Shown: in pieces, positions 1 through 64,000 of the stretch
Position numbering within the stretch: the first letter of the stretch is position 1
Layout of the letters: each line of letters starts with the position of its first letter
Assembly (NCBI RefSeq): GCF_055900595.2
Contig: NZ_CM148325.1
Reading direction: 5' to 3' (one strand)
DNA length: 64,000 bases
Made by a program: the position numbers and the translations under genes
Notes under the pieces: generated by a model
The model's input: the letters and a program-made list of their open reading frames with translations, nothing else
The model's database searches: none
What the model was told of the DNA's origin: nothing

Positions 1-586
1 TGGTTCTTGATTCCTTTAATGGCGAGATCCCCTTAAACGGATTATCTGGCAGGTAACCGTTATCAACACCAAACTGGAACACGGCGTTAAGATTTGTCAT
101 GTAATTATTTACAGTTACAGCCGATCTCCCTGGTTGTGTAACAATATAGTTACTTTTGGGGATCTGGTATCCAGTCAGTAGCTCTTTACGAACCTCCAGT
201 AATTTTTCTTTATTAATCGATGAGGCAAGATTTTTTTCACCGATTATGCTCAGGATATTTTTGATGACGGCACGGTATGTGTTGAGTGATGTTTTGGCGA
301 CTTCAGTTTCTTTCAGTGCCAGAAATTTTTCAGCCAGTTCTTTTATGGTTAAATCTTGTCGGGCCTCACCAAATTTTTCCAGATTGCGTGAGGAGGGAAA
401 CTGTTTTGCATAGTCGAAAACACCAGTTTTTATTGCGTAACAAACAGAGGCGCGTAGTTCACCTGCAACGCGCCTGTTTTTTGCTGTGTCAGGAACCCCC
501 AGATTTTCCCTGACTCTTACGCCTTTATAAACAAACCAGATACGTAATTTCCCTCCATGGTTTTCCACGCCTGTCGGATATTTCAT
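1..586 (-). CDS. Phage integrase, N-terminal part (gene continues past the window start)
   Basis: Minus-strand frame open from ATG at 584-586 to the window edge; translation MKYPTGVENHGGKLRIWFVYKGVRVRENLG... resembles the arm-binding N-domain of lambdoid tyrosine integrases; adjacent to xis. Confidence 0.8.
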   Translation of the reverse strand, partial: MKYPTGVENHGGKLRIWFVYKGVRVRENLGVPDTAKNRRVAGELRASVCYAIKTGVFDYAKQFPSSRNLEKFGEARQDLTIKELAEKFLALKETEVAKTSLNTYRAVIKNILSIIGEKNLASSINKEKLLEVRKELLTGYQIPKSNYIVTQPGRSAVTVNNYMTNLNAVFQFGVDNGYLPDNPFKGISPLKESRT

Positions 587-620
587 TTCAACCTCTCTCA
601 TTAGTTAGTGTGGCTTTTAG

Positions 621-872
621 TCAAGTAAGATGACGTCTTGGTCTCGCTGATGCCTGGCGCTCAATCCAGCGATCAATTTCTTCCAGGTTGTAAAAGCATG
701 GACTGTTATCCCATGGCATACCGTCATGAGCGACATGCTTATATTCCCTTCCTTCCATAAACGATTTTTCCCGGGCCTTTTTTAACGTACCTTTTTTTAT
801 TCCTTTCAGCGCAATTAACTGCTCTTCGGATACCCATTTGCCGGGAGAGACAATCATGATTACTTCGCTCAT
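621..872 (-). CDS. Excisionase-like protein
   Basis: 83-aa ORF directly upstream of int on the same strand; small basic protein typical of prophage Xis. Confidence 0.7.
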   Translation of the reverse strand: MSEVIMIVSPGKWVSEEQLIALKGIKKGTLKKAREKSFMEGREYKHVAHDGMPWDNSPCFYNLEEIDRWIERQASARPRRHLT

Positions 873-944
873 CGATTTCTTTATCTCTTACATCAGACGA
901 GCGCCGGTTGCAGAATACCAGTCACAACCGGCGACAGTTGAACA

Positions 945-3416
945 TTAAGAATCAGCCTGACTCGGGATCAGTTTTTGCCAGATAACTGAAACGTATTTTG
1001 CCTGGTAACGGGCGTCATCAAGTGCATTATGCCGCTCACCTTCGAATGGAATAGCCGTTCTGGCATCGAAGTCTATGGCTTTCCCCAGCTCAACGATTGT
1101 GCGTACATCGCGATCGTTGTAGTAACGCCACGGGCAGGGGATCCCCTGCCGTTCGTATGAACGGCGCAAAATCGTGTTGTCGAAGTTGGCTCCATTTCCC
1201 CAGACCTGAACAAAAAATTCACCGGAGTTTTCGTCGATAAATTCCCGCAATTGTAACAGTGCATCATCTAACGGGATTTCATCGGTCATAATGGCAGACT
1301 GCGCTTCACGTGATTGCTTCAGCCACCATTTAATGACGTCACGATCAATGACTCCGCCAGCAGTATTCAGATCTATGGTCTTGCTAAATTCCGGTCCCAT
1401 ATCTCCGGTTTGTGGATCGAAAAATATTGCGCCTATTGAGATAATCGGGGCATCAGGATTTTTTCCCATGGTTTCAAGGTCGATCATTAGATGGTCACAC
1501 GTCCTGCTGGTGGATGTGATAACGTGATGACCGTTCACCGTAATTAAGGGATCTGCCGTCTCGCCAGTTTCACTATCGCTGGCGTGATCCTGAGCGCTGC
1601 CAGCATTCTCCTTGTGTGGATGTTCAGCGCCTTCCATTTTCTCCGAATCGTCTTCCTGAACTTCAACCTGGTTCTTGTCATCGAATGTTTCCTGGTATGT
1701 TGCGTCGCCCATCACCGCACCACATTCAGGGCAGTTGCCGCCGCCGGTCTGACCGTAGGCGGTGCAGATTTTTTCCGCTTCCTGTTGCGCTACTGGCTCA
1801 GGTTGTTTCGTTTCTGGCTCGTTTTGTAACGCATTTGGGCTGTTTTGTTCCGCTTTCTGGTCGTTCTGTTCCGTTTCTTGCTGGTTCTGGTTCACTGAAT
1901 CGCGGGTTTCAATCCCCTTCACCCATTTCGGATCATTCGGATCGCTAATCCCTGCAACAAATTCACCACGTGATACAGCAAGCAACTGATTGGCGTCAGG
2001 CTGGCTGATATTGGCTGCCTGCATAATTTTGTTTACTTCGTCAGCGGTAATTTTTACCGGCTCTGGTTGTGCGGTCGTGTCAGATGCACCAGTATTTTGT
2101 TGTGAACCTGAGTATGTACCGTTTTTGCGGGCGAAATATTCTTCTTTCGTGATTTCAGTAGCCCCGGCAGCCAGCGCCTTATCCAGACCAGAAAGTTTGT
2201 TTGCGCGACCGTATTTTTCGCCATCCTTGTCGGTAAAGAGGAAGTAGAACGGCCCCTCACGCTCTACAGATGGTTCGACTTCCACTTTGCATTCAGTTTT
2301 TTCGTTGCCCGGAATTGCCGTTTCCACTGCATCAGTTTCTGGTACTGGCGACGAGAGAGTATCAGTTGCGCTCTGATTTGTTCCTTCATCTTCAAACACG
2401 CCCTTTGTAGTCAGGTATTTAGTAATGTATTTGTTCAGTGCCACAGGGTCTTTGTGAATGTCGATCGGACGTTCACGGACAAGGCCAAAAATAGTCTGGC
2501 GGTCGTAGCGAAGGGCATCAGGCTGTTTGCGCATTGATGCCGAGATACGCTTCCAGTCTTCGCGGTCGTTGTCGATAACTTCATTTTTTGCCCAGCGATG
2601 GATGCTGCCGTCAATGTTTCCGGCATCCACATCACCAGGCCAGAGAGCGTAGGCCAGTTCGTCATCCAGTGTTTTCCATGTCTGCTTGTATTCGCGATGA
2701 GTGGCAGCAATGACCGGGTTGATTTTTCCTGTTGAATTTTCAGTGTGCTGTTGATTGGCTCTGGCGCGGGCGAGATCAACAACAGACGTGTATTTTCCGG
2801 TTTCCTTGCGTTCATTTTCGCGACGTTTTTTCCAGATGCGCATCTCTGCCTGAATTTCGGGCCATTTAGCTCCAGGATTACATTTATGTTTAACCCACCC
2901 GATGGCATGCAGCTTAAGCTCCGGATACATGGCGTTAACTTCTGGCATTTTCATCAACGCTTCAACGATATGTCCGTCGAATGTTGCCATGTCTTCCTGC
3001 AACAATTCCTGCGCGCTAATCACCATATCAACGGTGATGTTTTCACATGTGTCGAACTTAACCATGACAGCGTTCTGTACTTCAGGGGCCAGCTTGTCAA
3101 AAGTGACGTTCATCGGATCTGATTCAGTCTCAACCGGGACAAAGGAAGCAGACTCCTCATCCCAGCGGTTTTCCTGCATATATTCAGCATCCCAGGAATC
3201 GAGGGCAGGGCGGGGTATACCGGGTTTATCCTCGCAAACAAGAAATTTATAAGCGCAGTCCTGAGCAACCGGATAATGTTCCAGGAATTGCCAGTGAAAT
3301 TTTGCGCGGGCGCGACGTTCATCACCGGCTTCAATGGCAGTGGCTACAGCGATTGCACCTTCTTCCTTTATTGCCTGTTCGTCCGGAATGGCGGCGCAAA
3401 TAAAGACTTTACTCAT
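945..3416 (-). CDS. Exonuclease-like early protein (823 aa) with C-terminal DnaQ/DEDDh-type 3'-5' exonuclease domain
   Basis: C-terminal motifs HLMIDLETMG, GANFDNTIL and HNALDDARYQAKY; central CPECG zinc-ribbon-like motif; Q/E-rich linker; position equivalent to lambda exo region. Confidence 0.75.
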   Translation of the reverse strand: MSKVFICAAIPDEQAIKEEGAIAVATAIEAGDERRARAKFHWQFLEHYPVAQDCAYKFLVCEDKPGIPRPALDSWDAEYMQENRWDEESASFVPVETESDPMNVTFDKLAPEVQNAVMVKFDTCENITVDMVISAQELLQEDMATFDGHIVEALMKMPEVNAMYPELKLHAIGWVKHKCNPGAKWPEIQAEMRIWKKRRENERKETGKYTSVVDLARARANQQHTENSTGKINPVIAATHREYKQTWKTLDDELAYALWPGDVDAGNIDGSIHRWAKNEVIDNDREDWKRISASMRKQPDALRYDRQTIFGLVRERPIDIHKDPVALNKYITKYLTTKGVFEDEGTNQSATDTLSSPVPETDAVETAIPGNEKTECKVEVEPSVEREGPFYFLFTDKDGEKYGRANKLSGLDKALAAGATEITKEEYFARKNGTYSGSQQNTGASDTTAQPEPVKITADEVNKIMQAANISQPDANQLLAVSRGEFVAGISDPNDPKWVKGIETRDSVNQNQQETEQNDQKAEQNSPNALQNEPETKQPEPVAQQEAEKICTAYGQTGGGNCPECGAVMGDATYQETFDDKNQVEVQEDDSEKMEGAEHPHKENAGSAQDHASDSETGETADPLITVNGHHVITSTSRTCDHLMIDLETMGKNPDAPIISIGAIFFDPQTGDMGPEFSKTIDLNTAGGVIDRDVIKWWLKQSREAQSAIMTDEIPLDDALLQLREFIDENSGEFFVQVWGNGANFDNTILRRSYERQGIPCPWRYYNDRDVRTIVELGKAIDFDARTAIPFEGERHNALDDARYQAKYVSVIWQKLIPSQADS

Positions 3417-3509
3417 TTTGTTTTAACCTCATGACAGATTTAAGGGTGAACAAATCCCTGCCATTGCTGGCATATAAGAATGAAATCGGATGTTTATTAC
3501 GGAACTGTT

Positions 3510-3701
3510 TTAAAGACCTGCCGGGATTTCGTTATTATCCTGGTGAATAACTTTATCGACAGGGTAACAGTTACCGGGAATTTTCTGTTCGGTTGCTGCA
3601 GTCACACACTCCTGCATTGTCCTGTGAACACTGACTGCAATATCAACTGGTTCTCCGGAAACAAGAAAAACTGTCAGAACAAGTGCAAATGCTGTATTCA
3701 T
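3510..3701 (-). CDS. ydfD: YdfD-like small protein (Qin-type)
   Basis: 63 aa from the internal start MNTAFALVLTVFLVSGEPVD...; hydrophobic N-terminus; directly downstream of dicB. Confidence 0.6.
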   Translation of the reverse strand: MNTAFALVLTVFLVSGEPVDIAVSVHRTMQECVTAATEQKIPGNCYPVDKVIHQDNNEIPAGL

Positions 3702-3886
3702 TGCCAGCATCCTTTTTGTATCGGACGTAAACGGGCCAGCATTGAAAGAATGCATACTTTATTTAATAGCTCCCGTTCTTGTTTTCTCTTGTTAATGGCA
3801 TCTTCAGTAAATACTGGGTTACTGATAGTGACACCAATTTCAAAACAACCTTCAGACGTATTAACGTTTGGTAATAACGTTTTCAT
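3698..3886 (-). CDS. dicB: Cell division inhibitor DicB
   Basis: 62 aa MKTLLPNVNTSEGCFEIGVTISNPVFTEDAINKRKQERELL... closely matches DicB as I recall it; GAGGA RBS 7 nt upstream; downstream of DicF. Confidence 0.8.
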   Translation of the reverse strand: MKTLLPNVNTSEGCFEIGVTISNPVFTEDAINKRKQERELLNKVCILSMLARLRPIQKGCWQ

Positions 3887-4057
3887 TATCGCGTCCTCAA
3901 CAATGAATTTTGTGATGCAGTGCCTGGTGCCTCCAGGTGACGTTAACCAGTTAACAATTAACGTCGGATACAGAGAATCCACCCATAACACTGTTTTTGG
4001 TTTTAACTGTTCCGCGTGCGCTCAGCCGCATTCACCGCATCACAAAATTCACTTTAA

Positions 4058-4113
4058 AAACGGCGGCAGAGCAGTCACGGAGTAAAACTGATACCGCTAA
4101 ACGTCACCAGAAA
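4058..4113 (-). ncRNA. dicF: DicF small RNA (ftsZ-targeting sRNA of Qin-type prophages)
   Basis: Minus-strand sequence ttttctggtgacgtttagcggtatcagttttactccgtgactgctctgccgccg followed by a T-run; near-identical to DicF as I recall it. Confidence 0.8.
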
Positions 4114-4372
4114 ATTGATAACAGAGGGCGTTGCAGCGGGGTTGTCACTTAAGCGTATGGTCAACCTGACAACCCGGTGTCCTCAACGGGGAAGGAATAA
4201 CCCCGCCATACTTACCGCCGCGCCATTTCGCGGGTTGCCACAACCGGAAGCGCACGGTCGAATTAAATTTAACGACACCGTACAGTGAGACGAACTTCGC
4301 CGTGCGCTTTCGTGTTGTGTGCCTGCTTTTAACCACGTCAGGCGAGGTGGTATCCTTAAAATCACCACAGTT

Positions 4373-4948
4373 TTAAGGATTCATTAAGCAATGTCGCAAC
4401 CACCAATAAATCCGCTTAAGAACATGAAAATTGATTACTGGTATAAAGCGCTTACAGTTGTTGGCGCTGCGTTGTTTGTCTTTAATGGAACGTCTTTTTT
4501 TGACAGATATTCCGTTGTTCCATTGGGTTTTTTGTCCTCCGGCATCTTTTTTATTGGTTTGGGGGAGTGGATTAATCACCCTCTCAAAGTGAGATTTATT
4601 GGTCCTGGAGTTTGGACTCGTGGATATAATCGTTCTTCGTGCGCACTCGGTATCATCTTCGACATACTTGGTTGTTTCCTGATTGTTACAGGAGTCGTCA
4701 AGTTCTTCTGATGTAAAACCGCAAATGGGGCACGTAACGGGAATTTTGAAAAGCGTTTCTCCGGGTTCCAGAACAAAATTTTCTGCGGTCTGATTTTGCT
4801 TCTCATATTTGTGCTCCGCGTCATTGTGAGAGCACATTCTTATTCTGAGGGCCTGTTTAAACTCACTGAAGCTGAGAGCTTCTTCGCCTTCGGCAAGGCC
4901 TTCGAAGTATTCTTCGTAAGCCTTTTCCATGATTGTGTCGAAATCCAT
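4373..4948 (-). CDS. Early-left ORF, YdfB/YdfC-like region (3' boundary uncertain)
   Basis: Acidic N-terminal part MDFDTIMEKAYEEYFEGLAEGEE... looks protein-like; C-terminal half is low-complexity and overlaps the plus-strand membrane ORF. Confidence 0.35.
   Translation of the reverse strand: MDFDTIMEKAYEEYFEGLAEGEEALSFSEFKQALRIRMCSHNDAEHKYEKQNQTAENFVLEPGETLFKIPVTCPICGFTSEELDDSCNNQETTKYVEDDTECARRTIISTSPNSRTNKSHFERVINPLPQTNKKDAGGQKTQWNNGISVKKRRSIKDKQRSANNCKRFIPVINFHVLKRIYWWLRHCLMNP
4391..4711 (+). CDS. Putative small membrane protein (3 predicted TM helices), opposite strand to the early-left operon
   Basis: 106-aa ORF with AAGGA RBS about 8 nt upstream of the ATG; hydrophobic segments ALTVVGAALFVF, VVPLGFLSSGIFFIGLGEWI, ALGIIFDILGCFLIVTGVV. 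Confidence 0.45.
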   Translation: MSQPPINPLKNMKIDYWYKALTVVGAALFVFNGTSFFDRYSVVPLGFLSSGIFFIGLGEWINHPLKVRFIGPGVWTRGYNRSSCALGIIFDILGCFLIVTGVVKFF

Positions 4949-4949
4949 A

Positions 4950-5105
4950 TCACTCACCTGAGTTTCTTTCCAGCCAGCGACGGGCACCATTTTCGGTTTT
5001 AAACGTTTTGCTTTTGGTATACGTCATCGCGGTGAACGTGCCGTCCTGGTTGGGAAACACGCCGTACACCAGAGATTCGCTGTTGCCAAGATCGATAGTA
5101 TCCAT
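4950..5105 (-). CDS. ydfA: YdfA-like small protein (first gene of early-left operon)
   Basis: 51 aa MDTIDLGNSESLVYGVFPNQDGTFTAMTYTKSKTFKTENGARRWLERNSGE with GAGG RBS; size and position match Qin ydfA. Confidence 0.55.
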   Translation of the reverse strand: MDTIDLGNSESLVYGVFPNQDGTFTAMTYTKSKTFKTENGARRWLERNSGE

Positions 5106-5311
5106 GCTGACCTCATTTCCCCTTAACGCCGGGGTAGCGGAACAAAAACCTGCTGCATAGTTATTAAAGTTGAACCCTGCCGTCATGTTCTTACGCCTCG
5201 GGCTGGCTACTTAACCCCTGACCACTGCCTGGTAACTCGACGTATTGCCCTGCATTCTGTGGGGCGGGGTGAGGGAATGAATGAAGTTTAGAAAAATGAA
5301 CATTTAAGGTC

Positions 5312-5333
5312 AATGTTTTTTTATCAAAACATT
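5312..5333. promoter_or_regulatory. Candidate left operator: palindrome AATGTTTT-N6-AAAACATT
   Basis: Inverted repeat in the cI-distal intergenic region; same half-site recurs next to the cI start; an extra AACATT half-site lies at 5299-5304. Confidence 0.35.
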
Positions 5334-5397
5334 TTAAGCAGGCAGCTGTTACGCCATCACTACGATGGCATACAGTTAATCAAATAGATGAGGTTGG

Positions 5398-6036
5398 TTA
5401 AATATCTTTTTGAATTTTAAAGCATACTCCCAATATGCAAGATAGATCATCCAGCATAATTGAAGGGTAGCGAGGATTCGTGGGGACTAAAAGAATATCC
5501 GGCCCTTCTATCTCCAGTTTGCGAATGACAGGCGTTGTGGTCCCTTTGGGTAAGGCAAGGACAATATTTCCTGGTTGTACGATTCGATCGGGATCAACAA
5601 AAACTGTTGAACCATTTGGGATGGAAACTCCACCACCAGATGTCGACATACTGTCACTCTCTAGAACAACAGCAAAGGTATTGGCCGGGATTTCTCCGAC
5701 AAGCTGCACACAAGAGGTTATTGAGGAATTTTTCATATAATCACTCCAGCTTGCTGCCTGCTGAAGTGATAGTAGCGGAACCGTTTTTATCGGCGGTAAA
5801 GATAGATCAAGCGAATCACCTGTATTTAACTCTCCTCCATTAAGAAGCCAATTTTCGTTTACTTTCAATATCTTTGCCAGTGAGCTTATGTAACGCGAGG
5901 ACGGCGCTCCTCCACCGTTCATCCATTGACTTACGGAGCCTTTTGATGCGCCAGTGGCATTGACAAGGTCTTTGCCTTTCAAGTTTAGCGCATGCATACG
6001 TTGGGTTATGCGTTCAGATATTGTTTGCTTGTTCAT
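5398..6036 (-). CDS. CI-like prophage repressor (HTH plus S24 LexA-like autopeptidase domain)
   Basis: 212 aa; N-terminal HTH region (LKGKDLVNATGASKGSVSQWMNG), C-terminal S24-like region; divergent from the cro-like gene. Confidence 0.85.
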   Translation of the reverse strand: MNKQTISERITQRMHALNLKGKDLVNATGASKGSVSQWMNGGGAPSSRYISSLAKILKVNENWLLNGGELNTGDSLDLSLPPIKTVPLLSLQQAASWSDYMKNSSITSCVQLVGEIPANTFAVVLESDSMSTSGGGVSIPNGSTVFVDPDRIVQPGNIVLALPKGTTTPVIRKLEIEGPDILLVPTNPRYPSIMLDDLSCILGVCFKIQKDI

Positions 6037-6054
6037 GTTTTGATTTTAAAACAC
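6034..6054. promoter_or_regulatory. Candidate right operator: ATGTTTT-N6-AAAACA palindrome
   Basis: Same half-sites as 5312-5333, located between cI and cro. Confidence 0.3.
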
Positions 6055-6069
6055 AGATGGTTTTGTTTC

Positions 6070-6099
6070 TTGACTTTCTTTGGTTTTGATTATTAAACT
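6070..6099 (+). promoter_or_regulatory. Candidate PR promoter (-35 TTGACT, -10 TAAACT, 18-bp spacer)
   Basis: Sigma70-like hexamers upstream of the cro-like gene with GGAG RBS at 6118-6121. Confidence 0.4.
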
Positions 6100-6128
6100 T
6101 TTGGCGTTCAGTTTTATGGAGCGAATCA

Positions 6129-6370
6129 TGAAAAAATCAGAAGTATTAGGCTATTTTGGCGGAGTTGTTAAAACAGCCGCCGCTCTAGGAACGTCAAAAA
6201 CCACAGTCAGCATGTGGGGGGAAGACGTTCCGTGGAAATGGGCGTTGCTAATTCAGGCAGTCACTGCCGGGGCGCTCAAATATGAGTTACACATACCGAC
6301 GGTTGTCATTCCCGGTTCTGATCATAATCCGCCTTCTAACCAAGGGGGGATTCATGAAAATCAAGCATGA
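6129..6370 (+). CDS. Cro-like HTH regulator
   Basis: MKKSEVLGYFGGVVKTAAALGTSKTTVSMWGEDVPW... small HTH protein divergent from cI. Confidence 0.75.
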
Positions 6371-6779
6371 ACACATCCGCATGGCGATGAATGCCTGGGC
6401 ACGTCCTGATGGCGAAAAAGTTCCGGCAGCTGGAATAACCCAGGCTTATTTTGAGTTGGGTATGACGTTTCCTAAACTGTACGACGACAGCCATCCGGAA
6501 GCCCTGGCTCGCAATACCCAGAAAATTTTCCGCTGGATAGAGAAAGACACCCCTGATGCAGTTGAAAAAATTCAGGCGTTGTTACCAGCGATCGAAAAGG
6601 CAATGCCACCTTTGCTGGTGGCCAGAATGCGCAGCCACAGTTCAGCTTATTTTCGGGAGCTGGTGGAGACGCGGGAGCGACTGGTGAGAGACGCTGATGA
6701 TTTTGTCGCAGTGGCAATCGCCGGTTTCAATCAGATGAACCGTGGTGGCCCGGCTGGAAATGCTGTGGCAGTACATTGA
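6354..6779 (+). CDS. CII-like / YdaT-family regulatory protein
   Basis: 141 aa starting MKIKHEHIRMAMNAWARPDGEK with a G-rich RBS; overlaps the end of cro. Confidence 0.6.
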   Translation: MKIKHEHIRMAMNAWARPDGEKVPAAGITQAYFELGMTFPKLYDDSHPEALARNTQKIFRWIEKDTPDAVEKIQALLPAIEKAMPPLLVARMRSHSSAYFRELVETRERLVRDADDFVAVAIAGFNQMNRGGPAGNAVAVH

Positions 6780-6850
6780 CTGACAATAGCCATATCGAAT
6801 CGCTTCCGGCAACTCGTGAGTAAAAAGATTCGGTATCAGAAGAGGTGAGT

Positions 6851-7921
6851 ATGGCTAACGCCTGGCTCAGATTATGGCATGACATGCCAAATGACCCTAA
6901 GTGGCGAACAATTGCCAGGGTGTCAGGGCAGCCAATTGCAACAGTGATGGCAGTGTATATCCACCTCCTGGTGAGCGCGTCACGAAATGTCACGCGAGGT
7001 CACATTGATGTCACGACAGAAGATTTGGCAAGTGCGCTCGACGTGACAGAAGAGGTAATTGATTCAATTTTGCAGACGATGCAGGGGCGGGTACTTGATG
7101 GTGATTTAATCACTGGATGGGAAAAACGCCAGGTGCTGAAAGAGGACAACGGTAATATTTCGCAAACCGCAAAATCTCCGGCAGAGCGCAAGAGGGCGCA
7201 GCGAGAGAGGGAAAGAAAGCGGGAACAAAATGGCGATTGTCACGGCGAGTCACGAAATGTCACGCACATGTCACGACGAGTCACGACAGATAAAGATACA
7301 GATAAAGATACAGATCAAGAAGATCAAAACACTATGGTCCATGGCGTAAAAAACGCCGCGAACCAGGCAGGGGATGTTCAGACCGTCAATCTTGGTCAGC
7401 CAGCAGGCACGACACCGGAAGCCGATTCAGCGTATGCGCTGAAAGCCGATTCGGGCGCTGTGCAGCAGGTGATGACCGCAAGGCAGGAGCAATCACACCA
7501 ACTTCAGCAGCCTGAAGCCGATTCCGCCATTCAGCGGGAAGCCGATCGGGTAGTCCCGGAAAACACCGGGCAGCCTGTGGGACGAGTGGATTATCCTGAT
7601 GTGTTCGAACAGGTCTGGCGGGAATACCCGTTGCGTGCCGGGGCAAACCCGAAGAAATCCGCTTTCAGTGCCTGGAAGGCCAGATTACGCGAGGGGGTGC
7701 CACCAGAGGCCATGCTGGATGGCGTGAGGCGTTACGCAAGATACCTGGCGGCTACCGGGAAAACGGGAACGGAATTTGTTCAGCGAGCGACGACGTTTTT
7801 TGGACCGGACCGGAATTTTGAAAACCCCTGGTTGCTCCCGGTAAGCGGTACGAACAACCAGCGTTGTGTGAATCATATTTCTGAACCGGATACCGAAATT
7901 CCACCGGGCTTCAGGGGGTAA
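6851..7921 (+). CDS. Replication initiation protein (O-like, DUF1376/YdaU-type N-terminus) containing origin iterons
   Basis: N-terminal MANAWLRLWHDMPNDPKWRTIARVSG...; GAGG RBS; two clusters of GTCACG repeats inside the gene. Confidence 0.7.
   Translation: MANAWLRLWHDMPNDPKWRTIARVSGQPIATVMAVYIHLLVSASRNVTRGHIDVTTEDLASALDVTEEVIDSILQTMQGRVLDGDLITGWEKRQVLKEDNGNISQTAKSPAERKRAQRERERKREQNGDCHGESRNVTHMSRRVTTDKDTDKDTDQEDQNTMVHGVKNAANQAGDVQTVNLGQPAGTTPEADSAYALKADSGAVQQVMTARQEQSHQLQQPEADSAIQREADRVVPENTGQPVGRVDYPDVFEQVWREYPLRAGANPKKSAFSAWKARLREGVPPEAMLDGVRRYARYLAATGKTGTEFVQRATTFFGPDRNFENPWLLPVSGTNNQRCVNHISEPDTEIPPGFRG
6979..7019. repeat. Iteron cluster 1 (GTCACG-type repeats at about 10-bp phasing)
   Basis: gtcacgaaatgtcacgcgaggtcacattgatgtcacgacag. 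Confidence 0.7.
7239..7315. repeat. Iteron cluster 2 plus adjacent tandem repeat gataaagataca x2
   Basis: gtcacggcgagtcacgaaatgtcacgcacatgtcacgacgagtcacgacag, then ataaagatacagataaagatacagat; the 16-mer tcacgaaatgtcacgc is shared exactly with cluster 1. Confidence 0.7.
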
Positions 7922-7961
7922 GTGTGTATTTCAGGTCATGAGGTAATTTTCAGGAGGACTT

Positions 7962-8387
7962 GTGGCAAAAGTTTTTACACAAGAAGAGCGAGAAAAAATT
8001 AAGGGGCAGGTTGTTGAACTTGTACGTCTGAGTGGTCGCGAGACGTTACGGGCTCTGGAGGCTAAAACCGGTGCATCAAGGTATTACATAAGCACTCTCG
8101 CCAGAGAGCTGGTTGCCAGCGGCGATGTATACAACTCTGGTTACGGATTATTCCCGTCTGAACAGGCTCGTAAGGACTGGCAAAATGCCCGCAAAAAACT
8201 CTCAAGGGCAAAGCTGAAGAAAAAAACATCTGTGGTTGATCCGGACCTTATCTGGTCATTACCTGACGGAGAAATACGTCGCTACGACAGTCGTCTAAAC
8301 ATAATCTGTCGCGAGTGCCGGAAGAGCGAAGTTATGCAGCGCATACTGGCATTTTATCAGGGAAATGTTTGGTATTTATTGAAATGA
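7962..8387 (+). CDS. Hypothetical phage protein (possible HTH), replication-module position
   Basis: 141-aa ORF with GTG start 4 nt after AGGAGG; no recognisable catalytic motif. Confidence 0.5.
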   Translation: MAKVFTQEEREKIKGQVVELVRLSGRETLRALEAKTGASRYYISTLARELVASGDVYNSGYGLFPSEQARKDWQNARKKLSRAKLKKKTSVVDPDLIWSLPDGEIRRYDSRLNIICRECRKSEVMQRILAFYQGNVWYLLK

Positions 8388-8595
8388 CGAGATTAAAGAG
8401 CATTAGTTCAGATATTAATTGACACTTCGGTTGCATAAGACTAGAACTAGTGTGATTGGCATCTTTGTACCAAAAACGGACATTACAGTGTATGGTTAAT
8501 TCTGCCTGTCAAATAACTTACATTCATCAAATGATCGAAATTATGACTTAGCTCAACAATTAGGTTTAGCATGGGTCATATGACTAGAGTGTAGC

Positions 8596-8612
8596 AACTT
8601 TCTGCTATAATT
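8596..8612 (+). promoter_or_regulatory. Candidate extended -10 promoter (TGcTATAAT)
   Basis: ctgctataat upstream of the KTSC-like gene with AAGGA RBS. Confidence 0.4.
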
Positions 8613-8627
8613 TAATAAGGATAAAAA

Positions 8628-8855
8628 ATGCCAGCTTATGCTAATAAAGGCGGTAATTCGGGTATAGTGTTTTATGAGATTACTCCAGATGCTATCACAG
8701 TACAGTTTAAAGATGGATGGAAATACGTTTACGATTCTACAAAACCAGGGGCTTCAACGGTCTCTAGGATGAAAGAGTTAGCCCAGGCTGGGCATGGGCT
8801 AAATAGTTTTATTAGTAGTGTGGTTAAGAAAAATTTCTCACGTAAATACCTTTAA
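8628..8855 (+). CDS. KTSC-domain-like small protein
   Basis: 75 aa with VFYEITPDAITVQFKDGWKYVY motif; good RBS. Confidence 0.55.
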   Translation: MPAYANKGGNSGIVFYEITPDAITVQFKDGWKYVYDSTKPGASTVSRMKELAQAGHGLNSFISSVVKKNFSRKYL

Positions 8856-9008
8856 TTTTAATTGAGGGTGGGAAGGACTATCACCCTCATAATTCTTCAC
8901 CATTCAATCAAGAGCAATTCAAGGTGATTTGCTCTGTACATAGTCGGTTAGTTAGCACTTCGTAATTTATTGAATAGAAGGCTTTTGGAACAGTATCTTC
9001 ACTCGTGC

Positions 9009-9257
9009 TTATCGCCCAGCAGATTTAGCAAGAATAGTCTCGAGCATTTCTGGTACGTTGCCTTTAGCATTGATAGTTGCTGTTCGGTAAGCTAGTTGAT
9101 TTTTTGAGAGATTGATTCCTGTAAGTGCTTCAATTTCGTTGCAGGCCTTACCCCATTCTACCCAGTTTTCAGACAAAAAAGATTCAAGATGATCCGCAAA
9201 TATAGCAATATCATTAGTAACTGTTGCAGCTGGAATATAGACTATGCGAAAAGCCAT
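9009..9257 (-). CDS. Hypothetical protein (82 aa), possibly Rem-like
   Basis: Clean 82-aa ORF convergent with the KTSC gene; size and position near hok recall Qin rem; no motif recognised. Confidence 0.4.
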   Translation of the reverse strand: MAFRIVYIPAATVTNDIAIFADHLESFLSENWVEWGKACNEIEALTGINLSKNQLAYRTATINAKGNVPEMLETILAKSAGR

Positions 9258-9579
9258 TGGTTGACTACTTCAATGTATCCTGTATCAACAATGAAAATGT
9301 CCGTTCTTCGCTCACAGAATTAGTGCGACAGCTTCGCACCAAGAGCTGACATTGTAATATCCGACAGGCTATTGCCTGTCAGTTAACAGTTACGTGTTAT
9401 AAAAGGTCAGGCGGGATCCTGACTAGGTGTGTTTAAAGAAGTGCTGGTGGTGAGCGGGTGTTGTGTCCAATTTCCACAGAAAAAAATCTGAGAAACTATA
9501 CCCAATAGTTGTATTGAATCACTGACGAGACAGCCTCATATTTATCAGGACTGGTGTACTTCCAATTCAGGAGGTTGTC

Positions 9580-9669
9580 GTGCTGGTTCTCAAATGTGCG
9601 CTAGCTATTGCGGCTGTAATGGCAATTTATTGTCTTGCTGTTGTTCTTACGGATCGCCTTTCTGATTGA
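9580..9669 (+). CDS. Candidate small hydrophobic peptide (29 aa, GTG start)
   Basis: AGGAGG at 9569-9574, 5 nt before GTG; encodes VLVLKCALAIAAVMAIYCLAVVLTDRLSD; absent from the ORF track because of size and GTG start. Confidence 0.35.
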   Translation: MLVLKCALAIAAVMAIYCLAVVLTDRLSD

Positions 9670-9823
9670 TTTTATATTGGCGAGGTGACGTGAGTTAAGT
9701 AGAATTGCTGCGGGTGCTTGAGGCTATCTGCCTCAGGCATGAACACCAACGGCAGATAGAGAAAAGCCCCAGTTAACATTACGCGTCCTGCAAGACGCTT
9801 AACATTAATCTGAGGCCAATTTC

Positions 9824-10036
9824 ATGCTAGACACATGTAGGTTAGCCTCTTACGTGCCGGAAGGCAAGGAGAAGCAGGCTATGAAGCAGCAAAAGGCGAT
9901 GTTAATCGCCCTGATCGTCATCTGTTTAACCGTCATAGTGACGGCACTGGTAACGAGGAAAGACCTCTGCGAGGTACGAATCCGAACCGGCCAGACGGAG
10001 GTCGCTGTCTTCACAGCTTACGAACCTGAGGAGTAA
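9824..10036 (+). CDS. mok: mok-like reading frame overlapping hok
   Basis: 70-aa frame that starts upstream of and reads through hok, as in hok/sok loci. Confidence 0.5.
   Translation: MLDTCRLASYVPEGKEKQAMKQQKAMLIALIVICLTVIVTALVTRKDLCEVRIRTGQTEVAVFTAYEPEE
9881..10036 (+). CDS. hok: Hok/Gef-family type I toxin
   Basis: 51 aa MKQQKAMLIALIVICLTVIVTALVTRKDLCEVRIRTGQTEVAVFTAYEPEE, Hok family (HokD/RelF-like as I recall it). Confidence 0.85.
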   Translation: MKQQKAMLIALIVICLTVIVTALVTRKDLCEVRIRTGQTEVAVFTAYEPEE

Positions 10037-10106
10037 GAGACTAAGCGGGGGAGAAATCCCTCGCCACCTCTGATGAGTCAGGCATCCTCAATGCACCCGC
10101 GCTTAA

Positions 10107-10125
10107 CCCGCTTCGGCGGGTTTTT
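10107..10125 (+). terminator. Rho-independent terminator after hok
   Basis: cccgcttcggcgggttttt. Confidence 0.7.
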
Positions 10126-10140
10126 CTAGCATCTACCTGG

Positions 10141-10170
10141 TTGACAAAGTCGATGTTAAATGGAAATATG
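10141..10170 (+). promoter_or_regulatory. Candidate promoter of the 10203-11959 cassette (TTGACA-N17-AAATAT)
   Basis: Perfect -35 hexamer at 10141-10146, weak -10; a second TTGACA at 10172-10177. Confidence 0.3.
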
Positions 10171-10202
10171 GTTGACACCAAAACAACAAGGATATTACGG
10201 TC

Positions 10203-10817
10203 ATGCAGAATTTATCTCAACAGTTGTTAGAAGCATATGACAAGGAGTGCCGCAAAGAGCTTTCGATCGCGTTAGCACAGGCTTATCTTCATTCGCATAT
10301 GAAGGCAAAAGAGTTTGGTTCTTTTTGGGCTCAAGCACAGTCATATTTGCGCTGGTTTTATGCCGATGCATTGCTTGAGAATGCGGCTAAGCGTGTGGGG
10401 CTGGATTTTGAAGTCGGTAGCAATGCTGCTAAAAATTGTAAACACATTGCGATTCACTCGAACAACTGGAAAATGACGGCACATCATTTATCGGGTAATG
10501 CGCCACTTCCTAAGCAGGCATTGTATAGAGCTGTTTACGCTAATCAAAATTATGAATTGAATTTTGGGGATGAAAATGCCGACTCCCTGGATGGGAGAGC
10601 GTCTGGTGGACATGTTTATATGTTACATGATGGCAGTAATCAGCACTTGTCCAAACTGAATTTAACTGTTCCTTCTTCGGATAATTACGGGATTCTTTAT
10701 ACTGAGTCTTTACCAATTATGACGATGGTAGAAGTTGAAGCAGAAAATGTGGATTCTGAGATTGAAGATAAAATCAAGATTCTTACCGAACAAATAATTA
10801 AATCACAGCAATCATGA
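10203..10817 (+). CDS. Hypothetical protein (204 aa), first gene of a two-gene accessory cassette
   Basis: ORF with AAGGA RBS; no recognisable domain; stop overlaps the start of the next gene (ATGA). Confidence 0.6.
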   Translation: MQNLSQQLLEAYDKECRKELSIALAQAYLHSHMKAKEFGSFWAQAQSYLRWFYADALLENAAKRVGLDFEVGSNAAKNCKHIAIHSNNWKMTAHHLSGNAPLPKQALYRAVYANQNYELNFGDENADSLDGRASGGHVYMLHDGSNQHLSKLNLTVPSSDNYGILYTESLPIMTMVEVEAENVDSEIEDKIKILTEQIIKSQQS

Positions 10818-11959
10818 GCATGAATATCGCACAAACACCATTTACTGATAAATCGTTTAATCCTCGTCGCCTTGAGGAGGCAAGAGAGGCAAAAGGGTTG
10901 ACGATGGCTGAACTTGCCAGAGTGCTCAATATTTCAAGACAAGCTATTTCGTCATTTGAGAAGGGGTTGAAGTCTCCCTCTGCTGATACACTTTCTGCAA
11001 TAGCCAAGGTGTTAGGATTTCCAGAACGATTTTTCTTAGCCTCCAGTGCTTCTCCATCTCTGGAGGGGGCGATTCATTTTAGAAGTCGTTCAACTGCGAC
11101 CAAAAAGGCTCGAGTTACAGGGAAAACACGTGGGCGTTGGGCGGCATTAATATTGGATGAATGTCTAAAATATGCTCAATTACCAGATGTGGTTCTGCCT
11201 GAATTCGATATTATTGATTTTGAGGTTCTGTCTCTATCTGATATTGAGGATATGTCCACCCAATTAAGGCGTTTTTGGGGGTTAGGTGATGGTCCAATAC
11301 TCAATTTAACTAGACTTGTTGAAAATAAAGGAATCGTGGTTTCTCATTTACCTTCTGGTGAGAAAGTTGATGCCTTTTCGTTCTGGCATAATGGGCGGCC
11401 TTTAATTATGTTAGATAGCTCGAAGACGGCTGTTCGCATGCGATTTAGTCTTGCTCATGAACTTGGCCATTTAATTATGCATAGGGCAGTGGAGGATGAC
11501 TACCTGAATGATAAAGAATTATTCGACCTGGTGGAGTTGCAGGCCGATTATTTTGCCTCCAGCTTTTTAATGCCAGCCACCACTTTCGGGCGTGAATTTT
11601 ATAGTCCAAATTTATCAGCGTTAGAACGATTAAAACTACGTTGGATTACATCTATCGGTAGTATTGCCATGAGGAGTCATAGCCTTAAGTTAATCAGCGA
11701 TAATCAGAAAAGCTATATATTTAAGCAATTAGCGCCATTCCATCGTAGGGAGCCGTTAGATGATGCAATCCCAAAAGAAGAGCCTGAGTTACTTAATAAG
11801 TTACTTTTACTTCTTGATAAGCATTCAATCATAAAGGTAACTGAGTTAACTGATATCTTTGCTCTTCCCTTAAATGAGTTATCTGCAATTACACGATTTA
11901 AAGAATCAGATATGATTCATTCTGACAATGTTATTTCATTTACCATAAAACAAAAATAA
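10814..11959 (+). CDS. HTH_XRE - ImmA/IrrE (COG2856, M78-like) zinc metallopeptidase fusion protein
   Basis: N-terminal XRE HTH (LTMAELARVLNISRQAISSFEKG); HEXXH motif HELGHLIMH at 11456-11470 followed by ELQADYFASSFLMP, typical of ImmA/IrrE. Confidence 0.8.
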   Translation: MSMNIAQTPFTDKSFNPRRLEEAREAKGLTMAELARVLNISRQAISSFEKGLKSPSADTLSAIAKVLGFPERFFLASSASPSLEGAIHFRSRSTATKKARVTGKTRGRWAALILDECLKYAQLPDVVLPEFDIIDFEVLSLSDIEDMSTQLRRFWGLGDGPILNLTRLVENKGIVVSHLPSGEKVDAFSFWHNGRPLIMLDSSKTAVRMRFSLAHELGHLIMHRAVEDDYLNDKELFDLVELQADYFASSFLMPATTFGREFYSPNLSALERLKLRWITSIGSIAMRSHSLKLISDNQKSYIFKQLAPFHRREPLDDAIPKEEPELLNKLLLLLDKHSIIKVTELTDIFALPLNELSAITRFKESDMIHSDNVISFTIKQK

Positions 11960-11971
11960 TTCTCATTCATA

Positions 11972-11994
11972 CCCGCCTCGGCGGGTTTTTGTTT
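11972..11994 (+). terminator. Rho-independent terminator after the cassette
   Basis: cccgcctcggcgggtttttgtttt. Confidence 0.7.
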
Positions 11995-12065
11995 TACGTA
12001 TTCTGGTTTACAATCCACAGGCCAGCCTGAACAACTGGCACCTGCTGCGCCAGCAGAGACAACCG

Positions 12066-12344
12066 ATGGCGCACGATACCAAATTACACAATTCTGATGA
12101 TTCTGCCGTCTTTGCCAGCAGGCACGGGCGGCGCTCTCACGCATTTAAATCTGATTGGTACCAGCATCCCCCATGCACTGAAGAACAGGCCGAATGGCTG
12201 ATTCATTCTTACCGCAGGCGCGGGTTCGAGGTTAAGAAAGCTCTCAGTCTCGACTATCGGCACTGGATAATCTCTGTCAGGCTGCCTTATTCCGAACGCC
12301 CACCACGTGCGTCCCGCACTTTCCAGCAACGGATCTGGAGGTAA
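12066..12344 (+). CDS. Hypothetical protein (92 aa), possibly a frame-separated N-terminal piece of the DUF968 gene
   Basis: Protein-like ORF whose 3' end overlaps the DUF968 ORF in another frame. Confidence 0.35.
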   Translation: MAHDTKLHNSDDSAVFASRHGRRSHAFKSDWYQHPPCTEEQAEWLIHSYRRRGFEVKKALSLDYRHWIISVRLPYSERPPRASRTFQQRIWR

Positions 12345-13395
12345 CGTGCGGGTATTACTTAGACCTGTTCTGGTGCCAGAGCTTGGGCTGGTGGTCCTTA
12401 AACTAGGCCGTGAATCCATGCCGGTATTCCACAATACCCGGGTACTGGTGGAGCCGGAACCGAAAAGCATGCGTAATCTGCCGTCCGGGGTCGTTCCTGC
12501 CGTTCGCCAGCCGCTGGTGGAAGACAAAACATTGCTGCCGTTTTTCAGTAACGCACGGGTGATTCGTGCTGCTGGTGGTGCTGGTGCATTGTCTGACTGG
12601 CTGTTGCGCCATATTAAATCCTGCCAGTGGCCGCACGGCGATTATCATCACAGCGAAACCGTCATTCACCGTTATGGTACCGGCGCAATGGTGTTGTGCT
12701 GGCACTGCGACAACCAACTGCGTGACCAGACATCCGAATCACTCGAGCAACTTGCTCATCAAAACCTGTCAGCATGGATGATTGACGTCATCGGTCACGC
12801 AATAAGCGGTACGCAGGAGCGTGAATTATCTCTGGCTGAATTATCCTGGTGGGCGCTCCGCAATCAGGTGGCGGACGCGCTACCGGAAGCGGTATTACGT
12901 CGTTCGCTGGGATTACCAGCGGAAAAAATCTGCTCGGTGTACCGCGAGAGCGACATCGTACCGGGAGAGCAGACCGCCACCAGCATATTGAAACAACGCA
13001 CAAAAAATCTTGCACCGTTGCCTTACGCCCACCAGCAACAAAAACCACCACAGGAAAAGACGGTGGTAAGCATCACCGTTGATCCAGAGTCTCCGGAATC
13101 TTTCATGAAGCTGCCTAAACGTCACCGTTGGGTTAAGGAGAAATACACACGCTGGGTTAAGACACAGCCGTGTGCTTGCTGCGGGATGCCAGCCGACGAT
13201 CCGCATCATCTGATTGGTCACGGGCAGGGCGGAATGGGAACCAAAGCACATGATCTCTTTGTGTTGCCTTTGTGCAGAAAGCATCACGACGAGTTGCATA
13301 CGGATACCGTGGTATTTGAAGAGAAGTATGGCTCCCAACTGGAGCTGATTTTTCGATTTATCGATCGCGCGCTGGCAATTGGTGTGCTGGCCTAA
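12307..13395 (+). CDS. DUF968-family protein with C-terminal HNH-like motif (YdfU-like); start uncertain
   Basis: C-terminal [17 protein letters not shown]...HHDELH zinc-finger/HNH-like motif; located just upstream of Q. Confidence 0.65.
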
Positions 13396-13412
13396 TTTTG
13401 TGGAGTAAGTTG

Positions 13413-13790
13413 ATGCGTGATATTCAGATGGTTCTTGAGCGTTGGGGGGCATGGGCGGCTAATAATCATGAAGATGTGACCTGGTCGTCCATTGCCGCTG
13501 GTTTTAAGGGATTAATTCCTTCAAAAGTAAGATCTCGTCCGCAATGCTGTGACGATGACGCGATGATCATTTGTGAATGTATGGCTCGCCTGAGAAAAAA
13601 CAACAGCGATTTACATGGTTTATTGGTGGACTATTATGTCGGCGGCATGACTTTTATGGCGCTTGCACGTAAGCATGGGCGATCTGATTGTTGGGTTGGC
13701 AGGATGCTCCAGAAAGCTGAGGGCGTAGTGGAGGGCATGCTGATGGTATTGGATCTCCGATTGGAGATGGATGCTGATTGTTCGAAATAA
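13413..13790 (+). CDS. Late antiterminator Q (phage 82/21 QuuD type)
   Basis: [31 protein letters not shown]...[16 protein letters not shown] matches the QuuD-like Q family. Confidence 0.85.
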
Positions 13791-13889
13791 TTAAAGGAAA
13801 AGTTGCTGTCTGATTGTCATTAGTCTAACATTTTAAATGTTGGAATCGCAACGTAGTTATTATCATATAACAGCTTGTTTCCTGATTTA

Positions 13890-13918
13890 GCCAGCCTCCC
13901 CAAAGGCTGGTTTTTTTC
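13890..13918 (+). terminator. Candidate tR' terminator downstream of Q
   Basis: agccagcctccccaaaggctggttttttt. Confidence 0.6.
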
Positions 13919-13945
13919 TAATAAGTATCATTTCGGGTAGGGATT

Positions 13946-14476
13946 TTATTGTTTAACCCATAATAATTCATTGACATTGAATCCCAACTTTTGAGCGGTT
14001 CGCACATAGTCTGCTTTTACTTTATCTGGAATAGTTGGGGTCCTTGCCAGAATCCATAGGTATTCTCTGTTCGAACCACTAACAAGAGCATACTTATACT
14101 CATCATCCAGTTTGATTACATTATAGCCACCATAGAAGGGGCCAAAAAACGAAACCTTCAACGCTGCAGTTTTAGTATCTCCAGTAAAGTATGCTTTACC
14201 TTCGCTCTCGCTCCATTTATTTTTCGTTGGATCGTATCCACGGTTAAGTACACGAATCCCTCCGTCGTTCCGTTTTCCATAAGTAGCGCTGACCTGCTCC
14301 AGACCACGTTCGAACCGGTTCTCGAGGCGAGCTATTTCATACCATTTTCCGAGGTAGCGGTTGGCGTCAAAATTTGTAATCGGCTGCACACCTTTAGGTG
14401 GTGTCGGGGCCTTACATGCTATAAGAGTGAAAGAGAGTGCAATGCCAGTCAACACAGGCCATAACTTCATAATCAA
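13946..14476 (-). CDS. blc: Bacterial lipocalin Blc-like outer-membrane lipoprotein (moron)
   Basis: Lipobox LIAC; KWYEIARLENRFERGLEQV and FFGPFYGGYNVI motifs match Blc. Confidence 0.85.
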   Translation of the reverse strand: MIMKLWPVLTGIALSFTLIACKAPTPPKGVQPITNFDANRYLGKWYEIARLENRFERGLEQVSATYGKRNDGGIRVLNRGYDPTKNKWSESEGKAYFTGDTKTAALKVSFFGPFYGGYNVIKLDDEYKYALVSGSNREYLWILARTPTIPDKVKADYVRTAQKLGFNVNELLWVKQ

Positions 14477-14662
14477 TCCTGTACTTTTGATAGTTGAGAG
14501 TAAGTATGAAAGATAGATGATTACGACCGATCACTTAAAGAACTTTCATACTATATTAGGAATAGTCCATAACAGAAAAATTGTCAGTGATGACGTCAGA
14601 AAGGCAATTTATTCCGTGCACTACACAGTTTATGTGTTAATGAATTAGTCAAGGGGGAGGAT

Positions 14663-15622
14663 ATGATAAAAAAACCTGTGATTGGAATCAGCGGTTGTTT
14701 GGCCGGTTCTGCTGTTCGTTTTGATGGTGGTCACAAAAGAGCTGACTTTTTAATGGACAAATTAGTGGAATGGGTAACATTCAGACCAGTATGTCCGGAA
14801 ATGGCTATAGGGCTGCCAGTTCCGCGTCCTGCTCTACGTCTTGTGCGCTCGAAGCAAGGAAATATACGGATGTGTTTCAGCCACGACCAGAATGAGGATG
14901 TGACAGAGAGAATGACAGAGTTTAGTCGTTCTTATATGCACAAATTAAAGGATGTATCGGGGTTTGTGGTTTGTGCTAAATCTCCCAGCTGTGGCATGGA
15001 GCGCGTGCGTGTCTATGATGAAAATGGTAATCGAGGTCGTAAAGATGGAGTGGGACTATTTACGAGCACTTTGATGGAAAAGTTTTCCTGGCTACCGGTT
15101 GAAGAGGATGGGCGATTACATGATCCAGTGCTTCGTGAGAATTTTGTTGAAAGAGTTTTTGCTTTGCATGAGCTCAATCACCTTTACAAGGAGAAATTAT
15201 CAAGAAGAGAGTTATTAGCTTTTCATAGTCGTTATAAGCTTCAGTTGTTGGCGCATAGTCAGGCAGGCTATAAAGATATGGGACCATTTGTGGCTGCAAT
15301 ACACGAGTGGGCGGACCTTGAATCATACTTTGAGGTGTATCGTGATAAGCTGATGGCGATTCTCAGAAAACCTGCATCACGTAAAAATCACACGAATGTG
15401 CTGATGCATATACAGGGGTATTTTAGTAATTACTTAAGTACACGCCAGCGTAAAGAGTTGACCGAGGTTATACTTAACTATCGCTTTGGCACATTGCCTC
15501 TTCTTGCGCCGTTGACTCTGCTGAAGCATTATCTGGGTGAGTATCCTAATGATTACTTGCTTACACAGAATTACTTCGATCCCTATCCGGAAGAACTGGC
15601 TCTAAGACTGATGGTGAATTAA
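14663..15622 (+). CDS. DUF523 (TudS-like) / DUF1722 two-domain protein (YbgA family)
   Basis: N-terminal GISGCLAG with further conserved Cys; C-terminal DUF1722-like half. Confidence 0.65.
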   Translation: MIKKPVIGISGCLAGSAVRFDGGHKRADFLMDKLVEWVTFRPVCPEMAIGLPVPRPALRLVRSKQGNIRMCFSHDQNEDVTERMTEFSRSYMHKLKDVSGFVVCAKSPSCGMERVRVYDENGNRGRKDGVGLFTSTLMEKFSWLPVEEDGRLHDPVLRENFVERVFALHELNHLYKEKLSRRELLAFHSRYKLQLLAHSQAGYKDMGPFVAAIHEWADLESYFEVYRDKLMAILRKPASRKNHTNVLMHIQGYFSNYLSTRQRKELTEVILNYRFGTLPLLAPLTLLKHYLGEYPNDYLLTQNYFDPYPEELALRLMVN

Positions 15623-16019
15623 CTGTATGCGATATCATCTGAAAGTGATGAGTTCCTGTATGCAGGATATTTACAATCGTAAAAACTACACTATGATACC
15701 CATAGTGTCAGTTTGTATAAAAATCCTGTTCACGCTGAAGAAAACATTGAGATGCAATTTAATGTTGGTAAACATACCAGCCCCAAAAGATTTTATTCAA
15801 TCTGTTTTTATATGAAGATATTTCAAGTGAATATTAAGAGTATATAATATTATTATTGCACGCAGCTATTATAATATAACAGATTAGTTTAATGATTTGT
15901 TTTTTGTGAGTTAAACACATGGTTTTATAGTTGTGATGCAATGAGATTTTCCTTATTGTTGAACTGGCGAATATTGATTTTCCACCTATACTTACCTGGT
16001 GTAACCCCAGTGATATCAG

Positions 16020-16742
16020 GTGGATAATATGCCATACATATGTTCTGTCATTTTGGTGTTGAACTCGTTTGGTGTCCGAATTGGTAAAGAAGATATTTTG
16101 TTTAAAAAAGGAAGTGCTGTCCTCATCGAATACAATTTAAAAGATCTTTTTTCGTCAAATACAGATCATCTAATGATCGTAGATGTTGAGGAGAAAACAG
16201 TTAATGATTTCTTTAAAAACTACACACTCTCACCTTTTTCTGTAAGAAGGTTTTATCCGTCATACTTGATAGTAGAATGTGAAGATTTTTCATTGTTAAG
16301 GAACTTGGTTGCATGCTTGAATTGTGATAGCAAAACCGTGGATGTAGTTAGAAATCAAATATCACTTGCATGTCTTGCTGTCTTATCTTCAGAGAAAATA
16401 GTGCAAAGTTTTTTGTTCGGAAGTCTTAATAGCTTAGGTTGTAAAGTTAAGGCTATTATTCACTCGGATATCTCAGCGTCATGGAGACTTTGTGATATAT
16501 CTTCAAGATTATATATGAGCGAGAGTTTGTTAAAAAGAAAATTAAAAGACGAAGGATTATCGTTTAGTAAATTAATTCTTGAAGAACGAATGATGATGGC
16601 GCAAAGATTATTGATCTACAGTAACCATACTGTCGGCAAGGTGGCGGGAATATGCGGGTATGACAATGCATCATATTTTGTAAGTGTTTTTAGAGGATAT
16701 TTTGGTGTGCCTCCGCACCAATATTTATCAAGATTTTCTTAG
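16020..16742 (+). CDS. AraC-family transcriptional regulator (AppY/YbcM-like moron)
   Basis: C-terminal AraC HTH (ICGYDNASYFVSVFRGYFGVPPHQY); AT-rich flanks. Confidence 0.8.
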   Translation: MDNMPYICSVILVLNSFGVRIGKEDILFKKGSAVLIEYNLKDLFSSNTDHLMIVDVEEKTVNDFFKNYTLSPFSVRRFYPSYLIVECEDFSLLRNLVACLNCDSKTVDVVRNQISLACLAVLSSEKIVQSFLFGSLNSLGCKVKAIIHSDISASWRLCDISSRLYMSESLLKRKLKDEGLSFSKLILEERMMMAQRLLIYSNHTVGKVAGICGYDNASYFVSVFRGYFGVPPHQYLSRFS

Positions 16743-16932
16743 AAGATATGATGTGATGGCATTTTATAAAGTTATTTTTTGAAGTGTAAGATTATACGAT
16801 ATTTTTAGCTACGCCAGAATAATTGCTGGCGTTTTTCTTTTTGAATAGATGTTCGGGCCTTACGCTAATGTAACTTCTTTCCTTCTTCGAACCAAACCGT
16901 GTACACCATCCGTTATCTGCGGAGGTGAGGCT

Positions 16933-17148
16933 ATGAAATCCATGGATAAGTTAACAACGGGCATCGCCTACAGCACCTCTGCAGGCAGTGCTGGCTACTG
17001 GTTTTTACAGTTGCTCGATAAAGTCACGCCCTCACAGTGGGCGGCAATAGGTGTATTGGGTAGTCTGGTATTTGGCATGCTGACGTATCTGACAAACCTT
17101 TATTTCAAGATTAAAGAAGACAGGCGTAAGGTTGCGAGAAGAGAGTAA
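16933..17148 (+). CDS. Phage 21 S21-type pinholin with dual-start motif
   Basis: [31 protein letters not shown]...IKEDRRK close to S21/EssD; strong RBS GGAGGTGAGG; second ATG at 16942. Confidence 0.85.
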
Positions 17149-17152
17149 TCCA

Positions 17153-17704
17153 ATGACTCAAGACTATGAACTGGTTGTGAAAGGAGTTCGCAATTTTGAG
17201 AATAAAGTGGCGGTAACTGTAGCCTTACGGGACAAAAAACACTTTGACGGTGAAATTTTTGACCTGGACATCTCGCTGGACCGTGTTGAAGGTGCCGCGC
17301 TGGAGTTTTATGAGGCAGCAGCCAGAAGGAGCATCAGACAGGTCTTCCTGGATGTTGCTGCCGGGTTATGTGAAGGGGATGAGCAGTCGCCGGAAAAGCG
17401 CCCCATAATTTTAGAGGCGCAGAATGTGTGGATAACCTACAAAGGAAAGCTACCGGGAAGAATTACTGGTTCTCTGAAGACGCCACCGACGGCATTGCGG
17501 TCAGAAAAAGATGATATTGAATCGCCCATTGAAAAACTGGAGGGCAGCGTCGCTGATCTGAATAAAAAATTGTCGGTGCTGATTCCTTCTGAAGATGAAA
17601 AAAAACGCCGCGATGAGCAGTTTGCGGCGTTTTACGATTATTGCATTGAAGTTACTCGCAGGAATTTTGTGAAGATTTTTGAGGAGGGTAAATCTCTTCA
17701 GTAA
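17153..17704 (+). CDS. YdfR-like (DUF1327) protein with long C-terminal extension
   Basis: MTQDYELVVKGVRNFENKV... matches the YdfR N-terminus as I recall it; about 183 aa here. Confidence 0.6.
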   Translation: MTQDYELVVKGVRNFENKVAVTVALRDKKHFDGEIFDLDISLDRVEGAALEFYEAAARRSIRQVFLDVAAGLCEGDEQSPEKRPIILEAQNVWITYKGKLPGRITGSLKTPPTALRSEKDDIESPIEKLEGSVADLNKKLSVLIPSEDEKKRRDEQFAAFYDYCIEVTRRNFVKIFEEGKSLQ

Positions 17705-17912
17705 GCTTATTGGCGGACGCTGCAATTAATTCAGGAAGGTCCGCAAGGTCATCTGTCAGTGGATATGATGAAAAATCGGCGGCAGTTCTGTTAAGAAGCG
17801 CTTTAACTAATTCCTTTTCCTTCTCCGGCAACAAGTTGATTAGAGCTACGACTGCTTGCCTGAGTGCGATTAAATCAGCAAAAGTTTGTTTAGGTAGATT
17901 TGTGTAATCCAT
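17652..17912 (-). CDS. Hypothetical protein (86 aa) antisense inside the lysis cassette
   Basis: ORF with GAGG RBS 6 nt upstream of its ATG; non-repetitive sequence; 3' end overlaps the ydfR-like gene convergently. Confidence 0.45.
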   Translation of the reverse strand: MDYTNLPKQTFADLIALRQAVVALINLLPEKEKELVKALLNRTAADFSSYPLTDDLADLPELIAASANKLTEEIYPPQKSSQNSCE

Positions 17913-18025
17913 AGTCGCCTCTGTGTTTATCAGATTGACATCCTCCTCCCGCCAGTGCCCATCACTGGTGAGGTAAGATTTAACATATCCGGGGATTTGA
18001 AGCCGATAAATCCTGATAAATATCC

Positions 18026-19053
<1,028 letters not shown>

Positions 19054-19416
19054 ATTAATATTAAATCGGATTATTTTTAGCGCTGAATGTGAAATTTAAA
19101 TAAAAAGGACTCTTCCATGAGTCAAAATCCTTGAAATCTTAAGGGTAAGATAAAAGGTCATTAGACAGAATGACACGTTTTATTAATAAATAAAGCTATT
19201 GTTTCATTCGTGTGTTTTTCTTTACAAAAGTAATCCTTGCTATGGTTGGTTAATCATGCGTTAATGGTGTTCTGGTTTGTTACAAAATTATCTGAAGCAG
19301 TCATTGTTATAATTTTATTATTTGTACCTCTTGAGATTTCCTTGTTGGTTTTTCTCTCTGATATTTTTTTTCGGACCATTCTGCCCAAGGGCTAACTTCT
19401 TCAAAAGGTAATAATG

Positions 19417-19629
19417 ATGTCTAACAAAATGACTGGTTTAGTGAAATGGTTTAACCCTGAAAAAGGTTTTGGTTTCATCACGCCGAAAGATGGTAGCAAA
19501 GATGTGTTTGTCCATTTCTCAGCTATTCAGAGCAACGATTTCAAAACGTTAACTGAGAATCAGGAAGTCGAATTTGGTATTGAGAACGGACCTAAAGGCC
19601 CCGCGGCTGTTCATGTTGTGGCACTTTGA
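19417..19629 (+). CDS. cspI: Cold shock protein (CspI-like)
   Basis: [38 protein letters not shown]... cold-shock domain. Confidence 0.9.
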
Positions 19630-19828
19630 GGTAGATAATATTACAAACCATATTCACTTTAGATGCCCGTGTTGCCATGGTTCTCAGTATAGAACATCAT
19701 CTTTTGATGTTTCTGACAGGAATCCTTTCGGGGCAAAATGTATCTTTTGTAAATCAATGATGATTACATTTGATAATATTTCACAATACTTAAATGTTAG
19801 CCGTCTATCGTTAGATTTAAGAAAGTGA
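19613..19828 (+). CDS. Possible small Cys4 zinc-ribbon protein
   Basis: [10 protein letters not shown]...CIFCKS motif; weak RBS; start overlaps the csp stop. Confidence 0.3.
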
Positions 19829-19900
19829 AAATGAAGGCTCCTTCGGGAGCTTTTTTTCTTAGTGTCTAGTCGATGGATACTCACATAATACGGTAACATT

Positions 19901-20131
19901 ATGAAAAAAATAATAGTTTTTTTTAACTCTGAACCAGCAATGGTAGTGCCAGTGATGACCGGAGTTAACACCATCATGCGTGAATATCCAAATGGCGAAA
20001 CAACACACCTCACTGTAATGGCTGCAGGGTTTCCATCTCTGACCGGAGATCATAAAATCATTTATGTAGCAGCGGATCGACATGTAACTTCAGAAGAAAT
20101 TCTGGAAGCAGCAATGAGACTCTTGAATTGA
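19901..20131 (+). CDS. Hypothetical protein (76 aa)
   Basis: Clean ORF in the cold-shock moron cluster. Confidence 0.45.
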   Translation: MKKIIVFFNSEPAMVVPVMTGVNTIMREYPNGETTHLTVMAAGFPSLTGDHKIIYVAADRHVTSEEILEAAMRLLN

Positions 20132-20303
20132 TTTGATTCTAATGCATTGATAATAAATGATAATCATCTTTATCTGTTTGTGTGAAATTTAGACCGTCGT
20201 ATGTTGATTATTGCGATGTTTCATCTTATCTTTTATACGTTTGCTCCATATAATTGACACTACTGTGTACCAGGAAAGTCATAACAGACTAAAAGAGGAA
20301 ATG

Positions 20304-20477
20304 ATGAACATTGAAGAGTTAAAAACAAAAACAGAAGCAGATATTTCTGAATATATAACAAAAAAAATCATTGAGCTTAAGAAAAAGACCGGGAAAGAAG
20401 TTACCAGTATCCAGTTTACTGCACGGGAAAAAATGACTGGTCTTGAAAGCTATGATATCAAGATTGATTTAATCTAG
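20304..20477 (+). CDS. gnsB: GnsA/GnsB-family protein
   Basis: MNIEELKTKTEADISEYITKKIIELKKKTGKEVTSIQFTAREKMTGLESYDIKIDLI; AGAGGAA RBS. Confidence 0.8.
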   Translation: MNIEELKTKTEADISEYITKKIIELKKKTGKEVTSIQFTAREKMTGLESYDIKIDLI

Positions 20478-20770
20478 TCTGTTTAGTATTAGCATCAATT
20501 TCTCATCAGATGCTATTCAACAATACAAATTACCCATAAACCTCGTTTTTACGGGGTTTTGTTATATTTAAACATTACCGAATAGGTATAAATCTCGATT
20601 GTCGATGGTATTGGTTGTGTGACAATACCTAGTCTTTCCGGTATGCCTGATGAGAATACAAACGACAGATTATGTAAGGGAAACGCGCTGAATCTTTAAC
20701 TCTTTCATGCTGAGTGATTTGACGTTATATTTTTAGCCGTAAGTGAAGAGCAAACGCATGGAGCGACAAA

Positions 20771-20977
20771 ATGCATAAAGATCAATACACTGATGCCCCC
20801 TCCCAGGAGCAGGTTCGTGTAAAAACTATGCTTAATAGCACCATTTCGATGGGTTACCCGGATGTTGTAATTGCATGTATAGAACATCAAGTGTCTCTGG
20901 AAGCATTCAGGGCAATTGAGGCCGCGTTAGTAAAGCACGATAAGAATACGAAGGATTATTCCCTGGTGGTTGACTGA
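20771..20977 (+). CDS. Hypothetical protein (68 aa)
   Basis: ORF upstream of the terminase region. Confidence 0.4.
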
Positions 20978-21299
20978 TCACCATAACTGCTAACCATTCT
21001 GACCATTTCACAAGTGACAGAGTCAATATCGTATTCTGTCACTGTCAGGCTAATACAGCAATGCAATTCAACTACAGCAATGCCTCGTATTTAGGTGAAT
21101 TTACAATATCGTCCAGTTCGGATGCCGGCTGCATTTCTGAAGATAAGGCATTTCGGTTCTCGTATTTTCCCCTCATGCTCGTCAGTCCTGCGCGTAGTAA
21201 GAAACAGGACACTCACACTAATTTGTGTGGGCATGCTGTGATGTCCTTCTGAATTATCCCCATGCCATTATGTAAAGCTCTGTTACAGATGCTCGTCAC

Positions 21300-21400
21300 G
21301 GTTGTCAGGCTGTCGGGTCCTCCCAGTGGGGGGCCCTGCCACGGGGCGGGAGCGTCGCGGAAAAAGGCTAGTTTTTGCATTTCCATGGCGGCGGCAGCAT
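21300..21400. other. Candidate cos / packaging-site region
   Basis: GC-rich island (cacggggcgggagcgtcgcgg, ggcggcggcagc) in an AT-rich intergenic region just upstream of the small terminase gene. Confidence 0.3.
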
Positions 21401-21527
21401 GTTTGGTAATTTATTGATAATTAAAAGTTATTTCCCTTTTCACCTGTACAATATTTTTTTCTTCCTGTCATTAGACCAGTTTGCAATTAATTGAAATATA
21501 TAAATAAACCTGATTTTCACCTGCCAG

Positions 21528-22067
21528 ATGGAGTTGCTTATGTCAAATGTGAGCGGGATCGGTGATGCTTATTACTGGAGTGTTTTTAAAATCGCCGAGG
21601 CCTTTGGGCTTCACCGGGACACAGTAAAAAAACGGCTCCTCGCGGCCAACACTCCTGTGGCTGCGACTGTCAGGGGGAACCCCGTTTACGCCCTGCAGCA
21701 TGTCGGGCCCGCCCTGTTTAGTGTGAAGCATGAGGCAGCAGACTCTGTTCATGATCCATCCCGTATGGAGCCGAAAGAGAGAAAGGACTGGTACCAGTCT
21801 GAAAATGAAAGGATCAAGCTGGAAAAGGAGCAGCGAAAACTCATCCCAGTTGATGAAGTAGTCATCGTCTATTCGTCCATGAGAAAGGCTGTCGTCCAGG
21901 TTCTGGAGACAATTCCGGATGTTCTTGAACGCGATTGCGCTCTGACTCCTCAGGCCGTCGGCGTTGTACAGCAGGCCATTGATGACCTGCGATACACTCT
22001 TCAGGAAAAATCCTACGAGGCTTGTGCTGCTGAATTAATTCCTGATGAGGAAGGAGAGAGTCTCTAG
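21528..22067 (+). CDS. Terminase small subunit (Nu1-like); start may be 21540
   Basis: Position and size; immediately upstream of the large terminase. Confidence 0.75.
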   Translation: MELLMSNVSGIGDAYYWSVFKIAEAFGLHRDTVKKRLLAANTPVAATVRGNPVYALQHVGPALFSVKHEAADSVHDPSRMEPKERKDWYQSENERIKLEKEQRKLIPVDEVVIVYSSMRKAVVQVLETIPDVLERDCALTPQAVGVVQQAIDDLRYTLQEKSYEACAAELIPDEEGESL

Positions 22068-22075
22068 GAGGAATA

Positions 22076-24175
22076 ATGGGTTTTTCATCAGCCCGAAATT
22101 TGGGAAGGGACATATCGGCAGGATTTTCCCCACCACGTCGCATGCCGATTTCGGAGGCTGTTAAAAAATTCATGCGTGTTCCCAAGGGGGCTGGTAACTC
22201 GGTGCCATGGGATCCTGAACTGACACCCTACATCATTGAGCCCATGAACTGCCTGGCATCGCGTGAATACGATGCGGTGATTTTTGTTGGTCCTGCGCGA
22301 ACAGGGAAGACCATTGGTCTGATCGATGGATGGATTGTCTATACCATCGTTTGCGATCCTTCGGACATGCTCGTTGTGCAGATGACCGAAGATAAGGCCC
22401 GCGAGCATTCTAAAAAGCGCCTCGACAGAACGTTCAGAAGCAGTGCGGCGGTAAAGAAAAGAATGAGTCCACGTCGTAACGACAATAATGTCCATGATAA
22501 GACGTTCAGGGATGGCTCGTTCCTTAAAATTGGTTGGCCCTCGGTCAACATTATGTCGTCGTCGGATTACCGGTTTGTCGCCTTAACCGATTACGACCGT
22601 TTTCCGGAGAATATCGACAGCGAGGGTGATGGTTTCTCCCTGGCCTCAAAACGTACCACCACATTTATGTCCGCCGGGATGACTCTGGTGGAGAGCTCGC
22701 CGGGACGTGACATCTGCGACAGCAAATGGCGACGTAAGTCGCCTCATGAAGCGCCACCGACGACTGGTATTCTTTCCCTTTACAATCGTGGTGACCGCCG
22801 CCGCTGGTACTGGCCATGTCCGCACTGCGGTGAATATTTTCAGCCAGCTATGGATGCCATGACCGGCTACCGTAATGAACCGGATCCCTTTAAAGCCAGT
22901 GAGGCGGCGTATCTACTTTGCCCGCACTGCAGCGGCATTATCACTGCGGAGAAAAAGCGTGAGCTCAATAGTGCAGGAGTCTGGTTGCGTGAAGGTCAGG
23001 TCATTGATCGTAACGGCAACGTTTCCGGTGAACCGCGCCGCTCCCGTATCGCCAGTTTCTGGATGGAAGGGCCAGCTGCTGCGTATCAGACCTGGGCGCA
23101 ACTGGTTTACAAATTACTGACTGCAGAACAGGAGTATGAAGCGACAGGAAGCGAAGAAACACTCAGGGCGGTTATCAACACCGACTGGGGATTGCCTTAT
23201 CTTCCTCGTGCCAGCATGGAGCAACGAAAAAGTGAACTGCTTGAGCAGCGGGCAGAGCCAGTTCCTTCCTGCAGTGTGCCGGATGGCGTTAATTTCCTTG
23301 TGGCGACAGTGGATGTGCAGGCGGGACGTCATCGCCGTTTTGTGGTTCAGGTAACTGGCTATGGCAGTCGTGGCGAACGCTGGATTATTGATCGTTACAA
23401 TATCACGCAGTCATTGCGCAGTGACTGCGACGGGGAGAGCCAGCGAATTGATCCGGCCAGCTATCCGGAAGACTGGGATGTCCTGCTGACGGATGTTTTT
23501 CATAAAAGCTGGCCGCTGGCCTCCGATCCTTCTCAACAAATGCGACTGATGGCAATGGCGGTGGACTCCGGCGGTGAAGACGGGGTCACTGATAATGCCT
23601 ATAAATTCTGGCGTCGTTGCCGTCGTGATGGCCTTGGTAAACGTATTTACCTGTTTAAGGGCGACAGCATCCGGCGCGCAAAACTGATCACCCGTACATT
23701 CCCTGATAACACCGGACGAACGGGCCGACGGGCGCAGGCCGCAGGTGATGTGCCGCTCTGGCTTCTTCAGACGGATGCACTGAAAGACCGGGTGAATAAC
23801 GCGTTATGGCGTGACTCGCCAGGTCCCGGCTATGTGCATTTCCCTGACTGGCTGGGGAGCTGGTTTTACGACGAACTGACGTATGAAGAGCGGAGCAGTG
23901 ACGGGAAATGGAGTAAGCCGGGTCGCGGTGCCAACGAAGCTTTTGACCTGATGGTGTATGCCGAGGCTCTGGTCATTCTGCATGGATACGAAAAGATCCG
24001 CTGGCCGGATGCACCGGAGTGGGCGAGCCGGGAAACCTGGCTGGAGTGTGTCCCGGACAGTACCGAACCGTCACCCTCACCGGAACCGGTATCCACGCCT
24101 GTTAAAAAACAAAAACGGAAGAAAACAGTAACTGACGATGTTAACCCCTGGCTGACTTCCGGAGGATGGTTATGA
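22076..24175 (+). CDS. Terminase large subunit (lambda gpA-like)
   Basis: 699 aa with Walker A (GPARTGKT) and C-terminal nuclease-type regions. Confidence 0.9.
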   Translation: MGFSSARNLGRDISAGFSPPRRMPISEAVKKFMRVPKGAGNSVPWDPELTPYIIEPMNCLASREYDAVIFVGPARTGKTIGLIDGWIVYTIVCDPSDMLVVQMTEDKAREHSKKRLDRTFRSSAAVKKRMSPRRNDNNVHDKTFRDGSFLKIGWPSVNIMSSSDYRFVALTDYDRFPENIDSEGDGFSLASKRTTTFMSAGMTLVESSPGRDICDSKWRRKSPHEAPPTTGILSLYNRGDRRRWYWPCPHCGEYFQPAMDAMTGYRNEPDPFKASEAAYLLCPHCSGIITAEKKRELNSAGVWLREGQVIDRNGNVSGEPRRSRIASFWMEGPAAAYQTWAQLVYKLLTAEQEYEATGSEETLRAVINTDWGLPYLPRASMEQRKSELLEQRAEPVPSCSVPDGVNFLVATVDVQAGRHRRFVVQVTGYGSRGERWIIDRYNITQSLRSDCDGESQRIDPASYPEDWDVLLTDVFHKSWPLASDPSQQMRLMAMAVDSGGEDGVTDNAYKFWRRCRRDGLGKRIYLFKGDSIRRAKLITRTFPDNTGRTGRRAQAAGDVPLWLLQTDALKDRVNNALWRDSPGPGYVHFPDWLGSWFYDELTYEERSSDGKWSKPGRGANEAFDLMVYAEALVILHGYEKIRWPDAPEWASRETWLECVPDSTEPSPSPEPVSTPVKKQKRKKTVTDDVNPWLTSGGWL

Positions 24176-24384
24176 ACCAGAATGATATCGAAGCCATGAT
24201 TCAGCGTTATACGGAAGCTGAAATGGCGGTGCTGGACGGAAAATCCGTCACCTTTAATGGTCAGCAGATGACCATGGAAAACTTATCTGAGATCCGGCAG
24301 GGACGGCAGGAGTGGGAGCGCCGCCTTGCGGCTCTGATTACACGACGACGGGGGCATCCCGGGTACCGGCTGGCGAGGTTCTGA
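24166..24384 (+). CDS. Head-tail joining protein (gpW-like)
   Basis: Small ORF between terminase and portal, overlapping both. Confidence 0.7.
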   Translation: MVMNQNDIEAMIQRYTEAEMAVLDGKSVTFNGQQMTMENLSEIRQGRQEWERRLAALITRRRGHPGYRLARF

Positions 24385-25892
24385 TGGCAATTCTTGATGA
24401 TGTGATTGGCGTTTTTTCACCAGGATGGAAAGCGGCAAGGCTGCGTTCCCGGGCGGTGATCCAGGCTTATGAGGCCGTAAAAACGACGCGGACACACAAA
24501 GCCCGGCGGGAAAACCGAACTGCCGACCAGTTAAGCCTCTACGGGGCCGTGTCGTTACGTGAGCAGGCCCGTTACCTTGATAACAACCACGATCTGGTCA
24601 TTGGTGTATTTGACAAGCTGGAAGAACGGGTGGTGGGGAAAAACGGGATTATTGTCGAGCCACATCCGGTATTACGCAATGGGGCCATTGCCCGTGATCT
24701 GGCAGCGGAGATACGCACCCGATGGAGTGAATGGTCTGTCAGTCCGGAAGTTACCGGGCAGTTTACCCGTCCGATGCTGGAACGTCTGATGCTGCGTACC
24801 TGGCTGCGCGATGGTGAGGTGTTTGCCCAGATGGTTTCCGGGCGCATAAACAGCCTGACGCCTTCTGCCGGTGTTCATTTCTGGCTGGAGGCACTCGAGC
24901 CAGACTTTATTCCCATGACCAGTGATGAGAGCAACAGGCTGAATCAGGGCGTGTTTGTTGATGACTGGGGGCGTCCCGAAAAATATCTGGTGTATAAAAG
25001 TCGTCCTGTATCCGGACGGCAGATGGAAACCAAAGAAGTGGATGCAGAGCGAATGCTGCATCTTAAATTTGTTCGCCGTCTGCACCAGATGCGCGGGACG
25101 TCTTTATTGTCCGGTGTGCTGATCCGCCTCAGTGCCCTGAAAGAATATGAAGATTCTGAGCTGACTGCAGCAAGGATCGCTGCTGCTCTGGGGATGTACA
25201 TCCGCAAAGGCGACGGACAGAGCTATGAAACGGATGGTAATGACAGCAAGGAGAATGAACGCGAGCTTACCATTCAGCCAGGCATTATTTACGACGATCT
25301 GAAACCCGGCGAAGAAATCGGAATGGTGAAGTCGGATCGCCCCAATCCTAACCTTGAAACTTTTCGTAATGGTCAGTTGCGTGCCGTGGCGGCGGGCAGT
25401 CGTCTGAGTTTTTCCAGTACAGCGCGCAACTATAACGGCACTTACAGCGCCCAGCGTCAGGAGCTGGTTGAATCCACTGATGGCTACCTGATCCTGCAGG
25501 ACTGGTTTATTGGTGCCGTCACCCGCCCGATGTATCGTGCCTGGCTGAAACAGGCTGTGGCATCCGGTGTTATCAGGCTACCCCGCGATCTTGACCGTTC
25601 TTCACTGTATACCGCGGTGTATTCCGGACCGGTGATGCCGTGGATTGACCCTGTTAAGGAGGCTGAGGCCTGGAAAATTCAGATTCGTGGTGGAGCGGCG
25701 ACAGAATCAGACTGGGTACGTGCAGGTGGTCGTAATCCGGATGATGTCAAACGTCGGCGCAAGGCAGAAATTGATGAAAACCGCAAGCTGGATCTGGTAT
25801 TTGATACCGATCCGGCCAGTGATAAAGGAGGCAGCAGTGCCGCAACGAAACGACAGGAGCCGCAGCACACCGACGACCAGTCCGAAGAATAA
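24384..25892 (+). CDS. Portal protein (lambda gpB-like)
   Basis: About 500 aa starting MAILDDVIG; ATG overlaps the W stop (TGATG). Confidence 0.85.
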   Translation: MAILDDVIGVFSPGWKAARLRSRAVIQAYEAVKTTRTHKARRENRTADQLSLYGAVSLREQARYLDNNHDLVIGVFDKLEERVVGKNGIIVEPHPVLRNGAIARDLAAEIRTRWSEWSVSPEVTGQFTRPMLERLMLRTWLRDGEVFAQMVSGRINSLTPSAGVHFWLEALEPDFIPMTSDESNRLNQGVFVDDWGRPEKYLVYKSRPVSGRQMETKEVDAERMLHLKFVRRLHQMRGTSLLSGVLIRLSALKEYEDSELTAARIAAALGMYIRKGDGQSYETDGNDSKENERELTIQPGIIYDDLKPGEEIGMVKSDRPNPNLETFRNGQLRAVAAGSRLSFSSTARNYNGTYSAQRQELVESTDGYLILQDWFIGAVTRPMYRAWLKQAVASGVIRLPRDLDRSSLYTAVYSGPVMPWIDPVKEAEAWKIQIRGGAATESDWVRAGGRNPDDVKRRRKAEIDENRKLDLVFDTDPASDKGGSSAATKRQEPQHTDDQSEE

Positions 25893-25905
25893 TTCCTGGT
25901 TCAGG

Positions 25906-27864
25906 ATGCAGGCTGGTCACCAGAGTGACGCGGATATTTATATTTATGACGAGATTGGTTTCTGGGGTGTTACAGCGAAGCAGTTTATCAGTGATCTGAA
26001 TGCACTGGGCGATATCACCCACATTAATCTCCATATCAATTCACCGGGTGGCGATGTCTTTGAAGGCATCGCCATTTTTAATGCGCTGAAAACACATGGT
26101 GCGTCCATTACCGTTTATGTCGACGGTGTGGCGGCGTCAATGGCGTCGGTCATTGCGATGGTGGGAAACCCGGTCATTATGCCGGAAAACACCTTCATGA
26201 TGATTCATAAACCATTTGGCTTTACGGGCGGTGATGCGGAGGACATGCGCACCTATGCCGACCTGCTCGATAAGGTTGAGGCGGTTCTGTTACCCGCTTA
26301 TGCACAGAAAACCGGGAAAACCACCGATGAAATTGCTGCCATGCTGGCGGATGAGACCTGGATGTCCGGTGCCGAATGTCTGGCACATGGATTTGCTGAT
26401 CAGGTGACGCCAGCCGTTAAGGCAATGGCATGTATTCAGTCAAAACGTACAGAGGAATTTAAAAAGATGCCGGAATCCATTCGAAACATGATTACTCCGC
26501 CACGCAACAGTGCTCCACGCGTACAGGATGATGAACCTGCAGCCTCCCGGACGCCAGTGCAGGCAGCAGCACCCGTGGTGGATGAAAACAGTATCCGTGC
26601 GCAGGTACTGGCAGAGCAAAAAGCGCGTGTAAACGGTATTAATGATCTGTTTGCCATGTTTGGCGGGCGTTATCAGACGCTGCAGGCTCAGTGTCTTGCC
26701 GATCCTGAGTGTTCGCTGGAGCAGGCCCGCGAAAAGCTGTTGAACGAGATGGGGCGCGAGTCCACGCCATCCAATAAAAATACACCGGCTCATATTTATG
26801 CTGGTAACGGTAATTTTGTGGGGGACGGGATCCGCCAGGCGCTGATGGCGCGTGCCGGATTTGAAAAAACCGAACGTGATAATGTCTACAACGGGATGAC
26901 CCTGCGTGAATATGCCCGTATGTCACTGACTGAACGGGGTATTGGGGTTTCCGGTTATAACCCGATGCAGATGGTCGGTGCGGCGTTCACCCACAGTACG
27001 TCTGACTTCGGTAATATTCTGCTGGATGTTGCGAACAAAGCCATTCTGCAGGGCTGGGAAGATGCTCCTGAAACCTATGAACAATGGACGCGGAAAGGTC
27101 AGTTGTCTGATTTTAAAATTGCCCATCGTGTGGGTATGGGGGGCTTCAGTGCTCTGCGTCAGGTGCGTGAAGGGGCGGAATATAAATACGTCACCACCGG
27201 AGATAAACAGGCCACTATTGCACTGGCGACCTATGGCGAGCTGTTCAGTATCACCCGTCAGGCCATTATCAATGATGATCTGAATATGCTGACCGATGTC
27301 CCGATGAAACTGGGCCGTGCGGCGAAATCCACTATTGCCGATCTGGTTTATGCCATTCTGACGTCTAACCCGAAAATCTCCACAGATAATGTAAGTCTGT
27401 TCGATAAAGCGAAACATGCAAACGTACTGGAGAGCGCTGCAATGGACGTGGCATCGCTGGATAAAGCCCGCCAGTTGATGCGCGTTCAGAAAGAGGGGGA
27501 GCGTCATCTGAATATTCGTCCTGCGTTCGTACTGGTACCGACGGCGATGGAGTCTGTTGCTAACCAGGTCATTCGCTCCTCAAGTGTCAAGGGGGCTGAC
27601 ATTAACGCCGGTATTATTAACCCGGTGAAAGATTTTGCGACCGTTATTGCAGAGCCTCGTCTTGATGATAACAGCCAGACCACCTTCTACCTGGCTGCGT
27701 CAAAAGGCTCCGATACGATTGAAGTGGCTTATCTCAACGGTGTGGATACGCCATATATTGATCAGATGGAGGGCTTCAGTGTGGATGGCGTGACAACGAA
27801 AGTGCGTATTGACGCCGGTGTCGCGCCAGTTGATCACCGCGGTCTGGTGAAATGTACGGCGTAA
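25906..27864 (+). CDS. Head maturation protease (ClpP/S49-like) fused to major capsid domain; start uncertain
   Basis: N-terminal ClpP-like region (DEIGFWGV...HINSPGGDVFEG...MIHKP); C-terminal capsid-like domain. Confidence 0.75.
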   Translation: MQAGHQSDADIYIYDEIGFWGVTAKQFISDLNALGDITHINLHINSPGGDVFEGIAIFNALKTHGASITVYVDGVAASMASVIAMVGNPVIMPENTFMMIHKPFGFTGGDAEDMRTYADLLDKVEAVLLPAYAQKTGKTTDEIAAMLADETWMSGAECLAHGFADQVTPAVKAMACIQSKRTEEFKKMPESIRNMITPPRNSAPRVQDDEPAASRTPVQAAAPVVDENSIRAQVLAEQKARVNGINDLFAMFGGRYQTLQAQCLADPECSLEQAREKLLNEMGRESTPSNKNTPAHIYAGNGNFVGDGIRQALMARAGFEKTERDNVYNGMTLREYARMSLTERGIGVSGYNPMQMVGAAFTHSTSDFGNILLDVANKAILQGWEDAPETYEQWTRKGQLSDFKIAHRVGMGGFSALRQVREGAEYKYVTTGDKQATIALATYGELFSITRQAIINDDLNMLTDVPMKLGRAAKSTIADLVYAILTSNPKISTDNVSLFDKAKHANVLESAAMDVASLDKARQLMRVQKEGERHLNIRPAFVLVPTAMESVANQVIRSSSVKGADINAGIINPVKDFATVIAEPRLDDNSQTTFYLAASKGSDTIEVAYLNGVDTPYIDQMEGFSVDGVTTKVRIDAGVAPVDHRGLVKCTA

Positions 27865-27950
27865 ACGTCGCAGACAACAACTCTGATGGCCCGTAAGGGC
27901 TTTTTTTGTACCTGAAATCAGCCCCTGAACGGGGCTGTGCGGAGACAGTT

Positions 27951-28274
27951 ATGGCAAAGAATTTTGTAGAAGAAGGAAAAACGGTGGCGATTGTTGCCAG
28001 TGCAGCCATCAGCAGCGGAGAGCTGGTGCAGGTGGGTGATGTTTTTGCGGTGGCGCTGACCGATATTCCACAGGGTGAAACAGGCGACGGCATGACCGAA
28101 GGTGTGTTTATGCTGCCTAAGCTGAAAACGGATGACATGAAAACGGGTAAGAAGGTTTATCTGAAGTCCGGAAAAGTTCAGCTGACTAACAGCGGCTCTG
28201 ATCCGCTGGTCGGGGTTGTCTGGGCAGATGCCGGAACCAGTGCAGAAGAAGTGCCGGTAAAACTCAATGTCTGA
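27951..28274 (+). CDS. Head protein (lambda Fi position)
   Basis: 107 aa with GGAG RBS between the capsid and FII-like genes. Confidence 0.5.
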   Translation: MAKNFVEEGKTVAIVASAAISSGELVQVGDVFAVALTDIPQGETGDGMTEGVFMLPKLKTDDMKTGKKVYLKSGKVQLTNSGSDPLVGVVWADAGTSAEEVPVKLNV

Positions 28275-28542
28275 TCCCTTTTCCCGGCTGGCAGCGCGTA
28301 TGGATGCGATCACGGTCAGAAAGATGGGAAAGACAGCCTCGATTAATGATGTCGATATGACTGTGATCCCGGGAGAAACACTGGCAGAGCTGAATGCTCT
28401 GTCCGGACCTGCGGTCTCTCTGGTGGTGTTTTCTTCGGGATACCGCCCACGGCGCGGGGATCGCGTTGTTTATGACGGACAACAATGGACGGTCACACGG
28501 CATGAACGCTTTAACGGTAAGCCAATGATCTTTATTGAGTAA
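28267..28542 (+). CDS. Head-tail joining protein (FII-like)
   Basis: RRGDRVVYDGQQWTVTRHERF resembles the lambda FII C-terminus. Confidence 0.65.
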   Translation: MSDPFSRLAARMDAITVRKMGKTASINDVDMTVIPGETLAELNALSGPAVSLVVFSSGYRPRRGDRVVYDGQQWTVTRHERFNGKPMIFIE

Positions 28543-28553
28543 AGAGGTGTGGG

Positions 28554-29144
28554 ATGAAGGGGCTTGAGAATGCCATCCGCAATCTGAACAGCCTTGATAC
28601 CCGTATGGTGCCACAGGCCAGCGCATGGGCGATAAACCGTGTGGCACAGAAAGCGGTCTCGGTTGCCACCCGGCAGGTTGCCGGGAATACCGTTGCGGGA
28701 GATAACCAGGTGAAAGGGATCCCCCTGAAACTGGTACGTCAGCGTGTCCGGGTGTTTAAAGCCAGTCCGTCAGGAAAAATGACGGCCAGGATCCGCGTTA
28801 ACCGGGGCAATCTGCCCGCCATCAAACTGAACACAACACGGCGGCGTGCTGGTGAAGGACTGAGAGTGGGAAAATACTTTTTCCGGGGGGCATTTGTTCA
28901 GCAACTGGCGAATGGCCGCTGGCATGTTCTGAGGCGTCTTCCTGAAGCGCGTTTTGCAACAGGGCATGACCATCAGGGCAGGCCAAGAAAAAATCGTCTT
29001 CCTGTGGAGGTAGTGAAAATCCCGCTGTCCGGACCGCTGACACAGGCATTTGAAGATGCCCGCGACCACATCATTGCTGCGGAAATGCCGAAACAGCTGG
29101 GGTATGCACTGAAACAACAACTGAGGTTATGGCTGACCCGATGA
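28554..29144 (+). CDS. Tail completion protein (Z-like)
   Basis: Position between FII and U. Confidence 0.65.
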   Translation: MKGLENAIRNLNSLDTRMVPQASAWAINRVAQKAVSVATRQVAGNTVAGDNQVKGIPLKLVRQRVRVFKASPSGKMTARIRVNRGNLPAIKLNTTRRRAGEGLRVGKYFFRGAFVQQLANGRWHVLRRLPEARFATGHDHQGRPRKNRLPVEVVKIPLSGPLTQAFEDARDHIIAAEMPKQLGYALKQQLRLWLTR

Positions 29145-29542
29145 ACCGACATACACAAATCCGCCAGGTCGTACTGGCACGCCTTCGGGAACAGTGTGGA
29201 GACAGCGCCACGTTTTTTGACGGGCTTCCGGCATTTATTGATGCGCAGGAACTGCCTGCCGTGGCGGTGTGGCTGAGTGATGCTCAGTACACCGGAAAAA
29301 TGACGGATGAAGATGACTGGCAGGCTGTTCTGCATATTGCCGTCTTCATCCGGGCACAGGCACCGGATTCAGAGCTGGATATGTGGATGGAGAGCACCAT
29401 TTTCCCGGCCCTGAATGATGTACCGGCACTTTCCGGACTCATCGACACCCTGAACCCACTCGGTTTTAACTATCAACGTGATAATGAGATGGCCACCTGG
29501 GCGATGGCGGAAATCACGTACCAGATCACGTACACGAATTAA
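29129..29542 (+). CDS. Tail terminator protein (gpU-like)
   Basis: ATFFDGLPAFIDAQELPAVAVWLSDAQYTG...DSELDMWMES matches lambda U. Confidence 0.9.
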   Translation: MADPMNRHTQIRQVVLARLREQCGDSATFFDGLPAFIDAQELPAVAVWLSDAQYTGKMTDEDDWQAVLHIAVFIRAQAPDSELDMWMESTIFPALNDVPALSGLIDTLNPLGFNYQRDNEMATWAMAEITYQITYTN

Positions 29543-29552
29543 GGAGGTGGTA

Positions 29553-30296
29553 ATGACCACACCAAATCCACTGGCAAAGACGAAAGGTGCGGGGACGACG
29601 TTCTGGATGTATACCGGCAACGGCGATGCGTTTGCGAACCCTTTGTCGGACACTGACTGGCTGCGTCTTGCGATGGTGAAGGATCTGCAACCTGGCGAAA
29701 TGACCGCTGATGCAGAAGATGACACTTATCTCGATGATGAAGATGCAGACTGGAAAACGACAACCCAGGGGCAGAAATCCGTTGGTGATACTTCGGCGAC
29801 GCTGGCCTGGCGTCCGGGTGACAGCGGGCAGAAAAAACTGGTTCAGTTGTTCGACTCCGGTGAAGTCTGCGCGTTTCGTATCAAATATCCCAACGGCACT
29901 GTTGATGTTTTCCGTGGCTGGCTGAGCTCACTGGGTAAAACCATTGCCTCAAAAGACGTGATGACCCGCACTGTGAAAATCAGCGGTGTGGGGCGTCCGT
30001 ATCTGGCAGAGGAAGGCACTGAAACCGTGAGCGTTACCGGGCTGACAGTATCACCGGCGTCTGCCAGTGTAAAAGTGGGAGCAACCACCACGCTGACCTT
30101 TACAGTAAAACCTGACGGAGCCAGTGACAAAGCGATCAGTGTGCATTCGTCAGATCCACAGACTGCCACGGTTACCCTGAACGGACTTGTGGCCACGGTA
30201 AAAGGCGTGAAGCAGGGCAGTGTCAGCATTGTGGGCATGACCGCTGACGGGAATTTTGTGGCTGTGACTGCGGTGACTGTCAGCGCAGCAGGTTAA
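29553..30296 (+). CDS. Major tail protein (gpV-like) with C-terminal Ig-like domain
   Basis: MTTPNPLAKTKGAGTTFWMYTG...LDDEDADWKTT matches lambda V. Confidence 0.9.
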   Translation: MTTPNPLAKTKGAGTTFWMYTGNGDAFANPLSDTDWLRLAMVKDLQPGEMTADAEDDTYLDDEDADWKTTTQGQKSVGDTSATLAWRPGDSGQKKLVQLFDSGEVCAFRIKYPNGTVDVFRGWLSSLGKTIASKDVMTRTVKISGVGRPYLAEEGTETVSVTGLTVSPASASVKVGATTTLTFTVKPDGASDKAISVHSSDPQTATVTLNGLVATVKGVKQGSVSIVGMTADGNFVAVTAVTVSAAG

Positions 30297-30316
30297 CAGG
30301 ACGATACTCATCATTT

Positions 30317-30340
30317 GCCCCGGTTATGCGGGGCTTTTTT
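30317..30340 (+). terminator. Intrinsic terminator-like hairpin between V and G
   Basis: gccccggttatgcggggc followed by tttttt. Confidence 0.55.
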
Positions 30341-30356
30341 GCAGGTGGAGAACATG

Positions 30357-30743
30357 ATGTTTCTGAAACAGGACACGTTTAATTATGAAAAACAGTCCGT
30401 GGTGCTCAGTGAGCTGTCCGGGCTGCAGAGAATTGAATATCTGACGTTTGTTCAGCAGCGAACGGCAAAGTTTGATGCCGTGGAGGGAGAACTGCCGGAG
30501 GCTGAACGACAGATTGCTTTTCTGCGGATGGGGATGGATATCAATGCCTGGCTGGTTTCCCGCTCACTGTGGAATGCGGATCAGTCTAAGGATGTAGAGA
30601 CGCTTTGCGCATCCGTTATTACAACATGGTCGTATGATGCCCTGGGTGCGGGGGCGGAGATGGTTCTGTCGCTGAGCGGTATGGGGGCCATTGATAATGC
30701 CGTGGATGATGAGCATGAGGCGCTGACGCCGGAAAAGTCCTGA
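30357..30743 (+). CDS. Tail assembly chaperone G
   Basis: MFLKQDTFNYEKQSVVLSELSGLQRIEYL matches lambda G. Confidence 0.85.
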   Translation: MFLKQDTFNYEKQSVVLSELSGLQRIEYLTFVQQRTAKFDAVEGELPEAERQIAFLRMGMDINAWLVSRSLWNADQSKDVETLCASVITTWSYDALGAGAEMVLSLSGMGAIDNAVDDEHEALTPEKS

Positions 30744-31081
30744 CGCGGGAAATGCAGTTTGTCATGCGGCTTGCCCGGGAGTTCCGGCGGGCAGACTGGC
30801 GGCGGATGCTGTCGGAAATGTCGGCCACTGAGCTTGGTGAGTGGGGCGATTATTTCCGGATGCAGAGCTTCAGTGATGTGTGGATGGATGCGCAGTTTGC
30901 CTCGCTGAAGGCATTGATCGTGAGAATGGTGTCCGGCAGCAGTGATGCTGCGGTGGCTGATTTCAGCCTTTTACCGGAAGAGAACGGGATACCGGAGCGA
31001 ACGGACGAAGAACTGATGCATCTTGGGGAAGGTATTTCCGGAGGTGTGCGTTATGGACCAGATAGCCAACCTGGTCATTGA
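30677..31081 (+). CDS. Tail assembly protein T segment (expected as G-T fusion via -1 frameshift)
   Basis: -1 frame is open from 30677 across the G stop into the T-like ORF. Confidence 0.7.
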
Positions 31082-34000
31082 TTTGGGGATTGATGCGGCA
31101 GAGTTTAAAAATGAAATTCCCCGTATCAAAAACCTTCTGAATGGTGCAGCCAGCGATGCAGAACGGTCTTCTGCCCGTATGCAGCGTTTTATGGAGCGTC
31201 AGACTCAGGCCGCCCGGCAGACAACGCAGGCAGCTTCTTCGGCTGCAACAGCCGCATCCGTCCATGCGCAGACGGTGGAGAAGAACGCACAGGCTCATGA
31301 ACGCATGGCCCGCGAGGTGGAGAAAACCCGCCAGCGCATGGAGGCACTGAGCCAGAAAATGCGCGAGGAACAGGCGCAGGCCATCGCTCTGGCGGAGGCT
31401 CAGGATAAAGCGGCTGCTGCGTTTTATCGTCAGATTGACAGTGTGAAACAGGCCAGTGCGGGGCTGCAGGAATTACAGCGTATTCAGCAGCAGATCCGAC
31501 AGGCCAGAAACAGTGGCGGGATTGGTCAGCAGGATTATCTGGCGCTGATTTCTGAGGTTACGGCGAAAACCCGTGTTCTTACGCAGGCTGAGGCAGAGGC
31601 TACCCGACAGAAAGTGGCGTTTATCCGTCAGCTTAAAGAGCAGGCAACCCGCCAGAATCTTTCTTCTTCTGAGTTGCTTCGTGCCAGGGCTGCCCAGCTG
31701 GGGGTAAGCAGTGCTGCAGAAGTGTATATCCGCAAAATGGAGCGGGCAGGAAAAGCCACGCATTCGCTGGGTCTGAAAAGTGCAGCGGCCCGCCAGGAGA
31801 TAGGCGTTCTGATAGGTGAACTGGCCCGCGGCAATTTAGGGGCGCTGAGGGGATCCGGGATAACGCTGGCTAACCGTGCCGGATGGATAGACACACTGAT
31901 GTCACCGAAAGGCATGATGCTGGGCGGGGTTATTGGCGGTATTACCGCGGCCGTCTATGGTCTGGGTAAAGCCTGGTATGACGGTCAGAAGGAGGGGGAA
32001 GAATTTAACCGCCAGCTGTCGCTGACGGGGCATTATGCCGGAGTCACTGCCGGGCAGCTGTGGACGCTCAGTCGTGCTATTTCCGGGAATGGTATCACGC
32101 AACATGCTGCAGCCGGTGCGCTGGCTCAGGTGGTGGGGAGTGGTGCATTTCGTGGAAACGATATCGGTATGGTGGCGAGAGCTGCCGCACAGATGGAGCG
32201 ATCGGTTGGCCAGTCGGTCAGCGATACCATAAATCAGTTTAAGCGGCTGAAGGATGATCCTGTAAATGCCGCGAAGTCTCTGGACAATGAGCTGCATTTT
32301 CTTACTGCCACTCAGCTTGAGCAGATACGCGTCCTTGGAGAGCAGGGGCGGTCCAGTGATGCGGCACGGATAGCCATGTCTGCACTGGCAGAGGAAACCG
32401 GTCGGCGTACTGCGGATATTGATAATAACCTCAATGCGCTGGGCAGTACGCTGCAAACTTTGTCTGACTGGTGGAAGCAGTTCTGGGATGCGGCCATGAA
32501 TATTGGTCGTGAAGATTCGCTGGATGCGCAGATTGCCACTTTGCAGGAGAAAGTGTCGCGGGCGAAAAGACTCCCCTGGACGGCATCATCTTCTCAGGTT
32601 GAATACGATCAGCAGCGTCTTAACGATCTTCAGGAGAAAAAACGCCAGAAGGATTTGCAGGATGCAAAAGAGCAGGCAGAGCGGAATTATCAGGAGCAAC
32701 AGAAACGCCGTAATGCTGAAAATGCTGCACTGAACCGGATGAATGAAACGGAAGCTGCACGACATCAGCGTGAAATTGCGCGTATTAATGCCATGCAGTA
32801 CGCCGATCAGGCTGTCAGGGATGCGGCGATACAACGTGAAAATGAACGTTACGAGAAAGCCCTGGCATCCGGTAAGAAAAAAACACGCGAAACCCGTAAT
32901 GATGAGGCCACCCGGTTATTGCTGCAGTACAGTCAGCAACAGGCACAGGTGGAAGGACAGATTGCTGCTGCCAGACAGTCAGCAGGCATTGCCACGGAAA
33001 GGATGACAGAAGCGCATAAACAGCTCCTGGCTCTGCAGCAGCGCATCAGCGACCTGGACGGGAAAAAACTGACGGCAGATGAAAAGAGTGTGCTGGCCCG
33101 TAAAGATGAACTGATTCAGGCACTGACGCTGCTGGATGTAAAACAGCAGGAGCTTCAGAAACAGACGGCACTCAACGAGCTGAAGAAAAAACAATTCAGC
33201 TGACCAGTCAACTGGCTGAAGAAGAGCGCGCTCAGCGTCAGCAACATGACCTGGATATCGCCACGGTGGGTATGGGTGATCAGCAGCGACAGCGATATCA
33301 GGTACAACTGAGTCTTCGCCAGAAATACCAGCAACAGCTGGAGCAGTTGAGGCGGGATAGTGAGCAGAAAGGGACATATAACACGGATGACTACAGAAAG
33401 GCCGAGCAGGCGCTGACGGAGAGCCTGAACCGACAACTGAATGAGAATCGCCGTTACTGGCAACAGCTTGAAGTTGTGCAGGGTAACTGGAAAAACGGAG
33501 TCCTGCGTGCATTTCAGGATTTTACCGTGGATGCAGATAATACGGCAGAAACAGCAGAACAGGTGTTCTCGTCAGCCTTCAGCAACATGGGAAATGGCCT
33601 GGCAACTTTTGTCACTACCGGCAAACTCAATTTCAAATCCTTCACCTCTTCTGTGCTGTCAGATATGGCGAAAATCCTGGCGCAGGCAACCATGATGAAA
33701 TCGATAAAAGGGATTGGCAGTGTACTGGGATTTGATCTCAGCAGCCTTTCCCTGAATGCCAATGGGGGGATTTATCAGTCTGCTGATTTGAGTCGTTACA
33801 GTGGCACGGTGGTTAACCGTCCGACGTTTTTTGCTTTTGCAAAAGGCGCGGGTGTGATGGGGGAAGCGGGACCTGAAGCCATTCTGCCATTGCGTCGTGG
33901 TGCTGACGGTAAGCTGGGGGTTGTGGCGGATATTGGGGGTTCAGGTATGGCGATGTTTTCCCCGCAGTACAACATCGAGATCAATAACGATGGCACGAAC

Positions 34001-34117
34001 GGGCAGATAGGTCCGGCTGCCCTGAAGGCGGTTTATGACCTCGGGAAAAAAGCGGCAGCGGACTTTATGCAACAGCAGGCCCGTGATGGTGGTCGGTTAA
34101 GTGGAGCATATCGGTAA
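31053..34117 (+). CDS. Tail tape measure protein (gpH-like), interrupted by an apparent frameshift near 33186-33203
   Basis: Two consecutive ORFs (frame 0 to 33203, -1 frame open from 33110) both with tape-measure character; GGAGGTG RBS before ATG 31053. Confidence 0.8.
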
Positions 34118-34446
34118 TGGAGACGTTTCACTGGAAAGTGCGCCCGGATATGAATGTGGTATCAGAGCCGAAAGTGGTGACAGTGAAGCTGGGCGATGGT
34201 TATGAACAGCGTCGTGCGGCGGGACTGAATAACCAGTTGTCGACTTACAGCGTGACGATACGTGTTCGTAAATGTGAACACCCATCTTTAAAAGCCTTTC
34301 TGGAACGGCACGGTGGCGTCCGTGCATTTCAGTGGACGCCACCTTATGACTGGAAACCGATCAGGGTGGTTTGTCGTAAATGGTCGGCAAGCGTGGGGGC
34401 GCTGTGGGTAACCATAACGGCAGATTTTGAACAGGTCGTGGCATAG
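34117..34446 (+). CDS. Minor tail protein M
   Basis: METFHWKVRPDMNVVSEP... matches lambda M. Confidence 0.9.
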   Translation: METFHWKVRPDMNVVSEPKVVTVKLGDGYEQRRAAGLNNQLSTYSVTIRVRKCEHPSLKAFLERHGGVRAFQWTPPYDWKPIRVVCRKWSASVGALWVTITADFEQVVA

Positions 34447-34455
34447 GAGGCTCTG

Positions 34456-35154
34456 ATGCAGGATATTCCACAGGAAACACATCATGAGACGACACGCCTC
34501 ACTCAGTCAGCCCAGGTGGTGCTCTGGGAAATCGATCTGACAGAGGTCGGTGGTGAACGTTATTTTTTCTGTAATGAGCAGAACGAAAAAGGTGAGCCGG
34601 TTACCTGGCAGGGGCGGCAGTATCAGGCATACCCCATTCAGGGGACGGGATTTGAACTGAACGGCAAGGGCAGTGCTGCCCGTCCGACACTGACGGTTTC
34701 TAACCTGCACGGAATGGTCACCGGGATGGCGGAAGACCTGCAGAGTCTGGTCGGCGGAACGGTGGTCAGGCGTAAGGTTTACGCCCGTTTTCTGGATGCG
34801 GTGAACTTCGTCAACGGAAACAGTGACGCCGATCCGGAGCAGGAGGTGATCAGCCGCTGGCGCATCGAGCAGTGCAGCGAACTGAGCGCGGTCAGTGCCT
34901 CTTTTGTACTGTCCACGCCGACGGAAACGGACGGTGCTGTTTTTCCGGGACGTATTATGCTGGCCAACACCTGCACCTGGACCTATCGCGGCGATGAGTG
35001 CGGTTATAGCGGTCCGGCGGTCGCGGATGAATATGATCAGCCGACGTCCGATATCACGAAGGATAAATGCAGCAAATGCCTGAGCGGCTGTAAGTTCCGC
35101 AATAACGTCGGCAACTTTGGCGGTTTTCTTTCCATTCACAAACTTTCGCAGTAA
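34456..35154 (+). CDS. Minor tail protein L
   Basis: Lambda L-like, conserved Cys cluster at the C-terminus. Confidence 0.9.
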   Translation: MQDIPQETHHETTRLTQSAQVVLWEIDLTEVGGERYFFCNEQNEKGEPVTWQGRQYQAYPIQGTGFELNGKGSAARPTLTVSNLHGMVTGMAEDLQSLVGGTVVRRKVYARFLDAVNFVNGNSDADPEQEVISRWRIEQCSELSAVSASFVLSTPTETDGAVFPGRIMLANTCTWTYRGDECGYSGPAVADEYDQPTSDITKDKCSKCLSGCKFRNNVGNFGGFLSIHKLSQ

Positions 35155-35158
35155 TTCC

Positions 35159-35902
35159 ATGACAGAGACAGAATCAGCGATTCTGGCGCACGCCCGGCGA
35201 TGTGCGCCAGCGGAGTCGTGCGGCTTCGTGGTGAGAGCGCCGGAGGGGGAAAGATATTTCCCCTGCGTGAATATCTCCGGTGAGCCGGAGGCGTATTTCC
35301 GGATGTCGCCGGAGGACTGGCTGCAGGCAGAGATGCAGGGTGAGATTGTGGCACTGGTCCACAGTCACCCCGGTGGTCTGCCCTGGCTGAGTGAGGCCGA
35401 CCGGCGGCTGCAGGTGCAGAGTGATTTGCCGTGGTGGCTGGTTTGCCGGGGAGCGATTCACAAGTTCCGCTGTGTGCCACATCTTTCCGGGCGGCGCTTT
35501 GAGCACGGGGTGACGGACTGTTACACGCTGTTCCGGGATGCTTACCATCTGGCGGGGATTGAGATGCCGGATTTTCATCGCGAGGATGACTGGTGGCGTA
35601 ACGGTCAGAATCTCTATCTGGATAATCTGGAGGCCACAGGGCTGTATCAGGTGCCGTTGTCAGCGGCGCAGCCGGGCGATGTGCTGCTGTGCTGTTTTGG
35701 TTCATCGGTGCCGAATCATGCCGCCATTTACTGTGGTGACAGCGAGCTGCTGCACCATATTCCTGAACAACTGAGCAAACGAGAGAGGTACACCGACAAA
35801 TGGCAGCGACGCACACACTCCCTCTGGCGTCACCGGGCATGGCACGCATCTGCCTTTACGGGGATTTACAACGATTTGGCCGCCGCATCGACCTTCGAGT
35901 GA
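35159..35902 (+). CDS. Tail assembly protein K (MPN/JAB plus NlpC/P60-like)
   Basis: VALVHSHPGG motif; lambda K-like. Confidence 0.9.
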   Translation: MTETESAILAHARRCAPAESCGFVVRAPEGERYFPCVNISGEPEAYFRMSPEDWLQAEMQGEIVALVHSHPGGLPWLSEADRRLQVQSDLPWWLVCRGAIHKFRCVPHLSGRRFEHGVTDCYTLFRDAYHLAGIEMPDFHREDDWWRNGQNLYLDNLEATGLYQVPLSAAQPGDVLLCCFGSSVPNHAAIYCGDSELLHHIPEQLSKRERYTDKWQRRTHSLWRHRAWHASAFTGIYNDLAAASTFE

Positions 35903-36447
35903 AAACGGGGTCCGAAGCCATCCGGGCGCTGGCCATGCAGATCCCGGCGTTTCGTCAGAAACTGAGCGACGGCTGGTACCAGGTACGCATTGCCGGGCGT
36001 GATGCCGGTGAAACCGAATTGTCTGCCCGTCTTAATGAGCCGCTGGCAAATGGTGCCGTGATCCACATCGTGCCGCGTCTGGCGGGAGCTAAAAGTGGCG
36101 GTGTGTTTCAGGTGGTGCTGGGGGCGGCGCTGATTGCGGTGGCATGGTGGAACCCTGTGGGCTGGCTGGGAGCCGCGGCTGTATCGGGTATGTATGCGGC
36201 AGGGGCCAGTATGATCCTGGGCGGAGTGGCGCAGATGCTGGCACCGAAAGCCAGGACGCCCACGGCAGCAAGTACAGATAACGGCAAACAGAACACCTAT
36301 TTCTCCTCACTGGATAACATGGTTGCCCAGGGCAATGTTCTGCCCGTTCTGTACGGTGAAATGCGCGTGGGGTCGCGGGTGGTCTCTCAGGAGATCAGCA
36401 CGGCAGACGAAGGGGATGGTGGTCAGGTTGTGGTGATTGGTCGCTGA
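35800..36447 (+). CDS. Tail assembly protein I
   Basis: MAATHTLPLASPGMARICLYGDLQRFG... matches lambda I; overlaps K. Confidence 0.9.
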   Translation: MAATHTLPLASPGMARICLYGDLQRFGRRIDLRVKTGSEAIRALAMQIPAFRQKLSDGWYQVRIAGRDAGETELSARLNEPLANGAVIHIVPRLAGAKSGGVFQVVLGAALIAVAWWNPVGWLGAAAVSGMYAAGASMILGGVAQMLAPKARTPTAASTDNGKQNTYFSSLDNMVAQGNVLPVLYGEMRVGSRVVSQEISTADEGDGGQVVVIGR

Positions 36448-36507
36448 TGAAAAACGTTTTATGTGAAACCGCCTCCGGGCGGTTTTGTCGTTTATGGAGC
36501 GTTAGGA

Positions 36508-39500
36508 ATGGGTAAAGGCAGCAGTAAGGGGCATACTCCGCGCGAAGCGAAGGACAACCTGAAGTCCACGCAGTTGCTGAGTGTGATCGATGCCATCAGC
36601 GAAGGGCCGGTTGAAGGTCCGGTAGATGGATTAAAAAGCGTGCTGCTGAACAGTACGCCAGTGCTGGACATTGAGGGGAATACCAACATCTCCGGCGTCA
36701 CGGTGGTGTTCCGGGCCGGTGAGCAGGAGCAAACACCGCCGGAGGGATTTGAATCCTCCGGCTCCGAGACGGTGCTGGGTACGGAAGTGAAATACGACAC
36801 GCCGATCACCCGGACCATCACGTCGGCAAACATTGACCGACTGCGTTTTACCTTCGGCGTGCAGGCACTGGTGGAAACCACCTCAAAGGGGGACAGGAAT
36901 CCGTCGGAAGTCCGCCTGCTGGTTCAGATACAACGTAACGGTGGCTGGGTGACGGAAAAAGACATCACCATTAAAGGCAAAACCACCTCACAGTATCTGG
37001 CCTCGGTGGTGGTGGGTAACCTGCCGCCGCGCCCGTTCAATATCCGGATGCGCAGGATGACGCCGGACAGCACCACAGACCAACTGCAGAACAAAACGCT
37101 CTGGTCGTCATACACCGAAATCATCGATGTGAAACAGTGCTACCCGAACACGGCACTGGTTGGCGTGCAGGTGGACTCGGAGCAGTTCGGCAGCCAGCAG
37201 GTGAGCCGTAATTATCATCTTCGCGGGCGCATTCTGCAGGTGCCGTCGAACTATAACCCGCAGACGCGGCAATACAGCGGTATCTGGGACGGAACGTTAA
37301 AACCGGCATACAGCAACAACATGGCCTGGTGTCTGTGGGATATGCTGACCCACCCGCGCTACGGCATGGGGAAACGTCTTGGTGCGGCAGATGTGGATAA
37401 ATGGGCGCTGTATGTCATCGGCCAGAATTGCGACCAGTCGGTGCCGGACGGCTTTGGCGGTACGGAGCCGCGCATCACCTGTAACGCTTACCTGACCACA
37501 CAACGTAAGGCGTGGGATGTGCTCAGTGATTTCTGCTCGGCGATGCGCTGTATGCCGGTATGGAGCGGGCAGACGCTGACGTTCGTGCAGGACCGACCGT
37601 CGGATAAGGTGTGGACCTATAACCGCAGTAATGTGGTGATGCCGGATGATGGCGCGCCGTTCCGCTACAGCTTCAGCGCCCTGAAAGACCGCCATAATGC
37701 CGTTGAGGTGAACTGGATTGACCCGGATAACGGCTGGGAGACGGCAACAGAGCTTGTGGAGGACTCGCAGGCCATTGCCCGTTACGGTCGTAACGTCACG
37801 AAGATGGATGCCTTTGGCTGTACCAGCCGGGGGCAGGCACACCGCGCCGGGCTGTGGCTGATTAAAACGGAGCTGCTGGAAACGCAGACGGTGGACTTCA
37901 GCGTGGGTGCCGAAGGGCTTCGCCATGTGCCGGGCGATGTTATTGAAATCTGCGATGATGACTATGCCGGTATCAGCATCGGTGGTCGCGTGCTGGCGGT
38001 GAACAGCCAGACCCGGACGCTGACGCTCGACCGTGAAATCACGCTGCCATCCTCCGGCACCACGCTGATAAGCCTGGTTGACGGTGAGGGTAATCCGGTC
38101 AGCGTGGAGGTCCAGTCCGTCACCGACGGCGTGAAGGTGAAAGTGAGCCGTGTTCCTGACGGCGTTGCTGAATACAGCGTGTGGGGGCTGAAGTTGCCGA
38201 CGTTGCGCCAGCGCCTGTTCCGCTGCGTGAGTATCCGTGAGAACGACGACGGCACGTATGCCATCACTGCCGTGCAGCATGTACCGGAGAAAGAGGCCAT
38301 CGTGGATAACGGGGCGCACTTTGACGGTGACCAGAGCGGCACGGTGAATGGTGTCACGCCGCCAGCAGTGCAGCACCTGACCGCAGAAGTCACTGCAGAC
38401 AGCGGGGAATATCAGGTGCTGGCGCGATGGGACACACCGAAGGTGGTGAAGGGCGTGAGCTTCCTGCTTCGCCTGACCGTGGCAGCGGATGACGGCAGTG
38501 AGCGGCTGGTCAGCACGGCCCGGACGACGGAAACCACTTACCGCTTCACACAACTGGCTCTGGGGAACTACAGGCTGACAGTCCGGGCAGTAAATGCGTG
38601 GGGGCAGCAGGGCGATCCGGCGTCGGTATCGTTCCGGATTGCCGCACCGGCAGCGCCGTCGCGGATTGAGCTGACGCCGGGCTATTTTCAGATAACCGCC
38701 ACGCCGCATCTTGCGGTTTATGATCCGACGGTACAGTTTGAGGTCTGGTTCTCGGAAAAACGGATTGCTGATATCAGGCAGGTTGAAACCAGCGCGCGTT
38801 ATCTTGGTACGGCGCTGTACTGGATAGCCGCCAGTATCAATATCAAACCGGGTCGTGATTATTACTTTTATATCCGCAGTGTGAACACCGTCGGCAAATC
38901 GGCATTCGTGGAGGCTGTTGGTCGGGCGAGCGATGATGCGGAAGGTTACCTGGATTTTTTCAAAGGCCAGATAACCGAATCCCATCTCGGCAAGGAGCTG
39001 CTGGAAAAAGTCGAGCTGACGGAGGATAACGCCAGCAGACTGGAGGAGTTTTCGAAAGAGTGGAAGGACGCCAGTGATAAGTGGAATGCCATGTGGGGCG
39101 TCAAAATTGAGCAGACCAAAGACGGCAAACATTATGTCGCGGGTATTGGCCTCAGTATGGAGGATACAGAGGAAGGCAAACTGAGTCAGTTTCTGGTTGC
39201 CGCCAATCGTATCGCGTTTATTGACCCGGCAAACGGGAATGAAACGCCGATGTTTGTGGCGCAGGGCAACCAGATATTCATGAACGACGTGTTCCTGAAA
39301 CGCCTGACGGCCCCCACCATTACCAGCGGCGGTAATCCTCCGGCATTTTCCCTGACACCGGATGGGCGGCTGACGGCGAAAAATGCCGATATCAGCGGTA
39401 ACGTGAATGCGAACTCCGGGACGCTCAACAACGTCACGATTAACGAGAACTGTCGGGTTCTGGGAAAACTGTCCGCGAACCAGATTGAAGGCGATCTCGT

Positions 39501-39903
39501 TAAAACAGTGGGCAAAGCTTTCCCCCGGGACTCCCGTGCACCGGAGCGGTGGCCATCAGGGACCATTACCGTCAGGGTTTATGACGATCAGCCGTTTGAC
39601 CGGCAGATTGTTATTCCGGCGGTGGCATTCAGCGGCGCTAAACATGAGAGAGAGCATACTGATATTTACTCCTCATGCCGTCTGATAGTGCGGAAAAACG
39701 GTGCTGAAATTTATAACCGTACCGCGCTGGATAATACGCTGATTTACAGTGGCGTTATTGATATGCCTGCCGGTCACGGTCACATGACGCTGGAGTTTTC
39801 GGTGTCAGCATGGCTGGTAAATGACTGGTATCCCACAGCAAGTATCAGCGATTTGCTGGTTGTGGTGATGAAGAAAGCCACCGCAGGCATCAGTATCAGC
39901 TGA
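36508..39903 (+). CDS. Host specificity protein J (central tail fibre)
   Basis: Near-identical to lambda J over most of its length as I recall it; C-terminal about 150 aa diverge. Confidence 0.9.
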
Positions 39904-39922
39904 ATTTTATAACCCATATACG

Positions 39923-39946
39923 GGCGCCAGAAATGGCGCCTTTTTT
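39923..39946 (+). terminator. Rho-independent terminator after J
   Basis: gggcgccagaaatggcgcctttttt. Confidence 0.7.
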
Positions 39947-39970
39947 ATTGCAGAAAAGCGAGAGGTAATT

Positions 39971-40570
39971 ATGCGTAAAGTTTGTGCAGCCATTTTGTCC
40001 GCAGCCATCTGTCTGTCCGTATCCGGTGCGCCTGCATGGGCATCTGAACATCAGTCCACGCTGAGCGCGGGGTATCTTCATGCCTCGACGAACGTTCCCG
40101 GCAGCGATGATCTTAACGGGATTAACATGAAATACCGTTATGAGTTTACGGACACACTGGGGCTGGTGACGTCATTCAGCTATGCAGGAGACAAGAATCG
40201 CCAGCTTACCCGTTACAGCAATACCCGCTGGCATGAAGATTCCGTGCGTAACCGCTGGTTCAGCGTGATGGTGGGGCCGTCTGTGCGCGTGAATGAATGG
40301 TTCAGCGCGTATGCGATGGCGGGTATGGCTTACAGCCGTGTGTCGACTTTTTCCGGGGATTATCTCCGCGTAACTGACAATAAGGGGAAAACGCACGATG
40401 TGCTGACCGGAAGTGATGACGGTCGCCACAGCAACACGTCTCTGGCGTGGGGAGCTGGCGTGCAGTTTAACCCGACCGAATCCGTGGCCATTGATATTGC
40501 TTATGAAGGCTCCGGCAGTGGTGACTGGCGCACTGACGGTTTCATCGTGGGTGTCGGTTATAAATTCTGA
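39971..40570 (+). CDS. lom: Lom-like outer-membrane protein (Ail/Lom family)
   Basis: Signal peptide plus beta-barrel, ends with aromatic residue; lambda Lom-like. Confidence 0.85.
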
Positions 40571-40596
40571 TTAGCCAGGTAACACAGTGTTATGAC

Positions 40597-40623
40597 AGCC
40601 CGCCGGTTCAGGCGGGCTTTTTG
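40597..40623 (+). terminator. Rho-independent terminator after lom
   Basis: agcccgccggttcaggcgggcttttt. Confidence 0.7.
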
Positions 40624-41330
40624 TGCACAGAAAACCCCCAGCTAGGCTGGGGGTTCCGGAAAGCTTTCAGCTTTGAGCCAGTTATTAAAACCCCTTTTGA
40701 TTTGTTAAAACACCTTGCGGTCTGGCAACTGCAAGTGTCAAACAAGAAATCAAAAGGGGGTCCCAATGGGGGACGAAAAGAGCTTAGCGCACACCCGCTG
40801 GAACTGTAAATATCACATAGTTTTTGCGCCGAAATACCGAAGACTGGCGTTTTACGGAGAGAAGCGTAGGGCGATAGGCAGTATTTTGAGAAAGCTGTGT
40901 GAGTGGAAAAGCGTACGGATTCTGGAAGCAGAGTGCTGCGCAGATCATATCCATATGCTTGTGGAAATCCCACCCAAAATGAGCGTATCCGGCTTTATGG
41001 GATATCTGAAAGGGAAAAGCAGTCTGATGCTTTACGAGCAGTTTGGGGATTTGAAATTCAAATACAGAAACAGGGAGTTCTGGTGCCGAGGGTACTATGT
41101 CGATACGGTGGGTAAGAACACGGCGAAGATACAGGACTACATAAAGCACCAGCTTGAAGAGGATAAAATGGGGGAGCAGTTATCGATTCCATATCCGGGC
41201 AGCCCGTTTACGGGCCGTAAGTAACGAAGTTGAATGCAAATGTCAGATCGTATGCGCCTGTTAGGGCGCGGCTGGTAACAGAGCCTTACAGGCGCATTTG
41301 AAAAACCTCCGGCTATGCCGGAGGATATTT
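40621..41330 (+). mobile_element. IS200-family insertion sequence (about 710 bp, boundaries approximate)
   Basis: Left-end hairpin cccccagctaggctggggg, second stem-loop over the RBS, tnpA, right-end hairpin cctccggctatgccggagg. Confidence 0.8.
40766..41224 (+). CDS. tnpA: IS200 transposase TnpA (HUH Y1 transposase)
   Basis: MGDEKSLAHTRWNCKYHIVFAPKYRR...HIHMLVEIPPKMSVS matches IS200 TnpA. Confidence 0.9.
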   Translation: MGDEKSLAHTRWNCKYHIVFAPKYRRLAFYGEKRRAIGSILRKLCEWKSVRILEAECCADHIHMLVEIPPKMSVSGFMGYLKGKSSLMLYEQFGDLKFKYRNREFWCRGYYVDTVGKNTAKIQDYIKHQLEEDKMGEQLSIPYPGSPFTGRK

Positions 41331-41345
41331 ATTTGTGGAGTGGAT

Positions 41346-43751
41346 ATGGCAGCAGTAAAAATCTCAGGTGTGCTGAAAGATGGTGCGGGAAAACCAATAC
41401 AGAACTGCACTATTCAACTGAAGGCAAAGCGTAACAGCACCACGGTACTGGTGAACACGGTGGCTTCTGAAAATCCGGATGAAGCCGGACGTTACAGCAT
41501 GGATGTTGAGTATGGCCAGTACAGCGTCACCCTGCTGGTTGAAGGTTTTCCGCCTTCACATGCCGGGACCATTACCGTCTATGAAGGCTCCAGACCAGGT
41601 ACGCTGAATGATTTTCTCGGTGCCATGACGGAAGATGATGTCATGCCGGAGGCATTGCGTCGTTTTGAGGCAATGGTGGAAGAAGTGGCACGCAACGCCG
41701 AAGCCGCCTCTCAGAGCGCAGCGGCGGCAAAGAAATCCGAAACTGCAGCGGCATCATCAAAGAACGCGGCGAAAACCTCAGAAACGAATGCAGCTAATAG
41801 TGCACAGGCGGCAGCGACCTCAAAGACTGCATCGGCAAACTCCGCGACAGCAGCCAAAAAATCAGAAACCAACGCGAAAAATAGCGAGACAGCCGCAAAG
41901 ACGAGCGAAACCAACGCAAAGTCCAGCCAGACGGCAGCGAAAACCAGCGAAACGAATGCCAAAGCCAGTGAAACTGCGGCAAAAAACAGCCAGGTTGCAG
42001 CAGCCCAAAGCGAGAGCGCGGCAGCCGGTTCTGCGACTTCAGCAGCTGGATCAGCAACTGCTGCGGCTAACAGCCAGAAAGCTGCGAAGACGAGTGAAAC
42101 TAACGCAAAGTCCAGCCAGACGGCAGCGAAGACCAGCGAAACGAATGCCAAAACCAGCGAAACTGCGGCGAAAAACAGTCAGGATGCAGCAGCCCAAAGC
42201 GAGAGTGCTGCAGCTGGTTCTGCAAGCGCGGCGGCTGCTTCTGCCACTGCATCAGCTAACAGTCAAAAAGCAGCAAAAACCAGTGAAACCAACGCAAAGG
42301 CGAGCGAGACTGCGGCGGCGAACTCGGCGCAAGCATCGGCAGCAAGCCAGACAGCAGCTAAAGCAAGTGAAGACGCAGCCAGAGAGTATGCAAGCCAGGC
42401 AGCGGAGCCGTATAAACAAGTTTTGCAGCCGTTGCCCGATGTGTGGATACCGTTTAATGATTCACTGGATATGATTACGGGCTTTTCGCCATCATATAAA
42501 AAAATTGTTATTGGCGACGATGAAATAACAATGCCTGGCGACAAGATTGTAAAGTTTAAACGCGCATCGAAAGCAACTTACATTAATAAATCTGGTGTGC
42601 TGACAGAGGCTGCCATTGACGAGCCACGATTTGAACGTGATGGCCTGCTTATTGAGGGGCAAAGAACTAACCTGCTAATCAATTCAACAAATCCGACTAA
42701 ATGGAACAAGTCGTCAAATATGATCTTAAGTGCATCAGGTGTAGATGATTTCGGATTCCAGTACGCAAAATTTACATTAAAACCAGAAATGGTAGGGCAA
42801 ATTTCAGCGATTAACATAGTAACCGTTTCCGGCAGTAAAGGTTTTGATGTAACAGGCGGAGAAAAGTATGTAACCATATCATGCAGGGTGCAAAGTGGCA
42901 CTCCAAATTTAAGATGCCGATTACGATTTGAAAACTATGATGGTTCTACCTACACATTCTTAGGTGACGCTTACTTAAATACGACAGATTTATCTATTGA
43001 TAAGACGGGTGGTGCCGCTAATCGCATTACTGCAAGGGCTGTTAAAGATGAAGCAAGCAAATGGATCTTTTTTGAGGCGACAATTAAGGCACTTGATACA
43101 GAAAATATGATAGGTGGAATGGTTCAGTATGCCCCGGCAAAAGGAGTGGGCACTGGCGCGGATGATTATATTTATATTGCGACCCCTCAAGTTGAAGGTG
43201 GGGCGTGCGCTTCATCGTTTATTATAACAGGCGCATCCCCTGTAACACGCGCCAGCGATATTGTGACGGTCCCCATTTCTCTAAATTGGTGCAATCCCGC
43301 TATTAGTTCATTAGCAGAAGTTAATACCAATTGGGATGAATCGCCAAACAAAGAAGGTAGCGCACGTATTCTTAATATTTCCACTACGGGAGATACAACT
43401 GAAATTGCAGATGAAAGTTATATGTATTTGGGGTATACATCTTTGGGAGCACGCGCAATCATTACAAATGGTAAAGGCACTAAAATAGAATATAAAAGCG
43501 TTATAGAACGACCAGAGAGAAAAAGCATTATCGGCTTTAGATTCACAGAAAGTCGAGAATTGTGTGTTGTGGTTAACGGTAATATTGGTGCTAAGGTAGT
43601 TTCTCCTTATAAAAAACACAAATATACAGGAGGCTTCATTAATATTGGTGGTCAATCATCATCCGGCAACCGTCACCTATTTGGACACGTTCGAAATCTG
43701 CGTATTTGGCACAAGGCATTGACTGATGCTCAGATGGGGGAGTCAATCTAA
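41346..43751 (+). CDS. Side tail fibre protein (Stf-like)
   Basis: N-terminus MAAVKISGVLKDGAGKPIQNCTIQLKAKRNSTTV matches Stf; Ala/Ser/Thr-rich repeats; divergent C-terminal domain. Confidence 0.85.
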   Translation: MAAVKISGVLKDGAGKPIQNCTIQLKAKRNSTTVLVNTVASENPDEAGRYSMDVEYGQYSVTLLVEGFPPSHAGTITVYEGSRPGTLNDFLGAMTEDDVMPEALRRFEAMVEEVARNAEAASQSAAAAKKSETAAASSKNAAKTSETNAANSAQAAATSKTASANSATAAKKSETNAKNSETAAKTSETNAKSSQTAAKTSETNAKASETAAKNSQVAAAQSESAAAGSATSAAGSATAAANSQKAAKTSETNAKSSQTAAKTSETNAKTSETAAKNSQDAAAQSESAAAGSASAAAASATASANSQKAAKTSETNAKASETAAANSAQASAASQTAAKASEDAAREYASQAAEPYKQVLQPLPDVWIPFNDSLDMITGFSPSYKKIVIGDDEITMPGDKIVKFKRASKATYINKSGVLTEAAIDEPRFERDGLLIEGQRTNLLINSTNPTKWNKSSNMILSASGVDDFGFQYAKFTLKPEMVGQISAINIVTVSGSKGFDVTGGEKYVTISCRVQSGTPNLRCRLRFENYDGSTYTFLGDAYLNTTDLSIDKTGGAANRITARAVKDEASKWIFFEATIKALDTENMIGGMVQYAPAKGVGTGADDYIYIATPQVEGGACASSFIITGASPVTRASDIVTVPISLNWCNPAISSLAEVNTNWDESPNKEGSARILNISTTGDTTEIADESYMYLGYTSLGARAIITNGKGTKIEYKSVIERPERKSIIGFRFTESRELCVVVNGNIGAKVVSPYKKHKYTGGFINIGGQSSSGNRHLFGHVRNLRIWHKALTDAQMGESI
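41901..42278 (+). repeat. Tandem direct repeat (about 189 bp x2) inside stf
   Basis: acgagcgaaaccaacgcaaagtccagccagacggcagcgaaaaccagcgaaacgaatgcc... repeated with few substitutions. Confidence 0.75.
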
Positions 43752-44032
43752 TGAAAGATTTAACACTCAAATTTGCCGACAGGGCCGACTTTTCGGCTTT
43801 TATGGGAAGTATTGGCTATTATAATGACGAGTCGATGCAGGATGATATTCTGATTGATGTGATAGGTAACGTGTACAAAGAAACCGGAGAGCTGACTGAA
43901 GATGGCGAACCGGTATGTGTTAAGGAAGATGGATATTTTGTAAACGTGCGCATCATTAAGGATACGCAAATATCGTCATTATTCGATGAATACGCGGTTG
44001 CTGTTGAGCATCAACTTCGTGGCTGGATGTGA
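43751..44032 (+). CDS. Hypothetical tail-fibre-associated protein (93 aa)
   Basis: ORF starting at the stf stop. Confidence 0.5.
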   Translation: MKDLTLKFADRADFSAFMGSIGYYNDESMQDDILIDVIGNVYKETGELTEDGEPVCVKEDGYFVNVRIIKDTQISSLFDEYAVAVEHQLRGWM

Positions 44033-44041
44033 GGTAGAGAA

Positions 44042-44746
44042 ATGGCTACATCAACAGTAATTCCGGGAGACATCACCACGCTGAAGGGAGATGTTAGTAA
44101 AGCAAAGGAAGATATTTCCTCTATTAACGGAAAAGTATCAACGCTTCAGACTGATATGGCCAGTGCAAAGCAGGATATCAGCACCAGATACACAAAAACT
44201 GAAGTTGATAATAAGCTGAAAAACAAAGTGGAAGTGAACGATCTGGAAAGTGGTCGTTATGGCGGAGATTTTTACCCGCTGACTGGCCGTGAAGCGTTTT
44301 ATTTATGGGGATTGGGCACAACTACAGCGGCGGCAAATCTTTATCTTAATCCTGACCCTGCAATTTCGTCTGTGCTGCGGTCAACATCGTCTATCCGCTA
44401 TAAACATTCAGTAGAGACGATAGATTCAGAGCACGCCGATCTCATTTTCAGGATGCGCCCTGTGTGGTACAGGTCGCAATGCGAAAATGACAGGCGTGAC
44501 TGGGGATTCTATGGATTGATTGCCGAGGAAGTTGGAGAAATTGCCCCTCAGTTTGTTCACTGGCGACCAGCCAACGAAGATGATGCACCGGAAACCATTT
44601 CCAGCAATGGCCTTGTTGCCGAAGGTGTAATGTACGAACGTCTGGTTGTTCCACTGATTCACCATATCCAGAAGCTGACTGAAAGAGTTGATGAACTTGA
44701 GTCAGAATTAAAGTTGTTATCCGTTTCCCGAAGCGATATCGGATAA
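44042..44746 (+). CDS. Tail-fibre-related protein with C-terminal chaperone-like (S74-type) domain
   Basis: N-terminal coiled-coil; C-terminal GFYGLIAEEVGEIAPQFVHWRP resembles the intramolecular chaperone domain of fibre/spike proteins. Confidence 0.5.
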   Translation: MATSTVIPGDITTLKGDVSKAKEDISSINGKVSTLQTDMASAKQDISTRYTKTEVDNKLKNKVEVNDLESGRYGGDFYPLTGREAFYLWGLGTTTAAANLYLNPDPAISSVLRSTSSIRYKHSVETIDSEHADLIFRMRPVWYRSQCENDRRDWGFYGLIAEEVGEIAPQFVHWRPANEDDAPETISSNGLVAEGVMYERLVVPLIHHIQKLTERVDELESELKLLSVSRSDIG

Positions 44747-44756
44747 AGGAGGCGTA

Positions 44757-45050
44757 ATGGATATAACACCTTTCCTTCATGCACTTTGTGCTGTGGCTGC
44801 GCAGGTACTGGTTGGTCTTTTTACCGGAAACTGGGCTTACGGGGCGATAGCTGGTTGTACGTTCTTCATTGCGCGTGAACATACCCAGGCAGAATATCGC
44901 TGGATTGAAATGTTCGGGCATGGCAAGCGTATGAATATGCCGTGGTGGGGCGGTTTTGATCCGCGTGCGTGGGATGTGGCAAGCCTGATGGATTTTGCTG
45001 TGCCGGTGGTGGCGTGTCTGCTGGTCTGGCTGTTGGTTAATCGTGGGTGA
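44757..45050 (+). CDS. Small membrane protein (97 aa, 2 TM)
   Basis: RBS AAGGAGG before the ATG; two hydrophobic helices. Confidence 0.5.
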   Translation: MDITPFLHALCAVAAQVLVGLFTGNWAYGAIAGCTFFIAREHTQAEYRWIEMFGHGKRMNMPWWGGFDPRAWDVASLMDFAVPVVACLLVWLLVNRG

Positions 45051-45064
45051 AAAAAGGTGAGCTG

Positions 45065-45178
45065 TATATGCAACGGAGGAAGAAACCTCGTTGCGGGAAG
45101 CCTTGAAGAAGTATCGGGTGTTGCTGAACCGTGTTGATACGTCAACTGCACAGGATATTGAATGGCCAGCACTGCCGT
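45065..45178 (+). pseudogene. Remnant of a tail fibre assembly gene (Tfa C-terminus only)
   Basis: Translation [34 protein letters not shown] matches the conserved Tfa C-terminus; no N-terminal part. Confidence 0.65.
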
Positions 45179-45277
45179 AGGGTAAAACATATAAATTCTA
45201 TAATTAGATGTATCTTTCCATTTACGGCAAGGAAGGGGGCTTGGAAGACGTAAGGCATCTCACACCGAGATTATTTT

Positions 45278-45868
45278 TTATATGTCAGGTGTCTGAAGTT
45301 TTGCTTTGGCTCTTAAAATGGTTTGCCGCGAGGTTTTGAATTCCCGGGCAATGGCACTTATACTTACACCTGACTTAATCCGTTCGAATACCACCTGTTT
45401 CTGTTCTTCATTTAACACAGGTGGTCGACCAAAACGTTTCCCTGCGCCCCGGGCTCTTACTATCCCGGAATGAGTGCGTTCAAGTAAAAGGTCTCGTTCA
45501 AATTCAGCGACTGCTGAAATTACTTGCATCATCATTTTTCCTGTTGGACTGGTCAGGTCAATGCCCCCCAATGCTAAGCAATGCACTCTGATACCTGTTT
45601 CGGTCAGTTGTTCCACTGTTTTCCTGATATCCATTGCATTACAACCAAGGCGATCCAGTTTTGTCACAATCAATTGATCACCACATTTCAGGCGAGCAAG
45701 CAACCGGTTAAAACCAGGACGCTCACTGGTTGCTGCTGAGCCGCTAATGTGTTCTTCGATTATTTGCTGAGGTTTGATTTTAAAACCTGCACTTTCGATT
45801 TCCCGGCGTTGATTTTCGGTGGTCTGATCCAGCGTTGATATCCGACAGTAAGCAAAAATTCGAGACAT
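45278..45868 (-). CDS. pin: Pin-type serine DNA invertase
   Basis: [29 protein letters not shown]... matches PinQ/PinR as I recall them. Confidence 0.9.
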
Positions 45869-46184
45869 AGTGAGACTCTATACGAAATTGGTGTTCATAT
45901 CATAATGCATCTCAGAAAATAATTTTGATTATTTTTGTGCATGTTTGTATGTACACGTTCGAAAATAAACGAATGCGTATGCAACCCCGTAATTTTGGTG
46001 AGACCCAAAATCGATTTTGTGAAAAATGGCTTTAACTCGGTTTGTTTTTCGAGTTCCGGGCGGACTCAAGGAAGAAGAATAGTGTTGCGTGTTATTTTAA
46101 CCAGATTTCAAGTTGTTTGGTCGTGGAAAAGTGGAGCAAAATGTTGTTAAAGTGGAAAAATGATAAAAAAGTAAGTTTATTATA

Positions 46185-46418
46185 TTACATTTTACCATTT
46201 AAATTTTGGTTGTCTTTAAGAACTGATATCGCTGTTTGTAATAATTCTTTGTTATCCAGCCATGATTTTTTCTTTATGTTTCCTTCAATGTAATCAAGCA
46301 ATGTTCTGGTATTGATAGGTCTTCCCTGTTTTGCTACTTCCACTACAGCATCCCCTAGGATAATTCTGACTTCAGGAAGCTGCGCAGGGAACCACTTTAG
46401 GGTGTCTTTTGATTTCAT
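46185..46418 (-). CDS. ydfK: YdfK-like cold-shock-associated protein
   Basis: 77 aa MKSKDTLKWFPAQLPEVRIILGDAVVEVAKQGRPINTRTLLDYIEG... matches YdfK/YnaE. Confidence 0.8.
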   Translation of the reverse strand: MKSKDTLKWFPAQLPEVRIILGDAVVEVAKQGRPINTRTLLDYIEGNIKKKSWLDNKELLQTAISVLKDNQNLNGKM

Positions 46419-47203
46419 GAATATATTCCTTAAAATATTATTGATTTTCATTGCGATATTGTATGTCTGATTCAGGATATGTTGACTTATACATCGGTTT
46501 TGTCTGGGTTATTGGATATGCCAATCCCTAATTTTATTAGAGCATGACTAAAAATGCTGAATATGATAAGGAGCGAAGTGATTATCAGTATGCTGTTCAT
46601 ATAGCCTCGAATTATTAATGTGTTATATATGATATAGTTGACAATTTTTATCCTGGGTGTTCTTAAAGTTCGTAGATAAACATTGTCGTTTCAGGTATAC
46701 AGGAATGCTAACAGATGGCGGCAAAAATCAGGCGGTTTATGGCGCAAGCTGAAGTGGCAACTGCAAACTATCTTATGCAGAGACTCTACACGGATTGGGT
46801 TTAAAAGTATACATAGATAACAGTTTTTATCTGAAGAAGAAAAATATCAAGGTGATATAGCCTATATGCCTTTGATGCGGAGGAATGAATGTGATGGGAG
46901 TGATGTATCTGAATAGTTGAAAAACCGCAGACACGCCTTATGCAAGAACGTGCTGCGGTTGGCTGGTAAATTTTTCGATAGTGCGAGTATTGAATGATTT
47001 CCAGCCGTTATTGATTTTACGCGTAACTCCATGAAAAAACTACTTATCTGTTGAGGAGTTTTTTTGGGGCATATATGGGACAGAAATAGGCCCCAGATAG
47101 ACACTGAGATCGAACTTAGGATGCTTTTTAAAAAATGCAACTATCTGAAAAAACCTAGAAAACGCCAAGGAAACCACAGGATGGGAAAAAACACCTGTGA
47201 ATC

Positions 47204-48487
47204 ATGGATTTCCAGTTATATTCGCTCGGCGCAGCGTTAGTGTTTCATGAAATATTTTTTCCTGAATCATCAACGGCAATGGCGTTAATTCTGGCAATGG
47301 GAACCTACGGTGCAGGTTATGTGGCGCGTATTGTCGGAGCATTTATTTTCGGCAAAATGGGCGACAGAATCGGGCGTAAAAAAGTGCTCTTTATTACCAT
47401 CACTATGATGGGGATCTGTACCACCTTAATTGGTGTGCTGCCGACCTATGCACAAATTGGTGTGTTTGCGCCAATTTTGCTGGTGACGCTGCGTATTATT
47501 CAGGGGCTGGGGGCAGGCGCGGAAATTTCCGGTGCCGGTACGATGCTGGCGGAATATGCGCCAAAAGGTAAGCGCGGAATTATCTCCTCATTTGTTGCTA
47601 TGGGGACTAACTGCGGAACCTTGAGCGCAACGGCAATCTGGGCCTTTATGTTCTTCATTCTCAGTAAAGAGGAACTGTTGGCGTGGGGATGGCGTATACC
47701 GTTCCTGGCGAGCGTTGTCGTGATGGTCTTTGCTATCTGGTTGCGTATGAATCTGAAAGAAAGCCCGGTCTTTGAGAAGGTTAACGACAGCAACCAACCG
47801 ACAGCAAAACCTGCACCTGCTGGTAGCATGTTCCAGAGCAAATCCTTCTGGCTGGCAACAGGGCTGCGTTTTGGTCAGGCTGGTAACTCAGGTTTAATTC
47901 AGACTTTCCTTGCAGGCTATTTAGTGCAGACGTTATTGTTTAACAAAGCAATTCCAACAGATGCATTGATGATCAGTTCGATTCTCGGCTTTATGACCAT
48001 TCCGTTCCTTGGTTGGTTATCCGATAAAATTGGTCGCCGGATCCCGTATATTATTATGAATACCTCTGCGATTGTGCTGGCGTGGCCAATGCTTTCTATC
48101 ATCGTAGATAAAAGCTATGCCCCGAGCACCATTATGGTTGCACTGATTGTGATTCATAACTGTGCGGTGCTGGGATTATTTGCTCTGGAAAACATTACCA
48201 TGGCAGAAATGTTCGGCTGTAAAAACCGCTTTACCCGGATGGCCATTTCTAAAGAAATTGGTGGTCTTATCGCTTCCGGTTTTGGTCCTATCCTGGCGGG
48301 TATTTTCTGCACCATGACGGAATCCTGGTATCCGATCGCCATTATGATCATGGCATATTCAGTGATTGGTTTAATCTCTGCGCTGAAAATGCCAGAAGTG
48401 AAAGACCGTGATTTAAGTGCACTGGAAGATGCCGCGGAAGATCAACCGCGTGTTGTAACAGCTGCGCAACCTTCAAGAAGTCTGTAA
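47204..48487 (+). CDS. ydfJ: MFS transporter YdfJ, 5'-truncated by the prophage insertion
   Basis: 427-aa MFS ORF starting at the prophage/host junction; matches the ydfJ C-terminal fragment. Confidence 0.8.
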   Translation: MDFQLYSLGAALVFHEIFFPESSTAMALILAMGTYGAGYVARIVGAFIFGKMGDRIGRKKVLFITITMMGICTTLIGVLPTYAQIGVFAPILLVTLRIIQGLGAGAEISGAGTMLAEYAPKGKRGIISSFVAMGTNCGTLSATAIWAFMFFILSKEELLAWGWRIPFLASVVVMVFAIWLRMNLKESPVFEKVNDSNQPTAKPAPAGSMFQSKSFWLATGLRFGQAGNSGLIQTFLAGYLVQTLLFNKAIPTDALMISSILGFMTIPFLGWLSDKIGRRIPYIIMNTSAIVLAWPMLSIIVDKSYAPSTIMVALIVIHNCAVLGLFALENITMAEMFGCKNRFTRMAISKEIGGLIASGFGPILAGIFCTMTESWYPIAIMIMAYSVIGLISALKMPEVKDRDLSALEDAAEDQPRVVTAAQPSRSL

Positions 48488-48576
48488 ATCCTCCATCCCT
48501 TCTCTTACCGGAGAGGGGATTTTTTATTCATATAACAAAACATGCAGCTTGCCATATTTAAATTTAAGGAATTGTT

Positions 48577-50037
48577 ATGGGAAATAATTTGTTATCAGCA
48601 AAAGCGACGCTCCCTGTTTATGATCGTAATAACCTGGCCCCAAGAATTGTTCATTTAGGCTTTGGTGCATTTCACCGTGCGCATCAGGGCGTGTATGCCG
48701 ATATTCTTGCTACGGAACATTTCAGTGACTGGGGATATTATGAGGTCAATTTAATCGGCGGCGAACAGCAAATTGCCGATTTACAACAGCAAGATAATCT
48801 TTATACCGTTGCGGAAATGTCGGCCGATGCGTGGACGGCTCGCGTCGTTGGCGTCGTTAAAAAAGCCTTGCACATACAAATAGATGGCTTAGAAACCGTG
48901 CTGGCTGCGATGTGTGAACCGCAAATCGCGATTGTCTCTCTGACAATCACCGAAAAAGGGTATTTCCACTCTCCGGCGACCGGACAGTTAATGCTCGATC
49001 ACCCGATGGTCGTTGCCGACGTGCAAAATCCCCACCAGCCGAAAACTGCAACAGGGGTGATTGTTGAGGCGCTGGCTCGCCGTAAAGCGGCAGGACTTCC
49101 CGCATTTACCGTCATGTCATGTGACAACATGCCAGAAAACGGTCATGTTATGCGTGACGTTGTCACTTCCTACGCGCAAGCTGTTGATGTAAAACTGGCA
49201 CAATGGATCGAAGAAAACGTGACTTTCCCATCAACAATGGTGGACCGTATTGTGCCCGCAGTGACGGAGGATACGCTGGCGAAAATCGAACAACTTACCG
49301 GTGTGCGCGATCCTGCTGGCGTTGCCTGTGAACCTTTCCGCCAGTGGGTAATAGAAGATAACTTTGTTGCCGGACGTCCGGAATGGGAAAAAGCGGGAGC
49401 CGAACTGGTTAGTGATGTGCTGCCTTATGAAGAGATGAAGTTGCGCATGCTCAACGGCAGTCATTCATTCCTGGCGTATCTGGGGTATCTTGCCGGATAT
49501 CAGCACATTAATGACTGCATGGAAGATGAACATTATCATCATGCAGCGTATGCCTTGATGTTGCAGGAACAAGCGCCCACGCTGAAAGTGCAGGGCGTTG
49601 ATTTGCAAGATTACGCTAACCGATTAATTGAACGCTATAGCAACCCGGCGCTACGTCATCGAACCTGGCAGATTGCGATGGATGGCAGCCAGAAATTGCC
49701 ACAGCGGATGTTGGATTCTGTTCGCTGGCATCTGGCGCATGACAGCAAGTTCGATCTGCTGGCGCTGGGCGTCGCGGGTTGGATGCGTTATGTCGGTGGT
49801 GTTGATGAACAGGGAAATCAGATAGAAATCAGTGACCCACTGTTACCTGTTATTCAGAAGGCAGTACAAAGTAGTGCTGAAGGGAAAGCGCGCGTCCAGT
49901 CATTGCTGGCGATTAAGGCGATCTTTGGTGATGATTTACCGGGCAATAGCTTGTTTACTGCAAAAGTGACGGAAGCGTACTTGTCTTTATTAGCGCATGG
50001 CGCAAAAGCGACCGTGGCGAAATATTCCGTGAAGTAA
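48577..50037 (+). CDS. ydfI: Mannitol/mannonate dehydrogenase family oxidoreductase
   Basis: 486 aa with N-terminal Rossmann motif [11 protein letters not shown]. Confidence 0.85.
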
Positions 50038-50072
50038 AAAAAGCAATGCCGCCATCGGCGGCATTCACACGC

Positions 50073-50276
50073 TTAGTTCATGCCGAGACGAATCAGGTCC
50101 AGAGGTGCCAGTTTCTCTTCACAACCTTCAACAACTACGGTTTTTCCGCGGCGGATTTGCTCAGCGGTCAGACCTTCAGTATCAATCGACAGGATCTTGC
50201 CAGTGTGACCGGTGCCGCTAACCATAACACGGCTGCCAGTGGTGATTGCGTTACGGTTACGATCGTAGGTCGTCAT
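50073..50276 (-). CDS. ydfZ: Small protein YdfZ
   Basis: 67-aa [32 protein letters not shown]... Confidence 0.75.
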
Positions 50277-50452
50277 AGGTGTTTTCTCCTTTCTGATTTA
50301 CAGTCGAAGCCCACGTAACGGGCGCAATATAAATACTCCTGTCGAGTGAAATATTTTTTGTTTTTGATCAAGCTCACATCTTTTTTGATGCATGCATGAG
50401 CCATATGACGGAGGGAAAAACTCTCACCCCGGATGGGATGAGAGGAAATGAA

Positions 50453-51139
50453 TTACTCTTCGCTAAACCAGTCGCTGTTTTCCTGGCGGATCTGGCGCAC
50501 GGATTCGCTGATTTCCTGCAAATGTTGCGTCATTGCACGTTCTACCGCATCGCCATCACGTTTTTGCAGGGCAGAGAAAATATCAAGATGCTGGCGTAAC
50601 AGCATTTCTGGTGGAGAAACGTGGTCGAAACTCATATAGCGCACGCGATCAACGGTCGCTTTCAGGTTCTCAATGGTATCCCACGCCAGTTGACAGTCGG
50701 CAATCTGCGTCAGGAGTTGATGGAAGTTGTCATCAAGTTCAAAAAAATCATCCAGTTGCTTGCGCTCAATGGCAATGCGTTGCTGGTGAAGATTTTGTTC
50801 CAGTTGGTAGCACTGGCTTTCGGTAATCATGCTCGCCGCCCGACGCGCCACCGCGCACTCAATGGCCTGACGGATAAAACTGCAGTTGCGCACCTGGGCC
50901 ATGGAAATTTTGTTGACGTAGCTGCCACGCTGCGGACGAATTTGAATCAGGCCGTTTTCCGCCAGTTTAATAAAGGCTTCACGAACCGGCTGGCGTGACA
51001 CATTGAAACGAACAGAAACTTCTTTTTCCGACAACGGTGTGCCTGGTGCAATCAGGCAATGGACAATGTCGCGGCGAAGAATACGATAAATCTGCTGATT
51101 GACAGGCTGTGTGGGATTAAGTTGCGTTTCGACGGTCAT
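50453..51139 (-). CDS. rspR: GntR/FadR-family transcriptional regulator
   Basis: N-terminal GntR HTH, FadR-like C-domain; ydfH/rspR position. Confidence 0.8.
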
Positions 51140-51227
51140 TCGTTCTTGCTTGTGAGTGAGTTAACTGCATGAGTCTACCACTTTTTTGTGACAAGCAATA
51201 ACCCGGCAGTTACGCCGGGTATAAAAA

Positions 51228-51974
51228 TTACTGACGGTGGACATTCAGTCCGGCATAGCTTTGGGTAACCGGCATCATTTCCAGGGTATTGATATTGACG
51301 TGAGCAGGCAGCGTTGACACCCACCAGACGGCTTCGCTGACATCTTCTGGCGTCAATGCAACTGTGTTTTGATAGGTTTTTTCCGCTTTACCGTCATCAC
51401 CTTTAAAGCGGACATTGGAAAACTCGGTGCCACCCACCAGTCCCGGTTCGATGTCTGTGACACGTACTGCCGTACCGTGCAGATCTGTGCGTAGATTAAG
51501 GCTGAACTGACGAACAAACGCTTTCGTCGCACCATAAACGTTACCACCAGCATACGGCCAGCTGCCTGCCGTGGAGCCAATGTTAATGATATGACCATGA
51601 TTACGTTCAACCATACCCGGTAAGACGGCCCGCGTCATATATACCAGGCCTTTGTTGTTGGTATCAATCATCGTTTCCCAGTCTTCAACGCTGGCTTTAT
51701 GCGCAGGCTCCATGCCCAGCGCCAGACCGGCATTGTTTACCAGGATATCAATATTGCACCACTCGGCAGGAAGCGATGCCAGCATCTCTTCAATAGCGGC
51801 GCGATTACGAACGTCCAGTTGGGCGATATACAGATTATCACCCAGTTCGTCTTTTAACTCCTGCAACCGCTCCTGGCGACGGCCAGTGGCGATAACTTTA
51901 TGCCCTTGTTGAATAAAACGACGAGTAATGCATTCACCAAAACCTGCCGTTGCTCCAGTTACTAAAACGATCAT
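51228..51974 (-). CDS. ydfG: NADP-dependent short-chain dehydrogenase (3-hydroxy acid dehydrogenase)
   Basis: MIVLVTGATAGFG Rossmann motif; SDR family. Confidence 0.85.
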   Translation of the reverse strand: MIVLVTGATAGFGECITRRFIQQGHKVIATGRRQERLQELKDELGDNLYIAQLDVRNRAAIEEMLASLPAEWCNIDILVNNAGLALGMEPAHKASVEDWETMIDTNNKGLVYMTRAVLPGMVERNHGHIINIGSTAGSWPYAGGNVYGATKAFVRQFSLNLRTDLHGTAVRVTDIEPGLVGGTEFSNVRFKGDDGKAEKTYQNTVALTPEDVSEAVWWVSTLPAHVNINTLEMMPVTQSYAGLNVHRQ

Positions 51975-52110
51975 CTCACTGTTCCTCAACGCTTTTGTGT
52001 GTCAATAACATAGCACGTGATGCTTAAGAGCGGGTAATACTGGTTTGCAAGATTGCACTCCGTTATCAGTAAGCCTACGCTATGGAACACCTCGCGTTCA
52101 GGAGAAGAAA

Positions 52111-54156
52111 ATGACAACAATGAATCCTTTCCTTGTGCAAAGCACACTGCCGTATCTGGCTCCCCATTTTGATCAAATTGCCAATCATCACTATCGACCG
52201 GCATTTGATGAGGGAATGCAGCAAAAGCGGGCCGAAATTGCCGCCATTGAGCTCAACCCGCAAACACCTGATTTCAACAATACTATTCTGGCACTGGAGC
52301 AGAGTGGGGAACTGCTGACCCGCGTCACCAGCGTTTTTTTTGCGATGACTGCGGCGCATACCAATGATGAATTACAGCGTCTTGATGAGCAGTTTTCCGC
52401 TGAACTGGCAGAACTGGCTAATGATATCTATCTGAACGGTGAATTATTCGCGCGAGTAGATGCTGTCTGGCAGCGCCGTGAATCCGAGGGGCTTGATAGT
52501 GAATCCATTCGCCTGGTGGAGGTTATTCATCAACGTTTTGTCCTTGCCGGAGCCAAACTTGCACAAGCTGATAAAGCAAAATTAAAAGTTCTTAATACAG
52601 AAGCTGCGACCCTGACCAGCCAGTTTAACCAGCGGTTACTTGCGGCAAATAAATCCGGCGGTCTGGTTCTGGACGATATTGCGCAACTGGCTGGGATGAG
52701 CGAGCAGGAGATTGCGCTGGCGGCAGAGGCGGCTCGCGAGAAAGGTCTGGATAACAAATGGCTTATTCCGCTGCTGAATACCACCCAGCAACCGGCGCTT
52801 GCTGAACTGCGCGATCGCGCGACGCGTGAAAAACTATTCACTGCGGGCTGGACTCGGGCAGAAAAAAATGACGCTAACGATACCCGTGCCATTATTCAAC
52901 GGCTGGTGGAGATCCGCGCGCAGCAGGCAAAACTGCTTGGTTTCCCTCATTATGCTGCATGGAAAATCGCCGATCAGATGGCAAAAACGCCTGAAGCAGC
53001 ACTCAACTTTATGCGGGAAATTGTCCCGGCCGCGCGTAAGCGAGCAGACGATGAACTTGCGTCTATTCAGACGGTTATTGAAAAGCAGCAAGGCGGATTT
53101 ATCGCCCAGCCTTGGGACTGGGCATTTTATGCCGAACAGGTACGGCGAGAGAAATTTGATCTTGATGAGGCGCAGCTCAAGCCATATTTTGAATTAAACA
53201 CGGTATTGAATGAAGGTGTATTCTGGACCGCGAATCAGCTCTTCGGTATTAAGTTTGTCGAACGTTTTGATATTCCTGTCTACCATCCTGACGTTCGTGT
53301 GTGGGAAATTTTTGATCATAATGGCGTGGGGCTGGCGTTATTTTACGGTGATTTCTTCGCCCGTGATTCAAAAAGCGGCGGTGCATGGATGGGCAATTTT
53401 GTTGAGCAATCAACGCTGAATGAAACGCATCCGGTAATTTATAACGTCTGCAATTATCAGAAACCCGCTGCCGGTGAACCTGCGTTGTTACTCTGGGATG
53501 ATGTGATAACCTTATTCCATGAATTTGGTCATACGCTGCACGGCCTTTTTGCCCGCCAGCGTTATACCACGCTTTCCGGTACCAACACGCCGCGTGATTT
53601 TGTCGAATTTCCATCGCAAATCAACGAACACTGGGCAACGTATCCGCAGGTATTCGCTCGCTACGCCCGGCATTATCAGAGCGGGGCAGCAATGCCTGAC
53701 GAACTGCAACAGAAAATGCGTAAAGCCAGCCTGTTCAACAAAGGGTATGAGATGAGCGAACTGCTTAGCGCCGCACTTCTCGATATGCGCTGGCATTGCC
53801 TGGAAGAAAACGAAGCAATACAGGATGTCGATGATTTCGAATTGCGGGCGCTGGTGGCGGAAAATATGGATCTTCCTGCTATACCGCCACGCTATCGCAG
53901 CAGTTATTTCGCCCATATTTTTGGTGGCGGATATGCCGCAGGTTATTACGCTTATCTGTGGACGCAAATGTTGGCCGATGATGGTTACCAGTGGTTTGTT
54001 GAGCAGGGCGGATTAACGCGTGAAAATGGGAGGCGTTTTCGCGAGGCGATCCTTTCCAGAGGTAACAGCGAAGATCTGGAACGCCTGTATCGACAATGGC
54101 GCGGTAAGGCTCCTCAGATTATGCCGATGCTGCAACATCGTGGCTTGAACGTATAA
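52111..54156 (+). CDS. dcp: Dipeptidyl carboxypeptidase Dcp (M3 metallopeptidase)
   Basis: MTTMNPFLVQSTLPYLAPHFDQIANHHYRP...; HEFGHTLH zinc motif. Confidence 0.9.
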   Translation: MTTMNPFLVQSTLPYLAPHFDQIANHHYRPAFDEGMQQKRAEIAAIELNPQTPDFNNTILALEQSGELLTRVTSVFFAMTAAHTNDELQRLDEQFSAELAELANDIYLNGELFARVDAVWQRRESEGLDSESIRLVEVIHQRFVLAGAKLAQADKAKLKVLNTEAATLTSQFNQRLLAANKSGGLVLDDIAQLAGMSEQEIALAAEAAREKGLDNKWLIPLLNTTQQPALAELRDRATREKLFTAGWTRAEKNDANDTRAIIQRLVEIRAQQAKLLGFPHYAAWKIADQMAKTPEAALNFMREIVPAARKRADDELASIQTVIEKQQGGFIAQPWDWAFYAEQVRREKFDLDEAQLKPYFELNTVLNEGVFWTANQLFGIKFVERFDIPVYHPDVRVWEIFDHNGVGLALFYGDFFARDSKSGGAWMGNFVEQSTLNETHPVIYNVCNYQKPAAGEPALLLWDDVITLFHEFGHTLHGLFARQRYTTLSGTNTPRDFVEFPSQINEHWATYPQVFARYARHYQSGAAMPDELQQKMRKASLFNKGYEMSELLSAALLDMRWHCLEENEAIQDVDDFELRALVAENMDLPAIPPRYRSSYFAHIFGGGYAAGYYAYLWTQMLADDGYQWFVEQGGLTRENGRRFREAILSRGNSEDLERLYRQWRGKAPQIMPMLQHRGLNV

Positions 54157-54200
54157 ACACAACCAATGGCTGTCCTGGAGATATCGCCAGGCCAGCCTGG

Positions 54201-54719
54201 TTATAGCAGTAATTGCAGCAGCTGGGCGAGGGCAAACCTCACCGCTAAAGCTAATACCGTTTCGCAGTCGCCAGCAAAATGCATAACCGCAGTGTAGTTC
54301 TGGCCTTTAATATGCCACGCGAACCAGACGGTACCCGCTGGCGTACCATCTTCACCGCCCTCCGGTCCGCCGTAGCCGGTAATGGCAATACTGACATCAG
54401 CATCCGCACGCTCTATGGCACCGGTTGCCATTTCTGCTGCCACTTTCTCACTCACCGCAGAATATCGTTCAAGAGATTGCTGGCTTACGCTGAGGATTTT
54501 CATCTTTGCCTGATCGGTGAAAGTAACAAAGCCTGCACCGTAAAATTTGGGTGTATCTTCAGCTGCACACAGGGCGCTAGCCAACTTACCGCCGGTGCAT
54601 GATTCGGCGGTAGTTAAGCGTAATTGATCCGCGATAAGTCTTTGACTCAACGCGGATGTCAGGTTTTCAATAGTGTCGGTATCTGCGAGTTGTACAATTT
54701 TATCTTTATTAATGTTCAC
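54201..54719 (-). CDS. ydeJ: CinA-like C-terminal domain protein
   Basis: 172-aa ORF matching YdeJ. Confidence 0.8.
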   Translation of the reverse strand: MNINKDKIVQLADTDTIENLTSALSQRLIADQLRLTTAESCTGGKLASALCAAEDTPKFYGAGFVTFTDQAKMKILSVSQQSLERYSAVSEKVAAEMATGAIERADADVSIAITGYGGPEGGEDGTPAGTVWFAWHIKGQNYTAVMHFAGDCETVLALAVRFALAQLLQLLL

Positions 54720-54994
54720 TGTTTTTTGTCCACGCTATTATATGTAAAGGTGATTTGCTTTTTCTGTATGCTCGTCCAATATAATAATTTTCAAACATAT
54801 AAATCCGATTATTCTGAAAATATGTTTAAGACTCTTCAATCTTCTTAACTTTAGTGAGTTAAATTCTCTGAATATTTGACAGCTAGTTGGCTGATTTTAA
54901 ATGCCTTATAACAATTGGCAGTATTCTTATTTGGCAATTATAAAAATAGCAACCAGACTTAATAAGTCAAACCAAACGCAATTAAGGAGTTAGT

Positions 54995-55387
54995 ATGAAA
55001 TTTCAGGCCATTGTATTAGCAAGTTTTCTTGTCATGCCTTATGCGTTGGCAGATGACCAGGGCGGTTTAAAACAGGATGCAGCGCCACCACCGCCTCATG
55101 CAATAGAAGATGGCTATCGCGGAACCGATGATGCAAAAAAAATGACCGTTGATTTCGCAAAAACCATGCACGATGGCGCTTCGGTTTCACTACGCGGTAA
55201 TTTGATTTCTCACAAAGGAGAGGACCGTTACGTTTTTCGCGATAAGAGCGGTGAAATTAATGTTGTTATTCCTGCGGCAGTCTTTGATGGACGAGAAGTT
55301 CAGCCGGACCAGATGATCAACATTAGCGGCAGTCTGGATAAGAAAAGCGCGCCGGCCGTCGTTCGGGTCACTCATTTGCAGAAATAA
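54995..55387 (+). CDS. ydeI: Periplasmic OB-fold (BOF) protein YdeI
   Basis: Signal peptide plus YdeI-like sequence. Confidence 0.85.
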
Positions 55388-55641
55388 AAATAAATTAGCC
55401 TGATGGCCTGAACTACTGGGCCATTAGGGTATTGGGTTATGCTATTTGTCATCCTTTTAATTGCGATAATGCAGAGTTAATTTATAGAATTAAACACTTT
55501 TTTATCTGCTGATTTTGTTTTAAATCACAATGTTATCTCAGAGATGGCTCATAACTTCGGATTTCTATGAAAATATTGACGTAATTTTGCTTTTCTCTCG
55601 TTAGAATAGCGCGCACAAGGAACTGTGAAAAAGGAGTGGCA

Positions 55642-56532
55642 ATGATCAAGAAGACAACGGAAATTGATGCCATCTTGTTAAATCTCAATAAGGCTATCGA
55701 TGCCCACTACCAGTGGCTGGTAAGTATGTTTCACAGCGTGGTCGCGAGAGATGCCAGTAAGCCAGAAATAACGGATAACCATTCTTATGGACTGTGCCAG
55801 TTTGGTCGGTGGATTGATCATCTGGGGCCACTCGATAACGATGAATTACCTTACGTTCGGCTAATGGATTCTGCCCATCAACATATGCATAACTGTGGTC
55901 GGGAATTAATGCTGGCTATTGTTGAAAATCACTGGCAGGACGCGCATTTCGACGCCTTTCAGGAAGGGTTGCTTTCTTTTACTGCGGCATTAACCGATTA
56001 CAAAATTTATTTGCTGACGATCCGTAGCAATATGGATGTTTTGACGGGTTTGCCGGGTCGTCGGGTTCTTGATGAATCCTTTGATCATCAGTTACGCAAC
56101 GCTGAACCTCTGAATCTTTATTTAATGTTGTTGGATATTGACCGATTTAAATTGGTTAATGATACCTACGGGCATTTAATCGGCGATGTAGTATTACGCA
56201 CCCTGGCAACTTACTTAGCCAGTTGGACGCGCGATTACGAAACGGTTTATCGCTACGGTGGCGAAGAATTTATCATTATTGTGAAAGCGGCTAATGATGA
56301 AGAAGCATGTCGTGCAGGTGTCAGAATTTGCCAGTTAGTCGATAACCATGCCATCACACATTCTGAAGGGCATATCAACATTACCGTGACTGCTGGTGTG
56401 AGTCGTGCATTTCCTGAAGAGCCTCTGGATGTGGTCATTGGAAAAGCGGACCGGGCAATGTATGAGGGTAAGCAAACCGGAAGAAATCGCTGTATGTTTA
56501 TTGACGAACAAAACGTGATTAACCGAGTTTAA
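55642..56532 (+). CDS. dgcZ: Diguanylate cyclase DgcZ (zinc-sensing domain plus GGDEF)
   Basis: MIKKTTEIDAILLNLNKAIDAHYQWL...; RYGGEEF GGDEF motif. Confidence 0.9.
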   Translation: MIKKTTEIDAILLNLNKAIDAHYQWLVSMFHSVVARDASKPEITDNHSYGLCQFGRWIDHLGPLDNDELPYVRLMDSAHQHMHNCGRELMLAIVENHWQDAHFDAFQEGLLSFTAALTDYKIYLLTIRSNMDVLTGLPGRRVLDESFDHQLRNAEPLNLYLMLLDIDRFKLVNDTYGHLIGDVVLRTLATYLASWTRDYETVYRYGGEEFIIIVKAANDEEACRAGVRICQLVDNHAITHSEGHINITVTAGVSRAFPEEPLDVVIGKADRAMYEGKQTGRNRCMFIDEQNVINRV

Positions 56533-56577
56533 GCTCCGTTTAACATTCATTGAGAAAACTGATGCTACTGTGTCAAC

Positions 56578-56677
56578 GATCCGTTATCAGTGCAGGAAAA
56601 TGCCTGTTAGCGTAAAAGCAAAACACAAATCTATCCATGCAAGCATTCACCGCCGGTTTACTGGCGGTTTTTTTTCG
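56578..56677 (+). ncRNA. mgrR: Candidate MgrR small RNA (boundaries approximate)
   Basis: Intergenic position between dgcZ and mgtS; ends at intrinsic terminator ccgccggtttactggcggtttttttt. Confidence 0.45.
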
Positions 56678-56750
56678 CCGTCATAAAAATCAGGCCCCTT
56701 GTACACAGTTGTAACAAGGGGCCGGTTAGGTGAGGGATTATCTCCGTTCA

Positions 56751-56846
56751 TTAGTCATCCCATTTGTGGCTGAAATACGCGGCCAGAAAACCAGAAAATA
56801 AAATTATTCCCAGTACGGCCATAAAAACATTCATATTACCCAGCAT
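56751..56846 (-). CDS. mgtS: Small membrane protein MgtS (YneM), 31 aa
   Basis: Minus-strand MLGNMNVFMAVLGIILFSGFLAAYFSHKWDD; not in the ORF track because of size. Confidence 0.8.
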   Translation of the reverse strand: MLGNMNVFMAVLGIILFSGFLAAYFSHKWDD

Positions 56847-56972
56847 TATTTGCCTCCGTTTATGGTGTGGTGTGTTTCCTCGCTTACCTTAATTTTCATC
56901 TCAATGAGAAAGATATTAGCAGAGGTAACCTAAACGAAGGCTGAATTAAATTTTTATTGTGTTCGACTTAAA

Positions 56973-58160
56973 TCAACAAAGCGCGGGCTGCCCCCACGGT
57001 CTTGCACGAATCCCTTTTAACATCAGCACCCACGCAGCAATGATCACCAACGCTAAGATGATAAACAGCGAGGAAGGCGGCAGGCTGGTTAGCACTACGC
57101 CACTCACTAATGGGTTAATCGCCGCACCAAGCCAGCCTAAAGACTGAGCGGAAAAATAGCTGGCTTTCATTCCTGCCGGCGCAATATGGTCAATCAACAT
57201 ATACTCGCCCGGCGCATAAATGATTTCACCGACAGTAAATACCGCAGCTGACATACCCCACAATAGCAGGCTGTTGCCGGAAAAAATAAAACCGACCAGC
57301 CCAATGACGAAACAGAGGGTGCCTGCTGTCATCAGCGCGCGGATGTTAGCCGGGTTAAGGCGGCGGCCCACGGAATATTGCAACGTAACCACCATGGCAG
57401 CATTCACCGGAAGAACAACCGCGACCACCTTTTCGGCAAAATCCCCATCAGCAATCACCATCACATATTGTGAAATGCATGAAGCAAATGCGCCGCTAAC
57501 AAAAGAAGCCAGAAAACCAGAGCAGGTAAACCACAACAGTGCTTTATCTTGTAATAAAACTTTCGGCGACCAGACACTGCCTGTTTCCGTGGCGATGATT
57601 TTCTCGCTGCGCTTTACCCAAATTTGAATGAAAAGCATGGGAAACGCGGAACAGATAGCTGCCAGCCAAAAGGGCAGATTGATGCTCTGCATCACCAACA
57701 GCGTGCCGAGCGGCGGACCGATGGTCCAGCCAATGTTGAGCATGGTGTAGTTGATTGAGAAGATTTTCGTTTTGCTGGTGGACGAAAGATTGTCGGCAAA
57801 CCAGGCTTTCAACACGGTAGCAAAAACGGAATAGGCGCAGTTAATAAGGGCAAAAAAGAGCACCACCAGCGTCACGTTATTCACTAAAGGAATGGCAATA
57901 AAACCGCTAGCGAAGGCGGTAATTGCCAGTAACATATAGCGTTTCTTGTCGAACTTATCCGCCAGGATACCAAAACCGAGGCTAAAAACGACGCCAATAG
58001 TGAGCGCAATTGTCATCGCATAACCGATTAGATCGACACTCAGGCTGTACTGGCGACTCAAGTAAATGGTCATAAATGGCAGCGTAGCGCCGCGTCCGAT
58101 GGTTAATAACAACGACGAGGCAAGAAGGGCGCTGGTAGAGCGTCGTAGGGATAAGTTCAT
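56973..58160 (-). CDS. ydeE: MFS transporter YdeE
   Basis: 395 aa, 12-TM MFS. Confidence 0.85.
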   Translation of the reverse strand: MNLSLRRSTSALLASSLLLTIGRGATLPFMTIYLSRQYSLSVDLIGYAMTIALTIGVVFSLGFGILADKFDKKRYMLLAITAFASGFIAIPLVNNVTLVVLFFALINCAYSVFATVLKAWFADNLSSTSKTKIFSINYTMLNIGWTIGPPLGTLLVMQSINLPFWLAAICSAFPMLFIQIWVKRSEKIIATETGSVWSPKVLLQDKALLWFTCSGFLASFVSGAFASCISQYVMVIADGDFAEKVVAVVLPVNAAMVVTLQYSVGRRLNPANIRALMTAGTLCFVIGLVGFIFSGNSLLLWGMSAAVFTVGEIIYAPGEYMLIDHIAPAGMKASYFSAQSLGWLGAAINPLVSGVVLTSLPPSSLFIILALVIIAAWVLMLKGIRARPWGQPALC

Positions 58161-58354
58161 TTGTCTGTCCGGCAGTGCGTTTCGTTATGTTTTGTTTTAG
58201 AGATGTAAAGAAATAGCATGGCAAAAATCCGAAGTATAGCGACTTATTTGCGCATTAATGCCGTCGTAACCGGCGACTAACGAATCAACTGTTAAAGAAA
58301 AGTAAATTCAGCTAAGTTGATTGCTTACAAAAGATGAAATTCAGAGGCGGTAGA

Positions 58355-59254
58355 ATGTCGCGAAAAGATGGGGTGTTGGCGCTACTGGTAGTGGTCGTAT
58401 GGGGGCTAAATTTTGTGGTCATCAAAGTGGGGCTTCATAACATGCCACCGCTGATGCTGGCCGGTTTGCGCTTTATGCTAGTCGCTTTTCCGGCCATCTT
58501 TTTTGTCGCACGACCGAAAGTACCACTGAATTTGCTGCTGGGGTATGGATTAACCATCAGTTTTGCGCAGTTTGCCTTTCTGTTCTGTGCCATAAATTTT
58601 GGTATGCCTGCTGGGCTGGCCTCACTGGTATTACAGGCTCAGGCGTTTTTTACTATTGTGCTCGGTGCGTTTACTTTTGGCGAACGGCTGCACGGTAAGC
58701 AACTGGCGGGGATCGCGTTAGCGATTTTTGGCGTACTGGTGTTAATCGAAGATAGTTTTAACGGTCAGCATGTGGCGATGCTCGGCTTTATGTTGACCCT
58801 GGCGGCAGCATTTAGTTGGGCGTGCGGCAATATCTTCAATAAAAAAATAATGTCACACTCAACGCGTCCGGCAGTGATGTCGCTGGTCATCTGGAGCGCA
58901 TTAATCCCGATCATTCCTTTCTTTGTTGCCTCGCTGATTCTCGATGGTTCCGCAACCATGATTCACAGCCTGGTCACTATCGATATGACCACCATCTTGT
59001 CTCTGATGTATCTGGCGTTTGTGGCGACAATTGTTGGTTATGGGATCTGGGGGACGTTACTGGGACGCTATGAAACCTGGCGGGTTGCACCGTTATCGTT
59101 ACTGGTGCCCGTAGTAGGACTGGCAAGTGCAGCACTATTATTGGATGAACGCTTAACGGGTCTGCAATTCTTTGGTGCGGTGCTCATTATGACCGGGCTA
59201 TATATCAATGTGTTTGGTATGCGGTGGCGTAAAACCGTGAAAGTGAGAGGCTAA
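58355..59254 (+). CDS. eamA: Cysteine/O-acetylserine exporter EamA
   Basis: MSRKDGVLALLVVVVWGLNFVVIKVGL...; EamA/DMT family. Confidence 0.85.
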   Translation: MSRKDGVLALLVVVVWGLNFVVIKVGLHNMPPLMLAGLRFMLVAFPAIFFVARPKVPLNLLLGYGLTISFAQFAFLFCAINFGMPAGLASLVLQAQAFFTIVLGAFTFGERLHGKQLAGIALAIFGVLVLIEDSFNGQHVAMLGFMLTLAAAFSWACGNIFNKKIMSHSTRPAVMSLVIWSALIPIIPFFVASLILDGSATMIHSLVTIDMTTILSLMYLAFVATIVGYGIWGTLLGRYETWRVAPLSLLVPVVGLASAALLLDERLTGLQFFGAVLIMTGLYINVFGMRWRKTVKVRG

Positions 59255-59284
59255 AAGGCCCCGAGATGTCGGGGCCAGAATAAA

Positions 59285-59503
59285 TTACATAGCGTGTTGA
59301 TTATAATAGGGCACGCCGAGCGCATCCGACTTATCACTGCCAGTACCCATGTGATTTAAATCAAACGGTGGTTGTTCCTGCGATGGGGGAACAACCACCA
59401 CATTGCCACAGGAAGTAACAACCGGCTGCGTGGTTTGTTCCGCAAAGCTCTGCGCAGAGAAGAGAATAAGCGCAGTTACCATTGCGGATAAAAGTGGTTT
59501 CAT
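59285..59503 (-). CDS. marB: MarB periplasmic protein
   Basis: 72 aa with signal peptide; downstream of marA. Confidence 0.85.
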   Translation of the reverse strand: MKPLLSAMVTALILFSAQSFAEQTTQPVVTSCGNVVVVPPSQEQPPFDLNHMGTGSDKSDALGVPYYNQHAM

Positions 59504-59534
59504 GATTGCCTCAGTGACGTTGTCACGTTATCAA

Positions 59535-59918
59535 CTAGCTGTTGTAATGATTTAATGGATGTAAAAAGCGCGATTCGCCCTGCATATTGGTCATCCGGTA
59601 TTTATGTGGCGGAACATCAAAGTAATTTTTGAAGGTTCGGGTCAGAGTTTGTTGCGACTCGAAGCCATATCGTTCTGCCAGATAGAGTATCGGCTCGTTA
59701 CTTTCCTTCAGCTTTTGCGCGATTTCCGTCATCTTACGGCTGCGGATGTATTGGCCTAATGAATGACCGGTTTCTTTTTTAAACATCCGTTGCAGGTGCC
59801 ATTTGGAGTAACCCGAACGCTCTGACACTTTCTCCAGTGACAGTGGCGATTCCAGGTTATCCTCGATCCAGTCCAAAATGCTATGAATGGTAATAGCGTC
59901 AGTATTGCGTCTGGACAT
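59535..59918 (-). CDS. marA: Multiple antibiotic resistance activator MarA (AraC family)
   Basis: [52 protein letters not shown]... Confidence 0.9.
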
Positions 59919-59937
59919 CGTCATACCTCTTTTTTGT

Positions 59938-60372
59938 TTACGGCAGGACTTTCTTAAGCAAATGCTCAAGTGTTGCCACTTCGTCCGCCGTCAGGTTTTT
60001 TGTTAATTCTTGATGCAGGTCCTGGCCAACTAATTGATGGCATTGTTCACATATTGCCGCGCCGCTGGTGGTAAGTTTTACCAGTACGCCGCGCTTATCA
60101 TTCGGGTTCGGCAACCTTTCCACCCAGCCTTTACAAACCAGGCGATCCAGCATACGGGTCAGCGCTCCCAGGTCGACCGACAACACTTTTTTCAGTTCAA
60201 CCGGAGTAATACACGACGCGCAGCGGATAGAGCAGAGCACCTTAAACTGTGCCGCGGTAATATCCAGCGGAGACAGATACTCGTTAAGCAGGCGATCTTT
60301 CTTCTGATTAACCATATGGATTAAGCGACCCAATGGAATAATTTCATTGAACAGATCGCTGGTACTTTTCAC
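59938..60372 (-). CDS. marR: Repressor MarR
   Basis: [51 protein letters not shown]... Confidence 0.9.
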
Positions 60373-60377
60373 ATTAG

Positions 60378-60424
60378 TTGCCCTGGCAAGTAATTAGTTG
60401 CAGGGGATAATATTGCCCAGGCAA
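60378..60424. promoter_or_regulatory. marO operator region with two MarR-type palindromes
   Basis: TTGCCCTGGCAA at 60378-60389 and TTGCCCAGGCAA at 60413-60424, directly upstream of marR. Confidence 0.7.
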
Positions 60425-60583
60425 GTATAAGTCAAATGAATGAATTGACCGATGCCACGTTTTGCTAAATCGGTTCAAGTTTTGGTCAATGCGATTCAAG
60501 GCTAGCTAAAGAGTGACACTTTATCGTTGTTTACCCCTTATACTTTTCGCTGATAACCCAGATACACAGGATAACAACCACTA

Positions 60584-61249
60584 ATGTTAGATTTGTTTAA
60601 AGCAATAGGCCTGGGGCTGGTGGTGTTACTGCCGTTAGCTAACCCATTAACAACTGTCGCGTTATTTCTTGGTCTGGCAGGCAACATGAACAGTGCCGAA
60701 CGTAATCGTCAGTCGTTGATGGCCTCGGTGTACGTCTTTGCCATCATGATGGTGGCGTATTACGCCGGGCAACTGGTGATGGATACATTTGGCATTTCGA
60801 TTCCCGGTCTGCGAATTGCAGGCGGCTTAATCGTCGCGTTTATCGGTTTTCGGATGCTCTTTCCGCAACAGAAAGCGATTGATTCACCGGAAGCGAAAAG
60901 CAAGTCGGAAGAGCTGGAAGATGAACCCAGCGCCAATATTGCCTTTGTACCTCTGGCAATGCCTAGTACCGCCGGTCCGGGAACCATTGCGATGATTATT
61001 AGCTCGGCGTCCACTGTGCGTCAGAGTTCAACCTTCGCTGATTGGGTACTGATGGCTGCGCCGCCGCTGATCTTTTTCCTGGTGGCGGTTATTTTGTGGG
61101 GAAGCCTACGCAGCTCTGGCGCAATTATGCGGCTGGTGGGCAAGGGGGGAATTGAAGCGATCTCCCGTCTGATGGGATTCCTGCTGGTATGTATGGGTGT
61201 GCAGTTTATTATTAACGGCATCCTGGAAATCATTAAAACGTATCATTAA
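60584..61249 (+). CDS. marC: MarC-family inner membrane protein
   Basis: 221-aa membrane protein divergent from marRAB. Confidence 0.85.
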
Positions 61250-61273
61250 AAAAGGCCCGAATGGGCCTTTCAA

Positions 61274-62464
61274 CTATTGCGTCTGTTCTTCGAGTGTCAC
61301 TGGCCAGCGGCGAAAAATGATGATTGACCATATTAACGCGGCAAAAGCAGGCACCGCGCCCACATAACCAATCATCGACATTGACCAGTGCAGACTGACC
61401 TGATTACCTACCAACGCGCCAGCGCCGATTCCAATATTAAATATTCCCGAGAATAGCGCCATCGCGACGTCGGTGGCATCTGGTGCCAGCGCCAGCACTT
61501 TAACCTGCATACCAAGCCCGATGATCATCATCGCGATCCCCCAGAAAATACTCAGCACCCCGAGGTGTATTTCACTGTTCGCCGCAGGTAGCAGCAGTGC
61601 GAGGCACACCAGCAACAACGCAATCGCCGTACTCACCAACGCAGACGCATACTGATTACCCAGTTTACCGAAAATCACGCTGCCAATAATGCCCGCACCA
61701 CCGAGTAATAACAGTAATGCCGTGGCAAAGTTGGCGCTGAATCCCGCAATGTTTTGCACAAAAGGCTCGATATAGCTGTATGCCGTGTAATGGGCGGTGA
61801 CAACCACCACAGTTAACAAATAAATGCTCATCAATGCCGGGCGGCGGAACAATAGCGGAAGGCTTTTCAACGACCCTGAATGCTCGCTGGGGAGTAAGGG
61901 AAGTAACTTAATCAGGCACAGAAGGGTGATAAATGCCCCGATACCGATCGCGAAGAAGGTCATACGCCAACCGAAATACTGCCCCACAATGCGCCCGAGA
62001 GGTAAACCTAATACCATCGCCAGAGCTGTACCGGTGGCAATTAAACTCAATGCCTGTGCTCGCTTTCCGGCCGGAGCCATACGGATCGCCAGAGACGCCG
62101 TAATCGACCAGAAAATCGCATGTGCAAAAGCTACACCAATGCGACTGATCACCAGAACGGTAAAGCTCCACGACAAAAAAGACAGTACATGGCTGGCAAT
62201 AAACACCACAAACAGGCAGATCAGTAATTTGCGGCGTTCAACCTGGCTTGTCATTAGCATAAAAGGCAATGACATTAGCGCCACTACCCATGCATAAATG
62301 GTTAACATGATACCGACTTGAGCGGTTTGCATATGGAAACTTTGTGCGATGTCAGAAAGCAGGCCAACAGGGACAAATTCGGTAGTATTGAAGATGAAAG
62401 CGGCGACTGCCAGCGTAACGACCCGTAGCCACGCCACTTTGCGGGAAACAGTGTTTGTTGTCAT
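61274..62464 (-). CDS. sotB: MFS sugar efflux transporter (SotB/YdeA)
   Basis: 396-aa MFS protein. Confidence 0.85.
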
Positions 62465-62611
62465 AACAGATTATCGGGTGAGTTGCGAAAAGTAATGAAA
62501 TGATCTTAAAACGGTTAATGATGTGAATACAATGCATTTGTGATCTGGATCGCATTTCCATCTCTCTGACGGTTGTTCTGTCACGCGTCAGAGAGTTGTT
62601 AACATCACATT

Positions 62612-63727
62612 TTAATGACGATCAGGAAGGTCTGGCGTTTTGGTGGCTGATGGTAAAGGTGGCCTCACAGGGGAACGAGGCCTGTTGTCCAGTAGTTCTT
62701 CGTTACTAATTTTGGGCGGAATTTCATTTTTTACAAAAAGTTTTAAAATCTTGCGTGCCATACGATGGATACTTTTATCTTCACTTAATAATGCCGGTAT
62801 CAACACATCATTCAGGTCATTTTCATTAGGTTTCATAAAAATTTGAAAGTGCAATAACATATTTGTAAAAAATAAGAATAGACTCTGAAAGTGAGGTATT
62901 TCTTTGTTTGATAAAAGCGATAAAAAGCAGATACAAACTTCAGGTAGTACTTGTTTGTTAGAACCTAATGAATCCATGAGGTTTTGTAATAACTCCTCTT
63001 TTAATGGGTTATCCTTTATGTCGTAGATGGCGGTGATTAAGTTTGGGTTTTTATTCGCGAACCACCTGTGGACCTGCGGCTTATTCCATAGTCGTGGGAG
63101 TATGACAAAATTACCACGAGAGATAAAGTTCAGTACGAATAAATCAAACTGACGTAAGTAATCTGCAGCGGTATGATGCTCAGGAGGAAGAGGTTCAATA
63201 TGTGGAGTATGAGACCTTTTGATGGGGACGCCGGGGCTGATCATTGGAAATTGTTCAATAAAGTCATTAAGAAACAGAAAGAGCACACGCTCGACGCCGG
63301 TCTGAAAGGCCCGACCCATAGTGACAGGCTTTGGGTCGGGAGCACAATAAATATTAATTTCCCCATCGTGGCGAAAATTATCTAAATAAATAGGGCTTAA
63401 ATTTATTACTACCTGAAATTCAATGTTTTCTTTATGTCTTCCATTCTTAACAGGATAAGTGAGTTTAAATTGAACCTTTTCATTGTATAGCGTGTCGTTA
63501 TCTCGGAAAGTTGTCCTCTGTATATAAGATAGGTTATCAAGATTATTGAATATCTTTTTGGTGTTTGAATTGATGTTTAAAGACGTACGCCACTCCTCAT
63601 CACATATTATAATGCTGAGCGCATCAATAAAATCCTTCAAAACTTCTTTTACCTGAGGTGCAATATTGCGAACGGGAAAATCATCAGGAAGTGAGATGAA
63701 ATTGCTGATGCTTACTGGCGTAACCAT
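62612..63727 (-). CDS. yneK: Uncharacterised protein (YneK-like)
   Basis: 371-aa ORF in AT-rich DNA; position next to ydeA matches yneK. Confidence 0.7.
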   Translation of the reverse strand: MVTPVSISNFISLPDDFPVRNIAPQVKEVLKDFIDALSIIICDEEWRTSLNINSNTKKIFNNLDNLSYIQRTTFRDNDTLYNEKVQFKLTYPVKNGRHKENIEFQVVINLSPIYLDNFRHDGEINIYCAPDPKPVTMGRAFQTGVERVLFLFLNDFIEQFPMISPGVPIKRSHTPHIEPLPPEHHTAADYLRQFDLFVLNFISRGNFVILPRLWNKPQVHRWFANKNPNLITAIYDIKDNPLKEELLQNLMDSLGSNKQVLPEVCICFLSLLSNKEIPHFQSLFLFFTNMLLHFQIFMKPNENDLNDVLIPALLSEDKSIHRMARKILKLFVKNEIPPKISNEELLDNRPRSPVRPPLPSATKTPDLPDRH

Positions 63728-63804
63728 ATTTGCCCCATATAGTCATAAGTCATCGGAACATCACTATATAGAGCATATGAGCTGCAAGAACTATCAAAAA
63801 TAGC

Positions 63805-64000
63805 TCATTGGGAAGACTGTTTTGCTGAGTCAGGCACATCGAGCAGTTGAATAAACGCTTCAAGAGGACGCGTTTTCGCACCGCGACGCCAGACCAGCCA
63901 GGTTGTTAACCAACGCCATTGCTCAGCCAACGGCCACGCTTCAACCTGGTGATGCCCCGGCATACTTTCCAGCATTGAGCGTGGGATAAGTGCAATGCCC
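63805..64000 (-). CDS. yneJ: LysR-family regulator, C-terminal part (gene starts beyond the window end)
   Basis: Minus-strand frame open to the window edge, ending ...[27 protein letters not shown]. Confidence 0.6.

Follow-up and report, generated by a model that had tools for sequence, protein, structure and literature searches.

The mgrR and mgtS-mgtT locus of Escherichia coli between dgcZ and ydeE: a convergent sRNA and small-protein gene pair with putative PhoP-type promoters

The stretch of DNA analyzed (hereafter the window) comprises 64,000 nt of contig NZ_CM148325.1 from the NCBI RefSeq assembly GCF_055900595.2, and all coordinates given below are positions in this window. The region considered here is bordered by dgcZ on the plus strand (55642-56532, with 56532 being the last base of the stop codon) and ydeE on the minus strand (56973-58160). 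It contains the gene for the 98-nt sRNA MgrR on the plus strand (56578-56675) and, on the minus strand, mgtS (yneM; 56751-56846 including the stop codon), which encodes a 31-aa inner-membrane protein (MLGNMNVFMAVLGIILFSGFLAAYFSHKWDD), followed by the 34-aa ORF mgtT (56647-56751; MNGDNPSPNRPLVTTVYKGPDFYDGEKKPPVNRR). In K-12 MG1655 the same three genes are annotated here by RefSeq (mgtS, b4599; mgtT, b4775; ncRNA mgrR, b4698). The alignment between K-12 MG1655 and the window contained 4 substitutions in 491 nt, and a 501-nt query around the locus was found in all but 10 of the 5426 complete E. coli genomes (5416), with many chromosomes being 100% identical.

The original prediction, made from the sequence alone, had proposed a convergent pair of an MgrR-like sRNA and a small membrane peptide at 56578-56846. 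These two ends coincide exactly with the 5′ end of K-12 mgrR and with the first base of the mgtS start codon, respectively, and the convergent arrangement of mgrR (plus strand) and mgtS (minus strand) is also stated in the literature (bioRxiv 10.1101/2021.06.30.450655). A pair of this kind is usually left out of conventional ORF tracks, yet it was recognized to the exact base from the sequence alone. With respect to gene content MgrR and MgtS were named correctly, but the published mgtT and the upstream ORF CDS58 were overlooked.

Structured RNAs were searched for by scanning the whole window with Rfam models at the gathering threshold. For the comparison across species, contigs from one genome per species were fetched using a 20-mer corresponding to MgrR nt 50-69, and the 80 loci obtained in this way represent about 15 enterobacterial genera. 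Since this seed 20-mer served to select the loci, the invariance of the seed in the resulting alignments is given by construction and carries no weight. The identity, boundaries and structure of the genes, the promoter motifs and their conservation, the coding selection on mgtS and the convergent geometry were obtained in the present analysis; PhoQP dependence, Hfq binding, targets and the function of MgtS were taken from the literature.

The Rfam family RF01407 (STnc560, described as ‘Hfq binding RNA’) matched positions 56544-56757 of the plus strand over the complete model (1-214 of 214) with 280.2 bits (E-value 4.9e-64). The covariance-model search that had been suggested as a check was therefore positive, the gathering score of the family being 55 bits, and K-12 mgrR (b4698) maps to the same place. 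Since the Rfam family is named STnc560 and not MgrR, the identification as MgrR rests on the coincidence with the K-12 annotation; a search of the accessible literature found no paper carrying both names. The 214-nt model is far longer than the 98-nt sRNA and its boundaries are not those of the RNA: it also spans 34 nt upstream of the start site, with a modeled ‘hairpin’ in the promoter, and on the other side takes in the mgtS terminator, the greater part of mgtT and the final codons of mgtS. The mgrR sequence is identical to K-12 b4698 at 97 of 98 nt, the single change being a C at nt 4 (56581) where K-12 has a U, at an unpaired position at which the C agrees with the Rfam consensus. As in K-12, the sRNA is 98 nt long and is flanked by dgcZ and mgtT/mgtS, and its seed, A-rich stretch, terminator and PhoP-box promoter are alike.

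The minimum free energy fold of MgrR (-25.9 kcal/mol, z -2.35) consists of a 5′ stem-loop (56582-56612, nt 5-35), an unstructured center and a terminator hairpin with a U8 tail. The center includes an A-rich (ARN)n stretch (56614-56629) and the seed U55-A68 (56632-56645); the terminator stem (56649-56668) has 8 pairs, 6 of them G-C, and is followed by the U8 tail (56668-56675). Nuclease probing of MgrR has shown a matching layout, in which the pairing region U55-A68 is single-stranded together with an A-rich stretch that resembles (ARN)5 (PMC6239178). The predicted fold has the layout of Hfq class II sRNAs, namely a 5′ stem-loop, a single-stranded A-rich stretch and seed, and a terminator with a U-tail. 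The best duplex with the K-12 eptB 5′ region placed MgrR nt 54-72 over the eptB AUG (-18.7 kcal/mol); this energy was not significant compared with shuffled sequences (z -0.92), and its location agrees with the published seed U55-A68 (PMC6239178).

The terminator scan of the plus strand identified the same intrinsic terminator, with its stem at 56649-56668 and a run of T8 ending at 56675. It lies 117 nt (start) to 143 nt (end) after the dgcZ stop codon, so that the original placement at about 150 bp past dgcZ was roughly right. The scan found 2 terminators vs 0.7 expected in shuffled sequences and alone was not significant; the weight therefore rests on the models and the cross-species comparison. 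Among diverged MgrR homologs the 5′ stem-loop was kept in 44 of 44 sequences according to per-sequence folding, despite extensive sequence turnover (mean z -1.97, with 39 of 44 below -1). The terminator pairs were also kept, including one with a compensatory change (AU 29, GC 9). RNAalifold, applied to the MAFFT alignment of the 44 homologs, recovered the terminator only, because the 5′ part of MgrR is too diverged to stay in register.

Upstream of mgrR a PhoP box in direct orientation was predicted by cross-species footprinting at 56537-56553 on the plus strand (CGTTTA-ACATT-CATTGA). Over 74 unique sequences its first half-site was nearly invariant (G in 73, T in 74, T in 74, T in 72 and A in 74), and in the second half-site TT was kept in 73 and A in 61 of the 74. 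The extended -10 element (TG-c-TACTGT, 56563-56571) has its last base 7 nt upstream of the annotated start of the RNA (56578) and was likewise conserved, with T56563 in 69 of 74 sequences and G56564, T56566, A56567 and T56571 in all 74. The near-invariant arrangement in this set is YGTTTA-N5-YRTTKA, a distance of 12 nt, and then TG-n-TAnnnT.

This promoter bears directly on the question whether the plus-strand terminator is simply that of dgcZ, in which case the preceding approximately 140 nt would be the dgcZ 3′ UTR and there would be no independent sRNA gene, a possibility that had been named at the outset as one that would refute the sRNA. Between the dgcZ stop codon (56532) and 56649 the terminator scan detected nothing else that resembles a terminator, and dgcZ transcripts therefore probably end at the MgrR hairpin, which makes it likely that the terminator is shared. 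However, a conserved PhoP box and extended -10 element are located between the dgcZ stop codon and 56578, the RF01407 match is full-length, and K-12 annotates an ncRNA at this position. Moreover, MgrR is conserved together with a like promoter in Salmonella, Kluyvera, Kosakonia, Enterobacter and others, where the upstream neighbor is not a dgcZ homolog. A terminator that belongs to dgcZ only is thus extremely improbable.

The minus-strand peptide, which had been described as an MgtS/YneM sequence of 31 aa, was found at 56751-56846; its absence from the ORF track is expected with the usual cut-off of 60 aa. It passed both the Pfam model PF22865 (‘MgtS-like’; 88.2 bits, cut-off 27, E-value 2.2e-25) and the NCBIfam equivalog model NF033842 (‘protein MgtS’; 80.6 bits, cut-off 35, E-value 5.8e-23, positions 1-31 of 31). 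Compared with K-12 b4599 the coding sequence is identical at the nucleotide level and the ribosome-binding site, PhoP box and -10 hexamer are alike; one upstream substitution (56952, T here and C in K-12) lies outside the conserved motifs. Short ORFs are plentiful, with 57 of at least 20 aa within 3.5 kb, and a frame of 31 codons in an intergenic region might for this reason be taken for a chance ORF. This explanation can be discarded altogether: two curated hidden Markov models were passed with E-values below 1e-22, a canonical Shine-Dalgarno sequence (GGAGG, 56853-56857, read from the sequence) is positioned 6 nt before the ATG, and detection of the MgtS protein has been published (PMC11429745; bioRxiv 10.1101/511675). 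In addition, third-position changes dominated among the orthologs (35 unique sequences; 2999/1472/7348 differences at the first, second and third codon positions), and the synonymous to nonsynonymous changes were 4745:1943 in frame vs 1086:6285 and 700:6694 in the shifted frames, i.e., a synonymous excess of about 2.4:1 in frame vs about 1:6 to 1:10 out of frame. mgtS is clearly a genuine coding gene that has a ribosome-binding site and evolves under purifying selection. Membrane localization of MgtS has been shown and mgtS has been placed in an operon with mgtT (PMC11429745).

The PhoP box predicted by footprinting upstream of mgtS (AATTCA-GCCTT-CGTTTA, 56947-56931, minus strand) is also in direct orientation. 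Among 41 sequences its proximal half-site was the better conserved one (G in 40, T in 40, T in 33, T in 40 and A in 41), vs 35 and 33 for TT and 32 for A in the distal half-site. The -10 hexamer TAATAT follows at 56918-56913 (T56918 in 39, A56917 in 41 and T56913 in 41 of the 41 sequences), the common arrangement being RRTTMA-N5-YGTTTA, 12 nt and then TAATAT, and the predicted transcription start is near 56906. The PhoP-box search that had been put forward as a further check therefore yielded boxes upstream of both genes, conserved across genera.

In PhoP promoters of ‘architecture I’ one box in direct orientation precedes the -10 element by 12 nt, as in mgtA, phoP, slyB and pmrD (Zwir et al., 2012; PMC3335776). 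The mgrR and mgtS promoters resemble these, each with a (T/G/C)GTTTA-N5-(T/G)GTTTA-like box 12 nt from the -10 element; they differ from them in that one of the two half-sites is degenerate, namely CATTGA for mgrR and AATTCA for mgtS. The conserved motif, its spacing and the match to architecture I suggest that the mgrR promoter is of the PhoP type, with PhoP dependence itself being known from the literature. For the other promoter, a reporter of the mgtS-mgtT region had PhoQ-dependent activity that was induced by low Mg2+ (PMC11429745).

A second candidate for the mgrR box, AGTTTA-AGCTC-CGTTTA at 56526-56542, was rejected as its upstream hexamer is not conserved in the cross-species footprint. 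This hexamer (AGTTTA, 56526-56531, plus strand) is an additional copy located one 11-nt repeat upstream of the conserved box, overlaps the dgcZ stop codon, and is present in Escherichia and not conserved across genera. The only perfect GTTTA-N6-GTTTA in the window is at 56527-56542. A degenerate PhoP-box search of the whole window gave 14 matches vs 17.8 expected and was uninformative.

The leader of mgtS contains an upstream ORF of 17 codons (56899-56846, minus strand; MKIKVSEETHHTINGGK), the TAA of which overlaps the mgtS ATG by one base (TAATG). In position, frame and sequence it matches ‘CDS58’ exactly, the ORF with the weakest western signal in the PIRT-Seq set (PMC12350097). Its frame is not open in Citrobacter. 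A conserved block in the 5′ UTR (AAGGTAAGCGAGG, 56890-56878, minus strand) has GAGG in 40-41 of 41 sequences; it is about 30 nt upstream of the real mgtS Shine-Dalgarno sequence, and in Kluyvera the aligned GAGG is the mgtS Shine-Dalgarno sequence itself. Just upstream of the mgtS PhoP box, over the last ydeE codons, there is a terminator-like hairpin (CGTGGGGGCAGCCCGCG, then CTTTGTTGAT; 56982-56998, minus strand), a match to the consensus that may insulate mgtS from ydeE read-through.

Downstream of mgtS the mgtT ATG and the mgtS stop codon have one base in common (TAATG), and the last 29 nt of mgtT are antisense to the 3′ end of MgrR. Because mgtT reaches into MgrR, the 3′ ends of the two transcription units overlap. 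Position and frame of mgtT are the same as in K-12 b4775 and 33 of 34 aa are identical; T15 here corresponds to V15 in K-12 and results from two adjacent substitutions (56708-56709, GT here and AC in K-12) in the loop of the mgtS terminator hairpin. In a second E. coli representative (L016) MgtT differs at 5 of 34 residues while MgtS is identical. mgtT was found by initiation-complex ribosome profiling and tagging (bioRxiv 10.1101/511675), and further evidence for its translation has been published (PMC11429745; PMC12350097). Across genera the conservation of mgtT extends to the start and the first approximately 6 codons. The ORF is between 7 and 83 aa long, Kluyvera lacks the frame, and a length of 34 aa is essentially confined to Escherichia. 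The cross-genus comparison of mgtT gave no codon periodicity (4396/4808/5214) and a synonymous to nonsynonymous ratio of 1225:1855. mgtT is therefore weakly conserved, shows no coding-type selection and is not a conserved coding frame.

Within the mgtT ORF lies a 31-nt hairpin on the minus strand (56723-56693; GGCCCCUUG...CAAGGGGCC), followed by UGAUUUUUAU at 56692-56683, and together these positions (56683-56723) probably function as the mgtS terminator. The fold of 56760-56640 (minus strand) had an energy of -37 kcal/mol (z -3.30), and none of 200 shuffled sequences was as stable. The terminator scan missed this hairpin, probably since its loop criterion does not fit.

In 44 of the loci mgtS was convergent with and directly downstream of MgrR; these loci belonged to Escherichia, Citrobacter, Salmonella, Kluyvera, Kosakonia, Phytobacter, Pluralibacter and Yokenella. 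dgcZ was found upstream of MgrR only in Escherichia and most Citrobacter. As the flanks vary, the pair behaves as a module in about 8 genera. In 35 loci MgrR was present and mgtS was not found in the flanking DNA of each locus, including by a profile search for diverged mgtS (L004, L010, L012, L014, L024, L027, L028, L032, L036, L039-L041, L043, L046, L047, L049, L060, L062-L065, L067, L069, L072-L074 and others); one of the 35, from Citrobacter portucalensis (L078), ends within mgtS. The loci lacking mgtS are mainly from Enterobacter, Lelliottia, Leclercia, Silvania, Siccibacter and Huaxiibacter, and MgrR keeps its PhoP-box promoter there. The occurrence of MgrR without mgtS in this Enterobacter clade shows that the linkage of sRNA and small protein is not universal. 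In Kluyvera and a related isolate (L019, L037, L053, L056, L068, L075, L076) mgtT is absent and the distance between the MgrR U-run and the mgtS stop codon is 4-5 nt, from which we conclude that the convergent genes share one hairpin as a bidirectional terminator and that their 3′ ends overlap.

A 31-aa hydrophobic peptide beside an sRNA on the opposite strand superficially resembles a type I toxin-antitoxin module, in which MgtS would be the toxin and its mRNA would be repressed by antisense MgrR, and overexpression of MgtS does lengthen the lag phase (PMC11429745). Yet MgrR overlaps neither the coding region, the ribosome-binding site nor the 5′ UTR of mgtS, the sole overlap being the 29 nt of the mgtT 3′ end, and the best duplex between the MgrR core and the mgtS mRNA (-14.4 kcal/mol, z -0.18) was no better than those of shuffled sequences. 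PhoQP moreover induces both genes together, and their effects on Mg2+ homeostasis point the same way (PMC11429745; bioRxiv 10.1101/2021.06.30.450655), and MgrR occurs without its presumed target in the 35 loci mentioned above. We consider such a module to have next to no probability.

The 3′ overlap could nevertheless have a function of its own if RNA reading through the mgtS terminator, being antisense to the MgrR terminator, coupled the two PhoP outputs by duplex formation or transcriptional interference. The mgtT ORF crosses the mgtS terminator hairpin and extends 29 nt into MgrR, so that a full-length mgtT needs read-through, tagged MgtT has been reported as detected (bioRxiv 10.1101/511675), and the 4-5 nt gap in Kluyvera brings the 3′ ends into overlap. 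Against this, deletion or overexpression of mgtT has no phenotype (PMC11429745), the length of the mgtT frame is not conserved and its codons show no selection, and MgrR works without mgtS in the Enterobacter clade. A functional overlap therefore appears unlikely. A more specific form of it starts from the conserved T[AG]ATG junction, the likewise conserved ‘MN.DNP’ codons directly following mgtS and the hairpin within the mgtT frame, which might together act as a switch at the 3′ end of mgtS that depends on translation. By starting again in the mgtT frame, ribosomes would open or cover the mgtS terminator, and the read-through transcripts would be antisense to the MgrR terminator (by the 29-nt overlap in E. 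coli and by a near-complete 3′ overlap in Kluyvera) and would cross-regulate the two PhoP outputs, with the MgtT peptide as a by-product. We regard such a switch, including the cross-regulation, as very unlikely.

The region between dgcZ and ydeE is almost certainly the E. coli mgrR/mgtS-mgtT locus with two convergent transcription units activated by PhoQ/PhoP, as is also indicated by the published convergent and PhoPQ-dependent transcription of MgrR and mgtS (bioRxiv 10.1101/2021.06.30.450655). According to this reading phosphorylated PhoP would bind the box at 56537-56553 (plus strand) in place of a -35 element, and the 98-nt MgrR would be transcribed from 56578 to its own intrinsic terminator (56649-56675). 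As a class II Hfq-dependent sRNA, MgrR would contact the distal face of Hfq with the (ARN)n stretch and the proximal face with the U8 tail, leaving the single-stranded seed U55-A68 to pair with targets such as eptB and ygdQ. The second box (56947-56931, minus strand) would drive an mRNA of about 200 nt encoding MgtS, a single-pass inner-membrane protein of 31 aa that raises intracellular Mg2+ by stabilizing the importer MgtA and modulating PitA, both of these activities being published (PMC11429745; bioRxiv 10.1101/2021.06.30.450655). Besides mgtS the same mRNA would carry mgtT, which is coupled to it, and an upstream ORF with weak translation.

The locus is published, annotated and experimentally characterized, and is an ordinary, already known magnesium-starvation locus of E. 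coli. No new biology was gained, as the roles of MgrR and MgtS have all been published; the minor comparative refinements are the module-like convergent pair, the Enterobacter clade with MgrR but without mgtS, and the lack of coding constraint on mgtT. Its importance lies in the two PhoQ/PhoP effectors, with repression of eptB by MgrR altering LPS and the sensitivity to antimicrobial peptides, and MgtS increasing intracellular Mg2+ via MgtA and PitA.

Several single loci deviated from the common arrangement. Enterobacteriaceae bacterium RIT691 (L021) has two copies of the MgrR seed 1.6 kb apart (1437-1456 and 3031-3050), only one of which is convergent with mgtS, and in a Pluralibacter metagenome-assembled genome (MAG; L050) mgtS is about 4 kb from the seed match. 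For three loci (L007, L079, L034) the public assemblies look mislabeled or contaminated. E. coli mgtS (100%) and ydeE (98.9%) are located on a MAG contig assigned to ‘Caldithrix sp.’, ‘Chryseobacterium sp. 18061’ has a Citrobacter-like locus, and a match in Atopobium, which is without the terminator, looks like a chance match to the 20-mer.

Elsewhere in the window the Rfam scan gave further matches at gathering level, namely DicF (4061-4112, minus strand), sok, a hok/sok-type antitoxin RNA (9712-9886, plus strand), a cspA-thermoregulator-like 5′ UTR (19259-19675, plus strand) and STnc490 (40633-40756, plus strand). The DicF, sok and cspA-thermoregulator-like matches would fit the neighborhood of a Qin-type prophage as on the K-12 map.

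Follow-up and report, generated by a model that had tools for sequence, protein, structure and literature searches.

Full repression of the marRAB operon of Escherichia coli in vivo reportedly requires both of the MarR sites that lie in its control region, marO. In the published descriptions of this operator, site I is placed between the -35 and -10 elements and site II near the translation start, overlapping the ribosome-binding site (PMC3920692), and about 21 bp are protected by MarR dimers at each of the two similar sites (PMC2724296, citing Martin and Rosner 1995). By ChIP-seq, MarR was bound solely at the marRAB promoter (PMC5684230), and Sort-Seq showed a marR-dependent repressor footprint at the same promoter and recovered the Fis, MarA, RNA polymerase (RNAP) and MarR sites, the downstream MarR site overlapping the ribosome-binding site and making a contribution less clear than that of the upstream one (bioRxiv 10.1101/239335). 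A comparable arrangement is described for the SCO3205-like MarR-family regulators of Actinobacteria, which have, like marO, paired pseudopalindromic operators in a divergent intergenic region beside an autoregulated MarR-family gene (PDB 3ZPL; PMC3737563).

The window analysed here, a stretch of 64,000 nucleotides, contains a region of this kind at 60373-60583, which is the exact gap between the GTG start of marR (60372, minus strand) and the ATG of marC (60584, plus strand). We consider it almost certain that this interval is marO, the control region of the marRAB operon of E. coli, and that MarR sites I and II have the two palindromes found in it as their cores. An earlier note on this DNA had described two perfect TTGCC-N2-GGCAA palindromes in the interval, directly upstream of marR in the divergent marC/marRAB control region. 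An exact search for TTGCCNNGGCAA over the 64,000 bases of the window recovered both, with exactly two matches at 60378-60389 and 60413-60424, which read TTGCCCTGGCAA and TTGCCCAGGCAA, respectively, on the plus strand. Each is built of perfect 5-bp inverted-repeat arms flanking a 2-bp centre, their starts are 35 bp apart and both fall within the 211-bp interval. The described placement was also correct, one palindrome ending 5 nt before the marR GTG and the other lying in the promoter spacer, and these locations fit the published, mapped sites I and II (PMC3920692; PMC2724296).

The other elements of the region are arranged around the two palindromes. A sigma-70 consensus scan located the marRAB promoter on the minus strand, with a -35 hexamer TTGACT (60430-60435), a 17-nt spacer and a -10 hexamer TATTAT (60407-60412) that together match the consensus at 10 of 12 positions. 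Transcription of marRAB presumably starts at about 60399-60400, a position that we take from that of the -10 hexamer and from the mapped K-12 start. The site I core (60413-60424, minus strand; TTGCCTGGGCAA on the marR strand), assigned by pattern match, position and identity with K-12, lies within the promoter spacer, flanked by the two hexamers, and, read from 60424 to 60413, abuts the -10. The site II core (60378-60389, minus strand; TTGCCAGGGCAA on the marR strand), assigned by pattern match and K-12 identity, lies downstream of the -10 hexamer and includes AGGG (60384-60381), the only Shine-Dalgarno-like motif. A search allowing one mismatch revealed no third MarR-like site in the marR/marC intergenic region. 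Upstream of the -35 hexamer, the marbox of the activators MarA, SoxS and Rob occupies 60452-60471 (plus strand), and its core ccacgttttgctaaa, at 60455-60469, has the same letters as the MarA ChIP-seq site reported for marC<>marR (PMC5684230).

The earlier note had proposed alignment with a reference marO as a check. In the comparison with E. coli K-12 MG1655, the 99 nt that run from the start of marR through the marbox (60373-60471) showed no differences, with a base-for-base match in both palindromes, in the two promoter hexamers and in the marbox. K-12 marO has the same letters in site II, the -10, site I, the -35 and the marbox, with the same gene order and the same distance to the marR GTG, and the locus studied here differs from it in four intergenic SNPs (60485, 60496, 60526 and 60582), all of them in the marC-proximal half, in the distal 112 nt, and in three amino-acid polymorphisms of MarR. 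The surrounding DNA has diverged considerably more: over the mar locus as a whole (57992-62989) there are 244 differences from K-12 in about 5 kb, or 4.9%, and the divergence by gene reaches 6.1% in eamA, 6.4% in marB and 4.5% in ydeA. At 4.9%, simple arithmetic gives about 5 differences expected in 99 nt, against none seen, and an operator core free of changes fits purifying selection. In this diverged locus the SNPs cluster in the marC-proximal, Fis-side half of marO, while the core operator and MarA are unchanged. Since the features that define marO at the level of sequence are all present, the region can be taken as marO itself and not as a mere functional analogue, and it is marO that fixes the locus identity of this part of the window. 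The MarR operator sites of the window are, in this sense, already known, the operator having been characterised since 1995. The closest complete genome found was that of strain EC42405 (bovine, France), which is 99.2% identical over 7.6 kb, so that the window derives from a strain related to EC42405 but distinct from it.

The operator is also well conserved among E. coli strains and beyond the species. Of 5426 complete E. coli genomes, 5416 contain the 211-bp marO region, and its 67-nt core (GTG to -35) shows 100% identity in approximately 5098 of 5410 E. coli records (about 94%). A scan of the genomes of 100,044 species for two such palindromes 18-28 nt apart gave at least 120 stretches, and among the matches listed the double palindrome was found in at least about 40 enterobacterial species. 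In every listed enterobacterial species the palindromes are separated by 23-24 nt and site II is followed, after 5-7 nt, by the gene of a MarR orthologue with 72-98% identity. The marO regions of Salmonella enterica, Citrobacter, Enterobacter, Pluralibacter, Cedecea, Atlantibacter, Mangrovibacter and others have palindromes 35-36 bp apart and share with the window the -35 TTGACTTAT, the marbox and the distance of 5-7 nt between site II and the marR start, but differ from it in the central dinucleotides and the inter-site spacer, the gap in many genera being 24 nt and not 23. In the enterobacterial alignment, the marbox, -35, site I, -10 and site II stand out as conserved blocks, the variable positions being the central dinucleotide of each palindrome and the spacer between the sites; the -35 TTGACTTAT and a TAnTAT -10 are conserved across the approximately 40 species. 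As this cross-species set was picked by the pattern itself, the exactness of the arms within it is partly a matter of ascertainment. The loci of Salmonella enterica and Enterobacter soli were picked by protein identity alone, not by the pattern. In Salmonella enterica both palindromes are perfect, and in Enterobacter soli (CP135498.1; stretch L126, 873-1003) site II is perfect and site I has one arm mismatch, TTGCCTGAGCAA, which makes this species a natural case in which marO is conserved apart from an imperfect site I.

These data also bear on whether the palindromes could be functionless products of chance. In dinucleotide-preserving shuffles, the mean number of TTGCCNNGGCAA matches expected by chance was 0.17 per window, and two or more matches anywhere in the window appeared in 3 of 100 shuffles. 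However, the two copies lie 35 bp apart in a single 211-bp promoter region, and from the shuffle rate we calculate a probability of the order of 1e-5 to 1e-4 that two chance palindromes would fall, at any place in the window, no more than approximately 50 bp apart. Moreover, the copies are identical to the footprinted K-12 sites, they are kept in about 94% of E. coli genomes, they occur in Salmonella and in about 40 other enterobacterial species at a constant distance from marR, and they fall inside the unchanged 99-nt stretch of a locus diverged by 4.9%. The probability of a chance origin is negligible, and we regard it as ruled out by the shuffle statistics, the clustering and the conservation. 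When one mismatch was allowed in TTGCCNNGGCAA, 7 matches were found in the window against 3.4 expected, which is the chance level, and the five extra matches were all outside the mar region.

With the palindromes taken as MarR sites I and II, the function of the region can be proposed by analogy with K-12. A homodimer of MarR, a winged helix-turn-helix protein, would bind each palindrome; the dimer on site I, between the -35 and -10, would exclude RNA polymerase, and the dimer on site II, in the transcribed leader over the ribosome-binding motif, would add to the repression. Inducers such as salicylate would release MarR, and MarA, SoxS or Rob at the upstream marbox, helped by Fis further upstream, would then activate the promoter. 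We infer from the published K-12 work, and for binding and repression also from data on ETEC, that binding, occlusion of the polymerase and response to inducers would proceed in this way in the strain of the window.

A different role for site II would be one exerted mainly at the RNA level, with a hairpin in the leader hiding the ribosome-binding motif and limiting the translation of marR. Site II is part of the transcribed leader, its palindrome includes AGGG, and the predicted fold pairs UUGC with GCAA, but this hairpin, with a centroid of -3.8 kcal/mol, is weak, and taken as a whole the leader folds no better than its shuffles (z = +1.15, with 181 of 200 shuffles folding at least as well). 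The marR Shine-Dalgarno sequence is reportedly weak and, in the wild-type leader, reportedly not occluded, both observations being attributed to Martin and Rosner in 2004. In addition, the same palindrome occurs in the promoter spacer, which is not transcribed, and this argues for a protein site at the DNA level. We therefore consider an RNA-level role very unlikely. An RNA element was rejected on account of the weak fold of the leader and the Rfam search, which gave no match at E<=1 in 59000-61500.

The same interval may also be read in the direction of marC. The marR/marC interval is a divergent intergenic region, and both palindromes are overlapped by a sigma-70-like sequence that faces marC on the plus strand (CTGGCA, 17-nt spacer, GATAAT; 60383-60411; 9 of 12 matches). 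If this were a promoter, both MarR sites would overlap it and MarR would also repress the divergent marC. Nevertheless, the plus-strand match is weak and at chance level, since two sites were found in the scan against 0.9 expected, the marC ATG is about 170 nt further downstream, and no support for a plus-strand promoter was found in the literature searched, which makes a control of marC by these sites unlikely. Such a gating of marC would supplement the repression of marRAB by MarR at sites I and II, not displace it.

The genes around the operator are those of the mar locus, in agreement with the identity that had been assigned to it from the sequence. The marR gene, for the repressor (59938-60372, minus strand; 144 aa, GTG start), was recognised from the list of open reading frames and by BLASTP; it is accompanied on the minus strand by marA, for the activator (59535-59918; 127 aa, identical to K-12 MarA), and marB (59285-59503; 72 aa, 8 substitutions compared to K-12), and marC is divergent on the plus strand (60584-61249; 221 aa, V158A compared to K-12). 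The group marB-marA-marR-marC is bordered by eamA at one end and by ydeA and yneK at the opposite end, an order also found in K-12 MG1655 and EC42405. The MarR protein is identical to K-12 MarR at 141 of 144 residues (BLASTP, 98%), the differences being A53S, G103S and Y137H; it matches Pfam PF01047 with E=1.5e-18 and the MarR entries 3VOE, 1JGS and 5H3R of the PDB with E down to 1e-91. This exact allele is present on at least 1000 contigs, where it is named MarR in multiple sources. The polymorphisms G103S and Y137H are common in MarR and have no link to resistance (PMC4317672), and their combination is the commonest natural one, again with no association with resistance (PMC4317672; PMC7082582). 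No characterisation of A53S was found in the literature searched on MarR polymorphisms.

These three substitutions raise the question of whether an intact operator could be served by a MarR that binds it poorly, leaving the operon constitutively derepressed. The presence of three changes relative to K-12, with A53S not found characterised in the literature searched, could be read in this way, but the exact protein is as widespread as expected of a common natural allele, two of its three changes form the commonest natural combination, without association with resistance, and its score to the Pfam MarR domain is strong. A defective MarR is thus extremely improbable. It is likewise very improbable that, with the operator unchanged, this lineage tunes mar induction differently by means of A53S, the altered MarB or the distal SNPs.

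Site II is bracketed by 9-bp direct repeats, ATTAGTTGC, at 60373-60381 and 60393-60401 (plus strand), which are 20 bp apart. In resistant laboratory mutants, a 20-bp insertion, TACTTGCCAGGGCAACTAAT, has been described at the start of marR (PMC8757474; PMC3920692, strain W49), and the repeat ATTAGTTGC matches the ends of this recurrent marO duplication. The repeats are likely the slippage substrate from which the known 20-bp duplication arises. In the window, neither a duplication nor a deletion of 20 bp was found at site II, and the arrangement is the single-copy, wild-type one. With marR at full length, a common MarR allele and no 20-bp duplication, the intact repressor-operator arrangement claimed in the earlier note finds support as far as can be judged from the letters. 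The window thus has a wild-type mar control region, in which both MarR sites are free of mutations, the 20-bp duplication is absent and marR is not truncated, and from this region one would therefore not predict a constitutive Mar (multidrug efflux) phenotype.

Among the complete genomes of E. coli, marO was matched only in part in strains H1827/12, HUE1 and DETEC-P351, and in HUE1 the aligned part is without site II and the -10. These partial matches suggest natural deletions or insertions in the operator of the three strains. Another record of the scan, SMXE01000224.1 (stretch L013), is labelled as a metagenome-assembled genome (MAG) of Caldithrix sp. and contains an E. coli mar locus with a marO identical to that of K-12; its MarR is 97% identical to that of the window, and over 7.4 kb its DNA shares 94.9% identity with the window. 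Most probably, this record is an Escherichia contig that contaminates the MAG or was mis-binned into it.

The pattern was also found in other bacteria. At least about 35 genomes of actinobacteria (Streptomyces, Actinoplanes, Micromonospora, Nocardia, Arthrobacter and others) have 2-4 copies of (AC)TTGCCnnGGCAA(GT) in divergent intergenic regions (stretches L009, L017, L029, L031, L035, L037, L038, L042, L045, L047, L050, L051, L060, L073, L076, L080, L083, L085, L090, L092, L102, L104, L106, L109, L113-L115 and others). On one side of these palindromes there is a gene for a MarR-family protein of about 157 aa, with a Pfam MarR score of 24.3 bits, just below the cutoff of 24.6, and on the other side a gene for a Zn-dehydrogenase, a LigB-type dioxygenase or an EthD protein. 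The half-sites, TTGCC/GGCAA, are those of E. coli marO, but the regulators are only distantly related: the actinobacterial protein has 34% identity with E. coli MarR over 56 aa, and tblastn at 1e-5 did not detect the actinobacterial MarR-family proteins with respect to E. coli MarR. The partner genes (Zn-dependent dehydrogenase, LigB dioxygenase, EthD) are unlike those of mar. The closest solved relative of the actinobacterial regulator is SCO3205 (3ZPL), with E = 5e-28. For SCO3205, the published consensus reads TTnAAnnnTCAA and thus differs from TTGCCnnGGCAA (PMC3737563), and on this ground the actinobacterial TTGCCnnGGCAA loci were rejected as candidates for the SCO3205 operators described there.

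A further group of matches consists of tandem arrays in which a unit containing TTGCCnnGGCAA recurs with a period of about 17-39 nt. Such arrays were seen in Roseiflexaceae, Nostocaceae, Silvimonas and others (L021, 3689-3817; L053, 164-289; L066, 2650-2802; L059, 5288-5350; L110, 15-60) and are unrelated to marR. In the window itself, a large part outside the mar region, at about 7600-45000, is a lambdoid, Qin-like prophage that, by the annotation of EC42405, includes antiterminator, lysis, cold-shock, terminase, portal and tail genes and pinQ. In comparison with the prophage of EC42405 it is a mosaic, with blocks that are 87-99% similar separated by gaps.
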